Assembly: GCA_021803085.1 (NCBI GenBank)
Contig: JAJZMD010000017.1
Location: forward strand, 11,393-75,392
Direction: 5' to 3'
DNA from: Actinomycetes bacterium
Lineage (GTDB): Bacteria; Actinomycetota; Acidimicrobiia; Acidimicrobiales; RAAP-2
Length of the DNA stretch: 64,000 nucleotides
Below are positions 1 through 64,000 of the stretch, piece after piece (within the stretch, counting starts at the first letter, position 1; each line of letters starts with the position of its first letter). A model generated the notes under the pieces. That model searched no databases. It worked only from the letters and a program-made list of their open reading frames with translations, and was not told where the DNA came from. A program made the position numbers and the translations under genes.

Positions 1-1385
1 CGCCCCGCCACGCGACGCTCGCGGAGGCGCCGCACGGCGCCCGCCACCTCCCGGGCGACGAAGGACGCGTCCACCGTGACGAGCTCGCCGTCTTTCACCA
101 CCGCTCGTCCCCCGACGAGCACGAGCGACAGCGGCGGGCGGGCACCGAGGGTCAGCGCGGCGACGGGGTCCTCGATCCCCGCATTGGAGACGGTGTCGAC
201 GCGCCAGAGCGCGACGTCCGCGAGCTTGCCCACCTCGAGCGAGCCGAGCTCGTCCTCGCGCCCCAGGCAACGTGCCCCTGTCATCGTCGCCATCCTGAGC
301 ACCTCCCGGGTACCGAGTGCGCGGGCGCCGGCGCGCGCTCTCGCGGTGAACAGCGCCCCGCGCAGCTCGTTCCAGAGCTCCCCCGACTCGTTGGACGCGG
401 AGCCGTCCACCCCGAGGCCGACCGGGACCCCGGCGGCGAGGAGCTCGGGCACGGGCGCCGAGCCCGCGCCGAGGCGCCCGTTCGAGCTCGGGCAGTGCGC
501 GACCCCGGTGCCCGTCGCGCCCAACATCGCGCACGACCTCTCGTCCAGGTGGACGCCGTGCGCGACCCAGACGTCGGCACCGAGCCATCCGAGCGACTCT
601 GCGTACTGCGCCGGCGTGCAGCCGAGACGCTCCGCGCAGTACGCGTCCTCGTCGGTCGTCTCAGCGAGGTGGGTATGGAGCCGGACGCCGCGCGTACGCG
701 CGAGCTCGGCGGCACCGACCATGAGCTCCTTCGTCACCGAGAACGGCGAGCACGGCGCCACCGTGACGCGCACCATCGCGCCCGGTGACGCGTCGTGCCA
801 CCGAGAGATCGCGTCGTCGGTCGCAGCGAGGGCCGCGTCGGTGTCCTCGACGACGTCGTCGGGCGGCAGGCCTCCCGCAGACTGGCCGAGGTCCATCGAC
901 CCTCGCGCGGGGTGGAAGCGGAGCCCGACGAGAGCCGCAGCCTCGATCTCCGCGGCAAGGAGGTCGCCGCCGCGCTTGGGGAACACGTACTGGTGGTCCA
1001 TCGTGGTCGTGCAGCCGCTGGTGGCGAGCGCGAAGAGCGCGCCGAGCGCGGCGACGTGCTCGAGCTCTGCTGTGACGCACGCCCACCATGGATAGAGCTC
1101 GGACAGCCAGCTGAACAGCTCGGAGTCGGGCGCCATGCCCCGCGTCAGCCACTGCGAGAGGTGATGGTGGGTGTTGACCAAGCCGGGCGTGGCGAGGCAT
1201 CCGGCGGCGTCGACCCGACGGGCCCCCGCGGGCACGGCCGATTCGGGCGCAGGCCCCGCGCCCACCGCGGCGATGCGCCCGCCGGAGACGACGAGATGGC
1301 CCTCGGAGTGCTCCGTCCCCGCTGCGTCGACGGTCGCGACGGCAGCGCCCTCGATCACCCAGTCCGGCGCGTCGGAGCCGCCCAT
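1..1385 (-). CDS. amidohydrolase-superfamily deaminase (8-oxoguanine deaminase/chlorohydrolase-like); 3' end runs off the window
   Basis: Own translation of the minus strand from ATG at comp(1383..1385): MGGSDAPDWVIEGAAVATVD..ATPGLVNTHHHLSQWLTRG..VAPCSPFS..RLHTHLAET..AHGVHL..GVDGSASNE. The frame stays open to base 1, so it is absent from the ORF track. ORFs listed here (76..1095+, 661..1458-) are Arg/Ser/Pro-rich wrong-frame artefacts. Confidence 0.8.
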   Translation of the reverse strand, partial: MGGSDAPDWVIEGAAVATVDAAGTEHSEGHLVVSGGRIAAVGAGPAPESAVPAGARRVDAAGCLATPGLVNTHHHLSQWLTRGMAPDSELFSWLSELYPWWACVTAELEHVAALGALFALATSGCTTTMDHQYVFPKRGGDLLAAEIEAAALVGLRFHPARGSMDLGQSAGGLPPDDVVEDTDAALAATDDAISRWHDASPGAMVRVTVAPCSPFSVTKELMVGAAELARTRGVRLHTHLAETTDEDAYCAERLGCTPAQYAESLGWLGADVWVAHGVHLDERSCAMLGATGTGVAHCPSSNGRLGAGSAPVPELLAAGVPVGLGVDGSASNESGELWNELRGALFTARARAGARALGTREVLRMATMTGARCLGREDELGSLEVGKLADVALWRVDTVSNAGIEDPVAALTLGARPPLSLVLVGGRAVVKDGELVTVDASFVAREVAGAVRRLRERRVAG

Positions 1386-1447
1386 ACGGTGGCGACTGTA
1401 GTTTCCCGCTTGTTGACAGCCGGCCGGGGCTCGGCCAGGCTGCTCGG

Positions 1448-2482
1448 GTGGGCGACACGACGCCCGGCCTCGTCTGCGGGCACCATCACCTCTACTCGGC
1501 GCTCGCGCGCGGGATGCCGGCGCCGCCGCGCACCCCCTCGACGTTCACGGAGATCCTCGAGCAGATCTGGTGGCGCCTGGACGTCGCGCTCGACCTCGAG
1601 ATGATCCGGTGGTCGGCCATGCTTGGCGCGTTGGAGGCGCTCGAGTGCGGCACCACCGCGATCGTCGACCACCACGAAGGGCCGTCTGCCATCGAGGGGA
1701 GCCTGGACGTCATCTCGCAGGCCTGCGCGGAGGTCGGCGTACGCGTGCGCTGCTGCTACGGGGTCACCGACCGGCACGGGCCCGACGGCGCGCGCCGGGG
1801 GCTCTTGGAGAACGAACGGTTCCTGCGGGCTGGGGGCGCGGGGATGGTGGGCATCCACGCCGCCTTCACGTGCACCGACGAGACGCTCGAGGCAGCTGCG
1901 GGCCTCGCGAGAGACCTCGGCGCCGGTGTCCACGTCCACGTGGCAGAAGGCGAGGTCGACGCGGGCGCGCCCGCACGCCTCGGCCACCTCGTCGCAGACG
2001 ACTGGATCGTCGCGCACGGAGTCCACCTCCCCCGCCCCGTTCCCCCGAAGTGGGCCGAGACGACCCTCGCGCACTGCGCGCGGTCCAACATGAACAACGG
2101 CGTCGGGTACGCGCGTCCGCGCAGCTGGCCAGGCCGCGTGGTGCTCGGCAGCGACGGCATCGGCGCGGACATGCTGGAGGAGTACCGGATCGCGTATGTC
2201 AGGGCGCGCGAGCACGACGTCTTCACCACCCCGGTCGAGGCCTGGGCGTGGCTCGAGGAAGGCTGGACGCTCGTGCCCGAGTCCCGCTCGGACCGCGTGC
2301 GCTGGAGCTACGACAGGGCCGACGACCCGTGGTGCCTCGCGTTCACGCCGGGGGTGCGCGCGCTCGACGTCTGGGTCGACGGAGCCCAGGTCCTCGCATC
2401 TGGGGCGGCGACGCGCGTCGATTCCGCAGAGGTGCGCGCCCGCGCCGCCGAGCAGGCCCGTCGGCTGTTCGAGCGCCTCTGA
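1448..2482 (+). CDS. SsnA-like putative aminohydrolase (amidohydrolase superfamily)
   Basis: 344 aa. N-terminal GHHHLYSALARGM metal-ligand motif, HVHVAEG, LGSDG. Divergent from the previous amidohydrolase across a 62-bp gap. Confidence 0.8.
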   Translation: MGDTTPGLVCGHHHLYSALARGMPAPPRTPSTFTEILEQIWWRLDVALDLEMIRWSAMLGALEALECGTTAIVDHHEGPSAIEGSLDVISQACAEVGVRVRCCYGVTDRHGPDGARRGLLENERFLRAGGAGMVGIHAAFTCTDETLEAAAGLARDLGAGVHVHVAEGEVDAGAPARLGHLVADDWIVAHGVHLPRPVPPKWAETTLAHCARSNMNNGVGYARPRSWPGRVVLGSDGIGADMLEEYRIAYVRAREHDVFTTPVEAWAWLEEGWTLVPESRSDRVRWSYDRADDPWCLAFTPGVRALDVWVDGAQVLASGAATRVDSAEVRARAAEQARRLFERL

Positions 2483-2499
2483 GGTCTGCAGGCGCCGGG

Positions 2500-3117
2500 T
2501 CAGGCGTCAGAGGACGAGCGGGTCGCGTTCAGGTAGTTGTAGACGGTCACGCGGCTCACGCCCATTGCGTCGGCCACCTCGTCGACCGCGTTCCGGATGG
2601 CGAAGGCTCCGCGCTCGTCCAGCATGCGCACGGCGCGCTGCTTGTCGACCCGGCTCAACGCCGCGAGCCGCCCCCCGAGCTCCGACTCGATCTGGGCGAC
2701 GAAGCTCGCGAGACCCTCGCGCAGATCGCGCGGCGAGGGGAGCTCCAGCCCTCCCACCACGCGGCCCTTCCATACGAGAGGGACGGCGGCGGCGCCCATG
2801 CGCTCGGCGGCCACGACTCGGCCCCCGAGCGCGCGCACGATCGGGCGGACCGCAGCGAGGAAGGCTTCCGCGTCCTCTCCGCCAGTCGCCCGTGCGGTCA
2901 TGGTGATCCCCGAGGCCCCGGCGTCGAACGAGGCGGCGGCGGCTCGGGCCACCGCCTCGAGGAGCGGGCGGGCCTCGCCCTCGACGGCGTTGCCGAACGG
3001 GCCGACCTCGGGGTCGAAGCCCTCCGAGCGCAGCGTCTCGAGCGCGGCGGTGACGTGCGCGCCCAGCTCTCCCTCGCGGAACGGCTCCACGGTGAGCTCC
3101 ACCCGCACGTGCCGCAT
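2500..3117 (-). CDS. transcriptional regulator: DUF77/YkoF-like ligand-binding domain fused to YheO/DauR-type C-terminal HTH
   Basis: 205 aa from ATG comp(3115..3117), preceded by GGGAGGGAG about 6 nt upstream; the ORF-track start at 3312 looks over-extended. N-terminus MRHVRVELTVEPF..LGAHVTAALETLRSEGFDPEVGPFGNAVEG resembles the MTH1187/YkoF fold. C-terminus LDERGAFAIRNAVDEVADAMGVSRVTVYNYLN resembles YheO-family HTH. Confidence 0.6.
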   Translation of the reverse strand: MRHVRVELTVEPFREGELGAHVTAALETLRSEGFDPEVGPFGNAVEGEARPLLEAVARAAAASFDAGASGITMTARATGGEDAEAFLAAVRPIVRALGGRVVAAERMGAAAVPLVWKGRVVGGLELPSPRDLREGLASFVAQIESELGGRLAALSRVDKQRAVRMLDERGAFAIRNAVDEVADAMGVSRVTVYNYLNATRSSSDA

Positions 3118-3219
3118 CCCGCTCCCTCCCGGCGTCGCAGGGCTCTGCCCATTCCCTCCCGACATCGAGGTCACCTCACCTTGCGCCTGTTCCGCTCCGG
3201 CCTCCGAGATCCATGACGC

Positions 3220-3298
3220 CCGGAGATCGACGGTGATGGCCGGAGATCGACGGCCGGACATCGACGACCGGACATCGGTGACGGACGGTGACGGACGG
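3220..3298. repeat. cluster of degenerate direct repeats in divergent promoter region
   Basis: CCGGAGATCGACGG at 3220 and 3240; CCGGACATCG at 3254 and 3268; GGTGACGGAC twice at 3277-3296. Confidence 0.6.
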
Positions 3299-3303
3299 CC
3301 AGA

Positions 3304-3322
3304 GGTTGACAACCAGTCAACC
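3304..3322. promoter_or_regulatory. perfect 7-5-7 palindrome GGTTGAC-AACCA-GTCAACC (candidate operator)
   Basis: Read directly. Lies between the divergent regulator (start 3117) and the operon start (3362). Confidence 0.5.
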
Positions 3323-3326
3323 TACC

Positions 3327-3341
3327 TTGACAGATCGTCAA
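3327..3341. promoter_or_regulatory. second palindrome TTGAC-AGATC-GTCAA (candidate operator)
   Basis: Same TTGAC/GTCAA half-sites and the same 5-nt spacer as the 3304 site, 4 nt downstream of it, about 20 nt upstream of the GTG start at 3362. Confidence 0.5.
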
Positions 3342-3361
3342 AGAGAAGGCAAGTTTGTGTT

Positions 3362-4600
3362 GTGGACTTGGCGGTAGACGCCGCGCGACTCCTCTCCCGT
3401 CTGGAGGAGCTCGGACGCATCGGTGCCACCGGGGACGGGGGGTGCGCCCGTCTGGCGCTGACCGACGAGGACCGGGAGGGCCGGGACCTGGTGGTCACCT
3501 GGATGCGGGACCTCGGGCTGGACGTGCAGGTGGACGCGATCGGCAACGTCGTCGCCGTGCGCGAGGGCCGGGAGGCCGGTCCGCCCGTCATGTGCGGCTC
3601 GCACGTCGACACGGTGGCGACCGGCGGCATCTACGACGGCAACCTCGGTGTGCTCGCGGGCCTCGAGGTGCTCGAGACCCTGGCGTCGGCGGGCGTCCTC
3701 CCGCGCCGCCCGATGGCCGTCGCGTTCTTCACGGACGAGGAGGGAGCGCGCTTCGCGCCGGACATGCTCGGGAGCCTCGTCTACGCCGGCGGCATGGGCG
3801 TGGAGGAGGCCTACGACCTCGTCGGGATCGACGGCGCGCGCCTCGGCGACGAGCTCGCGCGCATCGGCTACCTGGGGAGCCTCCCCTGCCCGGGTCTGGT
3901 GCCGCACGCCTACGTCGAGCTCCACATCGAGCAGGGCCCCGTCCTGGAGGCGAACGGCGAGGTGATCGGCGCCGTCACCGGGGTCCAGGGGATCTCCTGG
4001 CAGGAGGTGCGGTTCGGCGGTCAGTTCAACCACGCCGGCACGACGCCCATGGCGTACCGCCACGACGCCGGGTTCGCCGCCGCGCAGGCGGCGGTCGCGG
4101 CCCGGGCGCTCGCTCGCGACCTCGGCCCGCCGCAGGTGGCGACCGTCGGCAAGCTCGACCTGCGCCCGGGTCTCGTGAACGTGGTCGCCGGCGCCTCCGC
4201 CCTCACCATCGACCTTCGCAACACGGACGGCGACATGCTCGCAGAGGCTGAGCGCCGCATGGCCGCCGAGATCGACCGGATCTCGGGCGACGAGGGGGTG
4301 ACGGTCGAGCGCCGCCAGCTCGCGCGCTTCGACCCCGTCGAGTTCGACGAACGGATCGTCGGCCTGGTGGAGGAGACCGCGCGCGCGCACGGCCACCGGG
4401 TGCGGCGGCTCCCGTCGGGCGCGGGGCACGACGCGCAGATGCTGGCGCGACGGTGCCCGGCGGGCATGGTCTTCGTCCCGAGCGCCGGCGGCATCAGCCA
4501 CAACCCGGCTGAGTTCACCTCCCCCGAGCACCTCGAGGCAGGCGCCAACGTGCTGCTCCACGTGCTGCACCGGCTGGCCGAAGAAGACGTCCTCTCGTGA
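3362..4600 (+). CDS. M20-family Zn-dependent amidase, hydantoinase/carbamoylase type (allantoate amidohydrolase / N-carbamoyl-L-amino-acid hydrolase-like)
   Basis: 412 aa from GTG 3362, with GAGAAGG about 12 nt upstream; the ORF-track start at 2597 is wrong-frame upstream extension. Motifs: RLALTDEDREGRDLV..DAIGNVV..GSHVDTVATGGIYDGNLGVLAGLEV..FTDEEG. Confidence 0.85.
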   Translation: MDLAVDAARLLSRLEELGRIGATGDGGCARLALTDEDREGRDLVVTWMRDLGLDVQVDAIGNVVAVREGREAGPPVMCGSHVDTVATGGIYDGNLGVLAGLEVLETLASAGVLPRRPMAVAFFTDEEGARFAPDMLGSLVYAGGMGVEEAYDLVGIDGARLGDELARIGYLGSLPCPGLVPHAYVELHIEQGPVLEANGEVIGAVTGVQGISWQEVRFGGQFNHAGTTPMAYRHDAGFAAAQAAVAARALARDLGPPQVATVGKLDLRPGLVNVVAGASALTIDLRNTDGDMLAEAERRMAAEIDRISGDEGVTVERRQLARFDPVEFDERIVGLVEETARAHGHRVRRLPSGAGHDAQMLARRCPAGMVFVPSAGGISHNPAEFTSPEHLEAGANVLLHVLHRLAEEDVLS

Positions 4601-5520
4601 GCCGCCGCGTCGTCGTCGCCGCCGCGCAGCTCGGCCCCATCGGGCGCGACGAGCCGCGCGACGCGGTCGTGGTCCGGCTGCTCGCGCTGCTGCACGACGC
4701 GCACCGGAAGGGAGCCGAGCTCGTGGTCTACCCCGAGCTCGCGCTCACGACGTTCTTCCCGCGCTGGTGGACCGAGCCGCTCTCGGGCGCTGACCACTGG
4801 TTCGAGACCGAGATGCCGGGACCGGCGACGAGACCGCTCTTCGAGGAGGCGGCCCGCCTCGGCGTCGGCTTCTTCCTCGGTTACGCCGAGCTCACGCCCG
4901 ACGGCCACCGCTACAACAGCGCGGTGCTCGTGGAGCGGGACGGATCGGCCGTCGCCACGTTCCGCAAGGTCCACATCCCCGGCCACGAGAAGCACGAGCC
5001 GTGGCGCCCGTTCCAGCACCTCGAGCGGTACTACTTCGAGCCCGGGCCCGACGGCTTCGGGGTGTGGGACGCGTTCACAGGGCGCGTCGGGATGATGATC
5101 TGCAACGACCGGCGGTGGCCCGAGACCTACCGGGTGATGGGCCTCCGGGGCGTCGAGGTGATCCTCTGCGGCTACAACACCCCGATCCACTACGCGCCCG
5201 ACCCCTCCCAGGACGCTCTGGCTGCGTTCCACAACCACCTCGTCATGCAGGCGGGCGCGTACCAGAACGGCACCTGGGTCGTCGCCGCGGCGAAGGGGGG
5301 GCTGGAGGAGGGTGTCGACTCCCTCGCACAGAGCGCGGTGATCGCGCCGTCGGGCCAGGTCGTGGCGCAGGCGCTCACCGCCGGAGACGAGGTGGTCGTC
5401 GCCGAGTGCGACCTCGACTGGACCGCGCGGTACAAGAAGACCCTCTTCGACTTCGCCCGGTACCGGCGTCCGGAGGTCTACGGCGTGATCTGCGAGCGAC
5501 CCGAGGAGGAGGCACGATGA
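4597..5520 (+). CDS. carbon-nitrogen hydrolase (nitrilase superfamily), N-carbamoyl-D-amino-acid/beta-ureidopropionase-like
   Basis: 307 aa. VAAAQLGPI..ELVVYPELALTTFFPRWW..RKVHIPG..MMICNDRRWPE (Glu-Lys-Cys triad context). GTGA overlap with the upstream stop. Confidence 0.85.
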   Translation: MSRRVVVAAAQLGPIGRDEPRDAVVVRLLALLHDAHRKGAELVVYPELALTTFFPRWWTEPLSGADHWFETEMPGPATRPLFEEAARLGVGFFLGYAELTPDGHRYNSAVLVERDGSAVATFRKVHIPGHEKHEPWRPFQHLERYYFEPGPDGFGVWDAFTGRVGMMICNDRRWPETYRVMGLRGVEVILCGYNTPIHYAPDPSQDALAAFHNHLVMQAGAYQNGTWVVAAAKGGLEEGVDSLAQSAVIAPSGQVVAQALTAGDEVVVAECDLDWTARYKKTLFDFARYRRPEVYGVICERPEEEAR

Positions 5521-8150
5521 CCGTCGTCGGACAGGACGTCGTCGGACAGGACGTCGTCGACAGGGACGTCGTCGTCTTCACGGTCAATGGCGATGAGGTC
5601 GCCGTCCGTGCGGACCACCCGCACCTCCTCTCCGCGCTGCGCGAGGAGCTCGGGATCACCTCGCCGAAGGACGGCTGCTCACCGTCGGGCCAGTGCGGCT
5701 GCTGCACGGTCATGATCGACGGGAAGGTCCAGGTGAGCTGCCAGTACCCGCTCGAGAAGGCGGCCGGGCGCACCGTGGTCACGCTCGAGGGGCTGGAGGA
5801 GACAGAGCGCCGCCGCTACGCCGCCGCGTTCGCCGCGGCCGGCGGGCTCCAGTGCGGCTTCTGCATCCCCGGCATCGTGATGCGCGCCAAGGCGCAGCTC
5901 GACAAGAAAGGCGGCGCCCTCACGCGCGAGGACATGGCGCGCCACCTCGGCGCGCACCTCTGCCGCTGCACCGGCTACGTGAAGATCCTCGACGCGATCG
6001 ACGCGCTGTCCAAGGGGGCGTCCCCTGCGCTGCCGTTGCAGTCGTACGCCGGCGTGGGGGCACGGCTGGCGAAGTACGAGGCCGAGCCTCTCGCACTCGG
6101 CGATCGCGGGTACGTCGACGACCTTCGCGTGCCCGGCCTGCTCCATGCGGCCCTGCGCTTCACCGATCACGCCCGCGCCGAGATCGTCGGGATCACCACG
6201 TCGGCCGCGGCGGCGGCACCCGGCGTGGTGGCGGTCTTCACCGCGGCCGACGTGCCCGGGGAGCTCCGTGTCGGGATCATCGAGCGCGACTGGCCGGTCT
6301 TCGTCCCGGTGGGTGGGCGCACCTCGTACGCGGGCGACGTCCTCGCCGTCGTGGTCGCCGAGAGCCGGCTCGAGGCGAGGGCGGCCGCCTCCCTCGTCGA
6401 GGTGGAGTACCGGGACCTCGGGCCGCTGACCGACCCCGTCGCGGCGATCGACTCACCCGAGCTGGCCGTGTGGGGCACGGAGTCCAACGTGCTGTCGCGC
6501 TCGGCGTACGTCCGCGGCGACGTCGACGCGGCGTTGGTGGCGAGCGCCCATCTGGTCCATGAGGTCTTCGAGACCCAACGCGTCGAGCACGCCTTCTTGG
6601 AGCCCGAGTCCACCCTGGCGGTGCCGAGGGACGACGGCGGCCTCCACGTCTTCTCCGGCGGCCAGGGCGTCTGGGACGACCGCAACCAGATCGCCTCGGT
6701 GCTCGGCGTCGGCGCCGACGCCGTGAGCGTCGAGCTGGTCTCGAACGGCGGCGCGTTCGGCGGCAAGGAGGACATGTCCAACCAGGCCCAGACGGCGCTC
6801 TGTGCCTGGCTCCTGCGCCGGCCGGTGAAGTGCACGCTCACGCGTGAGGAGAGCTTCCTCGTGCACGCGAAGCGCCATCCGATCCGTATGGAGTACTGGG
6901 CGGGATGTGACGCCGACGGCCGGCTCACCGGGCTGAGGGCGCGGATGGTGGGCGACTCCGGCGCGTACGCGAGCGTCGGCATGAAGGTGCTCGAGCGTGC
7001 CGCTGGCCATGCGACCGGGCCGTACCGGCTCCCCGCCGTCGACGTGGAGGCGATCGCGGTCCGCACCAACAACCCGGTGTGCGGCGCCTTCCGCGGCTTC
7101 GGCGCGAACCAGGCGCAATTCGCGATGGAAGGGGTGATCGACCGCCTCGCGTTGAAGGCAGGCCTGAGCGGCTTCGAGATGCGCAAGCGCAACGTCGTCC
7201 ACCCCGGCGACGTGTGGGGGCCCGGCCAGGTGATGGACGAGGGCTGCGCGGGCGCCGAGCGCTGCCTCGACGCGCTCGCGGACCGCTACGAGGCCGCCCG
7301 GGCGGACGGGAAGGCCGTGGGCATCGGCCTCGGCCTGAAGAACAGCGGCCTGGGCAACGGGTTCTGCGAGGTGACCCGGGCGGTGGTGCGCTTCTGCGAG
7401 GACGGCACCGTCGAGGTCCGCCACGGGTGGACCGAGATGGGCCAGGGTGTGCACACCGTGGCGTTGCAGGTCGCGGTCGAAGAGCTCGGCGTGGACCCCG
7501 CCCGCGTCAAGGTGGTGGTGGACACCTCGCGCGAGCTCGGCGAAGGCCAGACCACCGGCAGCAGGGGGACGCTCATGGGCGCGGGTGCCGTCGCGGACGC
7601 GTGCCGCAAGGCGTTGGCGGGAGGTCGCGCCCCTGGGGTCGACTACACCGGAGAGCACCGCGTCGACTGGACCCAGCACATCGGCGAGGTGGAGCACCCG
7701 ACGATCCACTCGGCGTTCGGCTACGCCGCTCAGCTCGTCGTCATGGACCGTGACACGCTCACGGTCGAGCGGGTGGTCGCCGCGCACGACGTCGGCCGTG
7801 CGGTGAACCCGATGCTCTGCGAGGGCCAGGTCGAGGGCTCGGTGCACATGGGCCTCGGCTACGCGCTGACCGAGGAGTTCCCCGCGGACGAGCGGGGCTT
7901 CCCGACGAAGTCGACGCTCCGGTCGCTCGGGATCCTGAGGGCGAAGGACGTCCCGCCCGTGGAGGTCCTCCTCGTCGAGGTGCCCCAGCCGCGTTCCCCG
8001 TACGGGATCAAGGGCGTCGGCGAGATCGGGCTCGTCCCGACCGCCGGGGCGGTCGCTGCAGCCCTGCACGACGCGGACGGGGTCTGGCGAACGAAGCTGC
8101 CGATGCGCACCGGAACGCCGGCGCGCGACGGGGCAGGCGACGGCGAGTGA
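5517..8150 (+). CDS. XdhD-like molybdopterin hydroxylase with fused N-terminal [2Fe-2S] domains
   Basis: 877 aa from ATG 5517 (ATGA overlap; the track start at 5001 lies inside the upstream gene). [12 protein letters not shown] and CGFCIPG..CRCTGY iron-sulfur motifs, then aldehyde-oxidase/xanthine-dehydrogenase domains ([22 protein letters not shown]). Confidence 0.85.
5523..5567 (+). repeat. in-frame 15-bp tandem repeat x3 (GTCGTCGGACAGGAC) coding [15 protein letters not shown]
   Basis: Two perfect copies plus one variant, directly after the start codon of the XdhD-like gene. Confidence 0.9.
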
Positions 8151-9142
8151 GAACCGCGCTCTACCTGCAGGACGCGCACTCCATCCGCGACGGCATGGGC
8201 CACGTCGCCTACGCGGAGTCGCGCGGTTTCGAAGCCGTCTGGCAGGCGGAGAGCCGGCTCGTCCGAGAGGCGACCGTGCCGCTGGCGGCCTACGCGGCGG
8301 TGACCGAGCGCATCAAGGTGGGCTCCGGCGTCTCGGACTGCTGGTCGCGCAACCCCGCGCGCCTTGCGGCCACCTTCTCCACCCTCGACGACCTCGCCCC
8401 TGGCCGCGCGGTGCTGGGCATCGGCGCCTGGTGGGACCCGCTCGCCGCCAAGGTGGGCATCACCCGGACGCATCCCCTCACCGTCATGCGCGAGGTGGTG
8501 ACCGTGGTGCGCGCGCTGCTCGCCAACGAGAAGGTGACCTTCCACGGTGAGTGGGTCCACCTGACAGGCGTCGAGCTCGACTACGTCTACCAGGAGCGCC
8601 GGCCGAAGGACGTGCCGATCTACGTCGGCGCGACGGGCGACAGGATGCTCGAGCTCGCCGGCGAGATCGCCGACGGCGTCGTCTTGAATTACCTCGTCTC
8701 CCCCGATTACAACCAGCGCGCGCTCGAGCACCTCTCCATCGGCCTCGAGCGAGCCGGCCGGGTCCTCGCGGATCTCGACCGCCCCCAGCTCGTGGTCTGC
8801 TCGGTGCACGAGGACGAGAAGACCGCGCTCGACATGGCGAGGCTCATGGTGACCCAGTACCTCGGGCAGCAGCCCCACATCATGCGTGCCTCCGGCGTCC
8901 CGCAGTCGCTCCTCGACGCGGTGGGCGAGGTGCTCACCTGGCCGGCGACCCATGACGAGGTGGAGGCGGCCTCGAAGCTCGTCCCCGACGAAGTGGTCCG
9001 CATGCTCACGGCGTCGGGCACGCCGGACCAGGCCCGGGCACGGGTGGCGGACTACGTCGCGCACGGGTGCACCTGCCCGATCCTCTACCCGCTGGGCGAC
9101 GTCGGCCAGATGATCGACGCGTTCAGCGGGTGGGCGCCGTGA
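8147..9142 (+). CDS. LLM-class (luciferase-like) flavin/F420-dependent oxidoreductase
   Basis: 331 aa. [48 protein letters not shown] overlap with the upstream stop. Confidence 0.8.
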
Positions 9143-10419
9143 GCTTCGGGTTCCGGGCGGTCCTCAACCCTCTCGCCCAGCCGGACCAGACGCCCCCCGA
9201 CGGCGCGGCTGGGGGCGGCGCGGCTGGGGGCGGCGCGGCTGGGGGCGGCGCGGCTGGGGGCGGCGCGGCTGGGGGCGGCGCGGCTGGGGAGGCCGCATCG
9301 GGAGGCTCGGGGGGCGCCGCCGTCCTCGCCTTCCACCGCCGGCTGCCCGCCTACGAGCCCACGCCGCTCCTCTCTCTCCCCCACCTCGCCTCGGACCTCG
9401 GTGTTCGCGAGCTGCTCGTGAAGGTCGAGGCGGGCCGCTTCGGGCTCCCGGCCTTCAAGCTCCTCGGGGCCTCCTGGGCGACCCACCGCGCGCTGCGCAT
9501 CCGGCTCGCCGAGCGGACCGCCAGGAGCCCGGACGACGTGCTCGTCGAGTGGGCGGACGTCCACGAGCTCGCCCGCCTCGTGGAGCCGCTCCAGCCGCTC
9601 CGCCTCGCCGCGGCGACCGACGGCAACCACGGGCGCGCCGTGGCCCGCATGGCGCGCTGGCTCGGCTTCGACGCCACCGTCTTCGTCCCTGCCGGCACGA
9701 CGGAGACACGAATCGCCGGCATCGAGTCGGAGGGGGCGACGGTCGTCGTCGTCCCTGGCAGCTACGACGACGCGGTCGCGCGGGCCGCCGCGGAAGCGGG
9801 CGAGCGATGCCTGGTCGTCAACGACACGAGCGGGCCCGGCGACGTCGACGTCCCGCGATGGGTCGCCGAGGGGTACGGCACCATGTTCGTGGAGGTCGAC
9901 GAGGCACTGGCCCGGGCCGGCCGGGGCATCCCCGGCGTCGCGCTGGTGCCCATCGGTGTCGGCGCGCTCTGCGCCGCGGCCATCTCGCACTTCCGCCGCG
10001 GCCGGCATCCGGTGCACGTGATCGGCGTCGAGCCGACCGGTGCCGCCAGCATGACGGCGTCCGCGCTGGCCGGAAAGCCGGTAATGGTGGTGGAGCCCTG
10101 CTCGATCATGGCGGGTCTGAACTGCGGGACGCCCTCGCCGGTCGCCTGGCCCGTCGTCTCTGAAGGCGCCTCGGGGTTCGTCACCGTCGACGACGACTGG
10201 GCGCGCCTGGCGGTTCGTACGTACGCCGCGTGCGGCATCGAAGCCGGCGAGACCGGCGCGGCGGCGCTGGCGGGGCTCATGGCGCTCCTCCGCCAGGGCA
10301 GGGCGACTCCGCTTGCGAGGCACGTGGGCAAGGACGCGTCGGTGCTCGTTCTGGCGACCGAGGGCGCGAGCGACCTCGTCGCGTGGCGGACGATCGTCGG
10401 CACCCAGCTCGTCGGATGA
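9139..10419 (+). CDS. diaminopropionate ammonia-lyase-like PLP-dependent enzyme (fold type II)
   Basis: 426 aa from GTG 9139 (GTGA overlap). [43 protein letters not shown] (Lys of FKLLG as PLP lysine), [11 protein letters not shown]. Confidence 0.75.
9201..9290 (+). repeat. 15-bp tandem repeat x6 (CGGCGCGGCTGGGGG) coding (AAGGG)5-AAGE
   Basis: Five perfect copies and a sixth with one mismatch, in-frame in the N-terminal extension of the PLP enzyme. Confidence 0.95.
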
Positions 10420-10459
10420 CGGTTGACCCGGCGCCGAGTCCGCCTCGCCTCCGGCCGGC

Positions 10460-10975
10460 TTATCGGGTGGCGTCCTCGGGCCGGGACCCGTCCTCTTCGA
10501 CGATCCTGCGAACCTCGCGGAGGATCTCGTCGTCGTCTGCCAGCGCGAACTGGTCGCTCAGCCAGGCCCCCGCGAGCTCGCCCCGGACGCGGCGCAACGA
10601 GCCGTCCGGCCGGTAGACGAGACGCTCGAGGAGCCCGTTGCGCACGACGACGCCGAAGGGCTCGGGGTCCCATCCGGCGCTCGCCACGATGGTGCGGATC
10701 TCTGCGAGCGAGAAGGGTGAGTCCGCCCAGGCCGGCAGCCATGTCATCACCTCGTCGGGCTTTCGCCCCCCCGCCAGATAGCCCATGCGGGCTGTGTCCT
10801 CGGTGAGCACTCCCAGGACGTCGATCAGGCGCCCGTGCCACCCCCTCTCATGAGCGAGCTCGGCGGCGACTCCGGGTTGCACGGCCCCGTTCGCCCTCAC
10901 GTGGTGCGCGAGGGCGTCGGCGACCTCCTCGAGGCTCGGCTCGGACCGGTCTGCGGCGTCGCGCTCGGATTGCAT
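10460..10975 (-). CDS. hypothetical protein (acidic, no recognised domain)
   Basis: 171 aa from ATG comp(10973..10975), with GGAGGGAGGA 6-7 nt upstream. Coding-like composition. Confidence 0.55.
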   Translation of the reverse strand: MQSERDAADRSEPSLEEVADALAHHVRANGAVQPGVAAELAHERGWHGRLIDVLGVLTEDTARMGYLAGGRKPDEVMTWLPAWADSPFSLAEIRTIVASAGWDPEPFGVVVRNGLLERLVYRPDGSLRRVRGELAGAWLSDQFALADDDEILREVRRIVEEDGSRPEDATR

Positions 10976-11106
10976 CCCGTTCCTCCCTCCCCCTGGCCAT
11001 CCGGGGTGGCTGACCCACACGGTAACCCACGTGCCCTCACGAAGCTGCCGACGCGGCCGCCACGCCCACAGGGTCGAACGTCACATGCGGGAGCTCGGCG
11101 TCGACG

Positions 11107-11133
11107 GTGTGCCGGCTGTGCCGGCTGTGCCGG
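11107..11133. repeat. 9-bp tandem repeat x3 (TGTGCCGGC)
   Basis: Read directly; intergenic. Confidence 0.9.
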
Positions 11134-11163
11134 CTGTGTCAGTGTCGTCGGGGTGCCGGGCGT

Positions 11164-11200
11164 GTCGACGTCGGTCTTGACGTCGACGTCGACGTCGACG
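11164..11200. repeat. self-complementary GTCGAC/GACGTC hexamer run (possible hairpin/terminator)
   Basis: GTCGACGTCGGTCTTGACGTCGACGTCGACGTCGACG, downstream of the stop of the minus-strand small ORF at 11240. Confidence 0.6.
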
Positions 11201-11239
11201 AGCCTGCAGAGAGGGACCCGGCTCGCGCGCCAGGTTGGT

Positions 11240-11431
11240 TCAGCGGCGCTCGCCACCCGGCGTGCGGTCGCCGGCAAGGCGTCGCCACCAGCCCCGGGCG
11301 GGCGCGGGAGGTTCGCTCGAGCACCGGCACCGGTCTGCCTTGGGCACCCGAGCGAGCACCTGCTCGACGTGCGCTCCGCAACCCCGCCACGTGGGCCGGC
11401 CGCAGCGCCGGCAGGTCACCGCTCTACACAT
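11240..11431 (-). CDS. small Cys-rich protein (63 aa), possible metal-binding partner of CsoR
   Basis: MCRAVTCRRCGRPTWRGCGAHVEQVLARVPKADRCRC.., 6 Cys in the first 37 aa. G/C-rich third positions. The start codon sits in the operator-like palindrome. It is embedded in a longer wrong-looking track ORF (11240..11725-). Confidence 0.4.
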   Translation of the reverse strand: MCRAVTCRRCGRPTWRGCGAHVEQVLARVPKADRCRCSSEPPAPARGWWRRLAGDRTPGGERR

Positions 11432-11445
11432 ACCCGCTAGGGTAT
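11430..11445. promoter_or_regulatory. palindrome ATACCC-GCTA-GGGTAT (candidate CsoR-family operator)
   Basis: Perfect 6-4-6 inverted repeat, 30 nt upstream of the CsoR-like GTG start. Confidence 0.5.
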
Positions 11446-11474
11446 CATGGTGAGCGTGATCGCCAGCGCGGCAT

Positions 11475-11810
11475 GTGCGGCGCGCAGAGAGCGACGGAAC
11501 TGCAGGGGGACGGCAGCGTGGATCGACCGAGGAGGAAGGCGTGGAGCTCCCCGACGAGGTGGTGAAGGACGCCCGCCGACGTCTGCACCGGGCGGCGGGC
11601 CAGGTGGAGGCCGTCGACAGGATGCTCGCCGAAGGGTGCGAGTGCAAGGACGTCGTGATGCAGCTCTCGGCGGCCACCAAGGCCCTCGAGCAGGTCGGGT
11701 TCAAGATTCTCGCCGCGGGGCTCACCTACTGCGTCGAGCATCCCGCCGAGGCCGCTGAGCAGGGCTACCCGCTCGAAGAGGTCCAGCGCATGTTCATGCG
11801 GCTCGCGTGA
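11475..11810 (+). CDS. CsoR/RcnR/FrmR-family metal-sensing transcriptional repressor
   Basis: 111 aa. RRLHRAAGQVEAVDRMLAEGCECKDVVMQLSAATKALEQVGFKILAAGLTYCVEH (family helix pattern with Cys/His ligand positions). Confidence 0.8.
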   Translation: MRRAESDGTAGGRQRGSTEEEGVELPDEVVKDARRRLHRAAGQVEAVDRMLAEGCECKDVVMQLSAATKALEQVGFKILAAGLTYCVEHPAEAAEQGYPLEEVQRMFMRLA

Positions 11811-11842
11811 GCCTCGCCCGGGGCGACGGTAGCGGCCCCGCG

Positions 11843-12580
11843 TCAGGAACCGGGTTGGCCGGGCGTCCCCGCCGTCGCCGCCCGTGAACGCGAGTCGGGA
11901 GTCGGACGTCGGAGCCAGCGCAACGACTCGGTGTCGCCGAGCAGCGTGAGGCGTCGCTCCAGCACGGGGTTGTCGTCGGATTGGCTCGGGTGGCACGCGA
12001 TCGCCCGGCCCTGACGGGTCCGGTCCACCCGCAGGACGAGGTCGATCTCGTCGTCGGTGCGTCCGACGAAGCCGGTGCCGAATTCCTCGTTGAGCGCATC
12101 CGCGACGTGGCGGGGGATGGCCCATGCCAGCACGGGCAGGCCGCCACGTGCGGCCAAGGCCGCCTCGGTGGCGCGGCGGTGGTCGGGATGGCCCGTGACC
12201 CCGCCCTCGTCGAAGACGACCACGAGGTCTGCGACCATCTCCTCGGCCATCGCCGCCACCTCAGCGGCGAGCTGGTCGAGGGGCTCGGAGCAGAGCGAGC
12301 CGTCGGGATGCTCGAGCAGCCGCAGCCGGCCGACGCCGAGCTCGGCGGCAGCCCTGGTGAGCTCCGAGCCTCGCTGCGCTGCCAAGGCGGTGCTCGGGGA
12401 GCCGAGGGTGGACGCCTCTCCCCGGGTGAAGCAGAGCACGGCCACCGCTGCGCCGCGCTCGACGTAGCCATCGAGGACTGCGCCCAGGCCGAAGCTCTCG
12501 TCGTCGGGATGGGCGCAGACCGCCAGCACCGACGAGGCGGACAGCAGCTCGCGGCCGTCGGCGCCGGGCGCCGCGCTCAT
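11843..12580 (-). CDS. PIG-L/LmbE-family deacetylase
   Basis: VLAVCAHPDDESFGLG..GVTGHPDHR motifs. Confidence 0.8.
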   Translation of the reverse strand: MSAAPGADGRELLSASSVLAVCAHPDDESFGLGAVLDGYVERGAAVAVLCFTRGEASTLGSPSTALAAQRGSELTRAAAELGVGRLRLLEHPDGSLCSEPLDQLAAEVAAMAEEMVADLVVVFDEGGVTGHPDHRRATEAALAARGGLPVLAWAIPRHVADALNEEFGTGFVGRTDDEIDLVLRVDRTRQGRAIACHPSQSDDNPVLERRLTLLGDTESLRWLRRPTPDSRSRAATAGTPGQPGS

Positions 12581-12975
12581 CCAGCGAGGCGGCCCATTGC
12601 CCGTTCGAGCGAGGAAGCGGCCTGGGCGCCCAGCGCCTCGAGGGCCGCGTCCGTCTCGCTCCTGCCGAGGCCGAGGAGAGCGCGGGGGTCGACGATCGCC
12701 ACGCGGGTGCGGCTCTCGCCGAGACCTTCGAGCACGACGTTGCAGGGCAAGAGCAGCGCGAGCGCGGGGTCGACGTCAAGGGCTCGATGGGCGAGCGCCG
12801 GGTTGCAGGCGCCCAAGATCTTGAGCGGCGATCGGTGCACGCCGAGCTTGGCTTCCAGCGTGGCGGCGACGTCGATCTCGGTCAGGATCCCGAAGCCCTC
12901 CTCAAAGAGCGCTTCACGTACGGCGCTCTCAGCTTCGGCGAGGGGCTGGTCGACGATCTTCTCCATGGCGTCCAT
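12577..12975 (-). CDS. DUF302 domain protein
   Basis: 132 aa. EGFGILTEIDVAATLEAKLG..KILGACNP typical of DUF302. 4-nt overlap with the downstream gene. Confidence 0.75.
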   Translation of the reverse strand: MDAMEKIVDQPLAEAESAVREALFEEGFGILTEIDVAATLEAKLGVHRSPLKILGACNPALAHRALDVDPALALLLPCNVVLEGLGESRTRVAIVDPRALLGLGRSETDAALEALGAQAASSLERAMGRLAG

Positions 12976-13043
12976 GTCACTCCACCTCCGGGTCTATGGG
13001 TTCGCGCTCGACGCGCGTGGGCCCCACGACGGCAAATCGGCTC

Positions 13044-13415
13044 TCACGAGGCCGCACGGGCCCGTTCCTCGACCTTGCGGCGGACCTCCTCCATGTCGAG
13101 GGTCTTCACCTTCGAGATCAGCTCTTCGAGTGCCGGGCCGGGGAGGGCGCCAGCCTGTGCGTAGAGCAGCACGTTGTCACGAAAGGCCATGAGCGTCGGG
13201 ATCGACATGATACCGAACCGGGCGGCGAGCTCCTGCTCCGCCTCGGTGTCGACCTTTGCGAAGACCACGTCCGGATGGGCGACCGATGCCGTCTCGAAGA
13301 CCGGCGCGAACATCCGGCACGGCCCGCACCAGCTGGCCCAGAAGTCGACGAGCACGATCTCGTTCGACCTCACCGTCTCCTCGAAGTCGTCGTTGCGCAA
13401 CGCGACCGTCGTCAT
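13044..13415 (-). CDS. thioredoxin
   Basis: 123 aa from the internal ATG (MTTVALRND..). VLVDFWASWCGPCRMFAP active site. Confidence 0.85.
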   Translation of the reverse strand: MTTVALRNDDFEETVRSNEIVLVDFWASWCGPCRMFAPVFETASVAHPDVVFAKVDTEAEQELAARFGIMSIPTLMAFRDNVLLYAQAGALPGPALEELISKVKTLDMEEVRRKVEERARAAS

Positions 13416-13525
13416 GGCACCTCCAGTATCGGACCGCTCCGCGGGGCCGCCGTCGCAACTCCCGCCAACAGAGAAGAACCGAGATACCAAGGGGGGTATT
13501 CCCGCCATCCCCTCTCCTCATGCCC

Positions 13526-13563
13526 GGGTCCGGCGACATCCGACGGGTCCGGCGACATCCGAC
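13526..13563. repeat. 19-bp tandem repeat x2 (+partial third) GGGTCCGGCGACATCCGAC
   Basis: Lies in the divergent thioredoxin / KdpD-N intergenic region. Confidence 0.9.
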
Positions 13564-13609
13564 GGGGTCCGGCGGTCCGCCGGCACGGGCGGTCCGGCAC
13601 AATGGGGTC

Positions 13610-14794
13610 GTGAGCGAGGCTGTCGTCGACCTGGAGTCGGCGCAGGCCGTCCGTCCTGCCGGACGCTTCCGCATCTACATCGGGGCCGCCGCCGGCGTGG
13701 GCAAGACCGTCGCGATGCTCGACGAGGGTTGGCGCCGCCACGAACGAGGCACCGATGTCGTGATCGGATTCGTCGAGACCCACGGCAGGCCCAAGACCAT
13801 CGAGCAGATCCGCGACCTCGAGATCGTACCGAGGAAGCTCGTCGAGCACCGGGGGGCGACCTTCCCGGAGATGGACCTCGACGCGGTCCTTCGGCGACAT
13901 CCCGAGGTGGCCCTCGTCGACGAGCTCGCCCACACGAACGTGCCCGGCTCGGGCCCGCACGAGAAGCGCTGGGAAGACGTGCTCGACCTCTTGCAAGCGG
14001 GGATCGCCGTGATCAGCAACGTGAACATCCAGCACCTGGAGAGCGTCGCAGACGCGGTCGAAGTCATCACCGGCGCCCGGATCCGCGAGCGCGTGCCCGA
14101 CTGGGTGGTGCGCAGTGCCGACCAGCTCGAGCTCATCGACTCCTCCGCGGACCAGCTCCGCCGCAGGATGCTCCATGGCAACATCTACCCGCGAGACAAG
14201 GTCCCCGCAGCGCTGAACGGCTTCTTCCGTACCGAGAACCTGGTCGCGCTGAGAGAGCTCGCGCTGCGGTTCGTCGCCGACGAGACCGAGGAGGAGCTGC
14301 TCCGGTTCCTGGAGGGTCACCGGCCTCACGGGGTATGGGACACGACCGAGCGCTTCCTCGTGGCCGTGACCGGCGCCCCGGGCACCGATGTGGTGCTGCG
14401 ACGGGCGGCACGGATGGCGCAACGTGCAAAAGGCGAGCTGCTCGTCCTCCATGTGCGGGATCCCGAACGCGAAGGGGAGGGGGTGAAGGGGGCGATCGAC
14501 GCCTTGCGGGGGCTCGCCGAGGACGTCGGGGGCAAGTGGATCGAAGCCGAGGGGGACGACCCCGCGGGCACGGTGGTGAGGGTCGCCGCGGACAGGCAGG
14601 TCACCCAGATCGTCGTCGGTGCCACCCAGCGGAGCCGCTGGGACGAGCTCACCCGCGGCTCGGTCGTCCGCAGGGTGCTGCGAGCCGCGGCGGAACAGGG
14701 CATCGACGTGCACGTCATCGCGCGCCGGGGGCTGAGCCAGGCCGAGCACGGCGGCGGAGCGGTCGACGCCGGGGAGGGCGAGGTACTTCCCTGA
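13610..14794 (+). CDS. KdpD N-terminal sensor domain + Usp domain protein, no histidine-kinase domain
   Basis: 394 aa from GTG 13610. RIYIGAAAGVGKTVAML (P-loop), VDELAHTN, NVNIQHLES, then a Usp-like region. Ends without HisKA/HATPase. Confidence 0.8.
   Translation: MSEAVVDLESAQAVRPAGRFRIYIGAAAGVGKTVAMLDEGWRRHERGTDVVIGFVETHGRPKTIEQIRDLEIVPRKLVEHRGATFPEMDLDAVLRRHPEVALVDELAHTNVPGSGPHEKRWEDVLDLLQAGIAVISNVNIQHLESVADAVEVITGARIRERVPDWVVRSADQLELIDSSADQLRRRMLHGNIYPRDKVPAALNGFFRTENLVALRELALRFVADETEEELLRFLEGHRPHGVWDTTERFLVAVTGAPGTDVVLRRAARMAQRAKGELLVLHVRDPEREGEGVKGAIDALRGLAEDVGGKWIEAEGDDPAGTVVRVAADRQVTQIVVGATQRSRWDELTRGSVVRRVLRAAAEQGIDVHVIARRGLSQAEHGGGAVDAGEGEVLP
14702..14780 (+). repeat. left copy of 79-bp direct repeat (att-like), inside the last 26 codons of the KdpD-N/Usp gene
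   Basis: 76/79 identical to 45982..46060, same orientation, 31,280 bp apart. Identity stops sharply at both ends. Confidence 0.9.
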
Positions 14795-14852
14795 GGCCGG
14801 CGGTGCCGCGGCGGCCGCCAGGCCCTCGGGGGAGGGCGCGGCGGCTCCTCCG

Positions 14853-16379
14853 TCAAGGCGAGGCGGGCGCTTCCTGGACTTTCAGCGCCGAGGCTGCGGC
14901 AGCGTCACCCGCGATCCTGCCGAACACCGAGCCGTTGGTCAGCCCCGTACCGCCCGGATAGTTGAAGTAGAAGATGCCTCCGACGAGCTCGCCGGCCGCG
15001 AACAACCCCTTCAGCGGGTCGCCCTCGGTGTCGATCACCTGCGCCTGCTCGTCGATCCGGAGGCCGCCGAACGTGAAGGTCACCCCGCAGGTCACGCCGT
15101 AGGCCTCGAACGGTGGGGTGTCGACGGTGTTCGCCCAATTGCTCTTGTTGATCGCCAGCCCGACCGTCCCTCGGCCGTCCTTCACGTTCGGGTTGAACGC
15201 CACGTCTTGCTGGACTGCGGCGTTGTACTCCTCGATCGTAAGGAGGAACTGGTCGGCATCGACCCCTTCGAGCTTCGACGCGAGCTCCGGCAACGACTTC
15301 CCCGTCACCTTGGTCACCCGCCGGATGCGGTACTCGTCGCGCAGGAGGGGGATGATCTTCGCGTCGAACACCTGCCAGGCCATCTGGCCCGGTTGGGCGA
15401 GGATCTCCCTGCCGTACTTGGCGTAGGTGTAGTTGCGGAAGTCCGCACCTTCGTCGAGAAACCGGCGCCCGTGTGCGTTGATCATCACCGAGAGCGGGTA
15501 GCTGTGCTTCTGGAAGGCGTCCCCGACGCTGAGGTCGCCGAACGGCGGCGCATGCAGGTCCCAGCCGACTGCGTGCGCGCCGGACCAGTTCCCCCAGGCC
15601 ATGGCTCCCGCGTCGAGGGCCATCCGGATGCCGTCGCCCGTGTTGAACCGGGATCCTCGCACCTTCGCGAGATCCCAACCCGGGCCCAGATAGCGGGTGC
15701 GCCATTCGGCGTTCGCCTCGAAGCCGCCGCACGCCAGCACGACGGCCCCGGCCATCGCAATGTGCTCGTCGTCGTCCTTCACGTAGCGGACCCCCACGAC
15801 CCGTCGGCGCTCGGTGACGAGCGCCGTCGCGCGGGACTGGTAGCGGATCGAGCAGCCCGCGCGCTGGACGGCGGCGGTGAGCGCGTCGATCAGCCCTGGA
15901 CCGCCTCCCATCGCCTCGATCGTGAGCCCGCCCCAGAAGGTGAACTTCCCGTCGACGAGGTACGCCTGGCGCCCGTAGATGGGAAGGAAGCGGACGCCCT
16001 TGGCCCGCATCCACTGGAGGGTCGCGAAGCTGCGCTTCACGAGGATCTCAGCCAGGTCCGGGTCCGTGCGGTACTCCGTCACCCGGCCGAGATCGTCGAG
16101 GAACTGGCTCGCGGGGTAACGACCGAAGTCCGTCTTCTCGATCTGCTCAGGGGAGAGGTCGGGGACGAGAGCCAGGATGTCGTCCACGCCGTCGTAGGCG
16201 AACCGCATCGCGCCGGCGGTGAAGGTCGAGTTGCCACCGCGCTCTTCGAACGGCGCGCGCTCGAGCACGAGCACCTTGGCCCCCGCGTCCTGAGCAGCCA
16301 GCGCGGCACAGAGCGCCGCGTTGCCACCGCCAACCACCACTACGTCGTAATGCTCGTCCACTGCTCCTCCTGTCGGCAT
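14853..16379 (-). CDS. FAD-dependent dehydrogenase, tricarballylate dehydrogenase TcuA-like
   Basis: 508 aa. DVVVVGGGNAALCAALAAQDAGAKVLVLERAP..RGGNS and PPFEAYGVTCGVTFTFGGLRIDE resemble TcuA. Confidence 0.75.
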   Translation of the reverse strand: MPTGGAVDEHYDVVVVGGGNAALCAALAAQDAGAKVLVLERAPFEERGGNSTFTAGAMRFAYDGVDDILALVPDLSPEQIEKTDFGRYPASQFLDDLGRVTEYRTDPDLAEILVKRSFATLQWMRAKGVRFLPIYGRQAYLVDGKFTFWGGLTIEAMGGGPGLIDALTAAVQRAGCSIRYQSRATALVTERRRVVGVRYVKDDDEHIAMAGAVVLACGGFEANAEWRTRYLGPGWDLAKVRGSRFNTGDGIRMALDAGAMAWGNWSGAHAVGWDLHAPPFGDLSVGDAFQKHSYPLSVMINAHGRRFLDEGADFRNYTYAKYGREILAQPGQMAWQVFDAKIIPLLRDEYRIRRVTKVTGKSLPELASKLEGVDADQFLLTIEEYNAAVQQDVAFNPNVKDGRGTVGLAINKSNWANTVDTPPFEAYGVTCGVTFTFGGLRIDEQAQVIDTEGDPLKGLFAAGELVGGIFYFNYPGGTGLTNGSVFGRIAGDAAAASALKVQEAPASP

Positions 16380-16398
16380 CTCCTGTGGGCAACGGGGT

Positions 16399-17607
16399 CT
16401 AGGCCAGCAGCTTCTCGTCGTATGGGAACTTCGTCAGCCGTTCCGGGCCGCCAGCCCCCACCGCGATCACGTCCTCCAGCCGGACCCCTCCGCCACCGGG
16501 AATCCCCTCGACGATGATCGTGGGGACGACGGCCACGACCGTTCCCTCCTCCACCGTGAAGGAGGGCGTGCTCCGACCTGGAGGCGAGATGAACGGCGGC
16601 TCGGCGTACCCCACGCCGATGCCGTGCGCGATCACCATCTTCTGCATGAACCGCCCGAGCTCGTTGTCGGAGAGGGCCTGCTCGGCGGCCTGCTGGACGT
16701 CGGTGCCGCTCCTCCCGGGCACCAGGGCCTTGATGACCTCCTCGTGGACGGAATGCGCGAGCGAGTAGACGGCCCTCTGCCTTCCGTTGGGCTCGCCGCA
16801 GACGACCGTCCGGGTCGCTTCGCTGAACACGCCGTTGAAGCAGGCGCCGATGTCCATGAAGACGAGGTCGCCGGGCCGGACCATCGTCTCTCCCGCGAAC
16901 CGCTGCATGGGGGCGGTGTTCTCTCCCGTGCACACGATCAGGTTGCACTGAGGGATCTCGGCGCCGTGGCGATAGAAGACTCGCATCACCTCCGCCAGGA
17001 TCTCGCACTCGCGGATCCCCGGCTGGACGCAGCTCACGGCCACATGGAGCGCCGCGTCCACCACGGCGGAGGCGATCCGCATGAGCTCGACCTCCTCGGG
17101 GAACTTGACCGCCCGAGCAGCATTGAGGCACCCGTTCCCATCGACCACTTCACTGCCTCGCAGGAGAGCCTCGATGTTGCGGAGGCTTGCCGTCGTGCCG
17201 ATGTCGACACCGACACGTCCGTTCTTGAAGCCGAGGTCCTTCAGCGCGGCGCCGATCGGGGCGATGGCGTCTGCGCCGCCGCCCTCGAGCATCGTCCCCG
17301 TCGGGAATTCGCGCACGTGCCCCTCTGGCATCCAGTACATCGTCTTCCTGCGGTGCGGGGTGTCGTCCTGATGGACGAAGCAGATCACGTCGTCCGAGGC
17401 CGAGGTGACGACCGCTGCCTGACGCACCAGGAAGTTCGGCGCGTACAACGGCCGCAGGCCCGCCAAGTAACGTCCGTTGGCGTACTCGAAGGCGACGAGC
17501 GCGTCGAGCCCGAAGCGCTCCATCATCTCGTGTGCGCGGGCGACGCGCTTTCGACGCAGAAGGTCGATGTCCACTTCACGCTTCCAATCTGAGGCTATTG
17601 ACGTCAT
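16399..17607 (-). CDS. M24-family metallopeptidase/hydrolase (creatinase/Xaa-Pro peptidase/ectoine-hydrolase-like)
   Basis: 402 aa. N-terminal creatinase-like domain and pita-bread C-terminal domain (VFMDIGACFNGVFSE..AHGIG..VRLEDV). Confidence 0.75.
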   Translation of the reverse strand: MTSIASDWKREVDIDLLRRKRVARAHEMMERFGLDALVAFEYANGRYLAGLRPLYAPNFLVRQAAVVTSASDDVICFVHQDDTPHRRKTMYWMPEGHVREFPTGTMLEGGGADAIAPIGAALKDLGFKNGRVGVDIGTTASLRNIEALLRGSEVVDGNGCLNAARAVKFPEEVELMRIASAVVDAALHVAVSCVQPGIRECEILAEVMRVFYRHGAEIPQCNLIVCTGENTAPMQRFAGETMVRPGDLVFMDIGACFNGVFSEATRTVVCGEPNGRQRAVYSLAHSVHEEVIKALVPGRSGTDVQQAAEQALSDNELGRFMQKMVIAHGIGVGYAEPPFISPPGRSTPSFTVEEGTVVAVVPTIIVEGIPGGGGVRLEDVIAVGAGGPERLTKFPYDEKLLA

Positions 17608-17625
17608 CGTCGCTCCTTCTGGCGA

Positions 17626-18627
17626 TTACTCGAACCGGGGCAGGATCTTCTCGGCGTAGACCTCGAGGCCGCGGAACGTCTCTTCGATGTCGTCGATCGG
17701 CACAAACGAGACGGTGAGCTCCTCGACACCTGACTGGCGATAGGCGTCGAGGCGCTGGTACACCTGCTCGAGCGACCCCGCGACCACCGGGCCGTCCTGC
17801 AGGAGCTGGTCCTCTGGGATCGTGGACCAGTCCTCGCGCCGTCGGAGCACCTCCGCCACGCGACGGGTCGACTTGTCGTCCCCGGGCACTGCGGAGTACA
17901 CCATCAACCCCGCCCCGATCCATCCGGTGCGCCCGTGCTCCTGAGCTTGTGCGCGAATCTCCTCGATGCCGGATCGGTAGGCGCTCGCGCCGAGGGCGCC
18001 GTGCTGAGGCGCCGCTGGTGCCCACCCGTCACCGATCCGGGCGACCGCACCTCGGATGCGGTCCGACGAGCCGCCCAGCCAGATGCCGGGCCAGCGCACC
18101 GGCTTGGGCCAGAACTCCACGTGCTCCAGCCGGTAATAGGTGCCCGAGTGCTCGACCGGGCCCTCTTCGGTCCAGAGCCGGCGGATGACGTCGAGACCCT
18201 CCAGCATCCGATCGAACCGCTCGACGAAGGGAGGGAACTCCAGCCCGAAATTGGCGTACTCCGAACGCTGGTGCCCCGCACCTGCCTGCAGCACGAAACG
18301 GCCGCCCGAGAGCTGATCGAGGGTCGCGCCCCAGCGGGCGACGTCGACCGGCCGGCGGAGACCGATCGGCGTCACCTGCGGGCCGAACCGCACTCGGGAC
18401 GTCGCGGTCGCGATGGCTGCGAGCAGCATGTACGCGTCCGGAAAGCTTGGCCGCGCCAGATCGTCGGTCGTGTACCCGGCCATCCGCTCTCTCGGCAGCC
18501 ATTGGTGGTCGATGCAGTACACCGAGTGGAACCCCACCTCCTCCGCTCGCTGCGCGAGCCGGACGAAGTCACGCAGATCACGGTGCTGAGGCTGCCCATG
18601 GGCATTGATCTTGAAGGAGAACTTCAT
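17626..18627 (-). CDS. LLM-class flavin/F420-dependent oxidoreductase
   Basis: 333 aa from the internal ATG (MKFSFKINAHG..). GFHSVYCIDHQW, GIWLGGSS. Confidence 0.8.
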   Translation of the reverse strand: MKFSFKINAHGQPQHRDLRDFVRLAQRAEEVGFHSVYCIDHQWLPRERMAGYTTDDLARPSFPDAYMLLAAIATATSRVRFGPQVTPIGLRRPVDVARWGATLDQLSGGRFVLQAGAGHQRSEYANFGLEFPPFVERFDRMLEGLDVIRRLWTEEGPVEHSGTYYRLEHVEFWPKPVRWPGIWLGGSSDRIRGAVARIGDGWAPAAPQHGALGASAYRSGIEEIRAQAQEHGRTGWIGAGLMVYSAVPGDDKSTRRVAEVLRRREDWSTIPEDQLLQDGPVVAGSLEQVYQRLDAYRQSGVEELTVSFVPIDDIEETFRGLEVYAEKILPRFE

Positions 18628-18643
18628 CTGCTCGTGGCGCCTT

Positions 18644-19597
18644 TCAGGGTTGCGGAGCCGCGTTGGGAGGCTCCTCGTCGACGACGGGGTTGCGCAGCGT
18701 GTCAAGACCCGTGACGGAGACCGACAGCTCGTCGCCGGCCTTGAGAAACCACTTGGGTGTTCTCGCGTTGCCGATGCCGGCCGGAGTCCCGGTGGCGATG
18801 ACATCTCCAGGGTTGAGCTGCGTCCACTCCGAGATGTACGCGATCAGCCGGCGAACTGGAAAGATCATTGTCGCCGTGCTCGCCTTCTGCACCACAGTGT
18901 CGTTTACCCGCGTCTCCAGATCGAGGCTCTGAGGATCTGCGATCTCGTCCGTCGTGACGAGGTAGGGGCCGTACGACCCCGAGTGCACGAAGTTCTTCCC
19001 AGCCGTCCACTGCACGGCCCGGTGCTGGTAGTCGCGGACCGAACCGTCGTTGAAGATCGCGTATCCAGCTACGACATCGAGCGCGCGAGGTTCGTCCACG
19101 TAGCGGCACGAACGACCGATGATCACCGCCAATTCACCCTCCCAGTCGAGCTGGACGGACTTGATCGGCCGCTCGATGGGCTCGCGGTGGGCGACCTGGC
19201 TGTCCTCGTAGCGGCAGAACAGCACGGGGTCTCCCGGGACCTCCCTCTTGCTCTCTTGGATGTGCTCCATGTAGTTGCGCCCCACGCACAGGATCTTCTG
19301 AGAGCCGGGCGTCGGCACCGCGAACTCGACCGCGTCCATGGAGAGCAGCAGCGTCTGGGGCGTCACTCCACTGGCACGGGTGACGGCATCTGCCAACGCG
19401 GCCAGCCGCTCGCCACCCGACGAGAGCAGGTCGACCATCTTCGTCGGCGATGGCAGCGGTGGGACGAGCAGCTCTGCGAACTCGTCGTCGCCGCGGGCGA
19501 CGGTCGCCCGCTCGAGGGCGTCGACGTCGAGACCTCCGTCACGCACCTTCACGCCGGCCCGCACCACTCCGTCCCGTCGATATGAGAACAGTTTCAA
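18644..19597 (-). CDS. fumarylacetoacetate hydrolase (FAH) family protein
   Basis: 317 aa. DWEGELAVIIG, GDVIATGTPAGIG. Confidence 0.8.
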   Translation of the reverse strand: MKLFSYRRDGVVRAGVKVRDGGLDVDALERATVARGDDEFAELLVPPLPSPTKMVDLLSSGGERLAALADAVTRASGVTPQTLLLSMDAVEFAVPTPGSQKILCVGRNYMEHIQESKREVPGDPVLFCRYEDSQVAHREPIERPIKSVQLDWEGELAVIIGRSCRYVDEPRALDVVAGYAIFNDGSVRDYQHRAVQWTAGKNFVHSGSYGPYLVTTDEIADPQSLDLETRVNDTVVQKASTATMIFPVRRLIAYISEWTQLNPGDVIATGTPAGIGNARTPKWFLKAGDELSVSVTGLDTLRNPVVDEEPPNAAPQP

Positions 19598-19670
19598 TGC
19601 ATCTCCATCTCTCGTTCGGCTCCTTCTGGTCTCCCGCCGGGCCCTCGCAATCGGACCTCGATGGCAGTGG

Positions 19671-20519
19671 TCAAGGCGTCTGCGGACGGGCCGCGCCCGC
19701 CGTCTCGGAGGTCGCCCGCTTCGCCCTGTCTGCCAGGAAGGTCCGCACAGCGCCCTGATGCTCCCGGCTCGTGTAGCAGATGGCTTGAGCGGCCGCGCCC
19801 GAGTCGAAGGTGGCTTGCAAGCTCCGCTCGAACGTCTCGTTGAGCGCCACCTTGGCCAGGGCGACGGCGACCGGCGACCGGCCGACGAACTGCTGGGCCC
19901 ACTCCCTGACCTCGTCCAGCATCGGTGTGGCGGTCGTCACCCGGTCGGCCAATCCGAGCGCGACGGCCTCCTCGGCGTCGACCTCGCGCCCGGAGAAGAC
20001 GAGCTCCTTGGCCTTCGCGAGCCCGACGCGCCGTGGCAGGAAGTGGGCGCCGCCGCCGTCTGGGAAGAGCCCGCGGCGGATGTAGCTCATGGCAAACCTC
20101 GCGTTCGGCCCGGCGACGACGAAGTCGCAGCAGAGAGCAAGGTCGCAACCCAGTCCCATCGCCGGCCCGTTGACTGCGGCGATCGTGACCTTGTCCAAGG
20201 CGTGGAGCTGCGACAGCGTCTCGTGGAGCGCATGCTGACGGCGCCACCCTTCCTCGGCGATCGTTCCCGGGTCCGCCTCAGCCCGCTCGCCCATCGCCCT
20301 GACGTCTCCCCCCGCACAGAACGAAGAGCCAGCACCGGTGAGGAGCACGACCGAGATGTCCCGGTGCGCTCGCACCTCTTCGAGCCGCGCCCGAAGACCC
20401 GCCTGCAGCTGGGAGTTGATCGCATTTCGCACCTTGGGCCGGTTCAGGGTGAGGGTGACGATCCCGCCTTCGCGTCGGTACTCGACGCTTGTCTCCGTGT
20501 CGTTCGACGGCATGGTCAT
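19671..20519 (-). CDS. enoyl-CoA hydratase/isomerase (crotonase) family
   Basis: 282 aa from ATG comp(20517..20519), ATGA-overlapping the upstream stop. LNRPKVRNAI..VVLLTGAGSSFCAGGDV. Confidence 0.8.
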   Translation of the reverse strand: MTMPSNDTETSVEYRREGGIVTLTLNRPKVRNAINSQLQAGLRARLEEVRAHRDISVVLLTGAGSSFCAGGDVRAMGERAEADPGTIAEEGWRRQHALHETLSQLHALDKVTIAAVNGPAMGLGCDLALCCDFVVAGPNARFAMSYIRRGLFPDGGGAHFLPRRVGLAKAKELVFSGREVDAEEAVALGLADRVTTATPMLDEVREWAQQFVGRSPVAVALAKVALNETFERSLQATFDSGAAAQAICYTSREHQGAVRTFLADRAKRATSETAGAARPQTP

Positions 20520-21085
20520 CGCCTCCATTCCTCCCGATCGCCTGCCGCACCGCCTCCGCGCTGCGCGATCCCCTCGGGCTCGGTCTGTCCGTGCGCGGGA
20601 GACAGGCCGGCGATCGGAGCGTGCTCCTTCTTCGAGACCATCACGGCGCGCCGGAAGCGCGTCACCAGGACCCCGTCTTGGTTGCAGCCACGCGTCTCGA
20701 TCTCGACGACGCCCTGGCCCGACCGGCTCTTCGACTCCCGCTTGTCCAGCACCTCCGACTCGGAGCACGAGGTGTCCCCTGCGAAGACGGGGTGTGGAAG
20801 CTCGATGCTCCCCCACCCGAGGGCGAAGCCGTTCTCGCTCACATCTGCGGTGCTCAGGCCCGTCCCCGCCACATGCGTCAGGAGCGAGTTGACCAGGCAC
20901 CGGCCCCACTCGGTACGACGCGCACAGTCGTCGTTGAAGTGGAGCTGGTTCGAGTTGCTGGTGAGCAGGCTGAACGAGATGTTGTCGAACTGGGTGATCG
21001 TGCGGCCGTACCGGCAGCGGTACACGTCCCCCGCCGCGAAGTCCTCGTAGAACCTCCCGCTCCAGCCGGGTCTAATCCGGGTCAT
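20516..21085 (-). CDS. MaoC-family (hot-dog) dehydratase, itaconyl-/mesaconyl-CoA hydratase-like
   Basis: 189 aa. FYEDFAAGDVY..RTITQFDNISFSLLTSNSNQLHFN. Confidence 0.7.
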   Translation of the reverse strand: MTRIRPGWSGRFYEDFAAGDVYRCRYGRTITQFDNISFSLLTSNSNQLHFNDDCARRTEWGRCLVNSLLTHVAGTGLSTADVSENGFALGWGSIELPHPVFAGDTSCSESEVLDKRESKSRSGQGVVEIETRGCNQDGVLVTRFRRAVMVSKKEHAPIAGLSPAHGQTEPEGIAQRGGGAAGDREEWRR

Positions 21086-21107
21086 GCGGGGTTCCTTCTC
21101 GCGCCTT

Positions 21108-21137
21108 TCCCGAGCGCGCCCCTCCCGAGCGCGCCCC
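21108..21137. repeat. perfect 15-bp tandem repeat x2 (TCCCGAGCGCGCCCC)
   Basis: Intergenic, between the ACAD stop and the MaoC start. Confidence 0.9.
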
Positions 21138-21159
21138 TGGTGGTGGAGCGCATCGCATC

Positions 21160-22320
21160 TCAGTACGAGCGCGGGAGGCCAAGCACCCGCTGCCCGACAT
21201 ATGCCAAGACCAGGTTGTTGTTCACCGGAGCGATCTCGAACAACTTCGTCTCGCGGTACTTGCGTTCGACGTCGTACTCCACCGACAGCCCGTTCCCCCC
21301 GAAGGTCTGCAGCGCGGCCTGGCCGGCCTGCGAAGCGGCCTGAGAGGCGAGCAGCTTGGCGAGGTTCGCGTCGTCCCCGCAGGGCTCGCCGGCGTCGAAG
21401 TGCGCAGCAGCCCGATACCTCACCAGCGACGCCGCCTCGGTGGCCGCGTAGGCTTGGGCCAGCGGGAACTGCACGCCCTGATTGGCGCCGATCGGTCTCC
21501 CGAAGACCGTCCGGTCACAGGCGTACGCCGACGCATGGTCGACGAAGAACCGTGCGTCGCCGATCGCCTCGGAGGCGATGAGCGTTCGCTCGGCGTTCCA
21601 GCCGTCGAGCACGTGACGGAAGCCCCGACCCTCTTCACCGACCACGTTCTCCGCAGGGACGACGAGGTCGGTGAGGAAGACCTGGTAGGTGTGGAGGTTG
21701 AACATCATCGGGATCCGGCGGGCTTCGATCGAGCTTCCCGCCTCGTTGAGATCGACCAGGAAGAGGGACAGTCCGTCGGTCGTGTGCTCGATTCTGTCGA
21801 GCGGCGTCGTCCTCGCGAGGAGGAGCATGAGATCGGACTGCTCCACCCGGGAGATGAACACCTTCTGGCCGTTGATCACGTACTGATCACCATGCCGGAC
21901 GGCAGTGGTGGAGATCTTGGTGCTGTCGGAGCCAGCGTCGGGCTCCGTCACGCCGAACGCCTGGAGCCTCAGCCGACCCGCTGCGATCTCCGGGAGGATG
22001 CGGCGCTTCTGCGCTTCGCTGCCGTGGCGGAGCAGGGCGCCCATGGTGTACATCTGCGCGTGGCAGGCGCTTGCGTTCCCACCTGAACGATGGATCTCCT
22101 CGAGCACGATCGCGGCCTCGGTGATGCCCAGGCCGCCGCCGCCGTACTCGACCGGGATCAGGATGGAGAGCCAGCCGAGGTCGGTGAGGACCCCCACGAA
22201 CTCGGTCGGGTACTCCTTCGTCTTCTCGAGCTCCCGCCAGTACTCGCCGGGGAACCGGGCGCATACGTCGCGCACGGCGTCGCGGATCGTCAACTGGTCG
22301 TCGCTCAAGGAGAAGTCCAT
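21160..22320 (-). CDS. acyl-CoA dehydrogenase
   Basis: 386 aa. FGVTEPDAGSD, QTFGGNGLSVEYDVERKYRE. Confidence 0.85.
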   Translation of the reverse strand: MDFSLSDDQLTIRDAVRDVCARFPGEYWRELEKTKEYPTEFVGVLTDLGWLSILIPVEYGGGGLGITEAAIVLEEIHRSGGNASACHAQMYTMGALLRHGSEAQKRRILPEIAAGRLRLQAFGVTEPDAGSDSTKISTTAVRHGDQYVINGQKVFISRVEQSDLMLLLARTTPLDRIEHTTDGLSLFLVDLNEAGSSIEARRIPMMFNLHTYQVFLTDLVVPAENVVGEEGRGFRHVLDGWNAERTLIASEAIGDARFFVDHASAYACDRTVFGRPIGANQGVQFPLAQAYAATEAASLVRYRAAAHFDAGEPCGDDANLAKLLASQAASQAGQAALQTFGGNGLSVEYDVERKYRETKLFEIAPVNNNLVLAYVGQRVLGLPRSY

Positions 22321-22323
22321 GGC

Positions 22324-23538
22324 TCAGCGTCCTCCCCCGGCGGACCGTGCACTCGGCACCGAGACCACGCCGTCTGCCTTCAGTGCGCCGATGTCCTGAT
22401 CGCTGAGCCCGAGCTCGGCGAGCACCGCCTCGGTGTGCTGGCCGACAGCCGGCACCGGCCCCATGACCGGCTCGGCTCCCACCGGGATCCCGGGAGGAAC
22501 CAGTGCTGTCACGACGCCGCGGGGGGTCTCGACCTTGCGCCAGCGGTTCCTCCCGCTCAGAACCGGATGGCGGAGGAACTGCTCCACCAAGTTGACTTCC
22601 GCCGTCGCGATCCCCGCATCCGCCAAGAGGTCCTCTACCTCCGAACCCGACAGAGCGCGAAGCCGGTCTTCGATGAGCTTCCGCAGAGCTTCCCGGTTGT
22701 GCGACCGGGCCGGGTTGTCGGCGAAGCGCTCGTCGGTAACGAGCTGCTCGTCGGTCAGCACGTTCTTGCAGAAGGACTCCCACTCGCGGTCGTTCTGGAT
22801 GGCGATGACGACCGTCTTGCCGTCGGAGGTGACGAAGGGGCCGTAGGGAGCGATGGTCGCGTGATCGGCCCCAGTCCGCTGTGGTTGTGCACCTGAGTAC
22901 ATCGTGTAGTACATCTGCGCCCCGATCCACTCGGAGAGCGCCTCGAACATCGACAGGTCGATGAGCGAGCCTCTTCCGGTGACGGCCCGCTGGTAGAGGG
23001 AAGCCAGGATGGCGCTGAACGCGTACATGCCTGCGGCGATGTCGGCGATCGACACGCCCACCTTCGCCACCGACTGCTCGGTTCCGGTGAGCGAGAGCAA
23101 CCCCACCTCGGATTGGACCAGGAGGTCGTACGCCTTGCGGTCCGCCCACGGGCCGTCGCTCCCGTAGCCCGAGAGCGAGCAGACGATGAGCGAGGGGTGG
23201 TCGTGCGCGAGGGAGGAGTTGTCGAAGCCGAGCCGCTTGCACGCCCCGGGGGCGAGGTTCTGGAGGAACACGTCTGACCCGGCGACCAGCCTCGACACGA
23301 TCTGGCGGCCGCGGGCGTCCTTCAGGTCGAGCGCGACGGACTCCTTGGACCGGTTCAGCCAGACGAAGTAGCTCGACTCGCCCAGCACCGTGCGGTCGTA
23401 CCCGCGGGCGAAATCTCCCGCTCCGGTCCGCTCGATCTTGATGACCCTGGCGCCGAGATCCGCCAGCTGCCGGGTCGCGAACGGCCCTGCCACTGCCTGT
23501 TCGAGGCTGACGACCGTGATGCCGTCGAGGGGCAGCAC
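22324..23538 (-). CDS. CaiB/BaiF family (class III) CoA-transferase
   Basis: 404 aa. GITVVSLEQAVAGPFATRQLADLGARVIKIE, SLSGYG. Confidence 0.85.
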   Translation of the reverse strand: MLPLDGITVVSLEQAVAGPFATRQLADLGARVIKIERTGAGDFARGYDRTVLGESSYFVWLNRSKESVALDLKDARGRQIVSRLVAGSDVFLQNLAPGACKRLGFDNSSLAHDHPSLIVCSLSGYGSDGPWADRKAYDLLVQSEVGLLSLTGTEQSVAKVGVSIADIAAGMYAFSAILASLYQRAVTGRGSLIDLSMFEALSEWIGAQMYYTMYSGAQPQRTGADHATIAPYGPFVTSDGKTVVIAIQNDREWESFCKNVLTDEQLVTDERFADNPARSHNREALRKLIEDRLRALSGSEVEDLLADAGIATAEVNLVEQFLRHPVLSGRNRWRKVETPRGVVTALVPPGIPVGAEPVMGPVPAVGQHTEAVLAELGLSDQDIGALKADGVVSVPSARSAGGGR

Positions 23539-23545
23539 GGAGCGC

Positions 23546-24790
23546 CTACCGGGCCACGCCGGACGAAGCCGTCTCGGAGGTGGAGCGGACCTCCGGTGTC
23601 AGCTCCCGCCGGAGAATTGCCGGCGCCGTCCGCCACGTCACGCCGGACAGGAGATCTGGGACGTCGGCGCCGCAGGCCGACAGCTTCCCGGCCATCTCCG
23701 CGGTCGTGGCCGGGCGCCCGGGAGCCCCCGGGGGGAGGTCCAACCGCGCGCGCCGGGTCCGCCCGCCGCGCTCGACAAGCTCGACTTCGAGCCCCGGCGC
23801 CAGCAATGTCGAGCCACCCGGCGCCGGCTGCAGGTGCACGCGCTCGATCAGGCGCGCCACCTCGGGGCGGCGAACCGCGGCGTCGGTGAAGCTCCCGAGG
23901 TCCGGGGAGCGGTCGAGCACGGTAGCCGCGACGGCGTACTCGAGGCTGAACTTGGCCTCGAGCCCAGACGACGGCCGGTGATGGATCAGCGGCTGCACCG
24001 TGGCGCTCGGCGTACGGAATACCACCCGCTCGACGTCGTCCGGCGACAGCGCGTCCACGAGGAGCGCCTGGACCGCGGCGATCGGCCGCTGCATGGCGTA
24101 GCAGCAGGGGAAGAGCTTGACCGCGAGCCCGCCCGGAACGGCACCACCCCCCGGGTCGAAGTCTCTCAACACGCCGTCGCCGACCAGTCCCATCCACTGC
24201 TCGAGGACCCGTGGGTCGGCCGACGCCCCCGCGGCTGCGAGCCGCGCCGCGCGCACCCCGGCGGCCGCGGCGAAGCCGACCTGCAGGGACTTCCCGTCGG
24301 TCCCGAAACTGCCCTGGACCCCACCCGCAGCCGGGACCGCCAGCGCCATCGCCCGGGCGGTGGCCCGGGGACCGAGCCCCAGTGCCACCGACGCCGCGAC
24401 GGCCGCGCCGAGAGCGCCGGTGGTGCACGTCGCGTGCCACCCGCGCGCGTAGTGGCCCCAACCGAGCTGGATGCCCAGCCGGGACATGACGCCCGCTCCG
24501 GCGAGGTAGGCGCGAGCGTCGCCGCCGGCGGCGAGCGTGGCAGCCGTGCACACCACGCTGACATGCGACGTCGACTCCACGTGCAGGTCGTCGAAGTCCA
24601 GGACGTGCCCGATGGCGGCCCATCGGCACGTCGCTGTCAGCGCATCGGCGACGCGACGTAGCGGGTGGTGGCGGGCAGCCAGGGTCACCGCGAGCGTGTC
24701 GACCAACGACCGGGATGCGAGGTCGACGTCCTCGTCGCTCGGTACGAGCCCGGTTGCCCATGTCGCGATGTCGGATGCGAGCGGGGTCAT
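23546..24790 (-). CDS. MmgE/PrpD family protein
   Basis: 414 aa from the internal ATG (MTPLASDIA..). LDFDD, GWHATCTTGALGAA, FSLEYAVA. Confidence 0.8.
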   Translation of the reverse strand: MTPLASDIATWATGLVPSDEDVDLASRSLVDTLAVTLAARHHPLRRVADALTATCRWAAIGHVLDFDDLHVESTSHVSVVCTAATLAAGGDARAYLAGAGVMSRLGIQLGWGHYARGWHATCTTGALGAAVAASVALGLGPRATARAMALAVPAAGGVQGSFGTDGKSLQVGFAAAAGVRAARLAAAGASADPRVLEQWMGLVGDGVLRDFDPGGGAVPGGLAVKLFPCCYAMQRPIAAVQALLVDALSPDDVERVVFRTPSATVQPLIHHRPSSGLEAKFSLEYAVAATVLDRSPDLGSFTDAAVRRPEVARLIERVHLQPAPGGSTLLAPGLEVELVERGGRTRRARLDLPPGAPGRPATTAEMAGKLSACGADVPDLLSGVTWRTAPAILRRELTPEVRSTSETASSGVAR

Positions 24791-24797
24791 CGGCCTG

Positions 24798-25781
24798 TCA
24801 CCCCAGCAGCCCCGGACGGTGCGCAGATCCGTTCTCCCCCTGGCTGGAGGGGCGCGACCGGAATGCAGCCTCGACCTGCTGCACCGCGCCGAGGACGGTC
24901 CTGTCGATCCCGTCATTGCTGTAGGACGCGTTGTGAGAGGAGAGGACCACGTTCTCCATCGACCGGAACCGGTCGTCTTGGAGTGGCTCGAGAGGGAAGA
25001 CGTCCAGCGCTGCACCCGCGATCCGGCGCTCGACCAGAGCGTCGTAGAGGGCGTCGAGGTCGACGAGGCCGCCCCGTGCGGTGTTCACGACGACAGCGGT
25101 CGGCTTCATGCGAGAGATGGCATCCCGACCGATGAGACCCCGCGTCTCGTCGGTGAGCGGAAGGTGCAAGGAGAGGAAGTCCGAGCGCTCGACGATCTGG
25201 TCGATGCTCGAGAGCTCCAAGCCGACCTGGCGCGCCCACTCCTTGTCGACGACGACATCGTTGCCGATGAGCGTCGGCGAGAACCCCTTCAGGCGTTCGC
25301 ACACCCCGCGTCCGACGTTCCCGAGGCCGAGCACGCCCACCGTCGCACCGAAGAGGTCGACCCCGAGGAAGCGGGACCACTCTCCGCGCCGCACCGCACG
25401 GTCCACTTCACATACTCGCCGGGCTGCGGCGAGCATCAAGCCCACGGCGTAATCGGCTACCGCACCGGCGTTCGCTCCGGGCACCGAGCCAACCGCAACC
25501 CCGGCATCTCGGGCCGCAAGGAGGTCGATGTTGTCGACGCCCGCGCCGGCCTTCACCACGATCTTCAAGTGGTCGGCACGGGCCAAGATCGAAGCATCGA
25601 TGCGCTCCGTCCCGACAATCGCCGCATCGGCGTCGGAAAGGAGCTGGCCGAGCTCGGGCGCAGGCGCGCCGGCCACCGGGACGGCACGGACCACCGTTGC
25701 CCCCATTGCCTCCAAGGCCTTCCAGCCCACCGCCGTCTCCGAGAACGACCTGGCCGTGACCACCACCTTCCACGCGCTCAT
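24798..25781 (-). CDS. D-isomer-specific 2-hydroxyacid dehydrogenase (PGDH-like)
   Basis: 327 aa from the internal ATG (MSAWKVVV..). VGVLGLGNVGRGV, LSLHLPLTDETRGLI, VVNTARGGLVD. Confidence 0.8.
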   Translation of the reverse strand: MSAWKVVVTARSFSETAVGWKALEAMGATVVRAVPVAGAPAPELGQLLSDADAAIVGTERIDASILARADHLKIVVKAGAGVDNIDLLAARDAGVAVGSVPGANAGAVADYAVGLMLAAARRVCEVDRAVRRGEWSRFLGVDLFGATVGVLGLGNVGRGVCERLKGFSPTLIGNDVVVDKEWARQVGLELSSIDQIVERSDFLSLHLPLTDETRGLIGRDAISRMKPTAVVVNTARGGLVDLDALYDALVERRIAGAALDVFPLEPLQDDRFRSMENVVLSSHNASYSNDGIDRTVLGAVQQVEAAFRSRPSSQGENGSAHRPGLLG

Positions 25782-25854
25782 CTGGCCCCCTCGAGCTCTC
25801 GGGCCCCGTGCATCCGGCACCGGGGAGCCGGAACGTGTCGTGCGGCGCCAACGG

Positions 25855-26808
25855 TCATCGGATCAGGGTGCGGAGCGTGCCGAGCTGCGGGGAGGCCACC
25901 TCGACCACGTCACCCGCGCGCAGCCATCTCGACGGGCGCAAGGCGGCGCCGATCCCGCCCGGGGTTCCGGTCACGATGGCATCGCCTGGCTCCAGCGTGA
26001 CCACCTGGGAGACGTACGACACCAGGTGAGGGATGTCGAAGATCATGTCACTCGCCCGGCCGCTCTGGCGGTGCTCGCCGTTCACCGAGGTCGTGAACTC
26101 GAGGTCGTCATACGGACCAGCCTCGTCCGCGGTCACCAGAGCCGGGCCCATCGGGCAGAAGCCGTCGAACGCCTTTCCGATCATCATCTGGGTCGTCCTG
26201 CGCTGCCAGTCCCTCGCAGAGACGTCGTTGGCCAAGCAGTACCCGGCGATGAACGACAGTGCGTCCTCACGCTCCACGCTCCGGCAGCGCTCCCCGATCA
26301 CAACGAGGATCTCACCCTCGTAGTCGATCCGGTGAGTCACAGAGGGAATCTGCACCGTCGCACCGTCGCCGCGAAGGGTGGAGGTCGGCTTCATGAACAA
26401 GATGGGGAACTCCGGTGGTTTCGCCTCGGCCTCGGCGGCGTGCGTGGCGTAGTTGAGGGCGATGGCGAAGACCTTGCAGTCTTCGGCGACCGGAGCGCGG
26501 AGCAGCACACGCTCGCGCTCGACCAGGAGGTAGTGGTGGTACGCCCAGTCCTCCCCGTGAGCAGCCGCGAGCTCGTCGGCGAGCCGGAGCGCGGACTGGA
26601 GAGCCGCCGTACGTTCAGCCGGACGCAGGCTCAGCGCGCGATCGAGCGACGACGGCATTGCCTGTTCGGCGGCCCGGAGCACCCTGTCCGACACTGCGTC
26701 GGGAACCGCCAGGCTGAGCTGGATGGCGCGGTTCACGTCCACGATCTGCTCGGCCCGCTCCACCCCCAACCTCGATGCCCCCGCTCGTTGAAACGATACA
26801 AGTCGCAT
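25855..26808 (-). CDS. FAH family protein (second paralog)
   Basis: 317 aa from the internal ATG (MRLVSFQ..). DYEGEILVVIG, GDAIVTGTPGGIG. Confidence 0.8.
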   Translation of the reverse strand: MRLVSFQRAGASRLGVERAEQIVDVNRAIQLSLAVPDAVSDRVLRAAEQAMPSSLDRALSLRPAERTAALQSALRLADELAAAHGEDWAYHHYLLVERERVLLRAPVAEDCKVFAIALNYATHAAEAEAKPPEFPILFMKPTSTLRGDGATVQIPSVTHRIDYEGEILVVIGERCRSVEREDALSFIAGYCLANDVSARDWQRRTTQMMIGKAFDGFCPMGPALVTADEAGPYDDLEFTTSVNGEHRQSGRASDMIFDIPHLVSYVSQVVTLEPGDAIVTGTPGGIGAALRPSRWLRAGDVVEVASPQLGTLRTLIR

Positions 26809-26898
26809 GTCGCCTTCTCGCTCTTCTCCCATTGATCGACGCACCCAAAGGTGCTCTCCAGCGACGCGCGGCTCCCCCAGCGAAGGCGCGCGTCCCGC

Positions 26899-27684
26899 CT
26901 AGCCGCCCGCGGTCTTCGAGCGGACGATGGACTCATGGACCGCCGAGAGCCCTTCGAGCGCAGAGCCGAAGGGGACGGCGCGCAGCATCGCCTCCTTGAG
27001 GGGCTGCATGATCGCCCGACGCGTATAGCGAAGGACGAGCTCGTCGTGCTCCAAGAAGTCGTCGGCGAGCTCCTTCGCCCTTGCCAGGAGCCTCTCTGCG
27101 GGCATGACCTCAGCGACCAACCCGAGGCGCAGCGCCTCTTGTGCGTCGATCTCCTGGCCCGTCAACAGGTAGTACCGCCCGCGGTTGAAGCCGAGCAGCA
27201 ACGGCATGAGCACCTGGAGCCCGTCACCGGGGACCGTGTCGTTGACGAAGTGCGCCGAGTCCTGGAAGGTCGCATTCTCTGCAGCCAGCACGACGTCGGC
27301 GAGCAACGGGATCTCGGCATGGCGCCACGCAGGGCCGTTGACGCACGAGATGACCGGTACGTCGATGGCGAGCAGGTTCCACGCCAGCTGGAAGGCGTGG
27401 GATTGGATCACTTCCCATTCCTTCACCGTCGAGCGAGGGAAGGTGGCCGCCGACGCCCGGGGGCCGCAGAACCGGTCACCGGTCCCGGTGATGATGACGA
27501 CGCGGTTCTCCGTGTCGTGCGCAACGAGCCCGAACGCCTCGGCAAGCTGCTCGTGCGCACCCCCGGTATGTCCCCACTCGAGAGGGCCGCCATTGGTGTG
27601 GAGCTGCGCGACCAGCACGCCACGTCCGTCGCGTTCGAAGCGCACGACCTCGTAGCGATCGCGGTAGCCCGTAAGACCGATCAT
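26899..27684 (-). CDS. crotonase-superfamily protein (divergent enoyl-CoA hydratase/isomerase)
   Basis: 261 aa. VVIITGTGDRFCG, LLTGQEIDAQEALRLGLVAEV. Confidence 0.7.
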   Translation of the reverse strand: MIGLTGYRDRYEVVRFERDGRGVLVAQLHTNGGPLEWGHTGGAHEQLAEAFGLVAHDTENRVVIITGTGDRFCGPRASAATFPRSTVKEWEVIQSHAFQLAWNLLAIDVPVISCVNGPAWRHAEIPLLADVVLAAENATFQDSAHFVNDTVPGDGLQVLMPLLLGFNRGRYYLLTGQEIDAQEALRLGLVAEVMPAERLLARAKELADDFLEHDELVLRYTRRAIMQPLKEAMLRAVPFGSALEGLSAVHESIVRSKTAGG

Positions 27685-27729
27685 CGGTCAGCCGTTTCCT
27701 TTCCTGCGGGGGCCCCTCGCACGGGCCCG

Positions 27730-28755
27730 TCAATTCCCGACTGCCACGTCGCCGAGCCGGGGAAGGACCCCTTCGGCATAGTGCTCGACCGTTCGCCGAG
27801 CGTTGTCCATCGTCATGGGAACGGGGCACACGGTCACGTACCTCGCTCCAGCGGCGGCGTACCGCTCGATTTGGCGAAGACAGTCCTCCGCGGTCCCCAC
27901 GGCCAGCACTCCGGACTCCTGCATGGACTCGAGCGAGATGTCCTTCCAGTCGACGCGCAGCTGCTGGGCACTCGCAGCTCCCCACGCCGCGTCGCGTGTG
28001 CCGGAGATCGTGGTGTTGATGAGGACAGCCGGAGTGATCTCCTCGGGGTTCCTGCCGTAGGCCGTCGCCCGCTCACGGATGTCCGCCCAGCCCTGCCGGT
28101 AGACGTCGGGGCTCACGGCGTTGTAGTGAGGCGCAGCCGGCGTCCAGCCGTCTCCCAACTTCGCCACCAGGTCTCTGCTGGTCGTCCCGCTCCCCCCGAC
28201 CCATATGGGCAGGTGCGCCCCCTGCACCGGCTTGGGGAAGAAGGGGGCTCGCTGCAGGTGGTAGTGCTCACCCGCGTAGTCGACCGGATCGGGTGATCCG
28301 AAGAGCGAGCGCATCATCTCCATCGCTTCGACCACCATCTCGGTCCGGCGGCGGTGCGACGCCTCGAACGGCAGGCCGAACGCCTCGTACTCTCTGGCCG
28401 GCCAGCCAGTCCCCACGCCCAGGACCAAGCGCCCTCGCGAGAGGACGTCGATCGTCGCAGCCATCTTCGCCACGAACGCTGGATGGCGCAATGGCAAGGG
28501 CGTGACGAGCGTGCCCAGTCGGATCCTCGACGTGACGGCGGCGCACGCGGCCAAGAGGGAGTAGCACTCGAGCTGGTAGGGGCGGTCGACGTCGCGCTCG
28601 AACGCGAGGTAGCGATCCCCTTCCAAGAACATGTGGTCGACGAAGAAGAGTGCGTCGAACTTGCTCGCGTCCAGGTCGCGCACCAGCTCGAGCAACGACT
28701 GGCACTGGTCGGCATCGACGAACGGCGGCGTCATGAGCAAGAGTCCGAGTGACAC
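27730..28755 (-). CDS. LLM-class flavin/F420-dependent oxidoreductase
   Basis: 341 aa from GTG comp(28753..28755), with GGGAGG 10 nt upstream. FDALFFVDHMF, LGVGTGW, PIWVGGSG. Confidence 0.75.
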   Translation of the reverse strand: MSLGLLLMTPPFVDADQCQSLLELVRDLDASKFDALFFVDHMFLEGDRYLAFERDVDRPYQLECYSLLAACAAVTSRIRLGTLVTPLPLRHPAFVAKMAATIDVLSRGRLVLGVGTGWPAREYEAFGLPFEASHRRRTEMVVEAMEMMRSLFGSPDPVDYAGEHYHLQRAPFFPKPVQGAHLPIWVGGSGTTSRDLVAKLGDGWTPAAPHYNAVSPDVYRQGWADIRERATAYGRNPEEITPAVLINTTISGTRDAAWGAASAQQLRVDWKDISLESMQESGVLAVGTAEDCLRQIERYAAAGARYVTVCPVPMTMDNARRTVEHYAEGVLPRLGDVAVGN

Positions 28756-28823
28756 CCCGGGGCTGCCTCCCTCACTCACCACAGGTCCCACCCTCGTGCT
28801 GTCCCGGATCGAACCTCACGCTC

Positions 28824-30017
28824 TCACGCCTTTCCCGTGGCGGCGCTGCCGAGCAAGGCGCGCGCGAGCACCATTTCGTGGACCTCGGTGGGTCCTTCGA
28901 CGACCCGGAGCACCCTCAGCGCGCGCAGCCAGTGCTCGAGCGGCATCTCGCGGGCGAGGCCCATACCGCCCAGGATCTGGATCGCCCTGTCGACGATCCT
29001 GAAGGCCTCCTCGGTGCAGAAGACCTTGGCCGCGGAGGCAACGTTCTTCGGGTTCTCGCCTCGCTCGGCGCGGAGCGCAGCCTCGTAGACAAGCCAACGC
29101 CCGGCCTGAATGGCGATGAACGAGTCGACGATCTTCTTCTGGACCGTCTGGCGGGTGGCCAAGGGCTGCCCGAAGGTGCTCCGCTCCTTCGCGTACTCGA
29201 TGGCGATCTCGAGGGCTGCCGTCGCCATGCCGATGGACTGGGCGGCGATCTTGATCCGGCCGAGGTTGAACCATCGCTGGGAGAGGTTGAACCCGCCTCC
29301 GATCTCGCCGAGAACGTCCTCGTCAGGCACCCGTACACCCTCGAGGGTGACCTCGGTCGTGTGGTGGTCGCGTATGACGTCGACCTTGCGGATGGACATC
29401 CCCTTCACGGGCATGGTCACGATGAAAGCCGTGATGCCGTCACGCCCGTCTCCCGTGCGGGCGAAGATGATGCCGTGCGTGGCCACGTCGGCCCGGCTGG
29501 TGAACATCTTGCGACCGTCGATCACCCAGTCGCCGTTCATCCGCCGGGCACGCGTCTGGATGCTCCGAGCAGGATCGCTCCCGCCGGACGGCTCGGTGAC
29601 CGCCATGAACCACTGCGACCCGCTGTCGACGGCCGGCGGGATGTACTTGTCCTGCTGCACGGGGGTCCCGGCCTGGAGGATGTTCGGCGGGTCGTAGCCG
29701 AACGCACCACATCCCACGTCCGGAGAGCTGTAGGTGTGCTTCGCCGCCTCCTCGTAGGCGATGGCGAGCGCCAGCGGTTTCATCCCTGCGCCACCGAACT
29801 TCTCAGGGGTCTCGAAGCACCAGAGCCCGGAACGGCGCGCTCGCTCCTGGATCGGGCCCAACATCTCCGCCGGGATAGCGGTGGCGCCGTTCCGGCGAAG
29901 CTCTCCCTCGATCGGGACGATCTCGTTCGCCACAAACTTGCGGACCGTGTCCCGCAGCATCACGAGATCCTCGGTGAGGACCGGGAGCTCGTTCGCCATT
30001 AACGAGTCAAGCGTCAT
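28824..30017 (-). CDS. acyl-CoA dehydrogenase
   Basis: 397 aa from ATG comp(30015..30017), ATGA-overlapping the upstream stop. AVTEPSGGSDP, ILGGMGLAREMPLEHW. The 831-aa track ORF's N-terminal part is wrong-frame over the upstream gene. Confidence 0.85.
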   Translation of the reverse strand: MTLDSLMANELPVLTEDLVMLRDTVRKFVANEIVPIEGELRRNGATAIPAEMLGPIQERARRSGLWCFETPEKFGGAGMKPLALAIAYEEAAKHTYSSPDVGCGAFGYDPPNILQAGTPVQQDKYIPPAVDSGSQWFMAVTEPSGGSDPARSIQTRARRMNGDWVIDGRKMFTSRADVATHGIIFARTGDGRDGITAFIVTMPVKGMSIRKVDVIRDHHTTEVTLEGVRVPDEDVLGEIGGGFNLSQRWFNLGRIKIAAQSIGMATAALEIAIEYAKERSTFGQPLATRQTVQKKIVDSFIAIQAGRWLVYEAALRAERGENPKNVASAAKVFCTEEAFRIVDRAIQILGGMGLAREMPLEHWLRALRVLRVVEGPTEVHEMVLARALLGSAATGKA

Positions 30018-32182
30018 GTGATGCCCTCCGCCTCTCTGGGTCTCGAACCCACCCGAGCACGCTCTCCTGCGTCGAACGAGAGCAAGGCGTCTACCGCCAC
30101 GCAGGAGCCGTTTCGTTCGATCACGACCGGGTTCACGTCGATCGAGCCGAGCCCGTCCCCCTTCCCAGCCTCCATGAGCGATCGCAGAATGTCGACGAGG
30201 TCCGTGAGCTCGTCGATCGCGCGGGCACTCGAGGCCCCGTGCGGCGCGAGGTGCAGAGCGGACAACGACGCTTCGATGTCGGATCGTGACACCGGCAACG
30301 CGTAGATGCTCGCCATGCTCTCCGGCTTCTCGACGTCCACACCTCCTCTGGCGATCACAGCGAGCAGCCCGAACTCGTCGTCCCTGCGCGTGCCCACGAA
30401 GACCTCGGCCGTCCCGAGCACCATCTCTTCGACGATGACGGTGCCACCGTTCCCCTCGGCATCTCGAGCCATGAGCAATTCGGTGGCTGCCTCGGCGGCA
30501 TCCGCCAGATCGCGGATGCCTAGTCGCACGAATCCGCGTTGGTCCTTGTGGGAGACGCCGGGTGCCAGCAGCTTCATCACGAGGGGGAACCCCAGCGCGT
30601 TCACCGCTTCCTCGAGGTCCTCGTGACCCTCGAGGCGCGCCCGGCGGGGTATGCGGACACCGACATGCGCAAGACAGCTCTTCGACGATGCCTCGTCGAG
30701 CACGAGAGCCGCCCCGCAACGGTCCCCCGCGGCGGGTACGGCGTGCCGGCGCAGCCCATCGACCGCTCGGCGCGCCAGTTCGGCTCGCTTCGCTCCCCCT
30801 TCTCCTTCTGTCGTGGGAGAAGGGGCGGATCGACCTGCGAACCAAGCCGCGAGCGCCTCGCGAAGGTCGTGAGGCTCGTCGAACACAGGCACGCCGGCGC
30901 GATGGAGGGCCTCTCTCGCCGTGTCCGATGCCAGACCCACGGCGATCGCCATCTTCGAAGTGGGGGTGCGGCGCGCAAGGGCCTCGGCCACCACGTCTCC
31001 GAGGTGCCCGGAGGGGACGTACACGATCAGCCCGTCCAAGCCCGCCTCGCTCTCGAGCTTGCGGAGCACGGCGGACATGAGCTCCGGCTGGTTGATGACC
31101 TGTGCGGTGAGGTCGACGGGGTTGCCCGACGACGCGAACGGCGCCATGTCGGCCAGCTCCTCGCGGAGACGCTCGCCGAGCGCAGGCAGGCGCACCGGCT
31201 CCAGGCTGTCCAGGGCGTCGGCGAGCAGCACGCCCACGCCCCCGGAGGTCGTGACCACGGCGAGTGCCAGCTCGCCACGAGGCTGGTCGAGGTAGTTGAA
31301 CGCCTCCAGCGCGTTGCACGCCTCCCGCACGCTCTTGGCCACCTGCATGCCCTGTTGGGCGGCGACACCGAGGAGGACCCGCGGCCGAACGCTGGTGATG
31401 ACCCCGGTGTGGGTCGCCGCCGCCGCTTGCCCCGCCGACGAGGAGCCCGCATGGAAGCCGGAGACGTGCTTTCCTGCGTGACGCAGCGACGCGAGGGCCG
31501 AGCTGAACGCCTCGGGCCGCCGGGGCACTTCGAAGTTGACGGCGACCGCGCGTATCCGCGGGTCGGCGGCATAGAAGCTCAGCACCTCATCGAGGGTCAC
31601 GTCCGCTTCCCCCCCGACGTGGCACCAGAACCGGATCCCAAGCGACCGGCGCCTGAGGTACTCGAGGGTGTAGGAAGCTCCGACACCCGCGCTCTGGGTC
31701 GCAACCGCGACTGTGCCCCGTTGTGGCAGGCCCCGGTCGAGCATCGAGGTGAACGAGGCGTACAGCCCGACTTCCGGGTTGATCACGCCGTTGCTGTTGG
31801 GCCCGACGATCCGCGTGGAAGAAGGGGAGCCGAGTCGGCCGGCGAGCAGCTCGGACAGGCCGGACGCGCTCTCTCCGATCTCGGATGCGAAGACCACGAC
31901 GCCCGGCACCCCGCGCGCACAGCAGGCGCGGACGTGATCGAGCCCCGCGGAGCCGCCGACGGCGATCGCCGCCAGCTCGACGCCCTCGGGCAGCTCGTCG
32001 ACGCTGCGGAAGGCTCGCTTTCCCTGGACCTCGGCTCGATTCGGGTTGACCGGATAGATGGGGCCCTTGTACCCGCCCCGGATCATGTTCGCGAGAAGAC
32101 GTCCTCCTATCCGCTGAGGATCGTCGCTCGCACCGACGATCGCCACCGAACGCGGGAAGAAGATCGACGACAGCGCTGTCAT
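30014..32182 (-). CDS. ADP-forming acyl-CoA synthetase (acetate--CoA ligase family, fused alpha/beta)
   Basis: 722 aa. CoA-binding SVAIVGASDDPQRIGG, succinyl-CoA-synthetase-like domains, C-terminal ATP-grasp. Confidence 0.8.
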   Translation of the reverse strand: MTALSSIFFPRSVAIVGASDDPQRIGGRLLANMIRGGYKGPIYPVNPNRAEVQGKRAFRSVDELPEGVELAAIAVGGSAGLDHVRACCARGVPGVVVFASEIGESASGLSELLAGRLGSPSSTRIVGPNSNGVINPEVGLYASFTSMLDRGLPQRGTVAVATQSAGVGASYTLEYLRRRSLGIRFWCHVGGEADVTLDEVLSFYAADPRIRAVAVNFEVPRRPEAFSSALASLRHAGKHVSGFHAGSSSAGQAAAATHTGVITSVRPRVLLGVAAQQGMQVAKSVREACNALEAFNYLDQPRGELALAVVTTSGGVGVLLADALDSLEPVRLPALGERLREELADMAPFASSGNPVDLTAQVINQPELMSAVLRKLESEAGLDGLIVYVPSGHLGDVVAEALARRTPTSKMAIAVGLASDTAREALHRAGVPVFDEPHDLREALAAWFAGRSAPSPTTEGEGGAKRAELARRAVDGLRRHAVPAAGDRCGAALVLDEASSKSCLAHVGVRIPRRARLEGHEDLEEAVNALGFPLVMKLLAPGVSHKDQRGFVRLGIRDLADAAEAATELLMARDAEGNGGTVIVEEMVLGTAEVFVGTRRDDEFGLLAVIARGGVDVEKPESMASIYALPVSRSDIEASLSALHLAPHGASSARAIDELTDLVDILRSLMEAGKGDGLGSIDVNPVVIERNGSCVAVDALLSFDAGERARVGSRPREAEGIT

Positions 32183-32931
32183 TCCTCTCCTCCCGGGAGG
32201 ACCTTCGCATGATCGGCAGAGCGCCTCCGAAGCGCGCGCAGGAGCCCCACCAGCTCCATCGACGGTTCGTACGGGTGGGACTCCGAGCGCCGGAGCACCG
32301 CTTTGGTGTGCCGGGCCAGCTCCGGGGGAACTCCGGCGAACTCCTCGGCCAGCTCCAACGCGTCGGGCACGAGCCGATCACCCGTCGTGACGCGGTCGAT
32401 CATGCCCCACTTCAGTGCCTCGTGGGCGCTCACGCGTCGGCCGAGCACGCAGATCTCGAGTGCCCGAGCCATGCCGACGCGGCGCGCGAGGTACCACGCC
32501 TCGCTGCTCGGAATCATCGCGTTCGCGACATGGCCGTCGACGAAGTACGCGTCGTCGCTCGCCAGCCGGATGTCCGCCTGCATGAACAGTCCCAGCCCGC
32601 CGCCGACCGAAGCGCCGCGAGCCGCCGCGATCACCACCGGCTCCATCGCGCGGATCGACGACGACTCCGAGCTTCCCGGCTCGGGAACGAGCCGCCGGGC
32701 TTCGCGCGCGCCCACCGCCTGCAACTCGTTGCGGTCTCTCCCCGCGCAGAAGGCCCGTCCCGCGCCGGTGAGCACCACCGCGCCGAGCGAGGTGTCCTCG
32801 TTCACCTCTGACGCCACGCGAGCGAGCTCTTGGAGCATGTCCTGGGTGAACGCGTTGAGCGTAGAAGGGCGATTGAGGGTCACGATGGCCACCCCGGCAA
32901 CCGGCCGTTCGAGAAGGACGCTGGCGGTCAT
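32179..32931 (-). CDS. enoyl-CoA hydratase/isomerase family
   Basis: 250 aa. VTLNRPSTLNAF, VVLTGAGRAFCAGRD. Confidence 0.8.
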   Translation of the reverse strand: MTASVLLERPVAGVAIVTLNRPSTLNAFTQDMLQELARVASEVNEDTSLGAVVLTGAGRAFCAGRDRNELQAVGAREARRLVPEPGSSESSSIRAMEPVVIAAARGASVGGGLGLFMQADIRLASDDAYFVDGHVANAMIPSSEAWYLARRVGMARALEICVLGRRVSAHEALKWGMIDRVTTGDRLVPDALELAEEFAGVPPELARHTKAVLRRSESHPYEPSMELVGLLRALRRRSADHAKVLPGGEE

Positions 32932-33033
32932 GAGCCCGCCGGTGCCGCGAGGAGCCGGCTCGGACCGCGTCCGGAACCGCAGCGAGCAGGGCTCCGGCCG
33001 GGACCCGCCACGCCCCTTCCCGCGGCCGGGCGG

Positions 33034-33810
33034 TCAGAAGTTCTCATAGCCGTCGCGCGCCTCGGTCAACGCCAGCTTGGACAGCGCCTCCATCGCTCCT
33101 GCGAACTGCCGAATCGCGAGGAGTGGCGCGTCGAGCGCCTGGTTGACCGCGGCTTTCGCCGTGCGCAGCGCGAACGGCGGCTTCGCAGCCAGCTCCCGCG
33201 CCACCGACATGGTGGCGTCCATCAGCTCGTTGTCGGGCACCACCTGGGAGACCAGGCCCATCTCCAGGGCTTCCTTGGCGTAGACGCGGCGCTCACGCAG
33301 CAAGAGGTCCATCGCCATCGTCAGCCCCACGATCCTCGGCAGGTACCAGGCGGCGATGCTGGGCGTGAGGCCCCGAGCTACGTGGGCCTCGACGAAGAAC
33401 GCGCTCTCGGCTGCGATGCGGATGTCGCTCATGAGGGCGATCCCGAAGCCTGCGCCCGCGGCCGGACCGTTGACAGCCGCAACGACCGGCACCTGAAGGT
33501 CGGGCAGCCCAATGGTCCACTCCCGACCGGCGGGCTCGGGGATCGTCGCAGAACGTTGCGGCGCGGCACGCTGCGGAAGCACCTCTTTCACATCGGCGCC
33601 GGCGCAGAACCCGCGCCCGCGCCCCGTCAAGACGAGCACGCGGACCGAGTCGTCCTCACGGATGCGCGCGAACGTCTCCGGCACCTCTTCGAAGGCGACT
33701 TCATTGAGCGCGTTCAAGGAATCGGGGCGATCCAGCGTGAGCACGACGATGTCGTCGTGACGGACGACCTCGAGCGTCTCGAGCTTGCGATCTCCCACTC
33801 GAAGGCTCAT
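33034..33810 (-). CDS. enoyl-CoA hydratase/isomerase family
   Basis: 258 aa. LTLDRPDSLNAL, LVLTGRGRGFCAGADV. Confidence 0.8.
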   Translation of the reverse strand: MSLRVGDRKLETLEVVRHDDIVVLTLDRPDSLNALNEVAFEEVPETFARIREDDSVRVLVLTGRGRGFCAGADVKEVLPQRAAPQRSATIPEPAGREWTIGLPDLQVPVVAAVNGPAAGAGFGIALMSDIRIAAESAFFVEAHVARGLTPSIAAWYLPRIVGLTMAMDLLLRERRVYAKEALEMGLVSQVVPDNELMDATMSVARELAAKPPFALRTAKAAVNQALDAPLLAIRQFAGAMEALSKLALTEARDGYENF

Positions 33811-33829
33811 TCCCGTCGTCCCCTCGTGC

Positions 33830-34594
33830 TCACGCCAGTGCCTCGATCATCTCCGGGAGCTTTCCGAGCCTCACGGAGATGGACTCCGCCGCGCGAGCCA
33901 GCTTCGACCCGATCTCCGGTATCTGCTTCCGCTCGAGCCTGTACGTGGGGATCGTGATGGTCAGTGCCCCGACGATCCGGTCGCGCGACATGACCGCAGA
34001 CGCGATCCCGGAGGCTCCTTCGATCCGCTCCCCGTTGCTGGTCGCGTAGCCCCGCTTGCGGATCGCGGCAAGCTCCTTCAGCAGGCTGTCGCGGTCGACG
34101 ACCGTCCGCTCGGTGAACTTCGGGAGGTCGATGCCCAACACGACCGACTCGGGCAGGTACGCCAGCATGGCCTTCGCCGTTGCGCCCGCGTTCAGCGGCA
34201 CTCTCATTCCGGGCTCGATGACGTACCGGACCGGACGGTCGCACTGGACCGATGCGCTGAACACGGCCTCGTGGTGGGTCCCGTTGTAGAGCGCGAGGTG
34301 CGCCGTCTCGTTCACGTCGTCGACCAGCTCGCGCATCACCGCGTACGCCACGGTCATGAGGTCGGAGCGCCCGAGCAGCCGGCTGGCGAGCGCGTAGAGG
34401 TTGGCCCCGGGCGAGTAGCGAGCGTTCTCGGACTGGACCGCGAGGCTGCGCTGCTCCAAGGAAGCCAGAATGCGCTGCACGGTACTTGGGCCCATGCCGA
34501 GCTTCGCCGCGAGCTCGCGCACTCCCCACTCCCGGTCGGGGTGGTTCATGAGCACCCTCATCACTGCGAGCAACCGATCAATTTGTTCCGCCAC
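33830..34594 (-). CDS. IclR-family transcriptional regulator
   Basis: 254 aa. N-terminal wHTH (VRELAAKLGMGPSTVQRILASL) and C-terminal IclR effector domain. Confidence 0.85.
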   Translation of the reverse strand: MAEQIDRLLAVMRVLMNHPDREWGVRELAAKLGMGPSTVQRILASLEQRSLAVQSENARYSPGANLYALASRLLGRSDLMTVAYAVMRELVDDVNETAHLALYNGTHHEAVFSASVQCDRPVRYVIEPGMRVPLNAGATAKAMLAYLPESVVLGIDLPKFTERTVVDRDSLLKELAAIRKRGYATSNGERIEGASGIASAVMSRDRIVGALTITIPTYRLERKQIPEIGSKLARAAESISVRLGKLPEMIEALA

Positions 34595-34632
34595 CGCTGA
34601 CTCCAGTCTTCAAGTCAAAAGAAACAGAAAGG

Positions 34633-34648
34633 TGGTACAGCGTCCCAT
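34633..34648. promoter_or_regulatory. candidate IclR operator (minus-strand reading ATGGGACGCTGTACCA)
   Basis: Matches the 44523 palindrome at 14 of 16 positions. 39 nt upstream of the iclR start, in a locally AT-richer stretch. Confidence 0.5.
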
Positions 34649-34707
34649 CTTACACGTGCTCGAATTCCATTCCTGCCCCGGTAGAGCACGCGGCTGCACC
34701 GGATGCG

Positions 34708-35754
34708 TCACTCGGAAGACATGAAGTTCGGCATGACCTCCTCGGCGAAGATCCGCATCCGACGGATCGTCTCGTCAGCATCGCGGATCGGCACGAAGCC
34801 GAGCGTGAAGTAGCGTGCTCCTGCATCGACGAATGGCTCGAGGAAGCGCGTCACTGCTTCTCCATCCCCGATCAGCGCGACGCCCTTGGCGCCCATCTCC
34901 TCGACGGACATCTCCTTCCACGCGTCGCGCCTGCGCAAGGTGGAGGCGGCCTCCGACGCCTCCGCCGACGTCGTGTCGATCACGACGAAGAAGAGGGCAG
35001 CCCCGAGGATCCGCGCGGGGTCCCGGTGGTACTCCTCGGCGGCCATGCGGCGGATCTCGGAGAGAGAGCTGGCGTAGAAGTCGGCCTCCAGACCCGTGTA
35101 GTGCGGCGCAGCCGGCGTCCAGGCGTCGCCCATCCGCGCGACGAGGCGCCGGGTGGAGGGGCCGCTCCCGCCGATCCACATCGGCGGGCGCGGCTTCGTC
35201 ACCGGCTTCGGCCACATGGTGGCGCCCTTCAGCTGGTAATGCTCACCCTGGTAGTCCACGGCTTCCCGGGTCCACAGTGCGTCGATGACCTCCATGCCCT
35301 CGACGAGCTGCGCGTACCGCGTCGAGAAGGACTCGACGTATGGCAATCCGTAACGGTGGTACTCGTCGGGGTTCCACCCCGTTCCCACCTGAAGCACGAA
35401 GCGCCCTTCCGAGAGCCAGTCGATCCCCGCACCGAACTTCGCCATGAGCGCCGGGTGGTACCGCATCATCGGCGTCACCTGCGGACCGATGCGGATCCGC
35501 CGCGTCCTTGCTGCGAGGGCCGCCATGGCCGTCCAGGCCTCCGGAAAGAACGGCCGGCCGAGATCGGCGTAGTCCGAGAAGCCCGCCACTTGGTCCGGCG
35601 GAAGGAACAGGTGATCGATCGTGTACACGGCGTCGAACCCGAGCTCCTCTGCCTCCTGTGCCACCCTGACGAAGTCAGCGAACCTCGTCTCCACGGGATG
35701 GCCGTACATGTTGAGCTTCAGCGCGAATTTCACGCCGGCCGACCGGTAGTCCAT
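34708..35754 (-). CDS. LLM-class flavin/F420-dependent oxidoreductase
   Basis: 348 aa from the internal ATG (MDYRSAGVKFALKLN..). GFDAVYTIDHLF, QVGTGWN, PMWIGGSG. Confidence 0.8.
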   Translation of the reverse strand: MDYRSAGVKFALKLNMYGHPVETRFADFVRVAQEAEELGFDAVYTIDHLFLPPDQVAGFSDYADLGRPFFPEAWTAMAALAARTRRIRIGPQVTPMMRYHPALMAKFGAGIDWLSEGRFVLQVGTGWNPDEYHRYGLPYVESFSTRYAQLVEGMEVIDALWTREAVDYQGEHYQLKGATMWPKPVTKPRPPMWIGGSGPSTRRLVARMGDAWTPAAPHYTGLEADFYASSLSEIRRMAAEEYHRDPARILGAALFFVVIDTTSAEASEAASTLRRRDAWKEMSVEEMGAKGVALIGDGEAVTRFLEPFVDAGARYFTLGFVPIRDADETIRRMRIFAEEVMPNFMSSE

Positions 35755-35813
35755 CGTCTCTCGTCCCCTCAGGCTTCGTCGTCCATGTGTCCTTGCGTCG
35801 GCCTCGATCGCCC

Positions 35814-36443
35814 TCACGCGGAGGTGACGCTGCTGGCGGAGCCCCCCTCCGAGGCGGCACCGGGCTTGAAGACCCAGTGCATCTCGCAGCCACTGTCGCC
35901 GCGCCACCTGCAGGCATGCACCTCGGTGTGGTCGAGGTTCGGGTCTACCGAGGCGTACCCGTCGCACGCCCCACGCTCGAATTCGCCGGTGTACTTCCCG
36001 TTGGAAGGCGCAGCATCGCTGTAGTACAGGCACTCCTTCCGGCGAACGATGCAGCGCTCGTCGTCGTACTCGGCGAACAAGGCGCTCGTGTGCTTCGGCC
36101 CTCGGATGTAGTGCACGAGGTCCTGGTACAGGGCCATCGTCCGCGGAGATCCTCCGTCGGTCGCGTCGTTGGCCTCCAGGACCTTGCGGTAGCCGGCACC
36201 TCCGTACCGAAGTCCGACCTGGTAGGCGATCTCCTTTGCAGCATCCTCGCCGACGATCTCTTCGGCGACCGAGTAGATCGTCTGGAAGTTGCCCTCGATC
36301 TGACGGCTCATGCTGTAGATCAGGTCGTCGCTGGTGAGATCGCGAATGGGCACCCGAAGGCTGTCGACTTGCTCGCGACGTTCCTCGCTCAGCGTGCCCG
36401 GGTAGTGGAACGGCACCGCAGCTGCGTAGTCTTCGGACCTCAT
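35814..36443 (-). CDS. hypothetical protein, possibly L-2-amino-thiazoline-4-carboxylate hydrolase-like family
   Basis: 209 aa. Cys-containing C-terminal part (ERCIVRRKECLYY..GACDGY..HACRWRGDSGCEMHWVF) resembles that family from memory. Confidence 0.45.
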   Translation of the reverse strand: MRSEDYAAAVPFHYPGTLSEERREQVDSLRVPIRDLTSDDLIYSMSRQIEGNFQTIYSVAEEIVGEDAAKEIAYQVGLRYGGAGYRKVLEANDATDGGSPRTMALYQDLVHYIRGPKHTSALFAEYDDERCIVRRKECLYYSDAAPSNGKYTGEFERGACDGYASVDPNLDHTEVHACRWRGDSGCEMHWVFKPGAASEGGSASSVTSA

Positions 36444-36480
36444 TCTCCTGGTGTCCCTTTCTCGTCGTCCGTTCGTCTGG

Positions 36481-37731
36481 CTATTCGTCGAACCACCGAA
36501 GAGACCTCGGCTCGACCCCGTAGGGCCCGCTTCCTCCCGGCTCGAGAACCCGCGTGCTGCCTGGCTTCCATTCCGGGCCCCCCAGCCGGTCCTTCAGCCA
36601 GTCCGTCGCAAGCAGGTGGACATCGCCGTTCCACTCGGGCCCGTGACCCTGGCGGACGGAGAAGAGGTGACGGCGGTCTGCGAAGATCCAAAGCTCAGCA
36701 GTTCCTTCGAGGTGGCGAAATGCTGACTCCAGCACCTCGAGCGGTGCCCTCGGGTCGTACTCGCCGGCCATCAAGAGGGTGGGAGTGGCAACGCGATCGA
36801 ACAGACTTCTTGGGTCCATCTCGCGGACCCAGGTGTCGAGCACGGATTCGCTCGGTGCCCGCATCAGGTGCCGGAAGAGCCGCTTGTAGCGAGGCGAGTC
36901 CCATTCCATGAGGTAGCCGAGGTCCACCCACGACGCGCCCGTCAGGGCGGCTGCACGAAATCTCGGCTCTACAGCCAAGACCCGCATGCCCCAGTAGGAC
37001 CCGAACCCCTGGCCGTAGAGCAGCCACTGGTCGGCGTCGATCTCGGGCCGAGCCGACAGCACGTCCAAGGTGGCGCTCACCGCCTGCTCGAAGTTGGCCA
37101 CCGTCAGGTGGGTGCCAGCGACATTGCTCTCGCCCATTCCCGGCCCGTCGAACGACAGCAGGTGGAACCCGCGCAGCAAGGAGTGGTTCATCAGAGGGTG
37201 GGGGTACATCTCCTTGGTCATGTCGCAGCCGGGGATGTAGAAGACGCACGGAAGCGGCTCTTGGGAAGCACGAAGGTGAAGGTTTGCGTGGACGGGTCCG
37301 ATCGGCGTCTCGATCGTGAGATGCTCGATCCGATTGGGCGAGAGGCGGCGAACCGCGTCGTAGCAATCGATCGAACGGCCGTGAAGGAACCGCTTTTCGT
37401 CGTTGACGGAGAAGACGACGTGCTGCGCCCCCGCAAACGTGGCTGCTGCGGAGAAGTAGTACTCGAGCGCGGTCATGTGATGACCGACGCTCTCCTCTTC
37501 GCGAGCGATCCTCTCCATCCGCATCGCCTGCCGACCCAGGTGCTTGCTGATCATCGCGTGGGACTTCACCGACCTCGGAAGCGGGCCGCGTCCATCGTCG
37601 GTGAAGTGGTAGACGCGTCCGGTCTCCGACACCAGCCAGTCGAACACCCACTCCTGGCCCATGCGCTGGAGCGACCTCTCGCCGAGGCCGAGAGGTCCTT
37701 CGGGTGCCACCCCGTCCTGATCCACCTTCAC
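36481..37731 (-). CDS. alpha/beta-fold hydrolase paralog 1 (DHPON-hydrolase/FrsA-like), nucleophile elbow reads GQGFG
   Basis: 416 aa. Aligns by eye along its length with the 41262..42638 product. IPGCDMTKEMYP, GEYD and a later His are conserved, but there is no Ser at the elbow. Confidence 0.7.
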   Translation of the reverse strand: MKVDQDGVAPEGPLGLGERSLQRMGQEWVFDWLVSETGRVYHFTDDGRGPLPRSVKSHAMISKHLGRQAMRMERIAREEESVGHHMTALEYYFSAAATFAGAQHVVFSVNDEKRFLHGRSIDCYDAVRRLSPNRIEHLTIETPIGPVHANLHLRASQEPLPCVFYIPGCDMTKEMYPHPLMNHSLLRGFHLLSFDGPGMGESNVAGTHLTVANFEQAVSATLDVLSARPEIDADQWLLYGQGFGSYWGMRVLAVEPRFRAAALTGASWVDLGYLMEWDSPRYKRLFRHLMRAPSESVLDTWVREMDPRSLFDRVATPTLLMAGEYDPRAPLEVLESAFRHLEGTAELWIFADRRHLFSVRQGHGPEWNGDVHLLATDWLKDRLGGPEWKPGSTRVLEPGGSGPYGVEPRSLRWFDE

Positions 37732-37779
37732 GTCTCCTTGCTGTCCGATGTGGCGAGTACGTGGCCCATGACGAGGCTG

Positions 37780-38541
37780 CTACGCGGTGCGCTCGGCATG
37801 GAGCGAGCGCCCCCCGTCGCCGCCTCCGATGTAGAGGGAGACGAGCTCAGGGTCGGCCAGCAGCTCCTCACCAGGGCCCCGCCTGCGGACCTCCCCGAGA
37901 ACGAGCACGCAGGCCTGCTCCGAGTTGGAGAGCGCCAGGCGCGCATTCTGCTCGATGGCGAGGACGGCCAGTCCCAGACCGGCGACCGTTCTCACGTGCT
38001 CCCACACCGACGTCTGGAACCGCGGGGCGAGGCCGGCGGTCGGCTCGTCGAGCACCAGCACATTGGGCTCGGGCATCAGCGCGCGGCCGATTGCCAGCAT
38101 GCTGCGCTGCCCGCCGCTCAGGGTCCATGCATCACGCTTCGCTGCCGACCGCAGGTCCGGGAACATGGTGAACACCGCGTCGAGCCGATGGCGGGTCTTC
38201 GACCGGCGCAGGAAGCATCCCATCTCGAGGTTCTCCCGGACCGTCAAGCTCGGGAAGACGTTCATCACCTGCGGCACGTAGCCGATGCCGCTCCGAGCCA
38301 ACCTCTCGGGGGTGCGGCCGCTCAGGTCGACGCCGTCCACCTTCAACCGGCCGCCCATCGGCTTGATGAGCCCGACGACCGCCTTTGCCAGGGTCGACTT
38401 CCCCGCCCCGTTCGGCCCGATGATGCTGGTGACCGTGCCGGCCTGCACCGCCAGGGACACGTTCTTCACGATCGGCGCCGCCCCGTACCCGACGGTGAAG
38501 TCCTCCACCTCGAGACGGTGCATGCCCGGCGTTCCGTCCAT
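37780..38541 (-). CDS. HAAT-family ABC transporter ATP-binding protein (LivF-like)
   Basis: 253 aa from ATG comp(38539..38541), TGATG overlap. GPNGAGKST, LSGGQRSML, LVLDEPT. Confidence 0.85.
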   Translation of the reverse strand: MDGTPGMHRLEVEDFTVGYGAAPIVKNVSLAVQAGTVTSIIGPNGAGKSTLAKAVVGLIKPMGGRLKVDGVDLSGRTPERLARSGIGYVPQVMNVFPSLTVRENLEMGCFLRRSKTRHRLDAVFTMFPDLRSAAKRDAWTLSGGQRSMLAIGRALMPEPNVLVLDEPTAGLAPRFQTSVWEHVRTVAGLGLAVLAIEQNARLALSNSEQACVLVLGEVRRRGPGEELLADPELVSLYIGGGDGGRSLHAERTA

Positions 38542-39362
38542 CACACTCGAGCTCCCGTCCCTAGATACGCCTCGACGACGGCCTCCGATTGCCGGAGCTC
38601 CTCCCACGTCCCCGTGCCGATGACCCTTCCTTCGCTCATGACGAAGACCGAGTCGCACACTCTCTCGATGGCTTCCATGTTGTGCTCGACGAGCAGCACC
38701 GCCGCCCCTCGCTCGGCCATCCCGCGGATCAGCTCCAAGAGACGATCGGCCAGGATCGGGTTGACCCCGGCCAGGGGCTCGTCGAGCAGCACGACCTCTG
38801 GGTTCGCCATGGCCAGCCGGGCGAACGCCAGGAGCCGGGCTTGACCTCCGCTAAGCTCGCGCGCTCGGCGGTCCCTCATGTGCTCGAGCTCGACGGCCGA
38901 GAGCACGTCCACCGCCCTTTGGATGTTGGCCGCTTGGCGGGCGGTCGCCCTCCTATGACGCAAGATGGCAGCCCAACCCGAGTAGCCCGACTTTGCGTCC
39001 CCGACGACCAGCACGTTCTCCAGCGTCGTCAGGTAGGGCCACACTCGCGGGTCCTGAAAGGTCCGGATCAGCCCGCGCCGGGCGCGTGCATGCGTGGACA
39101 TTCGGTCGATGCTCTCCCCGCGCAGCAGCACGTGGCCGTCGTCCTGTCGCTCCACTCCCGAAAGAAGGTCGAGGACCGTCGACTTCCCGGCGCCGTTCGG
39201 GCCGATCAACCCCGTCACCCGGTGGCTGCGGAGGCTGAGCGAGCAGTCCTGCACCGCAACCAGGCCACCAAACCGCTTCTTCAGCTGCTGAGCCTCCAAG
39301 ACGCACCCGTCGCCGGCGTCGAGCCCTGCGTCCGCCGCAGCCCCGCCTTGGCTCGAGGTCAC
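38541..39362 (-). CDS. HAAT-family ABC transporter ATP-binding protein (LivG-like)
   Basis: 273 aa from GTG comp(39360..39362), GTGA overlap. GPNGAGKST, LSGGQARLL, LLDEPLAG. Confidence 0.85.
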   Translation of the reverse strand: MTSSQGGAAADAGLDAGDGCVLEAQQLKKRFGGLVAVQDCSLSLRSHRVTGLIGPNGAGKSTVLDLLSGVERQDDGHVLLRGESIDRMSTHARARRGLIRTFQDPRVWPYLTTLENVLVVGDAKSGYSGWAAILRHRRATARQAANIQRAVDVLSAVELEHMRDRRARELSGGQARLLAFARLAMANPEVVLLDEPLAGVNPILADRLLELIRGMAERGAAVLLVEHNMEAIERVCDSVFVMSEGRVIGTGTWEELRQSEAVVEAYLGTGARV

Positions 39363-40381
39363 GCGGCTCCCTCCCCGAGCAACGTACGCACGCGGCCCAC
39401 GACGAACCGGACCGGCCGGCTCTGCCACTTGAGCGCTCCGTCGAAGCCCAGCACCGGGCTTCGCTCCGGGAACAGCCCGCGGGGCCTGAGGTAGAGGAAG
39501 ACGAGGATGATCAGCCCGATGATGCAGTTCTGCAGGGCCGGGAGGAATGTCGCAGCTCCGGCTGGGGCGGGGATGAAGAGGACCGCCTGGGGCACGCCGA
39601 TGAGGACGACGCTCGCTCCGAAGAGCACGCCCCACACGCTCCCCACTCCGCCGACGATGATCCCCGAGAACAAGAGGAACGTCTCGAGCGGAGACCAGCC
39701 CGCGGGGCTGAAGGCGCTCACGTACTGCAGGAGCAGCACGCCGCCAAGGCCGCCGACGGCAGATCCGAGCACGTACGCGGCCAGCTTGCGACGGTACGGA
39801 CTGATGCCGAACGCCGAGACGCTGATGGGGTCGTCTCGCACCGCCCGGAGCGTCCGGCCGAACGCGCTCCGGTAGAGCACCTCGAAGAGGAAGACGACGA
39901 CCACCAGCACCGCCGCCACGAGCCCCAGCAGGAAGAGGTTGTAGCCCGAGTAGGAGAAGCGCAGCACTCCCCCGAACGCGTGCGGCACGCCGTAGATGCC
40001 CTGGGGCCCGTTGAACAGCGGCGCGTACTGGTCGCTGAAGGTGTAGAAGATCAACGTGACCGAGAGCGTGACGATGGCAAAATAGTCGCCCGTCACACGC
40101 CGCAGCGCGATCGACCCCACGACGAGCCCGACGACCGCACAGACCGCGACGGCGACGATCGTGCCCACGAAGAACGACTGGTGCAGCCCGAGGACGTAGA
40201 AATTGCCTTCCGAAGCGTTCGGCGGGGGGAGCATCATCACGCCGCACACGTAGGCGCCGAGGGCGACGTAGGCGTAGTACGACAGGTTGAGATCTCCTGC
40301 CCACCCGTACTGGACGTTCAAGCCCATTGCGAGGATGACCGTGATCCCGCCAAGGGTCAGGACGCTGATCGCATATGTCAT
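39359..40381 (-). CDS. HAAT-family ABC transporter permease (LivM-like)
   Basis: 340 aa, multi-TM. Confidence 0.85.
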   Translation of the reverse strand: MTYAISVLTLGGITVILAMGLNVQYGWAGDLNLSYYAYVALGAYVCGVMMLPPPNASEGNFYVLGLHQSFFVGTIVAVAVCAVVGLVVGSIALRRVTGDYFAIVTLSVTLIFYTFSDQYAPLFNGPQGIYGVPHAFGGVLRFSYSGYNLFLLGLVAAVLVVVVFLFEVLYRSAFGRTLRAVRDDPISVSAFGISPYRRKLAAYVLGSAVGGLGGVLLLQYVSAFSPAGWSPLETFLLFSGIIVGGVGSVWGVLFGASVVLIGVPQAVLFIPAPAGAATFLPALQNCIIGLIILVFLYLRPRGLFPERSPVLGFDGALKWQSRPVRFVVGRVRTLLGEGAA

Positions 40382-41265
40382 ACGGCAAACCTGCGGGCGC
40401 TCGATCGGCCCCCGAAGAGCCCGGTGGGCCTGATCAGGATCGTGGCGATGAGCAGGATCAGCGCCACGACCTCCTTGTAGTCGGAGCTGATGTACACGGC
40501 AGCGACTGTCATCCCCAGCCCCACGATCAGCGCCCCGAAGAGGGCGCCGCCGACATTGCCGATGCCGCCGACGACCGCCGCCGCGAAGATGATGAGGAGA
40601 TAGTCGAACCCGAGGGTGGGCACCAGGGCTCCGGCGGTCAAACCGAGAACGAAGCCTGCGATCCCCGTCAGGACTCCGGAGACGGCCCAGGTCAGCTGGG
40701 TGAGCATCCCTGCCGGCAGACCCGACACCCGCGACAGGTCACGATGGTCGGCGACGGCTCGGACTGCCTTTCCGATGAAGGTGAACTTCAGCGTCGCGTG
40801 GAGCCCTGCGATCACCACCAGCGCAACGCCGATGATGACCAGTTGCTCGGTCGTGAACAGGAAGGGCCCGATGTGCTCGGTCGCCCCTTGGATCGTGGGG
40901 AAGGCGGTCGCGTTGCCGCCGAAGATGATGAGGAGCACGTCTTGGATGATGAGCGAGCCTGCCAACGTCGAGACGACAGCCGTGAGCCGGTTGGTCCCCC
41001 GGCTAGCAAAGGGCCGGATCAGCGCCATGTACACCAGCCATGCCATCGCGGCTCCGGCAAGCGCCGCGGCGATCCCGTCGATCGCGATGGAGTGGAACGG
41101 CCCGTTCGCGGCGTACGCCGCATATGCTCCGACGGTCATGATGTCGCCTTGGGCGAAGTTGGGGAGGCGCGACACCCCGTACTGAAGCGACAGGCCCGTC
41201 GTCGCGAGCGCGAGCAGCGCTGCCGTCACCACACCGAACCCGACCGCGTTGAAGAATGCTGTCAC
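40378..41265 (-). CDS. HAAT-family ABC transporter permease (LivH-like)
   Basis: 295 aa, multi-TM. 4-nt overlaps on both sides. Confidence 0.85.
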   Translation of the reverse strand: MTAFFNAVGFGVVTAALLALATTGLSLQYGVSRLPNFAQGDIMTVGAYAAYAANGPFHSIAIDGIAAALAGAAMAWLVYMALIRPFASRGTNRLTAVVSTLAGSLIIQDVLLIIFGGNATAFPTIQGATEHIGPFLFTTEQLVIIGVALVVIAGLHATLKFTFIGKAVRAVADHRDLSRVSGLPAGMLTQLTWAVSGVLTGIAGFVLGLTAGALVPTLGFDYLLIIFAAAVVGGIGNVGGALFGALIVGLGMTVAAVYISSDYKEVVALILLIATILIRPTGLFGGRSSARRFAV

Positions 41266-42638
41266 GGCAAGGCTCCGGTGGATCCGTCACTCGGGAGCGC
41301 ACCGAGCTTCGACGCGACGGGGGCAGCCTCCTCGTACCCTTCCTCCTCGAACCCCTCCTCCTGGGCCCCTTCTTGGCTGAAGCGCCGGTACCAGGGCCAC
41401 GGCGTGCGCGCCGCCCGCGAGTACGGTCCTTCACCAGGCTGGAGGTACCGGATGCGGCGCCCCGAAGAGCTGCCGGGCGCGGCGTCGAGGTGGGCCTCGA
41501 GCCAGTCGAACGAGTACATGTTGATGTCGCTTCCCCACACGGGGACCCCGCGTCCGTCAGCGACGTTCACTTGATGATGCTGGTCGGCGAAGATCCACAG
41601 CTCCCGGTCGTTGGTCATGAGGTCGAAGAGCCGCAGCACCTCCCGGACGGGGCTGCGCGCGTCGTACTCTCCGACCGCCCAAAGGCAGGGGCAGCGCACA
41701 CCGGGGAGCAGATCGTCGAGACGCATGCCCCGCATGATCTCGTTGAGCTCGTCTTCCGAGGCTGCTCCCGTCAGGTACATGAACAGCCACCGCCAGCGAG
41801 GGCCCTCCACGTTCATCAGGTAGTACTTGTCGCATCCCGAGAACAGGGGTGCCGCCGCGGCGCGGATCCTGTCGTCGTGAGCGGCGGCGGCCATCGCCCA
41901 CTGGGAGCTGAAGCTCATCCCGTAGACGCCGATGCGCCTCTCGTCCACCTCCGGGAGCCTGCTCACCACGTCGATCGCCGCGCTCACTGCCCGCGCGTAG
42001 TTGGTCGAGGTCAGCTTGAGGTCGCGGAGGTTGGCCTCACCCTGGCCGGGCCCGTCGAGGACGAGCATGTGCATTCCTCGCTGCGCCGCATGGTTGGCCC
42101 CAGGGCCCGGGTACATCTCCTTCGTCATGTCGCAGCCCGGCAGGGCCACGACGCATGGGGCAGGGGATGGGACGTCGGCCAGGTGGAGGTACGCCCCAAG
42201 GCTTGTGCCCTCGAACGGGATCAGGACGTGACGAATCTCGGGACTGGTGAGCGACGCGTAGGCTGCGTAGCAGCGCATCGCTCCCTCGTGGAGGAACTGC
42301 TTCTCCTCGTTGGTCTCGAAGATGACGTGCTGAGCGGCAGCGTAGGTGTTGGAGGCCGTGAAGAAGTGGTGCTTGGCGGTCTCTGCCGCACCCGCTTCCA
42401 TCGCGTCCTTCGCCAGCATCTCGGCCTTGCCCGCCGCAAGGCCGAGATGCTTGCTGATCATCGCGTGGGTGCGGACTGTGGCGGGGAGTGTGCGCCCGTT
42501 GGCCTTCTGGAAGTGGTACACCCGTCCAGTCGTCTGGACCAGCCAGTCCAAGACCCACCGGTCGTTCTCCCTCGGCGGCCGCCGGAGCTCTGCACCCCAC
42601 TCCGAGGTTGACGCCGCCAGTGATCGGTCCTCGCCCAC
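41262..42638 (-). CDS. alpha/beta-fold hydrolase paralog 2 (DHPON-hydrolase/FrsA-like), intact GMSFS nucleophile elbow
   Basis: 458 aa. LPGCDMTKEMYP, VYGMSFSSQW, GEYD, ADQHH. Acidic C-terminal tail. Confidence 0.7.
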   Translation of the reverse strand: MGEDRSLAASTSEWGAELRRPPRENDRWVLDWLVQTTGRVYHFQKANGRTLPATVRTHAMISKHLGLAAGKAEMLAKDAMEAGAAETAKHHFFTASNTYAAAQHVIFETNEEKQFLHEGAMRCYAAYASLTSPEIRHVLIPFEGTSLGAYLHLADVPSPAPCVVALPGCDMTKEMYPGPGANHAAQRGMHMLVLDGPGQGEANLRDLKLTSTNYARAVSAAIDVVSRLPEVDERRIGVYGMSFSSQWAMAAAAHDDRIRAAAAPLFSGCDKYYLMNVEGPRWRWLFMYLTGAASEDELNEIMRGMRLDDLLPGVRCPCLWAVGEYDARSPVREVLRLFDLMTNDRELWIFADQHHQVNVADGRGVPVWGSDINMYSFDWLEAHLDAAPGSSSGRRIRYLQPGEGPYSRAARTPWPWYRRFSQEGAQEEGFEEEGYEEAAPVASKLGALPSDGSTGALP

Positions 42639-42818
42639 CTGCTGTTCCCCTACTCGTCGTGCCGTCCGCAGTGGTCCTCGTTCGTGCCCCGCGTCGCCGG
42701 CTTCTGGCCGATGCTAACCCCCCCCGATTTGGACCTCCTTCGGGGCAATCGGGGGTTGGCCGTCTCCCGTCGACCTCTACGGAACAGGCACGGCTGGGCG
42801 TGCGATCACAGGGCGGTC

Positions 42819-42851
42819 GGAGCGGAGCGACCCGACGGCCGGCTCCGCTCC
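42819..42851 (-). terminator. 10-bp perfect stem-loop (GGAGCGGAGC..GCTCCGCTCC) just after the SBP stop
   Basis: Read directly. No clear U-tract, so it may attenuate or stabilise rather than terminate. Confidence 0.35.
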
Positions 42852-42870
42852 GCACCCGCCTTCTCCAGCG

Positions 42871-44187
42871 TCAGGAGCTCACCTTCTTCAGCTCCGCGGC
42901 GCTGATGGCGTTGAGCGTCTTCACGCTCTTGCCTGTCGCACTGACTTGCGTCGCGCTCCAGGAGCCGAATTCGTTGTGGTACTGGTTGTATGTGTCCGGA
43001 CCTGCGGCACCTGTGTAGTTGATCTTCTTGTGCCCCTTGAGGAGCTGAAGGCCCTTGGGGTATGTGTAGACGATCTGCCCCGGTGCGTTGCTCACCTTCG
43101 TCACGTCCTTGTTCCAGACCTTCGGGTTGGAGGTGCCCGCGTAGTCCATCGCCAGGGCCGCGATGTTCACGGCGTCGTAGACGTAGTTGGCACCTGCCTG
43201 TGCTCCGACGATGGCTGTCTTGCGGCTCACGCCGTTGGCCACTGCGTAGTCGTGCAAGAACGTCTTCACCGCCGGCCCGCTACCTGTGGAGCCCGGCTGC
43301 AGGGAGACGAGGTGCTTGTGGACCACTGTCGCCCCCACGGCCTTGGTGAATGTCACGGCCGCCGTCAGTGTGGTGCCGATGAACTGGTCGTTGAGGCCGT
43401 TCACCTCGCGGTAGTTGTTCATGATCGTCGCGGCATTGGTCGCCGGGATGTCCACGAAGATGCACTGGGGGTGGCCCGTCAGGCTCTTCTCGACCTCGGA
43501 CAGGTAGGACGTCTGGTTCAGGGCGAAGAACTGCAGAGTCAGGATCTTGCCTCCGAGCCTCGAGAACACTCGCTTGAGGTCAGGTGCCAGCTGGTTGTCC
43601 GGTGTGCCGGCCTGGAAGAGGATGGCGCCGGTCTTGCAGCCGCGATTGTGACCTTCGACGGCCATCGCAGCCGCAAGCTGGGAGTCCGAGGGCGTGATGC
43701 GCCAGAGCAACGGGTTCCGGTTGTGGTCGAAATTGAGGCTGCCAGCGGCCGTGAAGTTCGGGATGCCCGCGTGATCGGTGATCGGCTCCAAGGCGAAGAC
43801 GGTCAGCGTCGACTCGCCGATCAGAACGGAGGGGTGATTGGTCGCGATCTCCTTCTTCTGAGCGGGGACCGCATCGACCGGGTCTCCGTAGTCGTCGGTC
43901 TTATCGAGGACGAGCTGGTGACCGTTGATGCCGCCCGCCTTGTTGATGTCGTACGCAGCAGCCTTCGCGCCGGCCCACGCAGCCGCCCCGAACGACGCGT
44001 ACGTCCCGGTGTAGGAGTTGGTCATGTCGAAGTGGACGGGCGCCCCGTGGAAGCGGGGCCCGGACCTGTGTGCGACTGCCGCGTCGGCGACGCCCAAACA
44101 GGTCGCAGCGATGACTCCGACGCTCAGCACTGCCGAGAACGTCAGGGTCCACATCGTTCGAACCGACTTGCGATGCGTCCTGGTCAT
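42871..44187 (-). CDS. HAAT-family (LivJ/K-like) periplasmic/lipoprotein-type substrate-binding protein
   Basis: 438 aa from the internal ATG (MTRTHRKSVRTMWTLTFSAVLSVGVIAA.. signal peptide). GAKAAAYDINKAGGINGHQL. Confidence 0.8.
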   Translation of the reverse strand: MTRTHRKSVRTMWTLTFSAVLSVGVIAATCLGVADAAVAHRSGPRFHGAPVHFDMTNSYTGTYASFGAAAWAGAKAAAYDINKAGGINGHQLVLDKTDDYGDPVDAVPAQKKEIATNHPSVLIGESTLTVFALEPITDHAGIPNFTAAGSLNFDHNRNPLLWRITPSDSQLAAAMAVEGHNRGCKTGAILFQAGTPDNQLAPDLKRVFSRLGGKILTLQFFALNQTSYLSEVEKSLTGHPQCIFVDIPATNAATIMNNYREVNGLNDQFIGTTLTAAVTFTKAVGATVVHKHLVSLQPGSTGSGPAVKTFLHDYAVANGVSRKTAIVGAQAGANYVYDAVNIAALAMDYAGTSNPKVWNKDVTKVSNAPGQIVYTYPKGLQLLKGHKKINYTGAAGPDTYNQYHNEFGSWSATQVSATGKSVKTLNAISAAELKKVSS

Positions 44188-44522
44188 GTCTGTGACCCCC
44201 CTCGGAGTTGTCCCACTGTTTCGCCCGTGGGTTGGGATTGGTGGTTGCGCTTGACAGCTGGGTTGATGATCGTGCGCGACAGGCGGGCGGCGTGAGCCTC
44301 CTGTCGTCCTGCTCGGAGTTGGAGCCGACCCCTGCCCTGACGTCAGCTCGTGCGATCCGCAGCCCGGACCGCCCGGAGGCTCGCGCAGCGCAGCCACCGA
44401 ATCGGAGCCGCCATCCTGGTGCTACTCCGTGTAACGAGGCGTGATGCTGGCCGCGCTGCTCTCCCCTTCCGACATCGTGTCGCTAAGTCAGCAGAACGCT
44501 GAATCTGGTGACGAGAAGTAGT

Positions 44523-44538
44523 ATGGGACACTGTCCCA
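44523..44538. promoter_or_regulatory. perfect 7-1-7 palindrome (A)TGGGACA-C-TGTCCCA, candidate IclR operator
   Basis: Lies in an AT-richer patch of the 508-bp divergent SBP-operon/MFS intergenic region. Near-identical to the site upstream of iclR (34633..34648). Confidence 0.5.
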
Positions 44539-44695
44539 AATCTGTCAACCCTCTTCGACGATGCGCCCGGCACGTCGTGAGGGCCCGACCACGGAGTTCG
44601 GACGATGAAGACCACACGGCGATGACGCGACGGCTCCATGCCGCGCCTCGTCGAGTAGCGCCACGACATCGACCACGCGCCGCTCGAGACCTCGG

Positions 44696-45982
44696 ATGGA
44701 TGACGGCGCACGTCGGAAGCCCGAGACGGGCGACTCGGACGCAAGGGTGTGGGCGGTGAACGGCCGCGCGCTGCGCGTGGTGCGCGCGGCAGATTGGACG
44801 GGCACCGGCCGCGGCGTCTTCTTGGCCGCCGCGGTCACCGTTGTCGGCATCTCTCCCGTCTTCCTGGTCAGCGCCCAGGGCGTCGACGTCGAACGTACCC
44901 TCCGCATGACGGTGGCGGACATCGGCATTGCCGTGGGCGCATTCTCGGGCGCAACTGCGCTCTCGACGGCCGTGCTCGGGCGCGTCGTCCAGCGGATCGG
45001 CATTCGCCGTGGCCTCGTCGGAGCGATGGCAGCGTCCATCGTCGCCTTCGCGTGGATCGCGTTGTCTCGAACACCGCTCGTGCTCTACGGCGCACTCGTG
45101 TTCGCCGGTGCCATCAACGGAGCGGCTCAGCCGAGCGCGAACGCGCTCTTGGCGACGAACCGGGCCCGGCGCCCCGCTCAGGCGTTCGGGATCAAGCAGG
45201 CCTCCGCGACCGGAGCAAGCCTCCTCGCGGGGCTCGTCGTCCCGCTCGTCGCGCTCACCGTGGGATGGCGGTGGTCGTTCGTGGCGATGTGCGTGCCGAG
45301 CACGGGCCTGGCCGCGATCTCCCTCATCTACGTGCCCGACCAACGGAAGGCCGAGCGGGCGCAGCCTCCGAAGAGAATGCGGGACGGACCGGACGTGCCG
45401 ATCGCGGTCTTGGCGGTCGCCGGCGGGTTCGGCGCTGCCGCGGGGAACGCCTTCGCGGCCTTCTTCGTCCTCTACGGCGTCCACTCCCAGCATGTCGCGC
45501 AGTCGACCACTGCACTGATCTTCGCGCTCGCGAGCCTCTCCGGCGTCATCGGTCGTGTGATGAGCGGCCGTGCAGTCGACAGTGCGGGGTTGCCGGCGAC
45601 GGTGCTCGCGGGGTGCCTGGTCATGTGTGGCGTCGCGGGGGACCTTCTGATCGCGTCGACGCCATTCGGGACCATCGGGTCGTTGGTCGTGGGGGGCGTG
45701 GTGGCGGTCGGCCTCGGCTGGGCATGGCCCGGGCTGATCCACTTCGACGTCGCCAGCCGGGATCCCCGCCGCGCGGCCCGGTCGACCGGCGTCGTCTTGA
45801 CCGGCTTCGCGACGGGAGCATGTGTCGGTCCGCTGCTGCTCGGCGAGCTCGCGCGGGCGTCCGGCTTCGGGATGCTCTGGCGGGTCGTCGCCGTCCTGAA
45901 CTTGGCAGCGGGTCTCGTCCTTCTCGTCGGCACCCGCCTCTCTCGACGGTCGGCGCTCGTCTCCACACTGTCCGAGCCGTGA
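44696..45982 (+). CDS. MFS transporter
   Basis: 428 aa, about 12 predicted TM segments. The start could be the GTG at 44744. Confidence 0.75.
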   Translation: MDDGARRKPETGDSDARVWAVNGRALRVVRAADWTGTGRGVFLAAAVTVVGISPVFLVSAQGVDVERTLRMTVADIGIAVGAFSGATALSTAVLGRVVQRIGIRRGLVGAMAASIVAFAWIALSRTPLVLYGALVFAGAINGAAQPSANALLATNRARRPAQAFGIKQASATGASLLAGLVVPLVALTVGWRWSFVAMCVPSTGLAAISLIYVPDQRKAERAQPPKRMRDGPDVPIAVLAVAGGFGAAAGNAFAAFFVLYGVHSQHVAQSTTALIFALASLSGVIGRVMSGRAVDSAGLPATVLAGCLVMCGVAGDLLIASTPFGTIGSLVVGGVVAVGLGWAWPGLIHFDVASRDPRRAARSTGVVLTGFATGACVGPLLLGELARASGFGMLWRVVAVLNLAAGLVLLVGTRLSRRSALVSTLSEP

Positions 45983-46071
45983 TCGACGTGCACGTCATCG
46001 CGCGCTCGGGGCTGAGCCAGGCCGAGCACGGCGGCGGAGCGGTCGACGCCGGAGAGGGCGCGCGCCCCTGA
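45982..46071 (+). pseudogene. orphan 3'-end fragment of a KdpD-N/Usp-type gene (right copy of the 79-bp direct repeat plus own stop)
   Basis: Codes IDVHVIARSGLSQAEHGGGAVDAGEGARP*, versus IDVHVIARRGLSQAEHGGGAVDAGEGEVLP* at 14702..14794. There is no matching coding sequence upstream. Confidence 0.8.
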
Positions 46072-46084
46072 CGGCTCCCGGCCG

Positions 46085-48627
<2,543 letters not shown>

Positions 48628-48651
48628 TCAATAAGTCGACATTCGCTGCGA

Positions 48652-48680
48652 GGTGGGCCTGCGGCAATGCCAGGCACACC
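48652..48680 (-). terminator. stem-loop (9/10 bp) about 56 nt after the VOC gene stop
   Basis: GGTGGGCCTG-CGGCAATGC-CAGGCACACC, followed on the minus strand by a short AU-richer stretch. Confidence 0.35.
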
Positions 48681-48735
48681 GCAGCACGGCGATGACGAAG
48701 GAGACAGGTCCGGACCGCCGCCAGGATGCCGAACG

Positions 48736-49170
48736 TCAGCTCGGAGGATCGAGGTCCCGGGGCCGGCGTCGATCCTCGTGACGGATGGTCGGGGTCTTGT
48801 CGCCGACCGACCAGTTGTGCCCGAACGGGTCGCGGAAGCCTCCCTGACGGTGCGCTCCCCAGGGTGCCCTGTGCTCCTCGACGCGGGAACCCAACGTTGC
48901 CCCTGCCAGGAGTGCCCGTTCGAGCACCGCCTCGGGATCGTCGACGAAGAGCTCGATCCGCGCGCTCGTCACACCAGCATCGGCGGGGCTGGTCTCTTCG
49001 CGGTTGTCCGGATTGGCCCCGTGCAGGAAGAAGGGCGCGCCGGCGATCTCGAGCCCGACGACGCTGCCGAGGTCCCAGAGCTCCTCGGCACCGAGCGCTC
49101 GCCGATACCAGTGCTTGGCGCGGGGCGCGTCCGGCACGATGAGCATCACCGAGATCGCGACGTTCCCCAA
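48736..49170 (-). CDS. VOC (glyoxalase/bleomycin-resistance/dioxygenase) family protein
   Basis: About 144 aa from TTG comp(49168..49170), with AAGAAGG 7 nt upstream; the track start is 49227. ISVMLIVPDAPRAKHWYRRALGAEE..FRDPFGHNW. Confidence 0.7.
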   Translation of the reverse strand: MGNVAISVMLIVPDAPRAKHWYRRALGAEELWDLGSVVGLEIAGAPFFLHGANPDNREETSPADAGVTSARIELFVDDPEAVLERALLAGATLGSRVEEHRAPWGAHRQGGFRDPFGHNWSVGDKTPTIRHEDRRRPRDLDPPS

Positions 49171-49424
49171 CGGGGCGCCTTCTTTCGTCGTCGAGACCGG
49201 ACTGCGAAGAGACCCCGTCCGCGCCACCGTCCGGCGGTGGTGTCCGCGACGCTATCTCGGGTCCCGCGTCGCGTCTCGGACCGGGAGAAGCCGGAGGCGG
49301 GCCGGCGCACGGACTTCGTGCCGACCCGGCTGCCGGCGTCCGGAGCACGACGGCAGCTGATCACCGGCCGGGGGTACCGTCTTTCCGAAGAGTTCACCGA
49401 CAGCGACGGAGAAGGACCGAGGAC

Positions 49425-49754
49425 ATGATCGTGTGCGTTCCCGTTGACGGCGGCGGGGCCGTCGATCCGCGATGGGGCAGAGCGGCGCGTGTGGCGCTCG
49501 CGAGCGTCGTGGACGACGCGATCGCCAGCTGGGAGGAGCTCGACGTCGGGTGGGATGCACTTCACGACGCGGAGAGCGAACCCGGGCACCACGCGAGGGT
49601 GGCGCGGTTCCTCCGCGACCACCACGTGGACGTGGTGGTCGCGGACCACATGGGCGGCGGCATGCGCCAGATGCTCGACACGATGCACGTCAGCGTCCAC
49701 CTGGGCGCCGCAGGCGACGCACGGGGCGCAGTGCTCGACGCGGTGCGCAGCTGA
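49425..49754 (+). CDS. NifB/NifX-family (dinitrogenase FeMo-cofactor-binding-like) small protein
   Basis: 109 aa. MIVCVPVDGGG..WGRAARVAL..FLRDHHVDVVVADHMGGGM..MHVSV. Confidence 0.65.
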   Translation: MIVCVPVDGGGAVDPRWGRAARVALASVVDDAIASWEELDVGWDALHDAESEPGHHARVARFLRDHHVDVVVADHMGGGMRQMLDTMHVSVHLGAAGDARGAVLDAVRS

Positions 49755-49805
49755 CGCGTCGGGCGTCAGGGGGCATCAGTGTGCGTTGACGGGCGTCGGG
49801 CGTCG

Positions 49806-49834
49806 GCGTGCGTCAGCGTGCGTCAGCGTGCGTG
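49806..49834. repeat. 10-bp tandem repeat x2.9 (GCGTGCGTCA) overlapping the cyclase gene stop
   Basis: Read directly. Confidence 0.9.
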
Positions 49835-52800
49835 GACCGAGGCGGCCGACGCGGCCCGCGCAAGGAGCGGCGGGCAGCGCAGCTGCTCGGCGATCGCCCT
49901 CGCCTCCGCCAGCGCCTCGTCGACGCCGCCCTCGCCGGCACGCGCCAGCACCTCGGCAAGGTCGATGAGCCCGTGGGCAAGGTGGTAGGGGTTCCCGACC
50001 TCGCGCAACGTGCTGACGGCATCGTGCACGGCAGGCACCGCCGAGGTGGCTGCGGGTTCACCATCGGCCGCGAGGAGAGCAGCCACGAGCTTCCGCAGAG
50101 CACGCAGGATCGGCGGGAGGTGGCCGACGGGGTACGAATCGAGCATCGAGAGAAGCTGGCGGGCCGTGTCGGTGTCGCCGAGCGTCCGCGCGGCGCGGGC
50201 GGCCACCGGCCACGCCCAGCGCTCGCTCTCGTGCCTGATGGCCAGCTCGTCCCGGTGCGTAAGAACCTCGGTTGATCGGGTCAGCGCCTCTCGCTCGTCG
50301 CCTGCCGCTGCGGCGGCGAGCGCCCGCACCAGCCCAAGCACGGCCAGCGCCTGGATGTCGTCCCCCACTGTGACGCTCGACAGTGCGAGGACCGCCGATG
50401 CCGCCCCGTCGGCATCGCCGCGCAGCCCTGCAACGACACCCGCGCAGCGCTGGAGAGCCGGATGAGCGAGAGAGCCTCCCTCGCCGAATGACGAGAGCAC
50501 GGCGAGCGCCTCGTCCCACTCGCCAACCTCGACGAGCGCGATGCTGAGATTGCCCAGCGCGTACGCGAGCAAATCGGACGTCCCGGTCCTGCTCGCGTGG
50601 GTCGCCGCCGATCGCGCCGCCTCGGCAGCACCGCGGGGGTCGACGGGCGCGAGGCAGTCGGAGAGGTTCAGCTGCGCAAGGGCGAGGACGCCGAGGTCGC
50701 CCGCCCGCTCGGCGAGACGCACCGCCGTCTGGTAAGCGCTCTCCGCCTCGATCACGCGGTTCGTCCAGCTGGCTGCGTGGCCCTTGGCGATGAAGAGGCG
50801 GGCCTGAGAGCCGAGCCCGGTGTCGAGCGCCTGCGCCAGCGCGAGCGCCTCTGTCGTGAGCCGCTGCGCCTCGGCCAGGTCTCCTCGCGTCAGCGTGTGA
50901 AGCACGGACGCGTTGACCAGGGCCTCCACGGTGTCGACGTCAGGCCCCTCCCGGAGGACCTCGAGCGCCGCCGCGACCTCATTGCGGCCCTCCGCGCCTC
51001 GCCCGACTCGTCCGAGCGCGAACGCCATCTTCGAGCGCACCCTCGCCGCGGCCCGTGTTAGGCCGACCGCGCCGAACCGCTCGATCGCCTGCGTCGCGCA
51101 CCGGACGGACGCGTCATAGTCGCCGAAGTTCAGGTACATGTCGGCGGCGCGCTCGTACAGCCCCGCCGCCTCGTCGTCAGGTGCGACGGTGGTTGCCTGG
51201 AGGTAGCTCTCGGCGGCGCGTAGCGGCGCCCCGGAACGCTCGGCGCGCTCAGCGGCGCGGATCAGCTGACGCAGTGCCTCTCTCGTGACGTCTGCGACGT
51301 CCGGGTCGCTCGGACCGTAGGAGAGCGCGTCGAGATAGTGCCGGGCGAGGGCGTCCGCGATCTCCTCTGCGTCGTTCGGGAACGCGGACCGCAGGTGCGC
51401 CGCCACGGCCAGGTGCCGTGCCTTGCGGTCCTTCTTGGAAAGCGTCTCGTAGGCCACCTGGCGGAGCATCTCCTGGCTGAAGCAGTAGGCGCCCCGTTCG
51501 GGGGAGAGTGGGTCGGCGATGACCTGGAGCACGTCGCGCTTCACGAGCTCGGAGAGGCCTGCCGTGACGGTCTCCGCACCTGCACCGGCGACCGCGACGA
51601 GCGCATCCTTCGGGAAGGTCGTCCCGAGCACGCTCGCGTCGGCGACGAGGGTGCGCACCTCTGCCGGCAGCGCGTCGAGGCGCGCCGCCAAGAGCGCGTG
51701 GAGGGAGCCCGGCACGCTGAGGGCGCCGAGATCCTGCACGAGGCGGTAGGCGGGGCCGTCGCGCTCGACCACGCCTTGGTCGATGAGCGACCTCACCGTC
51801 TCCACTGCGAAGAGCGGGATCCCCTGGGCCCTGTCGGTGATGACGCCGCGTGCGGCGGGGGGCATCCCCGGGACGAGCGAGTCCACCAGGAGGGTCATCG
51901 ACGCGTCGTCGAGGGGGTCCAGCGAGAGCGTCGTCCGGTTGCGGCCCACGCCGTAGCCCGAATCGATCGCCTCGAGACCGGGACGGGCGAAGAGGATCAC
52001 GAAGATCGAGAGATCCCTCGTCCAGTCGACGAGGTGCTCGAAGAACCCGAGGAGGCTCTGGTCCGCGTACTGGGCGTCCTCGACCAGCATCGCGACCGGG
52101 GCGACCTGGGCGAGACGCTCGAAGAAGAGGCGCCAACCCGCGTAGAGCTCGTCCTGGGAGAAGACCACCTTCGCCTCGGAGGGGTAGGGGACCCCGAGCA
52201 GCCGGGAGAGCCGGATGCCCACGTAGGCGCGCTCGGCCTCGTCCGCGACGTAGCGGACCATGCCCTCGCGCAGCTTCGACGCTGCGACCTCGGTCGGGTC
52301 TTCCTCTGCGATGCCGAAGCGCTGGCGTACGATCTCGGCCAGCGCCCAGAAGGCGACGCCCTCTCCGTAGGAGAGGCAGCGTCCCCGGTGCCAGAGGACC
52401 GTGTCGGCGAGCCCGTCGATGTACTTGTCGAACTCCCACCCGAGCCGCGACTTGCCGACCCCGGCGGGCCCGGAGACGACCACGAGCCGGGGCGTCCTTC
52501 GCTCGACGGAGGCGTGGAAGAGGTCCTTCAACGCCCGGAGCTCGACGTCGCGGCCGGTGAACGGTGCCTCCAGCCCGTCCGCCCGCTTCTTGCCTCCCAC
52601 CCCCGAGAGCACGCGGATGGCCCGGAAGAGCTGCTCGGGGTGCTCCTTCCCCTTCAACTCGAAGTTGCCGGCATCTTCCAACAAGATGGAGGACTCCGAG
52701 AGCCTCCTCGTGGCGGCGTCGACCAGCACCGTGCCGGAGCCGGCGACCGACTGCACCCGGGAGGCGGTGTTCACGGCGTCGCCGGCGACCATGCCCTCGC

Positions 52801-53374
52801 CTTGGGCACCGATGGTGACGGCGACCTCGCCGGTCACGACCCCTGCCCGTGCCGCAAGGTCGGGGGCCCCGACCTCGGCCCCGAGCACGCCGACCGCGCC
52901 CACGAGATCCAAGGCCGCACGGACGGCCCGCTCGGCGTCGCCCTCGTCGGCGACCGGCGTCCCCCACACCGCCATCACGGCGTCACCGATGAACTTCTCC
53001 ACGATCCCGCCGTAGCGGATGACGGTCCTCCGAGCCACGTCGAAGTAGCGCGACAGGATCTCCCGGACCTCTTCGGGATCCTTGGACTCCGAGAGCGGCG
53101 TGAACCCCACCAGGTCGGCGAAGAGGATCGAGCATACCCGGCGCTCGGAGACGGTCCCGGGATCCGTCCCGGCCGTGACGGCGGGGGAAGCACCGGACGC
53201 AGCGAGCCCGTCGGCTCCCACCTCTGCAAGCACGCTCCCGCACTCTCCGCAGAAGGAGAACTGGGCAGCATTGGGCGAACCGCACGAGGGGCACACGCGG
53301 GTCAGGGCGGCTCCGCAGCCGCCGCAGAACTTGCGGCCGATGGGATTCTCGGTCCCGCACGCGCTGCAGCGCAT
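49823..53374 (-). CDS. multidomain signalling protein: double zinc-ribbon + class III adenylate/guanylate cyclase + AAA/STAND ATPase + TPR
   Basis: 1183 aa from ATG comp(53372..53374), with GGAGGG 6 nt upstream. MRCSACGTENP..CGGCG..CPSCG..CGECG; cyclase core ILFADLVGFT..FIGDAVMAVWG; Walker A VVSGPAGVGKSRL; a long helical TPR-like C-terminus; no LuxR HTH. Confidence 0.85.
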   Translation of the reverse strand: MRCSACGTENPIGRKFCGGCGAALTRVCPSCGSPNAAQFSFCGECGSVLAEVGADGLAASGASPAVTAGTDPGTVSERRVCSILFADLVGFTPLSESKDPEEVREILSRYFDVARRTVIRYGGIVEKFIGDAVMAVWGTPVADEGDAERAVRAALDLVGAVGVLGAEVGAPDLAARAGVVTGEVAVTIGAQGEGMVAGDAVNTASRVQSVAGSGTVLVDAATRRLSESSILLEDAGNFELKGKEHPEQLFRAIRVLSGVGGKKRADGLEAPFTGRDVELRALKDLFHASVERRTPRLVVVSGPAGVGKSRLGWEFDKYIDGLADTVLWHRGRCLSYGEGVAFWALAEIVRQRFGIAEEDPTEVAASKLREGMVRYVADEAERAYVGIRLSRLLGVPYPSEAKVVFSQDELYAGWRLFFERLAQVAPVAMLVEDAQYADQSLLGFFEHLVDWTRDLSIFVILFARPGLEAIDSGYGVGRNRTTLSLDPLDDASMTLLVDSLVPGMPPAARGVITDRAQGIPLFAVETVRSLIDQGVVERDGPAYRLVQDLGALSVPGSLHALLAARLDALPAEVRTLVADASVLGTTFPKDALVAVAGAGAETVTAGLSELVKRDVLQVIADPLSPERGAYCFSQEMLRQVAYETLSKKDRKARHLAVAAHLRSAFPNDAEEIADALARHYLDALSYGPSDPDVADVTREALRQLIRAAERAERSGAPLRAAESYLQATTVAPDDEAAGLYERAADMYLNFGDYDASVRCATQAIERFGAVGLTRAAARVRSKMAFALGRVGRGAEGRNEVAAALEVLREGPDVDTVEALVNASVLHTLTRGDLAEAQRLTTEALALAQALDTGLGSQARLFIAKGHAASWTNRVIEAESAYQTAVRLAERAGDLGVLALAQLNLSDCLAPVDPRGAAEAARSAATHASRTGTSDLLAYALGNLSIALVEVGEWDEALAVLSSFGEGGSLAHPALQRCAGVVAGLRGDADGAASAVLALSSVTVGDDIQALAVLGLVRALAAAAAGDEREALTRSTEVLTHRDELAIRHESERWAWPVAARAARTLGDTDTARQLLSMLDSYPVGHLPPILRALRKLVAALLAADGEPAATSAVPAVHDAVSTLREVGNPYHLAHGLIDLAEVLARAGEGGVDEALAEARAIAEQLRCPPLLARAASAASVHAR

Positions 53375-53541
53375 CGACGCCCTCCACATCCGCCGGCGCC
53401 CGGCGCCGGTCCAGCTGCGGCCGAAATTACACGCGCCCTCCTGGGCTCGGAGCCGCCGCCACCGACCGGGGCCGGACCCGACCGGCCGCAATGGAAGACC
53501 TGGATAACCTTTCGTCCCGTGCATCCTTTCGATGAGGTCCC

Positions 53542-54486
53542 GTGCGCTGCGTCGTAGCGGCGGGGGGCGCGGTCGCCTGCGCGGAACGGCCCGATCCGGT
53601 TCCCGGCACCCGCGAGCTGCTCGTGCGCGTGCGGGCGGCGGCGCTGAACGGTGCCGACCTGCACCAGGTCGCCGGGAGGTACCCCGTGCCGCCGGGGCTG
53701 CCGGCCGACCTCCTCGGGATCGAGGCCGCCGGCGTGGTCGAGGCCGCGGGGCCCGGTGTCACCCGCTTCGAGCCGGGAGACCGCGTCATGGCGGTCGTGT
53801 CGGCCGCAGGTCAGGCAGAGCTCGTCGTCGTCCACGAGCGTCTGGCCATGCCCGTGCCCGACAACCTGGGCTGGCCCGAGGCGGGCGGGTTCCCGGAGGT
53901 GTTCACGACGGCCCACGACGCACTGCTCACCCAGTGCGGGCTGCGGACCGGGGAACGAGTACTCGTGAACGGGGCGGCCGGGGGCGTTGGCGTCGCCGCC
54001 GTCCAGATCGCGGTCGCGACCGGCGCGACGGTCGTCGCCGGCGTCCGGTCGGAGCGCCTGCGCCCGGCGCTGGCCGAGCTGGGCGCCACGCCGGCCGAAC
54101 CGCAGGAGGCGTTCGGGCTCGGCCCCTTCGACGTCGTGCTGGAGCTCGTCGGGGCGCCCAACATCGGCGCCGACCTCGAGGCGCTGGCCATCGGCGGCAG
54201 GATCGCGGTGATCGGCGTGAGCGCGGGCTTCCTCGCAGAGTTGGACTTCCGGGTGCTCATGGCCCGTCGCGCCGCGATCCGCGGCTCGACCCTACGGCCC
54301 CGGCCGTTCGAGGAGAAGGCCCTTGCCGCCCGGCTGGTCGAGCGGCACGTGCTGCCGCTCGTCGCGGCAGGCCGGGTGCGCGTCCCCGTCGAAGCGACGT
54401 TCCCGCTCGAGGACTGCGCCGCCGCCTACGAGCGCTTCGCCGCCGGCGGGAAGCTCGGCAAGGTGGTCCTCGTCATCGGCGGATGA
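53542..54486 (+). CDS. NADPH:quinone oxidoreductase / zinc-type alcohol dehydrogenase family (MDR)
   Basis: 314 aa. LVRVRAAALNGADL, GIEAAGVV, VNGAAGGVGVAAVQIA. Confidence 0.8.
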   Translation: MRCVVAAGGAVACAERPDPVPGTRELLVRVRAAALNGADLHQVAGRYPVPPGLPADLLGIEAAGVVEAAGPGVTRFEPGDRVMAVVSAAGQAELVVVHERLAMPVPDNLGWPEAGGFPEVFTTAHDALLTQCGLRTGERVLVNGAAGGVGVAAVQIAVATGATVVAGVRSERLRPALAELGATPAEPQEAFGLGPFDVVLELVGAPNIGADLEALAIGGRIAVIGVSAGFLAELDFRVLMARRAAIRGSTLRPRPFEEKALAARLVERHVLPLVAAGRVRVPVEATFPLEDCAAAYERFAAGGKLGKVVLVIGG

Positions 54487-54940
54487 GAGCTGGGCGCCGC
54501 GCAGGGCCGGCGGCCACCGGAGACGGGTCGACGGGCTCGAGGCGCAGGAGCGGGAACGGACGGCTCGTGCGGGCGAGGTAGAGCCGGACGTGGGGGAAGG
54601 CCCGGTACACCGCGTCGAAGGCGGCGGCGCGCTCGGGACCCTCGAGGAGGACCGGAGTGACCGCGATGCGCCGGTGGTGGCGTTCGATCTCGGCCGGGCT
54701 GCCCGCCACGAGGTTCTTGAACCAGGCGGGATCGGTGTCGGAGCCGGCGTTCGCCCCGCAGACGACCGGTACCCCGTCGAGCTCCACGCAGGCGACGAGG
54801 ACGGCGCGCACCTGCCCGCTGCGGCGGCCCCTGGTCCGCAGCAGCAGCACGTCGGACAGTCCGAGCGCGCAGGCACCGATGCTTGCGCCGACCCAGCGGT
54901 AGCAGGTGACGTCCAGACGGGTCCACAGCCGCGCCGTCAC
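54473..54940 (-). CDS. deazaflavin(F420H2)-dependent nitroreductase-family protein (Ddn/DUF385-like)
   Basis: 155 aa. LLLRTRGRRSGQVR..PAWFKNLVA..PVLLEG. Confidence 0.65.
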   Translation of the reverse strand: MTARLWTRLDVTCYRWVGASIGACALGLSDVLLLRTRGRRSGQVRAVLVACVELDGVPVVCGANAGSDTDPAWFKNLVAGSPAEIERHHRRIAVTPVLLEGPERAAAFDAVYRAFPHVRLYLARTSRPFPLLRLEPVDPSPVAAGPARRPALIRR

Positions 54941-55056
54941 CCGGTCCAGCCGGGCGCGTCGCCGTCCGCTCGGACGCGCCGGGCGGTAGACGCGGGTGCA
55001 GACCCGGGCGGCCTGCGGGCGGTAGCGGGGCTCAGCCGGCGTGGGTCACCACCTCC

Positions 55057-57294
55057 TCATGCTCGTCGGTCGACTGCCGGCGCGGCCGGGACGCTGTCGC
55101 GGGCGAGCCGGGAGGCGAGCTCGGCAGCGAAGCCCGCCGGGCCGAACGACGTCGGCTCGGTGCCGAGCTCGCCCGGCCCGAAGGCGGCCTGTGCGACCAC
55201 GTCGGCGCCCTTGGCTTCGAGCACCCGGCGCACGGCGGGCAGCGTCCCTCTCGGCGCCACCGAGAAGGTGCAGAAGATGCCGGCGGTCTTCCCGGCCAGA
55301 CGCGGCAAGCCGGCCAGCCAGGCGGCGGTGGCTTTGGCGGGGCCGACCCTTGCGACCACGAGCCCCTCGACCCAGGTGCCCACGACCACGACGTGGGCGT
55401 TCGCCAGCTCGAGCGGGCCGACCCGGTCGATGGAAAGGCTGCGCACGCTGTGGTCGTGGTCGGCCAGCGCGGCGGCGATCTCCGTGGCCACGCGAGCGGT
55501 GCGCCCACCCCGGCTCTCGTAGCAGACGAGCACGCGCCGGGCGCCGCCCGCATGTGGGCGCCCGGGCCGGCTCGGCCGGGCCGAGAGGAGCGCCGCGGCC
55601 GCCCGCCGTCCCTGGGCCATGGCCTCGACGACGGTCGAGGGACCGATCAGGGCGTCGCCGGCCACGAAGAGGCGGTCTCGGGGCGCGAAGGCAGCTGCCC
55701 ACAGGCCCTGCTCGCGCCGCAGGGCGAGGCGCCCGACAGGGTCCCGGTGGGCGCCGGCGGCCGGCGCGGCGAGCACGCCGCTGGCGGTCCAGCGCCGGTC
55801 GGGCAAAGCGTCCACCTCCAGCCGTTGCGGGGTGCCCGGCGCCACGGCGGCGAAGGCCGGGTCGTTGCGATATCCCATCGCCATGACGACCAGGCCGACG
55901 TCGACGACCTCGGGTGGGAGGCGGAGGACCTTCGGGCGATCCTCGGGGCGGTCCTGGGCGGTCGACGACAGGAAGGCCTGCTCCACCCGCCCTTCGCCCA
56001 CGAGGCGGGCCAAGGTGCGCGAGAAGCGCACCTCGACGCCTTCGCGCCGCGCCTCGTCGAGCTCGTCGGGGCGGGCGAGCGCGAAGCGCTCCTCGAGCCA
56101 GTCGACGCACAGCGCCCGGAGGCCGAGACGAATGGCGCTCCTGGCGACGTCCATGGCGGTGTTGCCCGCGCCCAGCACGAGCACCAGCGGGGGCGTGCTG
56201 CCGTGCCCGAGGTGGAGCCCGAGCGAGGAGCAGAGGTCCTGCCGGCTGCCGCCTGGCTCGAGGGCAGCCTTGGCGCCGCGCAGGAAGCTCGTGGCGTCGA
56301 CGACCCCGTCGAGCTCGGCGCCGGGCACCCGCAGGCGCAGCGGCTCGCCCGCCCCGTTCGCCAGGACCACCGCGTCGTGCCCGGCGAGCAGCGCGCCCAG
56401 ATCCTCGGGGCGGATCTCGGCGCCGCAGCGCAGGTCGACGCCGGCCGCCTCGAGCTGGCGCCAGGGTCTGGCGGCGATCTCCTCGGGCAGGGTGAAGTCG
56501 GGGATCCCCCAGCCGAGCAGACCCCCGGGGCGCTCGTCGCGTTCGTAGACGGTGACCTCGGCGCCCGCCTCGAGGAGCTCCCAGGCGGCACCGATCCCCG
56601 CCGGGCCTGCTCCCACGACCCCCACCGACAGCACGTCGGCGCCAGCGTCGCCGCCACGTCGAGGCAGGGTCGAGGGGGGCGGGACGGGCAGCTGGTCGGC
56701 GACGAAGCGCTCGAGGCGGCCGATCGCCACCGGAATCCCGCCGGCGAGGGACCAGGTGCAGGCGCCCTCGCACTGGGCGGCCTGGTTGCACACCCGGGCG
56801 CACACGTCGGGCAGCACCGAGGTGGCCCGCAACACCTCGTGGGCGCGGGCGAGGTCTCGGTCGCGCACGGCGGCGATGAAGGCGGGGATGTCGTTGTGCG
56901 CCGGGCAGCCCCGCACGCAGGTCGGGTCCGGGCAGGCGAGGCAGCGCTGCGCCTCGGCGAGCGCCTCCGCCCAGGTGCCGAAGCCCGACCGGACCTCGCT
57001 CACGTCGCCGAGAAGCGAAGCCGGGCGCGCCTGGGCGGGGTCGTGGCGCTCGGCGACGACGATCGGACCCTCGACGGTGATCGCCGAGAACGGGCAGGTG
57101 CGCACGCACTGGCGGCAGCCGACGCACGCGTCGGAGTCGGCGACCGCCACCCAGGTGGCGGTGTCCATGTGCAGCGCTGCAGCCGGGCAGCGGATCACGC
57201 ACTCCTGGCAGCCGGCGCAGCGATCGACGAGCACCCTCACCTGCGGGCGGACGACCGGAGAGCGCTCGAGGGTGGCTTCGTCGAGCACGGTCAC
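55057..57294 (-). CDS. fusion oxidoreductase: 2x[4Fe-4S] ferredoxin + GltD/NfnB-like NAD(P)H-FAD domain + C-terminal flavodoxin-like domain
   Basis: 745 aa. CAGCQECVIRCP and CVGCRQCVRTCP; CLACPDPTCVRGCPAHNDIPAF; VVGAGPAGIGAA; C-terminal RVLVCYESRGGRTARVA..VVVGTWVEG. Competing giant track ORFs (55046..58195-, 55393..60018+) are wrong frame. Confidence 0.8.
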   Translation of the reverse strand: MTVLDEATLERSPVVRPQVRVLVDRCAGCQECVIRCPAAALHMDTATWVAVADSDACVGCRQCVRTCPFSAITVEGPIVVAERHDPAQARPASLLGDVSEVRSGFGTWAEALAEAQRCLACPDPTCVRGCPAHNDIPAFIAAVRDRDLARAHEVLRATSVLPDVCARVCNQAAQCEGACTWSLAGGIPVAIGRLERFVADQLPVPPPSTLPRRGGDAGADVLSVGVVGAGPAGIGAAWELLEAGAEVTVYERDERPGGLLGWGIPDFTLPEEIAARPWRQLEAAGVDLRCGAEIRPEDLGALLAGHDAVVLANGAGEPLRLRVPGAELDGVVDATSFLRGAKAALEPGGSRQDLCSSLGLHLGHGSTPPLVLVLGAGNTAMDVARSAIRLGLRALCVDWLEERFALARPDELDEARREGVEVRFSRTLARLVGEGRVEQAFLSSTAQDRPEDRPKVLRLPPEVVDVGLVVMAMGYRNDPAFAAVAPGTPQRLEVDALPDRRWTASGVLAAPAAGAHRDPVGRLALRREQGLWAAAFAPRDRLFVAGDALIGPSTVVEAMAQGRRAAAALLSARPSRPGRPHAGGARRVLVCYESRGGRTARVATEIAAALADHDHSVRSLSIDRVGPLELANAHVVVVGTWVEGLVVARVGPAKATAAWLAGLPRLAGKTAGIFCTFSVAPRGTLPAVRRVLEAKGADVVAQAAFGPGELGTEPTSFGPAGFAAELASRLARDSVPAAPAVDRRA

Positions 57295-57309
57295 GAAGTC
57301 GCCTCCTGC

Positions 57310-58902
57310 TCAGTCCGCCGCGTGCATGAGCACGTAGAGCACCGCGGCGGCGGCCCCGCAGGCGAGCGCCACACCCACGGTCGCCACCCGTACCGCCACC
57401 TTGTGGTCGCTGATCGGCACCAGCTCGTTGGAGGTGATCCGCCAGGTGGCCCACGCCGCCGCCAGGGCCCCGAGGCAGACGACAGCCACCTGGACGACGA
57501 CGATCCAGCCGTTGGTCATGATCGAGAGGCGGTAGACCGGCGAGCGGGTCGAGGAAAGGCCGGCGATGTCCGCCACCGCCGGCACCACCCGCGGCGCGTG
57601 CTGGAAGAACTTCGGCAGCTGGCGGGCGAAGTAGTCGGCGCCCATGACCGGGATGAGCCCGTAGGCCATCGGCACGAAGAACGCCCGGAAGCGCGACGTC
57701 CGCTCCAGGAACCGCCCGGGGCGGGCGGAGCCGACGGCGGGGCGGGCGGAGCCGACGGCGGGGCGCGAGCCGACCCCGGGGCTGGCAACGCCCTTGGCGA
57801 TCAGCGCGGCGGCCGCGACGAACGCGAGCGCGCCGACTGCGATCATCCCGAGGTAGCCGATCGGGTTCGGGTAGTGGGGGAACCCGAGGTGTGCGTCGAG
57901 CCAGCTCTCGGCCGCGGCGAAGGCGTTGGTGGCGTTGAGCTGCTGGTAGAGGACGAGCCCCCACAACAAGGCGATCCCCCACGCGACGTCCGCCCGGCGC
58001 CGCCGTGGGGCGACGACCGACGTGAGCGGCTTGTGGAGGAACAGGCCGACGTTTCCCTCCGGGCAGGCCTTGTAGCACTCCGAGCACAGCCCGCAGTAGA
58101 AGTTCGAGTCCGCGCTCCCGGGCCACGTGTACCACGGGCAGCCGAACCCGTCGGTGCCGCCGCGCATGCAGTCCTTGGTCCGGCACGTCAAGCACACCTC
58201 GCGGTCACGGGTGCGGAATCCGGCGACCGAGCCCATCGATCCCACCGTGCCGATCAGGGTGGTGAGCGGGCAGACGTATCGGCAGAAGGTGCGCCGCTCG
58301 AAGACCAAGAAGAACGCCAGCGCGGAGGCGACGATGCCCACCACCATCCAGGAGGTGTCGGCCGGGTTGCCGGGACCGGCGATGTTGAAGAACTCCTCGA
58401 TCCAGGTGAGCACCAAGAAGCTCGCCACCGGGATCAAGAACCCGACACGGGCCAGCGGCTCGGGGAACGTGCGTCCCAGGCCGAGCGCCTTCTGCGTGCG
58501 GGTGAAGAAGCTGCGGCGCTGCACCCACTCGGCGAAGCCGCCGAAGGGGCACATGGCGCACCAGGCCCGGCCGACCACGACCATCATCACGAACACCAGG
58601 CAGAACCACACGTACCACGTGATCGCCGCCCCGAAGTTCAAGCCGGGCACCGCCGTGCCGAGCAGGCCGACGAAGATCACCGTCCAGAAGATGATCTGGT
58701 TCGGCAGGATCAGGAGGAACTGGAACTTGCGGCTGCGCACCACTCGGGCGACGCGCGGGTGAGCGGTGAGCTCGGCACCTGGGAGAGGATCCGTCGGCGC
58801 GAAGCGGTCGGCGAGCCCGGCACGCTCCGGGCCCCGCAGGCGGATCGAAGCGGGCAATGGGTCGCGCAACGGTGCGATCTCGTCCTGCACGATTGCTGCC
58901 AT
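57310..58902 (-). CDS. integral-membrane polyferredoxin (NapH/MauN/YccM-like 4Fe-4S binding protein)
   Basis: 530 aa from the internal ATG (MAAIVQDE..). Multiple TM segments; CAMCPFG, CRYVCP, CLTCRTKDC, CGLCSECYKACP. Confidence 0.75.
   Translation of the reverse strand: MAAIVQDEIAPLRDPLPASIRLRGPERAGLADRFAPTDPLPGAELTAHPRVARVVRSRKFQFLLILPNQIIFWTVIFVGLLGTAVPGLNFGAAITWYVWFCLVFVMMVVVGRAWCAMCPFGGFAEWVQRRSFFTRTQKALGLGRTFPEPLARVGFLIPVASFLVLTWIEEFFNIAGPGNPADTSWMVVGIVASALAFFLVFERRTFCRYVCPLTTLIGTVGSMGSVAGFRTRDREVCLTCRTKDCMRGGTDGFGCPWYTWPGSADSNFYCGLCSECYKACPEGNVGLFLHKPLTSVVAPRRRRADVAWGIALLWGLVLYQQLNATNAFAAAESWLDAHLGFPHYPNPIGYLGMIAVGALAFVAAAALIAKGVASPGVGSRPAVGSARPAVGSARPGRFLERTSRFRAFFVPMAYGLIPVMGADYFARQLPKFFQHAPRVVPAVADIAGLSSTRSPVYRLSIMTNGWIVVVQVAVVCLGALAAAWATWRITSNELVPISDHKVAVRVATVGVALACGAAAAVLYVLMHAAD
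57718..57774 (-). repeat. in-frame 21-bp tandem repeat x2.7 coding (PAVGSAR)n
   Basis: GGGGCGGGCGGAGCCGACGGC twice perfect, plus a degenerate third copy, inside the polyferredoxin gene. Confidence 0.9.
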
Positions 58903-59001
58903 CCGCGCCTCCGGTACCGCGGGGCTGCGCTCCGTGGTTCCCGTTCCGTACGTGCACTTTACGCAAGCTCTGGACATGACGTCAAGTGGATAACTACACT
59001 T

Positions 59002-60018
59002 ATGGGGGTGAACCTGCGGCTCTCCAAGCGGGGCGACTATGTCGTGCGCTCGGCAATCTGCCTCGCCCGTGCCTATCCCTCGGATCGGCCGACGAAGCTC
59101 CGCGAGGTCTCGGCCGAGACGGGCGTACCGCGCACCTACGTCTCCCAGATCCTGGGCGACCTCGTGCGTGCGGAGGTGGCGGTCTCATCGGCCGGCCTTC
59201 ATGGCGGCTACCGCCTCGCCCGACCCCCCGCCGCCATCAGCCTCTTGGAGGTCGTCGAGGCCGGCGAGGGCAGCCTCGTCGCAGAGAGCTGCGCGCTCGG
59301 CGACGGTCCGAGCCGATGGGAGGAGATCGTCCCCCTCCACGACGCCTGGCGCAGGGCAAGCCAGGCGCTCAGGGACGAGCTCGCCGTCACGACGCTCGCC
59401 GAGCTCGCCGAGGCCGACCAATCGATCGAGACCGGCGCCCATCGGGCGCCGGCCGACGCGCAACGCCACCGGGTGGCTGCGGTGGCCGTCGCCGACTCGG
59501 TGCACATCGAGCTGCCGGCCGCCGCGGTGGCGGCCCGGCTCCAAGAAGGGGACTCCTGGATGGCGCCGCACGTGGCCGCCGCCGCCGCGGACGTCGACGC
59601 GTTCCGGCTGCGTGTCGGGCCGGGGGGCCCCAGCTGGCTCGGCAAGACCGTCGCTGTCCGCCTCGGCAGGCCAGAGCGTGCGGGCGATGGCGTGCGGGTG
59701 GCGATCGTCTGGGAGGCGACGGGGGCCAGCGCGCTGTTCCCCCGCTTCGAAGGCACGCTCGACGTCGTGGACCTCGACCCGGAACGCTGCGAGGTGTCGC
59801 TCTTGGGGCGCTACCGCCCGCCCCTCGGTCGCGCCGGTCAGGCCCTCGACGACGTGCTGTTGGGCCGTGTCGCTCGAGCGACGGTCCGATCCCTGCTTCG
59901 CCGGGTTGCCCACGGCCTCGAACAGGCCCCGGCGGCAACAGCGGACCTCGAGCCCGCGCCCGTCTCCGAAGGACCTCCGACGTTCTCAGAACCCCAACCG
60001 GCCGGCGCGGCCGGGTAG
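59002..60018 (+). CDS. Rrf2-family wHTH regulator fused to a ~190-aa C-terminal START/SRPBCC-like domain
   Basis: 338 aa from ATG 59002 (GTG 59008 is possible). LRLSKRGDYVVRSAICLA..LREVSAETGVPRTYVSQILGDL..GGYRLARP. The C-terminal part FPRFEGTLDVV..LLGRYRPPLGRAGQALDDVLLGRVARATVRSLL resembles SRPBCC-type proteins. Confidence 0.7.
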   Translation: MGVNLRLSKRGDYVVRSAICLARAYPSDRPTKLREVSAETGVPRTYVSQILGDLVRAEVAVSSAGLHGGYRLARPPAAISLLEVVEAGEGSLVAESCALGDGPSRWEEIVPLHDAWRRASQALRDELAVTTLAELAEADQSIETGAHRAPADAQRHRVAAVAVADSVHIELPAAAVAARLQEGDSWMAPHVAAAAADVDAFRLRVGPGGPSWLGKTVAVRLGRPERAGDGVRVAIVWEATGASALFPRFEGTLDVVDLDPERCEVSLLGRYRPPLGRAGQALDDVLLGRVARATVRSLLRRVAHGLEQAPAATADLEPAPVSEGPPTFSEPQPAGAAG

Positions 60019-60268
60019 CCCGATCAAGGCGGCCCGCGGCCGGGTAGCCCGAGCAGACCTGGATCCGCGAACAAGAGGCTGCGCGGATGGGAAGATGTCC
60101 GCTGAGCCTCCAAGTATCCACGCAGCAGTAGTCGATCACCTTCGAGAGGTCGTGCCGCTTCTCGCCGACAACCGGCTCGCCTGCAAGATCTGGATGCATC
60201 CGGTATTGCCCCGGGGCCATCTTCGGGAGATAATTCACTCATGGGGATGGAATGTTGGGGGCTCTGAC

Positions 60269-61321
60269 GTGTCGCGGCGTCGGGTAGTTCGCGGCTCTCT
60301 GTTCACGCTGAGCGGTTGCGCGCTCGGCCTGCTGTACCTCGGGGGCGCGTTCTTCGGGTTGGTGGCCATCGGCCTTCCTCACGGGTCGCACTTCAACACT
60401 CTCGCGGACCTGGTCCTCGTTTCGATCGCTCTCGCGATCGGGGGGTGGGCATGGTCGCGCCGGGAGCTGGGCCCGATGCCCACCTCCGTGCTGCTGACCC
60501 TGGGCACGGTATTGGTCTCAGCCGGGGTCTACTCGGGGCGAGGTGACGACATCTCGATGAGCGCGGCCGTGCTCTACGTCGTCCTGGCCCTCGGTGCAGG
60601 GCTCTTCGTCTCGCCCCGGCGGGTCGTCGGCCAGGTCGTCCTGATGGGCGCGGAGTACGCCGCAGTGCTTGGCCTTACGGGTAATCAGGCAGCGGTCGCC
60701 GAGTGGCTGTTCGTCGTCGGGGCGGTGACGGTGACCGCGTGGGTCACCTCGATGAACCGTTCCGCGCTGGTCCGCCTGGCTCAGCGCGACCCGCTGACCG
60801 GCCTGGCCAATCGAGATGCGCTGCGTAGTGTGCTGGATCTCGAGCTGGCGCGGTCACAGCGGTGCGGCCGGCCGCTCAGCGTGGCAGTGGTCGACCTCGA
60901 CGAGTTCAAGGCCCTGAACGACCAGCAAGGCCATTTGGCCGGCGACGAAGCCCTGGTGCGCCTCGTCGACGCCTGGCGCTCGGAGCTCCGGGGCAGCGAC
61001 CTGCTCGCACGTTTCGGGGGCGACGAGTTCGTCGTCGTGCTCCCCGAGACCTCGATGTGGGAGGCCACCCGGGTGCTCCACCGCCTTCGTCAGCACGAGG
61101 GCGCGTGCTCATGGAGCGCCGGCCTCGCGGTGTGGGACGGGGTCGAGAGCGTGGACCGTCTCCTCCAACGCTCCGACGGCGCCCTCTACCGCGCAAAGGC
61201 GCGTCGCTTGAGCTCGTGGCTCGCGTTGGCGCGCCCAGACCGAGCGCCGCTCGCCGGCCCCGGCGCCGCCTTGGCCGGGACGACGACGAGGCCTCAACCA
61301 AGCGTAGAACCTCGCCTTTAG
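60269..61321 (+). CDS. membrane-anchored diguanylate cyclase (GGDEF)
   Basis: 350 aa from GTG 60269 (ATG 60194 is an alternative). About 5 N-terminal TM segments, DPLTGLANR, RFGGDEFVVVL. Confidence 0.8.
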   Translation: MSRRRVVRGSLFTLSGCALGLLYLGGAFFGLVAIGLPHGSHFNTLADLVLVSIALAIGGWAWSRRELGPMPTSVLLTLGTVLVSAGVYSGRGDDISMSAAVLYVVLALGAGLFVSPRRVVGQVVLMGAEYAAVLGLTGNQAAVAEWLFVVGAVTVTAWVTSMNRSALVRLAQRDPLTGLANRDALRSVLDLELARSQRCGRPLSVAVVDLDEFKALNDQQGHLAGDEALVRLVDAWRSELRGSDLLARFGGDEFVVVLPETSMWEATRVLHRLRQHEGACSWSAGLAVWDGVESVDRLLQRSDGALYRAKARRLSSWLALARPDRAPLAGPGAALAGTTTRPQPSVEPRL

Positions 61322-61442
61322 GTTCCGGGCGCCCGATTTCCCCCGCTGTGCTCGGTGACTCGGCGCATCGTTGCCACCGATCGGCACCGGCAAGCAGCCC
61401 GCTGTCGCCCCGCGGCAAGCCCGAGGCGCCATGGATCCTCGC

Positions 61443-61482
61443 GGCCGGCGTTATGTCGCCGGCCGGCGTTGTGTCGCCGGAC
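61443..61482. terminator. two overlapping GC hairpins (GGCCGGCG-TTRTGT-CGCCGG[CC]) between convergent genes
   Basis: An 18-bp unit repeated in tandem; each unit is an 8-bp (second copy 6-bp) stem with a 6-nt loop. Confidence 0.4.
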
Positions 61483-61552
61483 GGCGGTCGGGTACGGCCC
61501 GAAGCAACCGCCACGAGCAGCCGCCGGCTCGGCATGCCAGGCGCCGGGCGCT

Positions 61553-62161
61553 CTACCGGCGGCCGGCGACCTCGATGACGACGGGGACCAGGGTCGGGTC
61601 GAAGAGCGTGCCGGCGTTCTCGGCCAGGTGGCCGAGGGCCTCCTCGGAGGTGAAGGCCCGGTACCGGTAGCTGCGCTGTTGGGTCATGGAGTCGTAGACG
61701 TCCACGAGCCCGACGATGCGGCCGATGAGGGGGATCTCCTCTCCCGCGTAGCCCGCGGGGTAGCCCGAGCCGTCGAATCGTTCGTGATGGGTCTCGATGC
61801 CGGCGGCGGCGATGTCGAGCTGATGGCAGAAAGACCCCCCGGACGGCGGGCAGCACGAGCGCACCAGCTCCGCGCCGATGGTCGGGTGGCGCTTGATCTC
61901 CTGCCACTGCGCGGCGTCGAGCGGGCCGGGCCAGGCGAGGGTTCGCTCGGGAACTCCGAGCTTCCCGAGATCGTGGAGCGTTCCCGCGAAGGTCAACGCT
62001 TCGAGATCGGCCTCACTGAGATCGAGCAGCGCCCCGACGGCACGGGCGAGGGCGCCGACTCGCGCCGAGTGCACACCAGTCGGTAGGTCGTAGGCGGCGA
62101 TCGCCTCGCCGAACGCCGGCGCCAGCCGGGGCCGCGTCGTCTCGATCGGTCCCATGCTCAC
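61553..62161 (-). CDS. HD-GYP domain phosphodiesterase (stand-alone)
   Basis: 202 aa. TLHDLGKLGVP, HHERFDGSGYP. Confidence 0.8.
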   Translation of the reverse strand: MSMGPIETTRPRLAPAFGEAIAAYDLPTGVHSARVGALARAVGALLDLSEADLEALTFAGTLHDLGKLGVPERTLAWPGPLDAAQWQEIKRHPTIGAELVRSCCPPSGGSFCHQLDIAAAGIETHHERFDGSGYPAGYAGEEIPLIGRIVGLVDVYDSMTQQRSYRYRAFTSEEALGHLAENAGTLFDPTLVPVVIEVAGRR

Positions 62162-62459
62162 CCGCCTCGCTCTACCTGCAGGTTCCGCTTGCGCCGGACC
62201 GCCGGCCGAGGCCTGCGCTGGGTGGCTGGTGTGAATCGAGGGTCCGCAGGGACTGCGGATGAGTGGTGGTCGGCCATGGGACTCCTATTTGTCCTGGGTC
62301 CTGGGACCCGGGCGGGCGAGTCATCAGCGCAAGGATGCCGGGTTCGGTGACCGCGTTGCTGGCCGGTTCACTCCGGGGAAGGCTTGTGCGGTCTGGGGGA
62401 CATCGTGGGGGATCACGGCGTCCCAGCCACTGCCACCCGCCCATGTCGGCTTGCAGGCC

Positions 62460-63059
62460 GAGATGGCCGAGCTTGCGCTCGACCTTTGGCCGCGTCGCTC
62501 GGTACTCGTCGCGCCAGCTGGGCTCTCGCTGTTCGCGTCGCGTCTCGGCGAGTCGGTGCTCGTAGCGGCCGACTTGGATGGACCGGCCGCCGTTGGCGTC
62601 GGTGCACTGCGAGCGCAACGGGCAGCTCGTGCACGCATCGGCGAAGTAGGCGATGCCGTCGCCGTCTGGGTTCCGCCGGAGGGTGACGGCGACGCCTTGG
62701 GGGAAGGTGACCTGCTCGGCTTCGAGATCGATGCGGAAGCGGTCCTTGGCGAAACGCCCAGCGGCAGCGACCGGTGGCTGGGTCTTGGTGTAAGCGGCCG
62801 TCTTGGTCGCACGCCCGCTCCGGCGCCCCGGTGCACTGCGTCTCTTGGTCGGTGCGCTCCGGCCCTCGGTGGTGTCGTCGGTGGTGTCGCTCGTTGCGAT
62901 CTCTTCGACCTCGCCGGCACCCTCGGTGCCCGAGGTAGGCTCCGCGAGGTCGTCGATCAGCTCCTCTGCCACGCTCGCATCGCCTGTGTTGCCCGGCGTC
63001 ACCACCGTCTCGGTGATGATCTCGGAGTCCGGGTCGATCGCCACGTGGCCCTTGTAGCC
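62460..63059 (-). pseudogene. degraded IS1182/IS5-like transposase remnant
   Basis: GYKGHVAIDPDSEIITETVVTPGNTGD.., FRIDLEAEQVTFPQG..ADACTSCPLRSQCT..GRSIQV..YRATRPKVERKLGHL. The flanking N- and C-terminal parts of the 465-aa track ORF look like non-homologous or frame-shifted sequence, and the usual catalytic mid-section is replaced by a low-complexity stretch. Confidence 0.5.
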
Positions 63060-63614
63060 TTCGGGGCGTCCACTCGTTCCAATCGACCTTGCCCAACCGC
63101 GTCGCACCCCCACGACGTGACCCCGCGATGCCGAAACGTTCCACTGCCAAAGTACCAGGTCAAGCTCTACCTGACGATGCCGGCGCGGCCGGCTCGCGGC
63201 GGCCCGTCCCCTCCTCCTCGTCCAGTCGAGCAAAGGGTGCGGCCCCACGATCGATCGAACAGCCTGGGTCACCGCGCCGGAGAGGAGCGGTTCGGCGCTC
63301 CGAAGGCGGCAAGCCCCTCGTGCGCAGTCCCCCACACGCGCATCGCCTACCCGTGGTACCTCGACCAGGTCCTCACCGCCGGGTGCGATCGGGTGCGCCG
63401 GCCGCTGGGATCGCCCTGCGTGACGCCCACACGCGTCGTCGGCATGATCGAGGTCGCTCCGGCGGAGACGCCCGCCCGGCCGCCCAGCGGGTTGCCAGTC
63501 ACGTTCCCCGTCCCCCCGCTGCCGGCCGGCACTGCCGCGCTGCTGACAGCGTGGGGCGCGCTCGCCCATGCCATTCGTCGGTACCGGCGTGACTTGCGCC
63601 TGACGTCGTGACAG

Positions 63615-64000
63615 CTACAGGGGGGTCACCTCGCGGCTGCGCTGGACCCGGACGACGATGGTGACGAGGACGATCCACAGCAGCGCCACGATCCCGAGCA
63701 GCACGCCGACGACGACCCTGCCGATGGCACCGTCGGGCCGGATCGCTTCGGTGCTGCCGGCGAACGGATGGACGGCAGCGGTCGCGCGGTAGCTGGTCGT
63801 GGCGGTGGCGAGCGTGTTGCCGGAGCTGTCGGTGGCGGTGGCGACGAGCGGCTGGCGACCGGTGAAGGTCGGGGAGTAGTTGAGGCGGGCGTCGCCTGCG
63901 GCGTTGGTCGTCGCCGAGCCGAGCGTGAGCAGCGGCGCCCCTGTGAACTCGTCGAGGTGGACGGCGAAGGTGATCGTCACGCCCTTGACGGCCCGGTCCG
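63615..64000 (-). CDS. C-terminal part of a beta-rich (Ig-like) surface protein with C-terminal TM anchor; 5' end beyond the window
   Basis: The frame is open to base 64000 (..DRAVKGVTITFAVHLDEF..) and ends with VVVGVLLGIVALLWIVLVTIVV RVQRSRE. Confidence 0.6.
   Translation of the reverse strand, partial: DRAVKGVTITFAVHLDEFTGAPLLTLGSATTNAAGDARLNYSPTFTGRQPLVATATDSSGNTLATATTSYRATAAVHPFAGSTEAIRPDGAIGRVVVGVLLGIVALLWIVLVTIVVRVQRSREVTPL

Follow-up and report, generated by a model that had tools for sequence, protein, structure and literature searches.

Two adjacent genes in an uncultured Acidimicrobiales genome (GCA_021803085.1, contig JAJZMD010000017.1) encode a NapH-like membrane Fe–S protein and a fusion of a dicluster ferredoxin, an NfnB/GltD-type core and a flavodoxin-like domain. 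These genes are a strictly co-conserved pair: in all 65 related loci with room for both, the membrane gene is followed directly by the fusion gene on the same strand and in the same order. Pairing is kept down to 46% membrane-protein identity. The linked module that had been proposed from the sequence alone is thus borne out for its two large genes. We favour, with evenly balanced confidence, the reading that their products are subunits of a membrane-anchored, NAD(P)H-oxidising Fe–S flavoprotein complex that serves as an accessory NADH:quinone oxidoreductase. The locus lies in a stretch of 64,000 nucleotides (the window), in whose coordinates its genes are:

53542-54486, plus strand: PIG3-family NAD(P)H:quinone oxidoreductase-like gene (TIGR02824)
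54473-54940, minus strand: Ddn/FDOR-A gene, 155 aa (PF04075 and TIGR00026)
55057-57294, minus strand: ferredoxin, NfnB/GltD-core and flavodoxin fusion gene, 745 aa
57310-58902, minus strand: NapH-like membrane Fe–S protein gene, 530 aa (PF12801, Fer4_5)
59002-60018, plus strand: long Rrf2 regulator gene, divergent from the membrane gene

The three minus-strand genes of the earlier description were recovered with the same coordinates and gaps. The fusion gene starts 15 nt downstream of the membrane gene, across a gap that carries an AGGAGG ribosome site, and the Ddn-type gene follows 116 nt further on. No terminator-like site was found across the three genes. The membrane-protein start at 58902 is where 517-aa homologues begin aligning; a longer reading from an ATG at 58977 was rejected, as it falls within the predicted promoter. 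The module is nearly confined to uncultured Acidimicrobiales metagenome-assembled genomes (MAGs). Its distribution is patchy, with carriers making up 8 of the 301 genomes in the class, and marks it as an accessory, not a major route into respiration. Two copies occur in this MAG, of which the window holds the second, diverged one. Neither the window nor 80 related loci have nap (napG/napC/napA) or mau genes near the pair, and no nos, rdh or cco genes or ApbE were found near it. Literature and PDB searches returned no paper on the pair and, for the membrane subunit, no solved structure, in keeping with the earlier judgement that the architecture is not a characterised one.

The fusion protein is divided into three domains:

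57076-57228 (aa 23-73), minus strand: dicluster ferredoxin domain, 2x[4Fe-4S]
55570-57000 (aa 99-575), minus strand: NfnB/GltD-type core with 2x[4Fe-4S], FAD and an NAD(P)H site
55099-55536 (aa 587-732), minus strand: flavodoxin-like domain

The same architecture recurs in >2000 full-length database relatives of about 740 aa, far beyond chance, and the triple fusion is therefore genuine and not a frameshifted assembly of separate genes. The family shows no variation in the 16 cluster cysteines, the two dinucleotide motifs or the GD motif. Fer4_20 (PF14691) matches residues 99-201 (2.9e-33, 114.5 bits) and Pyr_redox_2 (PF07992) residues 224-482 (53.9 bits). The closest solved chains are NfnB (4ylf_B, 6e-62) and NfnI-L (5jca_L, TM-score 0.79 on the target); the core fold scores 0.79 to both, and GltD and dihydropyrimidine dehydrogenase (DPD), both non-bifurcating, match it as well. 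Like NfnB, NfnI-L, Xfn and GltD, the fusion joins Fer4_20 to a double Rossmann core; both Cys sets are conserved, as are the GxGxxG motif for FAD and the GD motif. It differs from NfnB and GltD in its extra N-terminal dicluster ferredoxin, its C-terminal flavodoxin, an insertion of ~55 aa (residues 487-541) and its constant pairing with a membrane protein. It also falls below all NCBIfam equivalog cut-offs, reaching 245 bits against TIGR01316 (gltA; cut-off 472) and standing far below the others. No NfnA- or GltB-like gene lies beside the fusion in any neighbourhood examined.

A further difference concerns the nucleotide site. The NADPH-specific Tyr-Arg-Arg (YRR) of NfnB and Xfn, whose Arg pair follows the second beta-strand of the NADPH domain at the 2'-phosphate-binding site, aligns to D398-W399-L400 in the fusion. 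Across 51 sequences these residues are conserved in 51, 50 and 48, respectively. Since DWL replaces YRR, the preferred nucleotide is most likely NADH, to judge from these three residues; of the NAD(P)H donor put forward earlier, the site stands and the NADPH-binding Arg pair is gone.

The flavodoxin-like domain is more divergent. Pfam models applied to the whole protein (PF00258, PF12641, PF12724) give 19-23 bits, below gathering thresholds of 25-27.5, and a family profile of the domain matches solved short-chain flavodoxins at 3e-7. An AF2 model shows a five-stranded alpha/beta flavodoxin fold (pLDDT about 85-93), and the phosphate loop YES-x-GG-x-T (S-x-G-G-x-T) is conserved. Flavodoxin_5, a family that includes the menaquinone-dependent HemG, was matched by each of the 16 flavodoxin domains tested. 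The domain is present in 59 of 65 loci and absent from the other 6 and from the distant member L091, so the putative FMN end is dispensable for core function. The proposed wire from NAD(P)H through FAD and Fe–S clusters to FMN follows from the motifs, then, but its FMN end is missing from these lineages.

The membrane subunit matches Fer4_5 (PF12801) in two stretches at 44.9 bits (cut-off 22), and all its homologues carry this domain. It is predicted to have ~9 TM helices, with the N-terminus in and the C-terminus out. A CxxCP motif (C115/C118) follows TM2, a CxxxCP motif (C207/C211) follows TM4, and a 2x[4Fe-4S] ferredoxin-like insert spans residues ~227-290, its eight invariant cysteines arranged as CxxCx4C...CP / CxxCxxCx3CP. 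Hydropathy, the positive-inside rule and the AF2 model all place the motifs and the insert in the cytoplasm, where the fusion could dock as the sequence-only reading had envisaged. After the insert come five more TM helices with conserved outer loops; H343, Y344, R427 and K431 are strongly conserved in two of these loops, and the charged residues E169, E170, D423, R427 and K431, which lie within TM helices or close to them, are invariant. All 12 cysteines are invariant in a family whose identity ranges from 62 to 94%. The family alignment shows no conserved haem-type His pairs in the TM helices, and searches of the membrane subunit revealed no recognisable quinone site, no FMN_bind match, no homology to known ion-translocating modules and no PDB relative by sequence or fold.

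NapH-like proteins are a modular membrane electron-transfer element (PMC8238504). The membrane subunit resembles NapH, which with NapG makes up the quinol-dehydrogenase module of periplasmic nitrate reductase, and more widely the NapH-like proteins MauN, NosR and PceC. The likeness lies in cytoplasmic Cys-x(2-3)-Cys-Pro motifs after TM helices, a cytoplasmic 2x[4Fe-4S] ferredoxin-like segment and the lack of haem. A member of the NapH/MauN family would be expected to have two CX3CP motifs in the cytoplasm, four TM helices and a C-terminal cytoplasmic 2x[4Fe-4S] segment; the membrane subunit has the first four helices, one CxxCP and one CxxxCP motif and the eight-Cys insert, the motifs and insert being predicted cytoplasmic, but five extra C-terminal helices come after them. 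It scores 32.7 bits against the NapH/MauN model TIGR02163 (cut-off 213) and 26.8 against PRK09477 NapH (234), and the NapH-model match is confined to the ferredoxin-like segment (residues 216-271 of a 555-aa reading). The partner also differs, being a cytoplasmic NAD(P)H flavoprotein here and periplasmic NapG or a reductase for NapH. Flavinylated systems of the NosR, NirI and PceC kind are marked by an FMN_bind domain outside the cytoplasm or by FMN_bind or ApbE encoded next door, and neither was seen in the membrane subunit or among the neighbouring genes scanned. CcoG, FixG and YccM are likewise Fer4_5-type membrane proteins, and remote relatives of the membrane subunit carry copper-type YHS/HMBD domains, but at the window locus there is no FixG_C Ig-like domain and no cco gene nearby. 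In addition, a dedicated donor is encoded next door, whereas the physiological donor of CcoG is unknown (PMC7558416).

The nearest likeness to the fusion as a single electron-transfer chain is DPD, which runs from NADPH and FAD through four [4Fe-4S] clusters to FMN and likewise combines a GltD-like module with a dicluster ferredoxin, as fold matches indicate. DPD differs in domain order, in holding its FMN in a TIM barrel with a pyrimidine site instead of a flavodoxin fold, and in being soluble, without a membrane partner. The enterobacterial AegA and YgfT also join an N-terminal Fe–S ferredoxin part to a GltD-like core, and their NCBIfam models match the fusion partially, at 167-180 bits. However, they lack the flavodoxin domain and belong to other taxa, and the fusion lies far below the ~1000-bit cut-offs. 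AegA and YgfT are not known to have a NapH-like partner gene.

A conserved fourth part, absent from the earlier reading, is the long Rrf2 regulator; 43 of 48 loci have a homologue of it no more than 6 kb from the pair. The regulator consists of a wHTH domain (PF02082, 94.8 bits) and a C-terminal SRPBCC/Polyketide_cyc2-like domain. Of 79 homologues, 66 carry a C-x6-C-x5-C triad. In the window copy the corresponding residues are C..S..V, with the first Cys alone kept, so that it lacks the C-x(5-6)-C-x5-C pattern of Fe–S Rrf2 proteins of the IscR/NsrR/RsrR type. A PAS histidine kinase/NarL-type two-component pair is found near the module in 27 of 48 loci. Because the Cys triad is kept in most genomes and the two-component pair is frequent, the module is probably switched by redox, O2 or Fe–S status. 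No further gene family exceeds 12 of 80 neighbourhoods, whose genes were Pfam-scanned in part.

The Ddn-type protein passes both PF04075 (58.8 bits, cut-off 22) and TIGR00026 (62.7, cut-off 46.35), which aligns it with Ddn (Rv3547) and FDOR-A, the F420H2-dependent quinone reductase family; the same MAG has an FbiC/CofH gene (473.5 bits, over the cut-off). Its gene directly follows the fusion gene in only 9 of 48 full-context loci, however. What had been counted as a third member of the module is an accessory that adjoins the pair in the minority of loci and has a putative activity. The PIG3-type gene converges on it, overlapping its 3' end by 14 nt, and matches TIGR02824 at 5.4e-78 and 262 bits, just under the 296.8 cut-off. 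With a homologue only in L009 and L001 (PIG3 in 3 loci altogether), it is a lineage-specific neighbour and not a core gene. Zn-ADH-type and glyoxalase-fold genes are further neighbours in L001.

In the proposed oxidoreductase, the two proteins probably interact physically, as their gene order suggests, and the motifs, together with homology to NfnB, GltD and DPD, suggest the cofactor path. Hydride from a pyridine nucleotide, most likely NADH, would pass to the FAD of the fusion, and single electrons would then move through the two core [4Fe-4S] clusters and on through both clusters of the ferredoxin domain at the N-terminus. Topology and gene pairing suggest that the 2x[4Fe-4S] insert of the membrane subunit is the cytoplasmic docking point for this ferredoxin end; the insert would adjoin the four-Cys CxxCP/CxxxCP site at the membrane surface. 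From there electrons would enter the membrane and, at the most conjectural step, most probably reach menaquinone. The flavodoxin domain may form a side branch at which FMN would carry out one- or two-electron chemistry; the core path would work without it. A quinone is hinted at by NapH, the putative quinol-binding subunit of Nap (PMC8238504). Other hints are the recurring Ddn-family genes after the fusion, the adjoining PIG3 gene and the Flavodoxin_5 matches. Counter to this reading stand the lack of a recognisable quinone site, the missed NapH/MauN cut-off, the five extra TM helices, the lineage-specificity of the quinone-reductase neighbours and the patchy distribution.

Other acceptors and directions were weighed against this oxidoreductase. 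The exported cytochrome c, multihaem c554, YHS or HMBD domains at the N-terminus of remote full-length relatives of the whole membrane core point to acceptors outside the cell rather than a quinone, and a relative in L089 (35-37% identical) is followed by a cupredoxin and cytochrome c protein. The pair could then use NADH to reduce a metal ion (Cu(II) or Fe(III), for instance) or an exported redox protein, located on the outer face of the membrane or further out, with the membrane subunit acting like CcoG, NosR or PceC and the fusion as a dedicated cytoplasmic donor. The two strongly conserved outer loops and the iron and Fe–S status sensors found among Fe–S-type Rrf2 regulators fit this reading. 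So do two precedents: CcoG, a Fer4_5-type cupric reductase with two [4Fe-4S] clusters (PMC7558416), and the proposal that NapH-like proteins are modular trans-membrane conduits (PMC8238504). Nonetheless, we consider it unlikely: the window subfamily has no exported domain, FMN_bind/ApbE partner or conserved exported neighbour, it reads DYFARQLPK where the remote relatives have YHLAHNxxH, no visible cofactor would take electrons across the bilayer, and neither a CcoG nor a FixG_C model matched the membrane subunit at E <= 0.01. The same membrane link could run in reverse, with menaquinol oxidised at the membrane subunit and pmf driving electrons uphill to NAD+ or the flavodoxin. NapH is regarded as a quinol dehydrogenase, and E169, E170, D423, R427 and K431 could form an ion path with the five extra helices. 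Yet the membrane subunit resembles no known ion-translocating module, the uphill span is ~250 mV with no coupling device demonstrated, and the organisms are heterotrophs with no evident need, all of which makes reversal highly improbable.

Flavin-based bifurcation at the NfnB-type FAD would send one electron downhill through the Fe–S chain and membrane subunit to menaquinone and the other uphill to the fused flavodoxin, yielding a low-potential reductant in an outcome analogous to Fix/EtfABCX. The closest solved relatives are bifurcating (NfnB, NfnI-L and the GltD-like modules of NfnABC/Stn), the protein pairs a low-potential carrier, the flavodoxin, with a connection to a membrane acceptor that is probably of high potential, and EtfABCX provides a precedent for bifurcation from NADH to menaquinone plus ferredoxin (PMC10734219). 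Against this, the core fold is common to non-bifurcating GltD and DPD, loss of the flavodoxin in some loci makes the second branch dispensable, and an NfnA-like [2Fe-2S]/FAD partner is missing. Bifurcation is therefore very unlikely, and a new kind of bifurcating enzyme running from NADH to menaquinone and the fused flavodoxin slightly more so; if true, it would supply a membrane-coupled low-potential reductant to aerobic or microaerobic Acidimicrobiia without Etf/Fix or Rnf. The pair might instead be a stress-response reductase, not a respiratory enzyme, that works with Ddn-type and PIG3-type enzymes to keep quinones or redox-cyclers reduced or to repair oxidised membrane components, under a thiol- or Fe–S redox-sensing Rrf2. 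Two quinone-reductase-family genes flank the window copy, the L001 neighbours include a Zn-ADH-type and a glyoxalase-fold gene, the regulator adds a hydrophobic-ligand-type (SRPBCC-like) domain to Rrf2, and the distribution is patchy and accessory, with a second copy in the genome. But detoxification-type neighbours are limited to a few lineages, no substrate is indicated, and detoxification, a task already done by single soluble flavoenzymes, would hardly call for a membrane complex of six clusters and two flavins. A stress role is thus quite unlikely.

Expression of the proposed oxidoreductase would be set by overlapping divergent promoters together with the long Rrf2 regulator; in the window copy, this regulator would act without Fe–S ligands, and Ddn-type and PIG3-type quinone reductase genes appear to have been gained as neighbours. 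The two promoter-like sites (0.0 expected in shuffles) are:

58956-58985, minus strand: site of the membrane-gene operon, TTGACG-18-TAAAGT
58971-59000, plus strand: site of the Rrf2 gene, TGGACA-18-TACACT, overlapping the minus-strand site

This divergent architecture is conserved among loci. The CTTGAC of the membrane-operon site is invariant in 27 divergent loci, and the Rrf2 site contains a block, AAGTaTAG, conserved on the opposite strand. The conserved start of the Rrf2 gene is probably the GTG at 59008. As the Rrf2 site ends 1-7 nt before the start codon, the regulator's mRNA would be leaderless or near-leaderless.

The window encodes a real, conserved and uncharacterised redox pair: a 530-aa NapH-like iron–sulphur membrane protein and, directly downstream, a 745-aa fusion of a ferredoxin, an NfnB/GltD core and a flavodoxin-like domain. 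A long Rrf2-type regulator gene lies divergently to the pair and completes what is here called the module. The sequence-only reading had instead drawn a three-gene electron-transfer module at 54473-58902, and an ORF check found its numbers for all three genes to be correct.

Genes of the module and its flanks, by window position
54473-54940, minus strand: Ddn-type gene (155-aa FDOR-A family protein), beginning 116 nt past the fusion stop
55057-57294, minus strand: fusion gene, beginning 15 nt past the membrane gene stop, behind AGGAGG
57310-58902, minus strand: membrane gene, 530 aa, ATG at 58902, with GGAGG just before the start
59002-60018, plus strand: long Rrf2 gene, with a wHTH domain (94.8 bits) and a weak Polyketide_cyc2/SRPBCC match
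from ~60269, plus strand: membrane GGDEF gene

Long spurious ORFs abound here because the G+C content of the region is ~72-77%; codon-position bias was as expected in all three minus-strand ORFs. The membrane gene start at 58902 matches that of 517-aa homologues covering 96-100% of the query. An alternative ATG at 58977, which would give a 555-aa protein, was rejected, as it lies inside a predicted promoter and the homologues begin at the 58902 position. Likewise, a 760-aa ATG ORF at 59039-61321 (plus strand) is a high-G+C artefact that spans the Rrf2 gene in another frame and the GGDEF gene, its only real part. An HD-GYP-type HD_5 gene at 61553-62161 converges on the GGDEF gene. On the other flank, 49823-53524 (minus strand) encodes a 1233-aa zinc-ribbon, class III nucleotide cyclase, AAA_16 and TPR protein, which adjoins the module in a sister MAG too (loci L005/L009).

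Conservation was gauged from 199 loci carrying a relative of the membrane protein, one genome per species, of which the best 80 were compared and their neighbourhoods counted by tblastn. All of these 80 are MAGs, none cultured, mostly labelled Acidimicrobiales or Acidimicrobiaceae. The fusion lies directly downstream of the membrane gene on the same strand in 65/65 loci with room for it, so the co-conservation of the two large genes expected by the sequence-only reading is borne out. The fusion is also a genuine single gene rather than a product of frameshift or misassembly: its 745-aa frame is intact, the same three domains, flavodoxin included, recur in 59 of the 65 relatives, and there are >2000 full-length matches of ~740 aa at 60-93% identity. 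The membrane family counts 624 matches, and database names for both families are generic only. Pairing is kept where membrane-protein identity falls to 57% (locus L092) and 46% (L091, whose fusion has no flavodoxin). Among loci with full context, a long Rrf2 gene occurs within 6 kb in 43/48 and a PAS-HisKA_3 kinase with a NarL/GerE regulator in 27/48; no other neighbour family recurs in >12 of the 80 loci. A protein of ~410-480 aa, hydrophobic at its N-terminus and weakly matching PQQ_2/beta-propeller, is encoded just 3′ of the fusion in 7/80 loci (L003, L007, L018 and four more); in that sub-lineage it may serve as an exported partner.

The module is present in 12/17 genomes of the window's genus and is rare in the class (8/301 genomes, 6/136 genera). 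The window's own MAG (4.25 Mb, 296 contigs) holds two copies. The second, on contig C222 (locus L004, 6698-11640), comprises a membrane gene, a fusion and then a long Rrf2 gene, with a PAS-HisKA_3 kinase upstream; it is 65% identical to the window copy in the fusion and 76% in the membrane protein. A near-identical counterpart of the window copy (94%) was found in one sister MAG only. The window copy has no kinase pair and lies near a DDE transposase remnant.

Within the fusion, a dicluster ferredoxin (residues 23-73) precedes Fer4_20 (99-201), Pyr_redox_2 (224-482) and a GD motif near residue 546. Among solved structures it comes closest to T. maritima NfnB (6e-62), P. furiosus Xfn and NfnI-L, followed by GltD and DPD. 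The C-terminus (587-732) is confidently predicted to adopt a five-strand beta-alpha-beta fold, and a profile of this domain alone retrieved flavodoxins of Megasphaera and Clostridium (3e-7 to 1e-6), with YES-x-GG-x-T aligned to their YWSGTGNT phosphate loop; Flavodoxin_5 was matched by 16/16 C-terminal domains tested. After strand 2 of the NADPH domain, where NfnB, Xfn and NfnI-L have Y-R-R, the family has D398-W399-L400, and D398 is invariant in 51/51 sequences. As a general rule for Rossmann folds, an acidic residue at this point goes with NAD and an Arg pair with NADP; on that basis we infer that the fusion prefers NADH.

The membrane protein scores above threshold for PF12801 (Fer4_5) and matches NapH models in part only. 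Twelve cysteines are invariant across 47 aligned homologues, whose columns are on average 71% identical: two Cys-Pro motifs, C115-x2-C118-P and C207-x3-C211-P, and eight more in a dicluster pattern (C237, C240, C245, C255, C270, C273, C276 and C280). The topology is predicted alike by hydropathy, by the positive-inside rule and by an AF2 model (pLDDT 66.6, pTM 0.68): the N-terminus is inside and four helices come next, both Cys-Pro motifs facing the cytoplasm. A cytoplasmic Fe-S insert after helix 4 is poorly modelled by AF2, as expected without clusters, and is followed by five extra predicted helices; among these lie a cytoplasmic loop that varies (373-403) and two outer loops that are conserved. 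No sequence or fold relative was found in the PDB (best fold-search E 0.12). In-frame PAVGSAR repeats at 57718-57774 (minus strand) lie within the variable cytoplasmic loop between TM6 and TM7 (residues ~373-403), which is modelled with low confidence; since conservation in the family is lowest there, the repeats are probably neutral.

When 1.84 billion representatives were searched with a profile, 253 clusters matched at E <= 1e-30 and, with the limit relaxed to E <= 1e-10, 965 did. The remote relatives examined (P0265, P0267, P0274, P0289 and P0317) have the entire membrane core in common, C-terminal helices included, and bear exported domains at the N-terminus (cytochrome c, multihaem c554, YHS or HMBD), so that elsewhere the core works with redox or metal partners outside the cytoplasm. 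Their C-terminal part holds YHLAHNxxH and DPFGWGWN motifs, the former corresponding to DYFARQLPK in the window protein's family. These proteins apparently form a family of trans-membrane Fe-S/haem or copper-linked proteins, seemingly without prior study. At 35-37% identity the partner is a cupredoxin and cytochrome c protein in place of the NAD(P)H flavoprotein; at locus L089 (5572-8015), for example, the gene after that of a Fer4_5 membrane protein encodes a COX2-like cupredoxin fused to cytochrome c. Judged from sequence, the window's branch has exchanged an extracytoplasmic partner for a cytoplasmic NAD(P)H flavoprotein.

The Ddn-type gene, counted by the sequence-only reading as a third member, does not belong to the core: where present it always comes immediately after the fusion, which is the case in 9/48 full-context loci only. 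Its product exceeds the PF04075 and TIGR00026 cut-offs, and F420 is plausibly available in this organism because the same MAG encodes FbiC. A PIG3-family NAD(P)H:quinone oxidoreductase-like gene (53542-54486, plus strand) converges on it with a 14-nt overlap of the 3′ ends, and two quinone-reductase-family genes therefore flank the window copy. The 116-nt spacer between the fusion and the Ddn-type gene folds no better than shuffled sequence (z -0.49), giving no sign of a structured element. A scan placed no terminator-like site between the three genes; the sole one reported, at 58442-58455, is inside the membrane gene, no more than in shuffles.

Beyond the gene pairing, cofactor motifs, fold relationships, predicted topology and regulator linkage that the data establish, a route for electrons can be proposed. 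The membrane subunit and the fusion would form a complex in which electrons pass from NADH to FAD, through four clusters to those of the membrane subunit, and on to an acceptor. Menaquinone is the favoured acceptor, by analogy with NapH, because this branch has neither haem ligands nor an exported domain, because Ddn-type neighbours recur and because a PIG3-type quinone oxidoreductase lies next door; this is the weakest step. An acceptor that is a metal or external to the cell, for which CcoG (PMC7558416) is the comparison case, is less likely. Electron bifurcation onto the flavodoxin domain is more doubtful still; loci L021 (a 585-aa ORF), L024, L025, L062, L065 and L081 have no such domain.

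All component superfamilies are known, namely PF12801 NapH-like, NfnB/GltD, flavodoxin, FDOR-A and Rrf2. The module proteins fail the curated cut-off of every named equivalog, the membrane subunit those of NapH and CcoG and the fusion those of GltD/Nfn. NapH-like membrane Fe-S proteins such as NapH, NosR, PceC and CcoG are widespread, and to our knowledge it is unclear how electrons enter them and what becomes of these inside the membrane; we know of no physiological donor for CcoG. Here gene order couples a member of the superfamily to a donor complete in itself, NAD(P)H-FAD-[4Fe-4S]x4(-FMN), and the two make a two-protein system with defined electron entry, open to expression, assay and imaging. 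If the acceptor is menaquinone, this would be a further type of NADH:quinone oxidoreductase beside NDH-1, NDH-2 and Nqr; if it is outside the cell, a haem-free trans-membrane reductase. The hosts are abundant, uncultured Acidimicrobiia of soil and peat. A full-text literature search found no publication that describes a NapH-like membrane subunit served by its own ferredoxin-NfnB-flavodoxin donor, with both under a long Rrf2; Meheust et al. (PMC8238504) cover NapH-like proteins only where these belong to flavinylated systems linked to FMN_bind.

The module's regulators suggest that its expression responds to redox, O2 or Fe-S status. A C-x6-C-x5-C triad is found in 66/79 Rrf2 homologues, including the one beside the C222 copy. 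The window Rrf2 has lost the second and third of these cysteines, reading CALGDGPSRWEEIVP, and it and two near-identical relatives have C..S..V/G at the triad. Its gene is intact and conserved at 95% in the sister MAG, and the protein looks like a sensor that no longer has its Fe-S cluster. The Fe-S Rrf2/SRPBCC regulator and this degenerate copy make a natural pair for studying cluster loss in sensors.

The 99-bp divergent region (58903-59001) contains two overlapping promoter-like sites, where none is expected by chance.

Promoter-like sites in the divergent region
TTGACG-18-TAAAGT: directed towards the membrane gene
TGGACA-18-TACACT: directed towards the Rrf2 gene

Across 27 divergent loci two blocks are conserved, CTTGAC and AAGTaTAG. 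The -10 box of the predicted Rrf2 promoter abuts the Rrf2 start codon, and the mRNA may therefore be leaderless. The membrane-gene 5′ leaders of many loci (L009-L081) carry repeated GTAG(T)..CTAC(A/G) and TACGG-type motifs, such as GTGTAGTCAGTAGCTACAC in L033, which are possible operator sites for Rrf2 or a NarL-type regulator; the window's own leader (58903-59001) has CACGTACGG only.
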